Part shown: positions 1 through 19,284 of the stretch, piece after piece
Position numbering within the stretch: the stretch's first letter is position 1
Layout: each line of letters starts with the position of its first letter
Origin: Myxococcales bacterium
GTDB taxonomy: Bacteria; Myxococcota; Myxococcia; Myxococcales; Anaeromyxobacteraceae
DNA length: 19,284 bases
Assembly (NCBI GenBank): GCA_038320275.1
Contig: JBBQEB010000067.1
Coordinates: forward strand, 1 to 19,284
Direction of reading: 5' to 3'
The notes under the pieces: model-generated
Seen by the model: the letters and a program-made list of their open reading frames with translations, nothing else
Told to the model about the DNA's origin: nothing
Database searches by the model: none
Translations under genes and position numbers: made by a program

Positions 1-1
1 C

Positions 2-421
2 TACGCGCTCACGGGTTCGTCCATCGTGGTCAAGGTGCCGCAGGTGGTCTCGAGCCTCGGGAACGTGAACCAGACCTTCCGGGTCGCGCCTGGGCCGTTC
101 TCGTACGATGACGAGGCGGGCTTCTGGTTCGAGAGCGGTAACCTCTACGCCTACCAGCGGGCACACGGGGCCACCAGCATGCTCGCCACGCTGACGTACT
201 CCCCCTCCGAGCACGCCTGGTGGCGGCTTCGCGAAGCCTGGGGCACCGTGTACTGGGACACCTCGCCGGATGGGTTCAACTGGACCGAGCGAGCGGCGAT
301 GGCTACCAGCGGTCTCAGCTTCTCGCCCGCCGTCGTGAGCGTCTACATGTCCGCGAACGAGTTCGGTGGTGGACTCGCCGACCCCAAAGTGGCGCAGTTC
401 ACGCGGCTGAACGCGCCATAG
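2..421 (+). CDS. 5'-truncated hypothetical protein; Trp/Tyr-rich beta-sandwich-like C-terminus (possibly ConA/laminin-G-like, extracellular)
   Basis: Frame is open from base 2 (YALTGSSIVVKVPQV...) to TAG 419-421 with GC-rich third positions; motif WWRLRE..GTVYWDTSPDG..W suggests a beta-rich domain; start lies outside the window. Confidence 0.65.
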   Translation, partial: YALTGSSIVVKVPQVVSSLGNVNQTFRVAPGPFSYDDEAGFWFESGNLYAYQRAHGATSMLATLTYSPSEHAWWRLREAWGTVYWDTSPDGFNWTERAAMATSGLSFSPAVVSVYMSANEFGGGLADPKVAQFTRLNAP

Positions 422-454
422 CCGGGTTCGGTTGAGTCCAGCCTCGGGGCGCTG

Positions 455-481
455 TGACCTTGCCCCGATCCAGTGGACACC
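455..481. repeat. IS3 terminal inverted repeat at the orfB end (IRR)
   Basis: TGACCTTGCCCCGATCCAGTGGACACC, inverted partner at 1679-1705. Confidence 0.9.
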
Positions 482-485
482 CAGG

Positions 486-1361
486 TTATGCCGCCAAGGT
501 GCCCGAGCGCCAGTTGAACTCGGTCTCGTTGGGGCTGCGGTAGTTGTTCTTGGAGTGAAGCCTCCTTGCGTTGTAGTAGCTCTCGATGAAGGTGAACACT
601 TCGTGCTCTGCGTCCGTCGCCTTCCGCCAGGCCGAGCCCGGAGCCATCTCGAACTCGAGCGTGGAGAAGAAGCTTTCCGACGGGGCGTTGTCCCAGCAGT
701 TGCCCTTCCTGCTCATGCTCCGCACCGCCCCAGCCTGCGCGAGCAGCTTTCGGAAGGTCTTGGCCGCGAACTCGATGCCTCGGTCGGAGTGGAACAGCAG
801 GCCGGGTGCAGGGCTACGCCTGGCCAGGGCCTTCCGCAGCGCCTGCCCCGACAGCTCCGCGTCGAGGTTGTCCCCCAGCGACCAGCCGACGACCTTGCGC
901 GAGAACAGGTCGAGGATGACCACCAGGTAGATGAACCCGCCGAGCACCGGCAGGTAGGTGGTGTCGGCCACCCAGGTCTTGTCAGGCGCCTTGGCCGTGA
1001 AGTCGCGGGCAAGGATGTTCGGCGCGATCGGCTCCCGGTGAGAGGAGTCCGTCGTGTTCTTCCAGCGACGCCGCTGGCGCGCCTTCAGGCCCTGTTGTGC
1101 CAGGGAGCGGGCCACCCGTTTTCGGCTGGTCTTGGTGCCTCTCCGGCGCAGCTCCTTCTCCACGCGCGGCGCCCCGTAGCGCCCCTCCTCCTCGGCGAAG
1201 ATGGCCGCGGCGGCAACGTCGAGCTTCTGTTGCTCCAGGTCGCGCTTGGACGGGCCGCGGGTCTCGAAGGCATGGTGGCCGGAACGGGAGAGCCCGAGCG
1301 CCCTGCACATCAGCGCCTTCGGGAAGTTCGCCTTCTCTGCCTCGATGAGCTCAAAGCTCAT
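486..1361 (-). CDS. IS3 transposase OrfB (DDE/rve integrase core), 291 aa
   Basis: YGAPRV, PNILARDF, WVADTTY (D), DLFSRKVVGW, HSDRG (D), GNCWDNAPSESFF (E), YYNARRLHS motifs. Confidence 0.95.
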   Translation of the reverse strand: MSFELIEAEKANFPKALMCRALGLSRSGHHAFETRGPSKRDLEQQKLDVAAAAIFAEEEGRYGAPRVEKELRRRGTKTSRKRVARSLAQQGLKARQRRRWKNTTDSSHREPIAPNILARDFTAKAPDKTWVADTTYLPVLGGFIYLVVILDLFSRKVVGWSLGDNLDAELSGQALRKALARRSPAPGLLFHSDRGIEFAAKTFRKLLAQAGAVRSMSRKGNCWDNAPSESFFSTLEFEMAPGSAWRKATDAEHEVFTFIESYYNARRLHSKNNYRSPNETEFNWRSGTLAA

Positions 1362-1654
1362 CTTCCGCTCCTGGCAAAGAAGGCTGCAGCTTTTCGGAGG
1401 AAGTCCCGCTCCTGCGACACCGTCTTGAACTCGCGCCGCAGCCGGGTCAGCTCCGCGCGCTCCTCGCTCGTCAGCGGCCCCTGTGGGTCCCGCTTCCCGT
1501 CGATCCGGCGCTGCTTCACCCAGGCCCGCACCGCCGTCTCCGTCAGGTCCATCTCCTGCGCCACCTGGCCGATGCTCTTGCCGCTGGCCTGGACCAACCC
1601 CACCACCTCAGCCTTGTACTCGGCCGAGAACTTCCGCCGCTTTCGCTTCTCCAT
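1358..1654 (-). CDS. IS3 transposase OrfA (HTH), 98 aa
   Basis: RRKFSAEYKAEVV...SIGQVAQEMDL...VRAWVKQ HTH, coiled-coil ELTRLRRE, ending LRKAAAFFAR; ATGA overlap with orfB. Confidence 0.95.
   Translation of the reverse strand: MEKRKRRKFSAEYKAEVVGLVQASGKSIGQVAQEMDLTETAVRAWVKQRRIDGKRDPQGPLTSEERAELTRLRREFKTVSQERDFLRKAAAFFARSGR
1390..1394 (-). other. Candidate -1 programmed frameshift motif A-AAA-G fusing OrfA to OrfB
   Basis: Minus strand CGA AAA GCT in orfA; the -1 frame (AAA AGC TGC AGC CTT CTT TGC CAG GAG CGG AAG ATG) is open into the orfB ATG; E. coli IS3 uses an A4G motif. Confidence 0.65.
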
Positions 1655-1678
1655 GGATCAAGTCTCCATCACATCGGA

Positions 1679-1705
1679 GGTGTCCACGAATTCGGGGCAG
1701 GCTCA
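1679..1705. repeat. IS3 terminal inverted repeat at the orfA end (IRL)
   Basis: GGTGTCCACGAATTCGGGGCAGGCTCA, ends in CA and is followed by the CTG duplication. Confidence 0.9.
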
Positions 1706-1951
1706 CTGCGGAATCCAAGCCGCTGCGTCCCGGGGCCTCGCGCCTAGGACGAAACGCTACCCTCCACGCCTCCACCGCTGTTGCAGGGCGAAGCTCCGTG
1801 CCGGCCAGCAGGACTCGGGCCAGCGGCGGCGCTGACTAGGAGGCCAAAGGGCGGCGGCACCGGCACCCCTGGCACACCGCCCGACCGCCCCAAGCGCGCA
1901 CCTCCGAATCTGCCACATCGCTGCCATATTCGTCCGCAGCGAGGTGGGCGT

Positions 1952-3988
1952 ATGCGGTGGTCGAGCTCCAGCGGTCGAATCAGCAATCTGTGGTGGCCGG
2001 CAGTGGTCCTGCTCGCCTGCGGAGGGTTCGCGCCGGAGCAGGCGGTGACCTCGCAGGCGATCGGCATCAGTATCGCACCCGACCGGGTCACGCTTGCGGC
2101 CGGTGGCCAGCGGCAGCTCACCGCCACTGTCACCGGGCTGGCCGGCGCGCGGCTGGATTGGTCGGTCGCGGAGGGCTCGGGGGGCGGGTCCGTGAGCGGC
2201 GACGGCCTCTACACCGCGCCGGCGAGCGCCGGGAGCTATCACGTGGTGGCCAACGTGGCAGGGCACCCGGAGGCGAGCGCCACGGCGACGGTGACCATCA
2301 CCAGAGGCGCAGCCAGTCTCGTCCTGTCGCCCACGCAGGCATCGGTGCCGGAAGGAGGGACGCTCGCCTTCACGGCGACCGTGGACGGCTCCACGGAGGC
2401 CGTCACCTGGAGCGTCGTCGAGGGCGCCTCGGGAGGCTCCATCGACGCGACCGGCCGATACACCGCGCCCCGGGCGGCCGGCACCTGGCACGTGGTTGCC
2501 ACGAGCCAGGCTGACCCGTCGCTCACCGCCACCTCCGCGATCACCGTGACCGCGATCCCGGTTGCCCCGGTGACCGTTACGATAACGCCCGCCACCGCCA
2601 CGGTGCAGGCAGGGAGCACCGTCCAGTTCGCCGTCGCTCCCCAGGGAAGCACCACTCCAGTCGTGACCTGGGCCGTCGCCGAGGGCGCAAGCGGTGGGAG
2701 CGTGAGCTCGAGCGGTCTGTACACCGCTCCGCTCACCGCCGGGGTCTATCACCTGGTCGTTACGAGTGTTGCCGACCCGAGCGCAACGGCAACTGCGACC
2801 GTCACGGTGACCGCGGTCTTGGTCCAGCCAGTCACCGTCACGGTAACGCCCGCCACCGCCACGGTGCAGGCAGGCAGCACCGTGCAGTTCGGTGCGACCT
2901 CGCAAGGCAGCTCGGCGCCGGCGGTCACCTGGACCGTTGCCGAGGGCGCGAGCGGCGGCACCGTAAACGCCCTCGGCCTCTACACCGCTCCGCTAAGCGC
3001 GGGCGTCTACCACGTTGTCGCTACCAGCGCTATTGACCCGACCGCGAGATCGATTGCTACGGTCACGGTGACCGCGGTGGTGAGCGAGCCGATCACGCTG
3101 ACGGTGACGCCTGCCACGGCGACGCTTCAGGTGAAGAGCACCCTGCAATTCGCAGTGACCTCGCAGGACAACCCCGCTCCACCCGTGACGTGGACAATCG
3201 CGGAAGGTTTCGGCAAGATCAGCGCCACCGGCTTGTACACTGCCACGAGCATTCCAGGTGTTTACCATGTGATCGCCACGAGCAGCGCCGACCCGAGCGC
3301 AACGTCGACCGCCACCGTCACCGTCATGGACGGCTTGGGGGAGAACCTCATCGATCGCGGCGGTCCGGTCTTGGCGACCCCTCGCGTGTACATGATCTGG
3401 TGGGGGGACCAGGCCCTCCTCGCGAGCCCAAAGACTGCCGTCGAGTCGTTCATCGCCGACCTGGAGGGCTCGAGCTACCTCGGCACCTCCGAGCAGTACC
3501 TGCGCGGCGCCAAGCCCCACGTGTCGCTGGCCGGGCAATTCTACGATCCCCACATCCCAGCGAAAGCGTTCGGCACGGACTTACATCCCGAGGTCTGCTC
3601 CATCATCGCGGCTTCTGGGCAACCGATCGACCCGCTGGGCGTCTATGTCCTGGTCACGTCATTCTTCGTCAATGTAGGGGGCGCGGGAGGGCATAGCGAC
3701 ACTGTTTGTAACGGCGTGGTCTTGCGGGAGGTTTGGATCCGGGCGGAACAAGGGATCGTCACGGCTTGCCCGACGGCGGATTGGCGCGCCGACTCCGTCG
3801 TCGAGACCTTTTCCCATGAGCTGCTCGAGACGATGACCGAACCTGGGCCCGGGAGAGCGTGGCAAGACCCGCTCGGTCAGGAGATCGGGGACAAGTGCAA
3901 TTATTCGACCTGCGAGAAGCTCGGAACCCGATACTGGCCGGTGAACCCCTTGTGGTCCAATGCGGCCGGTGCTTGCGTCTCGCACTGA
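1952..3988 (+). CDS. Lipoprotein (678 aa) with five Ig-like (Big_2-like) repeats and a C-terminal EXORDIUM/Phi-1-like domain
   Basis: ATG 1952 preceded by SD-like GAGGTGG (1941-1947); signal peptide with lipobox VLLA-C23; five ~80-87 aa repeats (P..AT...G.T.QF...W.V.EG..GG.V...GLYTAP...G.YHVVATS..DP...ATATVTV); C-terminal GGPVL..P.VY.IWWG, SHELLETMTEP, GQEIGDKC. Confidence 0.85.
   Translation: MRWSSSSGRISNLWWPAVVLLACGGFAPEQAVTSQAIGISIAPDRVTLAAGGQRQLTATVTGLAGARLDWSVAEGSGGGSVSGDGLYTAPASAGSYHVVANVAGHPEASATATVTITRGAASLVLSPTQASVPEGGTLAFTATVDGSTEAVTWSVVEGASGGSIDATGRYTAPRAAGTWHVVATSQADPSLTATSAITVTAIPVAPVTVTITPATATVQAGSTVQFAVAPQGSTTPVVTWAVAEGASGGSVSSSGLYTAPLTAGVYHLVVTSVADPSATATATVTVTAVLVQPVTVTVTPATATVQAGSTVQFGATSQGSSAPAVTWTVAEGASGGTVNALGLYTAPLSAGVYHVVATSAIDPTARSIATVTVTAVVSEPITLTVTPATATLQVKSTLQFAVTSQDNPAPPVTWTIAEGFGKISATGLYTATSIPGVYHVIATSSADPSATSTATVTVMDGLGENLIDRGGPVLATPRVYMIWWGDQALLASPKTAVESFIADLEGSSYLGTSEQYLRGAKPHVSLAGQFYDPHIPAKAFGTDLHPEVCSIIAASGQPIDPLGVYVLVTSFFVNVGGAGGHSDTVCNGVVLREVWIRAEQGIVTACPTADWRADSVVETFSHELLETMTEPGPGRAWQDPLGQEIGDKCNYSTCEKLGTRYWPVNPLWSNAAGACVSH
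2063..3330 (+). repeat. Five tandem intragenic Ig-like repeats (~250-261 nt period)
   Basis: Protein-level repeats; identical DNA stretch TAACGCCCGCCACCGCCACGGTGCAGGCAGG at 2583 and 2844 (261 nt apart). Confidence 0.9.
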
Positions 3989-4107
3989 CCGCTTTCGTTG
4001 GGCGCCAGGCGCCAGCGTATTCCGAGTTCGCTGCGCCAACGCCATCCGGCCACTGGCGGAGCCTGGTGTGGAGTCGCGAGTAGAGCGATGGGCCCGTGAG
4101 CGACGCC

Positions 4108-5112
4108 CTACGCCACGCACCAGAAGTCCCGCCCCTCCCTCCAGCCCTGGCGCGCCAGCTCGTCGCGGATGAGGGGCCTCGCTCCCGGTGCGCCGACGGC
4201 GACCAGGAGCGGCAGGCCCCGCGCACGGGCCAGGTCGTGGTGCGACGCGACCGGCGCGCCGCGGACGGTGCGGCCCACCTTCTTGGGATCGACGTCGATG
4301 AACAGGGCCACCCGCACGCCCTCGGCGGCGAGCGCGTCGGCGAAGGCCTTCCCGCTCGGCCCGGCTCCCCACACGGCCACCTCGTCGCGCGCGGCGAGCA
4401 CGGTGCGCCGCAGGAAGGCAGCCTTGAGCGCGCGGTGCCGATCGAGGCCGTAGCGGGGGTCGGTGCGGGTAAGCCGCGCGGTGCTCTCCCTCCACAGAAG
4501 GAGCGGCACCGGGAGGTTGGACAGCTCGCGGCCGGCTTCCGCCAGCCGGAGCCACAGGTCGTAGTCCTCCGGGTAAGGGCCATCGCGCCACCCCCCGACC
4601 GACTCCAGCGCCTCGCGCCGGATCGCCGCCGCGGGGTGCACCAGCGGCGACTCGACCAGGAGATCGCGCCGCACCAGCTCCGGCGTGGTGAGCCCGTTCA
4701 CCCAGCCGACGTAGCGCCGCATGCCGTCGCGCACGGCGCGCCGGGGAAAGGCGCGCACCTGCGAGCCGGCAGCGGCGAGCGCGGGCTGGGCCTCCAGCGC
4801 CTCGAGCTGCAGCGCGAGCCGGCGGGGATGGGCGAGGTCGTCGGCGTCCATGCGGGCGACGACCGGCGCGTCGCAGCGGGCGAGCCCGCGATGGAGCGCC
4901 CGCGCGATGCCCTCCCCCGGGCCGCGCAGGAGGCGCACCCGCGCATCCCGTTCCGCCATCCGCTCCAGCACCGCCGCGGTGCCGTCGGTCGAGCCGTCGT
5001 CCACGGCGACGAGGGCGAGGTCCCGGAAGCTCCCGCGCAGGATGGACCGTGCCGCCGCGCCGACGGTCGCGGCCGCATCGCGGGCGGGCATGAGCACCGC
5101 CACGCGCGGCAT
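4108..5112 (-). CDS. GT2 family glycosyltransferase with C-terminal Rossmann-like domain (QTGAL/B3GNTL1-like), 334 aa
   Basis: ATG 5112 MPRVAVLMPARD, VDDGSTD, RMDADD (DxD), PEDYDLWLR; C-terminal VAVWGAGPSGK...FIDVDPKKVG...EGRDF. The ORF-track extension to 5394 overlaps aroQ and is not adopted. Confidence 0.9.
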   Translation of the reverse strand: MPRVAVLMPARDAAATVGAAARSILRGSFRDLALVAVDDGSTDGTAAVLERMAERDARVRLLRGPGEGIARALHRGLARCDAPVVARMDADDLAHPRRLALQLEALEAQPALAAAGSQVRAFPRRAVRDGMRRYVGWVNGLTTPELVRRDLLVESPLVHPAAAIRREALESVGGWRDGPYPEDYDLWLRLAEAGRELSNLPVPLLLWRESTARLTRTDPRYGLDRHRALKAAFLRRTVLAARDEVAVWGAGPSGKAFADALAAEGVRVALFIDVDPKKVGRTVRGAPVASHHDLARARGLPLLVAVGAPGARPLIRDELARQGWREGRDFWCVA

Positions 5113-5117
5113 CGTGG

Positions 5118-5666
5118 CTACTCGTAGTCGCCGCGGGCGCTGGGGTCGACCGGGAGCGGCTCCTCGGAGAAGCCCTGCAGCTGGGCTCGCTTCGCCGGCT
5201 CCGCCTCCGCAACGGACGGCGGCTCCACGCGCGGCTTTCCGCCGAGGCCGCGGCAGAGGTACTCGGCCGCGAACTTGTAGCCCAGGACGCCGAGGCCAAA
5301 GATCCCGCCGCGCGCCGCCTCGGAGACGAAGCTCTCGCGGCGCCAGCTCTCGCGGGCGTGGATGTTGGAGAGGTGCACCTCCACGGTGGGGCACTTCAGC
5401 GCGCGCAAGCAGTCGGGCAGCGCCCGGCTGGTATGCGAGAGGGCGCCCGGATTGAGGATGACCCCTTCGGCCTCCTTGCGGTGCGCTTGGATGAAGTCGA
5501 GGAGCGCCCCCTCGGAATTCGACTGGAACGCCTTCACCTCCACGCCCCGCTCGGCGCAGACCTGGCGCACCATCCGCTCCACGTCGAAGAGCGTCTCGCG
5601 TCCGTAGATCTCCGGCTCTCGCTCCCCGAGCAGGTTCAGGTTGGGGCCATTCACCAGAAGGATCAT
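5118..5666 (-). CDS. aroQ: Type II 3-dehydroquinate dehydratase
   Basis: NGPNLNLLGEREPEIYG, FQSNSEG, NPGALSHTS, EVHLSNIHARE motifs. Confidence 0.96.
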   Translation of the reverse strand: MILLVNGPNLNLLGEREPEIYGRETLFDVERMVRQVCAERGVEVKAFQSNSEGALLDFIQAHRKEAEGVILNPGALSHTSRALPDCLRALKCPTVEVHLSNIHARESWRRESFVSEAARGGIFGLGVLGYKFAAEYLCRGLGGKPRVEPPSVAEAEPAKRAQLQGFSEEPLPVDPSARGDYE

Positions 5667-5667
5667 G

Positions 5668-6744
5668 TCACGCTCCGATCTCTCTCACTGCGCGCCGGAC
5701 GGCCGACGCCTCCACGACGACGTCCCACTCCACCGTCCACCGATCTCCCGCCCCGCGCGGCAGCACCCAGCGCAGTCCATCTGCCGCGCGCTTCTTGTCG
5801 CTCGACATGAGCCTGGCGGCCCTGGTGGCGAGGGGCGCGGGCACCCGCACCGGGAGCCGCGCCGCGACGAGCGCGCTCTCCACGGCGTCCACCGCCGCGC
5901 CGTCCACCCGGCCCGCGAGTCGCGCCAGCCGGAAGGCGAAGACGACTCCCACCGCCACCGCTTCACCATGTGTATAGCGGTCGAATCCGCCGGCCGCCTC
6001 CACCCCGTGCCCGAAGGTGTGCCCCAGGTTGAGGAGCTTGCGCTCCGCCCGCTCCTTGGGGTCGCGCTCCACCACCTCGAGCTTCATGCGGGCGCATCGG
6101 GCGAGGAGCTCGGCGTCGATGCGGCCGGAGCGCGCGGCGGCGACAGCGAGCGGAAGCAGCGCCGGATCGAGGGCGCCGTACTTCAGCACCTCGCCGAAGC
6201 CGCTCCGCAGCTCTCGGGCGGGGAGGGTCTTCAGCGCGGTTGGATCGGCGAGGACGGCCAGCGGCGGGTGAAAAGCTCCCACCGCGTTCTTGGCGCGCGG
6301 AAGGTTCACGGCGGTCTTCCCGCCCAGGGCGGCGTCGACCATGCCGAGGAGCGTGGTGGGCACCGCCACCCAGGGGATGCCGCGCATGAAGGTGGCGGCG
6401 AGAAAGCCGCCCGCGTCGGTCACCGCCCCTCCCCCGAGGGCGACCACCAGGCTGCGCCGGGTGGCTCCTGCCCGGAGCAGCCGGCTCGCCGCTCGCTCGA
6501 GCTGGGCCAGCGTCTTGCCGCGCTCCCGGTCGGGAAGCGTCACCATCACGTGGGCAGGCGCCGCCCGCGCCAGCGCCCGCGCCGCGCGCCTTCCGAAGGG
6601 CGTCGCCAGCACGGGCGGGCAGGAGACGAGCGCCACCAGGTCGCGCTCCGCCGCGAGCGCCGCGAGCGCCGCCGCGGCGCCCTCGCCCACCACCACCCGG
6701 TAGCGATGCGCCTCCTGGACGGCCTCGAGGACGGTCGCGCTCAC
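5668..6744 (-). CDS. aroB: 3-dehydroquinate synthase
   Basis: ALGGGAVTDAGGF, RGI...PTTLLGMVDAALGGKTAVN, KNAVGAFHPP, EVLKY, LNLGHTFGHGVE, HGEAVAVG, DKK; GTG start overlapping the aroK stop. Confidence 0.96.
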   Translation of the reverse strand: MSATVLEAVQEAHRYRVVVGEGAAAALAALAAERDLVALVSCPPVLATPFGRRAARALARAAPAHVMVTLPDRERGKTLAQLERAASRLLRAGATRRSLVVALGGGAVTDAGGFLAATFMRGIPWVAVPTTLLGMVDAALGGKTAVNLPRAKNAVGAFHPPLAVLADPTALKTLPARELRSGFGEVLKYGALDPALLPLAVAAARSGRIDAELLARCARMKLEVVERDPKERAERKLLNLGHTFGHGVEAAGGFDRYTHGEAVAVGVVFAFRLARLAGRVDGAAVDAVESALVAARLPVRVPAPLATRAARLMSSDKKRAADGLRWVLPRGAGDRWTVEWDVVVEASAVRRAVREIGA

Positions 6745-7256
6745 CGGGCGCCCTCCCCGGCCTGGACGAGCGCCGCCACCTGACGCGCTACGGCCTCGAC
6801 GCCGAGCCCGTCCACCGGCACGGTGTGATGGGCTCGCTGGTAGAGCGGGAGCCTCTCGGCGTGCAGGGCTCCCCAGCGCCCGGAGAGTGGACGCTCCTCG
6901 GGGGGCCGACGGGCGAGGCGGCGCGCGGCCTCCTCCGCCGTGACGTCGAGGAAGATCACCGTGGCGCTGGCGAGCAGGTGCGCCGAGCCTTCGCGGTCGC
7001 AGAAGGCGCCGCCGCCAAGGTCCACCACCACCGGGCCCGAGAGCCCCAGCACCACTTCGCGCTCCATCGCCCGGAAGGCTTCCTCGCCGTCCTCGGCGAA
7101 GATGCGCGCCACCGGCTTTCCGGCCCGGCGCACCACCTCCTCGTCGGTGGAGACGACCCGCCTGTGCAGCAGCCGCGAGAGAGCGCGCGCCACGGTGGAC
7201 TTGCCCGAGGCCATCATCCCGGTGAGCGCCACCGCCTCAGCGGATGCGGGCGACAT
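6741..7256 (-). CDS. aroK: Shikimate kinase, 171 aa
   Basis: ATG 7256 [21 protein letters not shown] (Walker A), [29 protein letters not shown]. Confidence 0.93.
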
Positions 7257-8382
7257 AGGCCTCGATCGCGCCCGCGATGTCGCCCACCCGGTCTCCGCCG
7301 AACTTCTCCAGGAGCGCGTCCGCGAGCGTCCAGGCCACCACCGCCTCACCGACCACCGAGGCCGCCGGCACCGCGCAGACGTCGCTGCGCTCGTACTTGG
7401 CGGTGGTCTCCGCGCGGGTGGCGAGGTCGACCGTGGGGAGCCCCTTCGTCATGGTGGGGATGGGCTTCATGTACCCGCGGACGAGGAGCGGGGCGCCGTT
7501 GGTGACGCCCGCCTCGAGCCCTCCGGCCCGGTTCGTGTCCCGGTAGAACCCGCGCGCGGCGTCGTGGCGGATGGCGTCGTGGAAGGCGTCCCCGCGCAGC
7601 CGGACCTGCGTCCCCTCCCCCACCTCCGCCGCCCGGATGGCGGGGATGCCGCACAAGGCTCCGGCGAGCCGCGCGTCGAGCCGGCGGTCCGGGTGCACGT
7701 AGGAGCCGAGCCCGGGGGGAAGGCCGGTCGCGTACACCTCGAACGCCCCACCGATGGAGCCCCCGCGCGCCTTCTCGGCGTCGATCAGCTCGCGCCACCG
7801 CGCGGCGGTGGGCTCGTCATCCACCCGCAGGTCGGAGGCCTCGATGGCGGCGAGCGCCTCCGCCCCCGGGGGCGCGCCCACCTTGCGCTCCACCTCGCCG
7901 ATGGCGACCACCCGGCTCGAGACCTGCGCGCCGAAGCGGGCCAGGAGCTGGCGCGCGAGCGAGCCGAGCGCGACGGTGGCGGCGGTGGATCGCGCGCTGG
8001 CCCGCTCCAGGGCGTCGCGCGCGTCGTCGAACCCGTACTTGAGCGCGCCGGCCAGATCGGCGTGGCCGGGGCGGACCTGGGTGAACTTGCGCCCGCCACG
8101 GGCGTACGGGGAGACGAGCTCCTTCCAGCTCTCGTGGTCCTTGTTCCAGACCACCAGCGCGATGGGCGAGCCCAGGGTGACCCCGCCGCGCAGGCCGGAG
8201 AGGAACTGCGCCTCGTCGGTCTCGATCTTCTGGCGGCCGCCGCGGCCGTAGCCCTTCTGCCGGCGGCGCAGGTCGAGGTTCACCAGCTCGAAGTCGACCG
8301 TCAGGCCGGCGGGGAACCCCTCCGCGATGGCGCACAGGCCCGGTCCATGAGATTCACCCGCAGTGAGGTAACGCAAGCTCAT
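7237..8382 (-). CDS. aroC: Chorismate synthase, 381 aa
   Basis: ATG 8382 [76 protein letters not shown]. Confidence 0.97.
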
Positions 8383-9215
8383 CCGTCGCGCGCCGCGGTC
8401 CGCAGCGCCTCCGCCATGACCGGCTCGGGCGCGGGCTTCCCCGTCCAGAGCGTGAAAGCGAGCGTCCCCTGCCCGAGCAGGATCTCCTCGCCGGTGACCA
8501 CCTTGGCGCCCTCGGCGGCGGCGCGCCGCGCAAAGGGCGTGTCGCCGTAGACGAAGTCCACCGCCACCTGTCCCGGGTGCAGGTGAAGCGTGGGGAGCGC
8601 GTCGCCGTTGCCGTCGAGCCCGATGGAGGTCGCGTTGACGATGGTGCTGGCCGCCTCGGACCACATCATGGCCTCGGCCCAGGGGGCCGGCTCCACGCGG
8701 GCGCCGGGAAAGGCCCGCGCCATGCGGAGGCAGAGCGCCTCGGCCTCGGGCGTGCGCCGCGCCGCCACCGCCACCTCGACGCCCGCGGAGAGCAGCGCCC
8801 AGGCCGCCCCGTGCGCCGCACCTCCCGCGCCGAGGAGGAGGGCGCGCGAGCCCTTCGTAAGCCCCGCCGCCACCATCAGCGCACGGCAGGCCGGGGCATC
8901 GGTGTTGTAGCCCTCCCACCCTCGCGAGGTGCGCCGGAGCGTGTTGACCGCTCCGCACGCCTCGGCCGTGCCGTCGAGCCCGAGGCAGAGCGCGGCCGTG
9001 CGCTTCTTGTGCGGCACGGTGACGGAGAGCCCCTGGAACCCGAGGGCATGCGCCCCGCGCAGCGCCTCCTCCAGCCGGTCGGAAGGGACCGGAAGGGCCA
9101 CGTACGCGGCGTTGAGGCCGAGCGCCGCAAAGGCCGCGTTGTGCATGGCGGGGGAGAGGCTGTGCGCCACGGGGTGGCCCACGACGCCGAAGAGCGCGGT
9201 CGTTCCCGAGATCAT
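8379..9215 (-). CDS. aroE: Shikimate dehydrogenase
   Basis: [62 protein letters not shown]. Confidence 0.96.
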
Positions 9216-10501
9216 GGCCTCACCTCCGCGAGACGGTCGAGGATGGCGAAGAAGGACGGGAAGCTGGTGGCGACGCAGGCCACGTCGTCCAGCTCCACCG
9301 CTTCGCCCTGGGTGAAGAGCTGCGCCACCGCCATGCTCATGGCGACCCGGTGGTCGAGCTTCGTCTGCACGGCGACGCCGCGCAGCGGGGTCGGCCCCTC
9401 GATCGCGCAGCCGTCCTCGAACAGCTCGATGCGGGCTCCCGCCCGCGAGAGCGCGTCGCCCATGCTGGCGAGCCGGTCCGACTCCTTCACCCGCAGCTCG
9501 CGCGCGTCCCGGAGGACCGTGCGCCCGCGCGCCTGGGTGGCGAGGACCATCACCGCCGGGAGCTCGTCGATGAGCCGGGGCACCAGCGCCCCCTCGACGG
9601 TGGTCCCGCGCAGCGGCGCAGCGCGCACGGTGACGTCGCCGCGCGGCTCGCCGGGCCCGGCGGTGGGCACCACCTCGACGCCGGCGCCCATGTCCCGCAG
9701 CACGTCGAGGAGCCCGCAGCGCGTGGGGTTGAGCCCGACGCCGCGGGCGGTGACCTCCGAGCCTTCCAGCGCGGCCGCGGCGCAGAGGAAGAACGCGGCG
9801 GAGGAGATATCACCCGGCACCTCGATGGCCGTGCCGCGCGGTCGCCCGGGCGACACGGTGACGCCCTCCGGCCCGGCGTGCACGCCCACCCCCATGGCGG
9901 CGAGGAGCCGCTCGGTGTGGTCGCGCGATGGGTGCGGCTCCACCACGGTGGTGAGCCCGTCGGCGAACAGCCCGGCGAGGAGCAGCGCGCTCTTCACTTG
10001 CGCGCTCGCCACGGGTAGCCGGTGGCGGGCGCCGCGCAGCGGCCCACCCAGCACCACCACCGGGGGAAGCCTGTCGCCGTCGCGGGCGTGCACCACGGCG
10101 CCCATGGTCCGCAGCGGCTCCAGGACCCTGCGCACGGGCCGGCGCCGGAGCGAGGCGTCGCCGGTGAGCACCGACAGTCCCGGCACGGCGGCCAGCACGC
10201 CGCACAAGAGCCGCAGGCTGGTCCCCGAGTTGCCGCAGTCGATCACGTCCCCGGGCTCGGAGAGCCGCTCGGGCGGCTCGACCCACACCAGCGGGCCCTC
10301 CTCTCGAACGCGGGCCCCGAGCGACTCCACCGCGCGCCGCGTCGCGCGCACGTCCTCCGCTTCCAGGAGCCCTCTCACCGACGAGCGCGAGGACGCGAGC
10401 GCCGCGAAGAGCAGGGCGCGGTGCGAGACCGACTTGTCGCCCGGCACCTCGAAGGACCCGCGCAGCGGGCCCTCCCTCCGGCAGGAGGCGGGCGTCTTCA
10501 T
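9212..10501 (-). CDS. aroA: EPSP synthase (3-phosphoshikimate 1-carboxyvinyltransferase), class II motifs, 429 aa
   Basis: ATG 10501; [67 protein letters not shown]. Confidence 0.97.
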
Positions 10502-11367
10502 CCCGCCTCCGCTTCCGGGTAGAGCGCTTCCCGGGCGAGCCGGGCTCCCTCCAGCGCCGAGCGGGCGGAGCCCGACGCATCGCCCGCTGCCTGGAGCAGG
10601 CGCGCCAGCTCCTCGTGGAGCGCCTCGGCCGCCGCAGGCAGCCGGCGGTTCCTGCGCGCCACCTCCCCCTGGATGTCGAACGGGAAGCGGGCGAGCCGGG
10701 TCATATCCCGCAGCCCGGGCCCGGCCAGCTCCGCCGCGAGCGGGCCGGCCCTGCGCGCCGCCAGCGCGAGCGCGCTCGCCACGAGATAGGGGAGGTGCGA
10801 GACGGTGGCGACCGCGGCATCGTGCTCCTTCGCGCGGCAGCGCACCACCCGCGCCCCGAGCGCCGCGTGGAAGGCGGCGACGCGCTCCACGGCCGCGGGA
10901 TCTCCGTCGGTGCACACGGCGACTGTTCCGCCGCGCCACAGCTCGGCGCGGGCCCCGGCGTACCCGCCGTGGCCGCCGAACATGGGGTGCGCGCCCGCGA
11001 ACCCGACCCCGGGCCGGACGCTCCTCGCCGCCGCGGCGACGAGCTCCTCCTTGGCCCCGCCCACGTCGCTCAGGACCGCGCCGTCCCCCATCGCGCGCGA
11101 CGCCGGGGCGAGCAGCTCCTCGATGGCGGCCACCGGCGTGCACAGGACGACGATGGCGCAGCCGGCCAGCTCCGGGCCTGCGGCGGCGAGATCGGCGAGC
11201 GCCACGTCGGCCACGCCGTCCGCGATCGCTGCCCGGCGGATCTCCTCGCGCGGCTCCACCGCCACGATCCGGACCGCCGGGTCCTTCGCCCTCGCGGCGC
11301 GCGCGAGCGAGGCGCCCATGAGCCCGAGGCCCACCACGCCCAGCGCGCGCGGCAGGGCTTCCTTCAC
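10498..11367 (-). CDS. tyrA: Prephenate/arogenate dehydrogenase, 289 aa
   Basis: GTG 11367 (GTGA overlap with aroF stop); [55 protein letters not shown]. Confidence 0.93.
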
Positions 11368-12392
11368 AGGCTGCGCCCGACCGCCTTCGCCACGGCCGAC
11401 AGGCTCGGCATGAGCTCGGCGAACATCGCGGGCGTGAGGGACTGCGGCCCGTCGGACATGGCGCGGGCCGGGTCGGGGTGCACCTCGATGATGAGCGCGT
11501 CGGCGCCGGCGGCGAGGCCCGCCCGCGACATGGCGGTGACGAGGGTGCGCTTTCCGGTCCCGTGGGACGGATCGACCACCACCGGCAGGTGCGACAGCTC
11601 CTTCAGCACGGGCACGGCCGAGAGGTCGAGCGTGTTGCGGGTGGCGCGCTCGTAGGTGCGGATGCCGCGCTCGCAGAGGATGACGTTGCGGTTGCCCTCG
11701 GCGAGCACGTACTCCGCCGCCATGAGGAGCTCCTCGCTGGTGCCGGAGAGCGCGCGCTTGAGCAGCACCGGCTTTTTGGCGCGGCCGCAGGCTTGGAGCA
11801 GGTTGTAGTTCTGCATGTTGCGCGCGCCGATCTGGAGGCAGTCGGCGTACTCGTCCACCATGGGAACCATCTCCGGCGACATCACCTCGGTGATGACGGG
11901 CATCCCGGTGAGCTCCCGGGCGCGGGCGAGGATCTGCAGCCCCTTCTCTCCCAGGCCCTGAAACGAGTACGGGCTGGAACGCGGCTTGAACGCGCCGCCG
12001 CGCAGCACCCGCGCACCGGACGCCCGCACCGCCTGGGCGACCTCGCTCATCTGCTCCTGGCTCTCCACCGCGCAGGGGCCCGCGATGACGACCACCTCGG
12101 CCCCGCCGATCCGCACCGCGCCGGGGCCGGTGCCGAGCGTCACGATGGAGGGCTCGGGGTGGAAGTCCACCGAGGCGAGCTTGAAGGGCTTCAGCACCCG
12201 GACGCACTCGGACACGCCCGGCAGCCCCTCGAACATGCCCGCGTCGGCCACCCGGCGGTCGTCGCCGATGACGCCGATGATGGTGCGCTCCTCGCCGCGG
12301 GAGACGTTGTGCCGGAACCCGGCCTCGGAGATGCGCGCCAGCACGCCCTCCACCTCCGCATCGCCAGCGCCCTTCTTCATCACCACGATCAC
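11364..12392 (-). CDS. aroF: DAHP synthase, type I-beta with N-terminal regulatory (ACT/ferredoxin-like) domain
   Basis: GTG start after SD GAGGTGA; MIVVMK...[10 protein letters not shown]-domain; [64 protein letters not shown]. Confidence 0.96.
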
Positions 12393-12405
12393 GACTTCAC
12401 CTCGT

Positions 12406-12762
12406 TCACTTGTGCAGGTCGGGGCGGAGCACCTTCGCTCCGCGCAGGTAGACGTGGTGCGCCTCGGCCGGGGCGCCGCTGTCCACGTGAATGAGCACGC
12501 GCACCGTGCGCGGCAACGAGCCGGGCACGGGGATCTCGCGCGAGCAGATCATCGGCACCCGGTTCCAGCCGCCCTTCACGCGCGCCGCCCGGGCCGGGAA
12601 GTCCGCATCGAGGTCGTGCGTGACCGTGAAGATGGCCCAGACGATCTCCTCCTGGCGCAGGGCGTTGGCCTCGTCGATGGCGCGGCAGAGCTCGGCGACG
12701 GCGTCTTCCATCGCCTCCACGCTGTTCGCGTCGATCTGGGTTGCACCTCGGATGCCGCGCAT
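12406..12762 (-). CDS. aroH: AroH-class (Bacillus/Thermus-type) chorismate mutase
   Basis: [61 protein letters not shown]. Confidence 0.95.
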
Positions 12763-12775
12763 GGGGAAGCGCGGG

Positions 12776-12805
12776 AGTATACGGGCGGGCGGGCAGGCCC
12801 GTCCA
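12776..12805 (-). promoter_or_regulatory. Putative sigma70-type promoter for the aro operon
   Basis: Minus strand TGGACG (12805-12800) - 18 nt - TATACT (12781-12776), 13 nt upstream of the aroH ATG; the AT-rich hexamer stands out in this GC-rich spacer. Confidence 0.55.
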
Positions 12806-12823
12806 CCGCCTCGAGCTCGACGG

Positions 12824-13168
12824 CTACCCGGGAGGCCATCCCAGCGCGCGGCCTCCGAGCAGGTGCAGGTGGAGGTGGAACACGGTCTGGCCCGCGTCGG
12901 GCCCGCAGTTCACCACCGTGCGCCAGCCCCGCGTCCCGAGCCCCCGCTCCCGCGCGAGCCGGGTCGCGGCGCGGTGGAGATCTCCCACGAGCGCGTCGTC
13001 GGCCTCGGCGAGGTCGTTCAGGCTGGCGACGTGGCGGCGCGGGATCACGAGCAGGTGCACCGGCGCCTGCGGGTTCACGTCCTCGAAGGCGACGAGGTCG
13101 TCCTCCTCCAGCACCAGGCGGGCGGGGATCTCCTTGGCGGCGATCCGGCAGAAGAGGCAGTCGGTCAT
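12824..13168 (-). CDS. hinT: Histidine triad nucleotide-binding protein (HinT/Hint)
   Basis: DCLFCRI, AFEDVNPQAPVHLLVIPRRH, NCGPDAGQTVFHLHLHLLGGR, GWPPG. Confidence 0.95.
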   Translation of the reverse strand: MTDCLFCRIAAKEIPARLVLEEDDLVAFEDVNPQAPVHLLVIPRRHVASLNDLAEADDALVGDLHRAATRLARERGLGTRGWRTVVNCGPDAGQTVFHLHLHLLGGRALGWPPG

Positions 13169-13193
13169 GGAACGTTTCTCCGAAGGAAGGGGG

Positions 13194-13643
13194 TCAGAAG
13201 AGCTTTTCGGAATCGAGGAGGAGGGTGACGGGGCCGTCGTTCACGAGCTCGAGCTGCATGTCGGCGCGGAAGACGCCGGTCGCGACCGGCAGCCCCTTCT
13301 CGCGCAGGAGCGCCACCGTGCGCTCATAGAGTCCCTCGGCCTCCTGCGGTGGCGCGGCGGCGGCAAAGCTCGGGCGATTGCCCCTGCGCGCGTCGCCGAG
13401 GAGCGTGAATTGCGAGACCACCAGCACTCCGCCCCCGGTCTCGGCGACCGACCGGTTCAGCTTGCCCCGCTCGTCCTCGAAGATCCGCAGAGCGGCCAGC
13501 TTGTCCGCCATGGCCTGGGCGGACGCCTCGCCGTCGCCCTGAGCGACCCCGAGCAGCACCGCGAGCCCCTGGCCGATGCGCCCGACGACCTCGCCGCCCA
13601 CGCGCACCTCGGCGCGGAGCACTCTCTGGACCACGGCTCGCAC
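13194..13643 (-). CDS. dtd: D-aminoacyl-tRNA deacylase (D-Tyr-tRNA(Tyr) deacylase), 149 aa
   Basis: GTG 13643 after [55 protein letters not shown]. Confidence 0.96.
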
Positions 13644-13746
13644 GGCACGTTCCTTGGCGCGTCCTGCGCGGCGCGGCAACGCGATCCGCGGCGCCGCCCG
13701 GGGCGATGACATCCTCGCACGGCCCGTGCTACAGGCTCGCCCCCGC

Positions 13747-14787
13747 ATGCTGCTCCTCCGCGACGCGCAGAGATCCGACGCAGAGGCGCTGTCGGCGCTC
13801 GCCGCCGAGCTCGATTCGGTGAACCTCCCGCACGACGAGCGGGCCCTCGGCGGCATCATCGACCGGTCCCTGCGCAGCTTCGCGGGCACCATCCGAGACC
13901 CGCTCGCCCGCTCCTACGTGTTCGTGCTGGAGGACCCTGCCTCGGGGCGCGTCCTCGGCACCTCGATGATCATCGCGCAGCACGGCACGCGCGAGTCGCC
14001 CTGCACCTTCTTCGACGTCTCGGAGCGCGAGCACTACTCCTCGACCATCGACCGGCACTTTCGCCACGTGGTGCTCTCCATCGGCTACCACTTCGATGGG
14101 CCCACCGAGATCGGAGGGCTGGTGGTGCACCCCGACGACCGGCGCGGCGCCGGGAAGCCGGGGAAGCAGCTCGCCTACGTGCGCTTCCTGTACCTCGCCA
14201 TGCACCGCCGCCGCTTCCGGGACAAGGTGCTGGCGGAGCTCATGCCCCCGCTGCTCCCGGACGGTCGGAGCCTCTTCTGGGAGGCCTGCGGCAGGCGCTT
14301 CACCGGGCTCGCCTACGGCGACGCCGACCGGAAGAGCCGCGAGAACAAGGAGTTCATCCAGCACCTCTTCCCGCCCGGCGACCTCTACGCGACCCTCCTG
14401 CCGCCGCGCGTGCAGCGGCTCCTGGGCGCCGTGGGGCCCGAGACGAAGGGGGTGAAGAAGATGCTGGAGCGCATCGGCTTCCGCTACGTCGACCGCATCG
14501 ACCCGTTCGACGGGGGGCCTCACTACGAGGCGTGCACCGAGGACGTCACCCTCGTCCGGGCGCACCGGCGCTCGCGGCTCTCGCCCCTCGCCCTCCCGGA
14601 GGACGCCGCCGCGCCCCTCGTGCTGGCAGCAGCGGAGCGGGGCGACCCCGGCCGAGGCCGGCCCCGCTTCCGGGCCGTGTGCACGCGGCTGGCGCTGCGG
14701 GGCGAGTCAGCGCTCCTCCCCGCCCACGCCCGCGAGCTCCTCGGGGCCGAGCCGGGCGACAGGATCGACGCTGTGCCGTTCGAGTGA
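13747..14787 (+). CDS. astA: Arginine N-succinyltransferase family protein, 346 aa
   Basis: ATG 13747; [36 protein letters not shown]...[40 protein letters not shown] match the AstA family as recalled. Confidence 0.88.
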
Positions 14788-14792
14788 CAATG

Positions 14793-14838
14793 AGGGAGCA
14801 CCCCGCGGCCGCTCGCGAGCGGCGCCGCGCCAGTCCCT
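14793..14838. terminator. Hairpin between convergent astA and antitoxin-like genes (possible bidirectional terminator)
   Basis: Perfect 16-bp palindrome GCCGCTCGCGAGCGGC (14808-14823) with flanking CGCG arms and outer AGGGA/TCCCT; no U-tract. Confidence 0.4.
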
Positions 14839-14839
14839 G

Positions 14840-15115
14840 TCAGCTGTAGACACCTGCCTCGATCCGGCCGAGCACGCGGAGGACGGCCTCGAGGCCCGCC
14901 TGCGTGCGGAGAAGGTCGAGCGGTACCATCCCGCCCAGCGCGCGATTGGGCGTGCGGAGCCATGCGGCGGCCGAGGCTCGATCCTGGAGCACCTCCTCCG
15001 CGCGCGCGGTGGCGCGAGCGCGTCCTCCCGGCTGATCCGATTGGCGCGCGCCGGGAGCAGCAGGGCGAGCCTTGGGTCGCGTCCCCTCGCGGTGACGTTT
15101 CGAAGCGGCCATCAC
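14840..15115 (-). CDS. Antitoxin Xre/MbcA/ParS C-terminal (DUF2384-like) domain protein, orphan
   Basis: AEEVLQDRASAAAWLRTPNRALGGMVPLDLLRTQAGLEAVLRVLGRIEAGVYS is the typical W...PN.ALGG..PL.LL.T..G...V...LGRIE.GV signature; start GTG 15115 or ATG 15112 overlaps the argB stop. Confidence 0.85.
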   Translation of the reverse strand: MMAASKRHREGTRPKARPAAPGARQSDQPGGRARATARAEEVLQDRASAAAWLRTPNRALGGMVPLDLLRTQAGLEAVLRVLGRIEAGVYS

Positions 15116-15927
15116 CCCTCCAGCACGGTCCCCACGCTCCCAGGCTGGAGCACGGCGCGCACGAGGTCCCCAGGGGCGAGCTTGCCCACCACCACGACGG
15201 AGCGGGCCCCGCCCGCGAGCACGGCGAAGCTCTCCTCCAGCTTGGGGATCATGCCGCCGGAGATGGTGCCGTCGGCCACGCCGGCGCGGAAGTCGGCCGC
15301 GGTCATGCGGGCGATGCGGCTCGCCGGGTCCCGCACGTCGCGCAGCACCCCGGGGGTGGAGGTCACGAGGACGAGGGCGTCGGCGCGCAGCGCGCCGGCG
15401 AGCGCGCTCGCCACCGTGTCGCCATTGATGTTGAGCGACTGGCCGGCGGCGTCGCAGCCGAGGCAGGCCAGCACGGGCACCATGCGGCGCTCCTGAATGT
15501 CCGAGAGGAGCCCCAGGTTGAAGCCCATGACGTCGCCCACCAGGCCGAGGTCCACCGGCTCCGGCCCTGCGCCGGTGAGCGGCCGCGGCGGACGGCGGCG
15601 GGCCTGGATCATGTGACCGCTCGCGCCGTGGAGCCCCACCCCCATCACCCCGTGGGCGAGGAGTCGGGCGCAGAGGTCCACGTTCACCGCGCCCGCCACC
15701 GTGTACTTCATGACCTCGAGCGCGGCCTCGTCGGTGACGCGCTTGCCGGCGACGATGCGCGGCTCTTGCCCCAGCCGCTTCTGGAGGGCGCTGGCCTGCG
15801 GCCCACCTCCGTGCACCAGGGTGATGCGGTGCCAGCCCCCCACCAGCTCGCGAAGATCGTCCGCGATGACGTCCAGTTCCGGGGAGGCGACCACCTCGCC
15901 GCCCAGCTTCACGACCACGGTCTTCAT
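15112..15927 (-). CDS. argB: Acetylglutamate kinase
   Basis: VVKLGGE, VHGGGPQ, GKRVTD, AGAVN, DLGLVGDV, LNINGDTVA, ISGGMIPKL, GT near the C-terminus. Confidence 0.93.
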   Translation of the reverse strand: MKTVVVKLGGEVVASPELDVIADDLRELVGGWHRITLVHGGGPQASALQKRLGQEPRIVAGKRVTDEAALEVMKYTVAGAVNVDLCARLLAHGVMGVGLHGASGHMIQARRRPPRPLTGAGPEPVDLGLVGDVMGFNLGLLSDIQERRMVPVLACLGCDAAGQSLNINGDTVASALAGALRADALVLVTSTPGVLRDVRDPASRIARMTAADFRAGVADGTISGGMIPKLEESFAVLAGGARSVVVVGKLAPGDLVRAVLQPGSVGTVLEG

Positions 15928-16985
15928 GGCGGCCAGGGCCCCCTGTCCTCGAGCGACGCGGCCTCGGGAAGTCCGAGCGCGAGATTCATGTTCTGGATCG
16001 CCTGTCCCGCGCCGCCTTTGACCAGATTATCGGTCGCGGCGAACAGGGCCGCGGTGCGCCGCCCGCGAAAGGCCGGGCCGAGGGCGGCGCCCACCTCGGC
16101 GAAGTTGGAGCCCGACACCGCCGCCACCTCCGGCAGCCGCTGGCGGGGCACCCGCACGAAGGGCTCGCCCGCGAAGCGCTCCTCGTAGAGCCCCCTCAGT
16201 CGATCCTCGGTGTAGTCGTCCGGCAGCTCGACGAAGGCGGTGACGAGGATGCCGCGCGCGAGCGGCGCCGAGACGGGGACGAAGCGAAGCTCGAGCTCCC
16301 GCGCGCCGGCCTGGACGAGCAGCTCCACGATCTCGGGAACGTGCTGATGCTCCAGCGGCTTGTAGGCGCGCAGGTTGGCGGCTCGCACCGCGTGATGAGT
16401 GCCCGCGGACGGGGCCACACCCGAGCCGGAGCTTCCGGTGATCCCCTGCACGTGGACGACGCCCTCGAGGAGCCCGGCGGAAGCGAGCGGGAGCAGGGCG
16501 AGCTCGACCGTGGTCGCGAAGCAGCCCGGCGAGGCGATGGCGCGCGCGCCGCGGAGCCGCTCGCGGTTCACCTCGGGCAGGCCGTAGACGAAGTCCTTCA
16601 GGAGCTCGGGGTGCGGGTGAGGGCCGCCGTAGGCGCGGGCGTAGGCGGCGGCGTCCTTCAGCCGGAAGTCGCCGCTCATGTCGACGACCGTGGCGCCCGT
16701 GGCCAGGAGCTCCGGCATGAGGCGGGCCGAGACCTTGTGCGGCAGGCCGAGCAGCACCACGTCGGCATCGCGCGCCGCCTCGGAGGGGGACAACTGCTCG
16801 AACCGGAACCCCGGCAACCCCTCCAGCGGAGGGTGGGCGGACCCGAGCGGCTCGCCCACGTGATCGACCGAGGCCACCCGCGCCAGCTCCACGTCGGGAT
16901 GCAGGAGCAGCCGCCGGATGAGCTCGCCGCCGCCGTAGCCGGAGCCGCCCATCACCGCCGCCCGGTAGCGCTTGCTGGCCGCCAT
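15924..16985 (-). CDS. argC: N-acetyl-gamma-glutamyl-phosphate reductase
   Basis: GGSGYGGGEL.R.L..HP, LGLPH, VDMSGDFRL, YGLPE, ASPGCFAT, HQHVPEI, RGILVT, DNLVKGGAGQAIQNMNL. Confidence 0.93.
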   Translation of the reverse strand: MAASKRYRAAVMGGSGYGGGELIRRLLLHPDVELARVASVDHVGEPLGSAHPPLEGLPGFRFEQLSPSEAARDADVVLLGLPHKVSARLMPELLATGATVVDMSGDFRLKDAAAYARAYGGPHPHPELLKDFVYGLPEVNRERLRGARAIASPGCFATTVELALLPLASAGLLEGVVHVQGITGSSGSGVAPSAGTHHAVRAANLRAYKPLEHQHVPEIVELLVQAGARELELRFVPVSAPLARGILVTAFVELPDDYTEDRLRGLYEERFAGEPFVRVPRQRLPEVAAVSGSNFAEVGAALGPAFRGRRTAALFAATDNLVKGGAGQAIQNMNLALGLPEAASLEDRGPWPP

Positions 16986-17037
16986 GGGCCTCTCTTATAC
17001 CCGGCGTCGAAGTCGGGACCAGGCCGGAAGGGGAGCG

Positions 17038-18189
17038 ATGTTCGGAGAACGGGTCGAGATCGGGCTCGCATGGCTCGGAGGGCAGCGGCTCGGGATGCAG
17101 CGGCTGCTCGAGCGGCTGGTGCGCCAGAGCTCCTTTTCGGGCGACGTGTCGGGCGTGAACGCGGTGGTCTCGATGCTGGACGCCGAGCTGCGCCGCATCG
17201 GCCTGCGGACCGAGCGCATCCCGGCCAAGAAGTTTGGCGACCACCTCGCCTTCCGCACCCTCGGCTCGGGAGCCCCCGCCTTCTTCATCGGGCACACCGA
17301 CACCGTCTACCCGCCCGGCAGCTTCGACGGCTTCTCGGTCAAGGGCGACGTCGCGCGCGGGCCGGGCGTCTTCGACATGAAGGGGGGCCTGGTGGTGGGG
17401 CTCTACGCCCTGGAGGCGCTGGCGCGGGCGGCCCTCCTCCGCCACGTGGCGGTGGCCGGAATCTTCGTCTCGGACGAGGAAGTGGGCTCGCCCGATTCGA
17501 CGCCGCACGTGCAGTCGCGGGTCGCGGGCGCCGCCTGCGCGCTGGGCCTGGAGTCGGGCCGCTCGGGCGATGCCATCGTCACCATGCGCAAGGGGGTGGC
17601 GTCGGTGCATGCCGAGGCGACCGGTGTGGCGGCGCATGCGGGCAACGATCACGCCTCCGGCCGCAACGCCATCTGGGCGCTCTCGCGCTTCGTCGATCGC
17701 GCCCAGGCGCTCACCGATCACGACCAGGGACTCACCGTGAACGTGGGTAAGATCGAGGGTGGCACCTCCAAGAATACCGTGCCCTCCCGCGCCCGCGCCG
17801 AGCTCGACCTCCGCTACGTCACCGCCGAGGCGGGAGAGGCCCTCTACCGCGCGCTGGAGGCTGCCGCGCGGGAGGCCGCTCTCGAGGGCACGCAGGTGCA
17901 GCTCGCCCGGACGGCGTGGCGCCCGCCCATGGTCCGCAGCGAAGCCTCGGCCGCGCTCGCTTCAGAGTACGGGTCGTGCCAGGAGGCGAGTGGGCTGGGG
18001 AAGGGCGAGGCGCCGCTCTCGGGCGGAGGCTCCGATGCCTGCACCACCAGCGCCTCGGGCGTGCCCACCATCGACGGGCTGGGTCCTCGCGGGGCCGGCT
18101 TTCACACGCCCGAGGAGCGCGTGGAGCTCTCCTCTCTCGTGCCCAAGGCGGCTGCGCTGGTGCGGTTCCTGGGGCGCAGGGCGGCGTAG
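17038..18189 (+). CDS. M20 family metallopeptidase (carboxypeptidase G2-like, ArgE/DapE superfamily), 383 aa
   Basis: ATG 17038 after GGGGAG; GHTDTVY, GPGVFDMKGG, SDEEVGS, RKG, AHAG, NVG.IEGG, NTVP, GGGSDA, DGLGPRGAGFHT. Confidence 0.92.
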   Translation: MFGERVEIGLAWLGGQRLGMQRLLERLVRQSSFSGDVSGVNAVVSMLDAELRRIGLRTERIPAKKFGDHLAFRTLGSGAPAFFIGHTDTVYPPGSFDGFSVKGDVARGPGVFDMKGGLVVGLYALEALARAALLRHVAVAGIFVSDEEVGSPDSTPHVQSRVAGAACALGLESGRSGDAIVTMRKGVASVHAEATGVAAHAGNDHASGRNAIWALSRFVDRAQALTDHDQGLTVNVGKIEGGTSKNTVPSRARAELDLRYVTAEAGEALYRALEAAAREAALEGTQVQLARTAWRPPMVRSEASAALASEYGSCQEASGLGKGEAPLSGGGSDACTTSASGVPTIDGLGPRGAGFHTPEERVELSSLVPKAAALVRFLGRRAA

Positions 18190-18217
18190 CTCCGGCCTGG
18201 GCAAGACAGACTGCCGG

Positions 18218-19177
18218 TCAGCGCGACCTGCCCCAGCAGGCGAGCACGCGGCGGCCCGCCTCGGCGCGGGCGAGCGCGTCGTCGGGGGCGAACCGGGCCA
18301 GGGTGAAGCGCGGTCCGCGCGCGGGAACCTGCTCGAACGAAGGATCCACCGGGATCCAGCCCTCCCCGGAGAGAACCTCGGTCCACTCGTGCCAGACGAA
18401 GGCGCGGCCGTCCCACGCCACGCCCACCGCGTAGCGTCCCTGGAGCCCGGCCGACCTCGCGATGGCGAGGTAGCGCTCGGAGCGGTCCCTGCAGCTCGCA
18501 CCAGGGGGGCTCGCGCGAGGGACGGCGGCGGGCGCGGCCGGTGGAGACGGGTCGAGGGGCGCGCCGCAGAAGGCGCTCGCCCCGGCCGGGAGAGCGACCT
18601 CGGTCGAGAACAGGCGCGGGGCCATGCGCGGCAGGGCCGCGGCGTCGTCGCGCACGAAGCGCATGCGCTGGCGCGGCAGCTCTACCTCGCCTGGCGCCTC
18701 TCCCGGCGCGGCGCGCAGGCGCACCGGCTCGCCCAGCACGGTGCCCTCCAGCAGCTCACCCGTCCTGCGCGCGCACGCCTCGCCGAGGGTCCCGCTCTCC
18801 TCGTCCCGGACGTTCACGCAGAGGCGCTCCCCCTCACGCGCGAGCCCGAGGAGCAGCTCCGCCGCGGAGGCGGGCGGGGGGCCCGCGCCGGCAGCGGAGC
18901 TCCGCGCGACCTTCCCATCCGCCAGGCTCTCGAGGTGCACCGACAGCGCGCTTCCGTCGCGGGAGAGCCGGGCATGGATGCGCCGCCCGGTGGTGCCCCC
19001 GCCCGCCTCCTCCGGGAGGCGCAGCTCACTCGACCAGCCGAGCTGGCACGTGGCTTCGCAGGCGAGCCGGAGCTCCGCCCAGCCGAGAGGCTGACCGGCG
19101 AGCTCGACGCGGTAGCGTGCGCCCGCGCTGGCCGGGAGCGCGGCGACGACGAGCGCCAGGGCGAGCGCCGCGATCAG
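18218..19177 (-). CDS. Secreted transglutaminase-like (Cys-His-Asp) domain protein, ~319 aa, probable CTG start
   Basis: Frame open upstream of the ORF-track start (18940) through LIAALALALVVAALPASAGARYRVELAGQPLGWAEL; C-terminal SCRD...R.AG...RYAVG...WHEWTEV...GWIPVDPSF. Confidence 0.8.
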   Translation of the reverse strand: MIAALALALVVAALPASAGARYRVELAGQPLGWAELRLACEATCQLGWSSELRLPEEAGGGTTGRRIHARLSRDGSALSVHLESLADGKVARSSAAGAGPPPASAAELLLGLAREGERLCVNVRDEESGTLGEACARRTGELLEGTVLGEPVRLRAAPGEAPGEVELPRQRMRFVRDDAAALPRMAPRLFSTEVALPAGASAFCGAPLDPSPPAAPAAVPRASPPGASCRDRSERYLAIARSAGLQGRYAVGVAWDGRAFVWHEWTEVLSGEGWIPVDPSFEQVPARGPRFTLARFAPDDALARAEAGRRVLACWGRSR

Positions 19178-19284
19178 GCTGCTCTCGCGCGCCGCCGGCG
19201 GACGACCCTCGCCGCGGCGAAAAGGGCGACGACGGCCAGGACCAGCCAGGCGGCGCTCGTGAACCGGGAGAGCAGCGCGGCCAG
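19174..19284 (-). CDS. 3' end of a membrane protein gene (possibly DedA-like), start outside window
   Basis: From 19284: LAALLSRFTSAAWLVLAVVALFAAARVVRRRRARAA-stop (TGA 19176-19174), a hydrophobic helix followed by a poly-Arg tail. Confidence 0.6.
   Translation of the reverse strand: MAALLSRFTSAAWLVLAVVALFAAARVVRRRRARAA

Follow-up and report, generated by a model that had tools for sequence, protein, structure and literature searches.

A two-domain bacterial glycosyltransferase family related to animal QTGAL as a candidate source of sugar-modified queuosine in tRNA

The last gene of a long same-strand run in the window, i.e., the whole 19,284-nucleotide stretch of a Myxococcales contig (JBBQEB010000067.1) analyzed here, codes for a GT2 glycosyltransferase (GT) of a bacterial family whose homology to the animal queuosine-tRNA galactosyltransferase (QTGAL or B3GNTL1) is supported across both domains by sequence comparisons and predicted models. 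It is probably an inverting glycosyltransferase for the queuosine (Q) at position 34 of tRNA, and because the gene product matches the animal enzyme end to end, many bacteria likely modify queuosine with a sugar. The wider proposal, namely that glycosylated queuosine occurs in bacteria of many phyla by way of this family, that animal QTGAL descends from it and that tRNA glycosylation is a bacterial invention, might be regarded as evenly balanced. Of the designation "bacterial tRNA (Q34) glycosyltransferase" in the first-pass annotation, the two-domain QTGAL homology and the Q-capable host stand, while activity on Q-tRNA stays conjectural.

The GT gene is a real ORF, running from ATG to TGA with strong codon bias (GC by codon position of 0.82/0.55/0.94). 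A plus-strand shadow ORF at 4096-5127 is not needed and was dropped because the domains and the codon bias sit in the minus-strand frame. The ORF and the Pfam matches agree with the initial description of a 334-aa GT2 protein with an extra C-terminal Rossmann-like domain, starting 5 nt past the aroQ stop. What had been called a tyrosine operon is instead a complete shikimate/chorismate operon that includes aroH and tyrA and has dtd and hit at its head: the same-strand run reads dtd-hit-aroH-aroF-tyrA-aroA-aroE-aroC-aroK-aroB-aroQ-GT, its genes lying -4 to 61 nt apart (Table 1), and the genes from aroH to aroB, aroQ and the GT gene likely form one transcript. A scan of positions 3800-5400 for promoters and terminators found none. 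The first gene of the run that ends with the GT gene is dtd itself (13194-13622, minus strand). Elsewhere in the window are an IS3-type element (486-1654, minus strand), whose HTH_Tnp_1 ORF overlaps the integrase-core ORF by 4 nt; a gene convergent with the GT gene (1781-3988, plus strand) for a large protein, which has several bacterial Ig-like repeats and, at its C-terminus, a domain with no Pfam match; and an ORF with an Xre/MbcA/ParS antitoxin C-terminal domain (14840-15115, minus strand), which overlaps argB and has no partner toxin gene seen alongside.

Table 1. Features of the window that bear on the glycosyltransferase gene
Feature	Position	Strand	Remark
QTGAL-like GT2 glycosyltransferase gene	4108..5112	minus	protein P0002 of 334 aa; ends the run
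C-terminal Rossmann-like domain, residues 222-334	4111..4449	minus	homologous to the QTGAL C-terminal domain
P181-E182-D183, xED motif with predicted catalytic base of an inverting enzyme	4564..4572	minus	
GT-A catalytic core, PF00535, residues 6-172	4597..5097	minus	fold continues to about residue 220
R133-Y134..W137-x-N139 helix	4696..4716	minus	shared with QTGAL
D89-A-D91-D92, metal/nucleotide-sugar binding motif	4837..4848	minus	D89, D91 and D92 invariant
aroQ, type II dehydroquinase	5118..5666	minus	5 nt upstream of the GT gene
aroH-aroF-tyrA-aroA-aroE-aroC-aroK-aroB	5668..12762	minus	gaps of -4 to +13 nt
dtd (D-Tyr-tRNA deacylase family) and hit	12824..13622	minus	head of the same-strand run; gaps of 25 and 61 nt

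The window protein combines a PF00535 match (E 2e-25; 89.8 bits against a cut-off of 23.3) with a DxD motif and an xED base, the features of an inverting CAZy GT2 enzyme of the GT-A type. All 129 bacterial and all 34 eukaryotic rows have D89, D91 and D92, and D183 is present in every one of the 129 bacterial ones; in the portion of PMC7185993 covered, the Asp of the xED motif marks inverting enzymes. The helix from R133 to N139 would form part of the acceptor pocket. Further along, Pfam gives weak Rossmann-type matches at residues 244-312 (CoA_binding, E 1.5e-5; PglD_N, E 0.011). With a maximum 19-residue hydropathy of 1.35 and a compact AlphaFold model (pLDDT 98), the protein is predicted to be soluble and without a membrane anchor. 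Its GT-A fold finds matches of Z up to 25, all of them generic GT2s; because the match list covered residues 1-270, the C-terminal domain was barely tested by the fold search. A PDB sequence search found no structure for the bacterial family.

On the eukaryotic side, a motif scan of metagenome contigs gave eukaryote-like frames, and one of these frames retrieved proteins that carry the name queuosine-tRNA galactosyltransferase or B3GNTL1 at NCBI. The pairwise comparison rests on P0303, a bird rather than human protein named queuosine-tRNA galactosyltransferase, to which the window protein is 26% identical over query residues 3-281 (E 1e-28) and with which the six motif pairs named in the first-pass annotation are indeed colinear. 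At the level of profiles, 129 bacterial against 34 eukaryotic rows match with a probability of 100 and E 3.2e-48 over 326 columns, reaching the C-terminus, so that the window protein has the full-length homology, inclusive of the C-terminal domain, that characterizes QTGAL. The concern that the similarity might be confined to the GT-A fold can be laid aside, as the C-terminal domains alone match with a probability of 98.2 and E 5e-14 over 105 columns (reversed control 0.24). The reciprocal comparison is likewise favorable: in the host assembly (G000), the eukaryotic HMM places the GT gene first of 33,490 six-frame ORFs (70.9 vs 41.8 bits); with the C-terminal part of the HMM, the GT gene is the only match (E 0.0012; next 3.7). 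Among 8,740 ORFs from the collected loci, its first 67 matches are all family members, with 42 family members and zero other ORFs above 12 bits. Twelve of the high-scoring non-family GT2s, picked by hand, are all without the C-terminal domain (at most 4.8 bits). An ESM Atlas search with P0303 returned bacterial clusters of 327-340 aa directly after the eukaryotic ones, and one cluster from it agrees in length, size and Pfam shares with a cluster returned for the window protein (P0002). Structure prediction, one of the checks proposed at the outset, bore out the likeness: AlphaFold models of the bacterial protein and QTGAL (pLDDT 98 and 87) are alike in strand and helix order to the last strand. 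The fold search, as noted, gave only generic GT2s.

By sequence, the family is thus the closest full-length bacterial relative of QTGAL found, with orthology not proven because core-only scores, trees, the C-terminal fold and residue conservation leave it so. Where the GT-A core is concerned, GT2s outside the family do equally well on the QTGAL HMM, whose best match is the family gene in 42 of 68 countable Desulfovibrionales carriers by hand count (of all 84, 15 were without a match at 1e-14 and one was absent from the list). The trees do not establish a sister relationship to QTGAL: a quick tree of 72 rows groups bacteria and eukaryotes with a support of 50, and the eukaryotic branch has a long stem in the trees. 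When a tree was built from the GT-A part only, with 47 rows, the bacterial family and QTGAL came out apart in the free search; a forced clade of the two has a lnL 21.7 higher and is not rejected (p-AU 0.725). QTGAL has 116 columns conserved at 90% or more, and at 35 of these the residue is kept in at least 70% of the bacterial rows, 7 of the 35 being rare in outgroups. Differences on the acceptor side include R87 in place of F, H159 in place of M and the basic stretch at 213-221. The C-terminal domain is, by sequence, of the PglD/CapD Rossmann kind, a fold also found in glycan enzymes: the bacterial C-terminal HMM gives 36.5 bits to a CapD-type glycan enzyme vs a QTGAL median of 39.5, the values for 122 eukaryotic proteins, a large share of which are near-copies, being 28-46 bits.

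Homologues of the window protein mark the host as a relative of the Anaeromyxobacteraceae. Relatives of full length, 34-52% identical, are spread across Chloroflexota, Acidobacteriota, Verrucomicrobiota, Gemmatimonadota, Planctomycetota, Desulfobacterota and others among the best 80 of 117 matches, and family members mostly score above 300 bits on the family HMM. Because only 8-15 candidates per genome were scored, the carrier counts are lower bounds: at least 57 of 151 Myxococcota genomes (12 of 12 in the window's own family), at least 84 of 141 Desulfovibrionales, at least 14 of 251 Chloroflexota (two partial matches dropped) and at least 40 of 251 Planctomycetota (a few matches partial), always with one match per carrier genome in these four lineages. 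Carriers with a species or genus name include Anaeromyxobacter oryzae and members of Pseudodesulfovibrio and Solidesulfovibrio. Within this distribution, the genus g11 has the family in 0 of 13 genomes, next to sister genera with 8 of 10 (g18) and 4 of 4 (g8), at 14 candidates scored per genome. Viral contigs were considered as carriers and set aside, their 10 loci all having the GT-A core only at 20-30% identity. Single members carry N-terminal fusions to a 2-thiouracil desulfurase domain (P0133), a methyltransferase (P0123) and a CYTH domain (P0183), which may be gene-calling artefacts; a CYTH gene also adjoins the family gene in locus L053.

Of 154 family loci, 35 have aroQ next to the GT gene, and these belong without exception to the bacterial family of the window or to kin 65-75% identical; tyrA lies directly upstream of the GT gene in one further Myxococcales locus and shikimate kinase in one Desulfovibrio locus (L072). 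The coupling to tyrA and aro genes had been read as fitting a tRNA(Tyr) substrate, which turns out to be weak evidence because a single bacterial family accounts for the aroQ link; as a substrate clue it was abandoned, the neighbors being different elsewhere. The placement behind aroQ is probably specific to the lineage, with a housekeeping operon serving as a parking spot. A Q gene is near the GT gene in just 5 of 184 loci from three lineages. Links of this kind include queA-queG-GT with junctions of 0 and -4 nt in 2 of 30 Planctomycetota loci (sampled with a prior expectation of this link, not blind), queE directly downstream in L030 and L044, and tgt three genes upstream in L072. The chance of two independent direct adjacencies to Q genes is roughly P 0.01-0.13, unadjusted for the non-blind Planctomycetota sampling. 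Among other RNA-related neighbors are a ttuA-like gene, which precedes the family gene in 8 of 32 Desulfovibrionales loci, a mostly convergent RluA-family gene in 31 of 184 loci, and tsaE, spoU and rsmI once each. No GUN tRNA gene was found near homologues in 60 loci, which have 3 tRNA genes in total. Conserved clustering with tgt in Desulfovibrionales was rejected, as by coordinates only 2 of 84 carriers have it within 10 kb, and a 322-aa radical SAM neighbor first taken for a tRNA enzyme is Rv2578c-like instead. A 65-aa ORF, perhaps for a sulfur carrier, precedes the ttuA-like gene at L117:3447-3644, L135:358-555 and L056:4317-4514, with no Pfam or NCBIfam match where scanned.

The host assembly (90.7% complete) holds tgt, queC, queF, two queG and gluQ along with tRNA genes for Tyr, Asp and Asn. 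A search for queA gave no match in this assembly; the gene is present in 5 of 5 close relatives. This gene content supports a host able to make Q34-tRNA, and the absence of queuosine synthesis or salvage, which would have told against the original proposal, is not what is seen in either the host or distant carriers. The two queG genes lie at C5:50419-51408 and C267:1603-2670, and two tRNA-Sec calls were made (C89, C231), in an assembly with 2.9% contamination. Among 50 distant carrier genomes, 48 have tgt and 49 have queA, with at least one of the two in each. Co-occurrence is necessary, not telling, because the background frequencies are high (tgt 220/251 and queA 177/251; in another sample, tgt 139/141 and queA 137/141); three genomes of the Chloroflexota background (G076, G208, G211) are unpublished, and none of these is a carrier. 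Thus, the suggested check by co-occurrence with tgt, queA and queH passes, with Q genes in nearly all carriers, and does not discriminate, most non-carriers having them too. An apparent counter-case comes from Chloroflexota, where 12 of 14 carriers are without a detected queA (on recheck, 0 of 5 had it); these 12 look like one clade and therefore count once. In all five checked, the main Tgt has Leu and Gly where the Zymomonas enzyme has Cys158 and Val233, a pattern reported for queuine-inserting Tgts in the portion of PMC12301720 covered. Against the GG[LS][AS]G signature in the portion of PMC11570991 covered, they give no exact match, the fourth position being Leu. To judge from these sequences, the queA-less carriers would be compatible with action on Q. 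Four of the five (L149-L152) also hold a second, divergent Tgt-like gene.

Two other readings have to be weighed. That the protein is an orphan cell-envelope GT (for EPS, LPS, S-layer or pilin glycan) of the EpsE/TuaG neighborhood with a PglD/CapD-type C-terminal module appears improbable. It draws on EpsE (NF053739) as the best NCBIfam match, at 82.6 bits against a cut-off of 450 and with no GT model near its cut-off, on glycan GT2s as the nearest solved folds, on C-terminal matches that include PglD_N, NeuD and a CapD-type protein, and on scattered sugar genes (GT1 at L021, an epimerase at L039, a UDP-sugar dehydrogenase at L061, GT4 at L134) together with a PilZ protein gene upstream in L051. 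However, housekeeping genes of mixed kinds, with a few such sugar genes scattered among them, make up the 188 first and second neighbors at 54 distant loci, no flippase, polymerase or GT cluster appears among their Pfam matches or the further neighbors scanned, and the location in a polysaccharide cluster expected of an EpsE-type enzyme is thus wanting along with its score. The single match per genome, the full-length conservation across phyla and the lack of a predicted membrane segment (1 of 129 family rows reaches a mean hydropathy of 1.9) point the same way, so that the earlier judgment against a cell-envelope GT holds, at least in that the typical envelope type is unlikely.

A somewhat more credible, though still unlikely, reading is a cytoplasmic housekeeping GT with another acceptor, be it a different tRNA or rRNA nucleoside, free queuine or queuosine, a protein, or a small metabolite that is aromatic or derived from shikimate, with Q-tRNA specificity having arisen only on the long eukaryotic branch. 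That long stem, the trees without a clear grouping and the differing acceptor-side residues are in keeping with it, as are RNA-modification neighbors that are often not Q genes (the ttuA-like and RluA-family genes, tsaE, spoU and rsmI), the position of the GT gene right behind aro or tyrA genes in Myxococcales and in one Desulfovibrio, and the presence of AvpGT, a nucleoside GT2, among the fold matches, if not at the top. Against it are the queA-queG-GT operons with coupled junctions, the sharing of both domains with QTGAL and the retention of a queuine-type Tgt in the checked queA-less carriers.

As a glycosyltransferase for Q34, the protein would transfer a hexose from a nucleotide sugar, UDP-Gal or another NDP-hexose, to the queuosine that occupies position 34 in at least one tRNA with a GUN anticodon. 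D89-D92 would hold the metal and the NDP-sugar, D183 would deprotonate a hydroxyl of the Q cyclopentene diol, and an SN2 step would yield a beta-glycoside, the kind of product that QTGAL makes. The Y134/W137/N139 helix might line the base pocket with P156, H159 and P160, whereas the conserved basic residues R213, R216, R220, K230, K255, K278, R312 and R316 and the C-terminal domain might grip the anticodon arm. By analogy, one may guess that the acceptor is tRNA(Tyr); GluQ of the host would already occupy Q34 of tRNA(Asp). Mosquitoes have manQ on tRNA(Tyr) and no QTGAL (PMC11705514, in the portion covered), and pairings of sugar and tRNA are therefore not fixed.

In the literature covered, sugar-modified queuosine is described for animals only. 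QTGAL makes a beta-glycoside on a Q cyclopentene hydroxyl from UDP-galactose (covered portions of bioRxiv 10.64898/2026.06.28.735034 and PMC12518689), and Q glycosylation is placed in mammals in the covered portion of PMC11755703. QTGAL falls in the GT2-B3GntL group of PMC7185993, whose pattern group GT2-B3GntL-1 comprises 683 sequences with no bacteria among the supplement rows covered; the one entry with a bacterial label there, a TPR protein of 1,181 aa, falls into another pattern group. In 300,000 of the 309,985 characters of a 2026 compendium of bacterial RNA modifications (PMC13602947), "galQ", "manQ", "glycosyl" and "QTGAL" do not occur, and the GluQ-RS product is the only bacterial Q hypermodification named. 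Titles and abstract openings likewise have no bacterial QTGAL homologues or glycosyl-Q, in line with the initial statement that Q-glycosylation is undescribed in bacteria; figures and supplements, e.g., of Zhao et al. 2023 or the 2024 de Crecy-Lagard review, could show homologues. If true, the proposal would add a new bacterial tRNA modification, assign a function to a family now labeled "cell wall biosynthesis", offer a clue to the origin of QTGAL and provide small bacterial enzymes for structural work on this GT family.

Among known systems, GluQ-RS (YadB), the glutamyl-queuosine tRNA(Asp) synthetase whose gene is present in the host, is a synthetase paralog that adds glutamate and has a fold unrelated to the GT2 of the window protein. 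The EpsE/TuaG/SpsA-type GT2s share the GT-A core, with 60-215 bits on the family HMM and at most 90 bits on the QTGAL HMM; unlike the family, which mostly exceeds 300 bits and is not seen in glycan clusters, the 12 tested are without the C-terminal domain. QTGAL differs from the bacterial family in an identity of about 26% and in R87, H159 and the 213-221 basic stretch, and is like it in the two-domain build (334 vs about 345-360 aa), the colinear motifs, the intact DxD and xED, the lack of a membrane segment and the same predicted order of structural elements.
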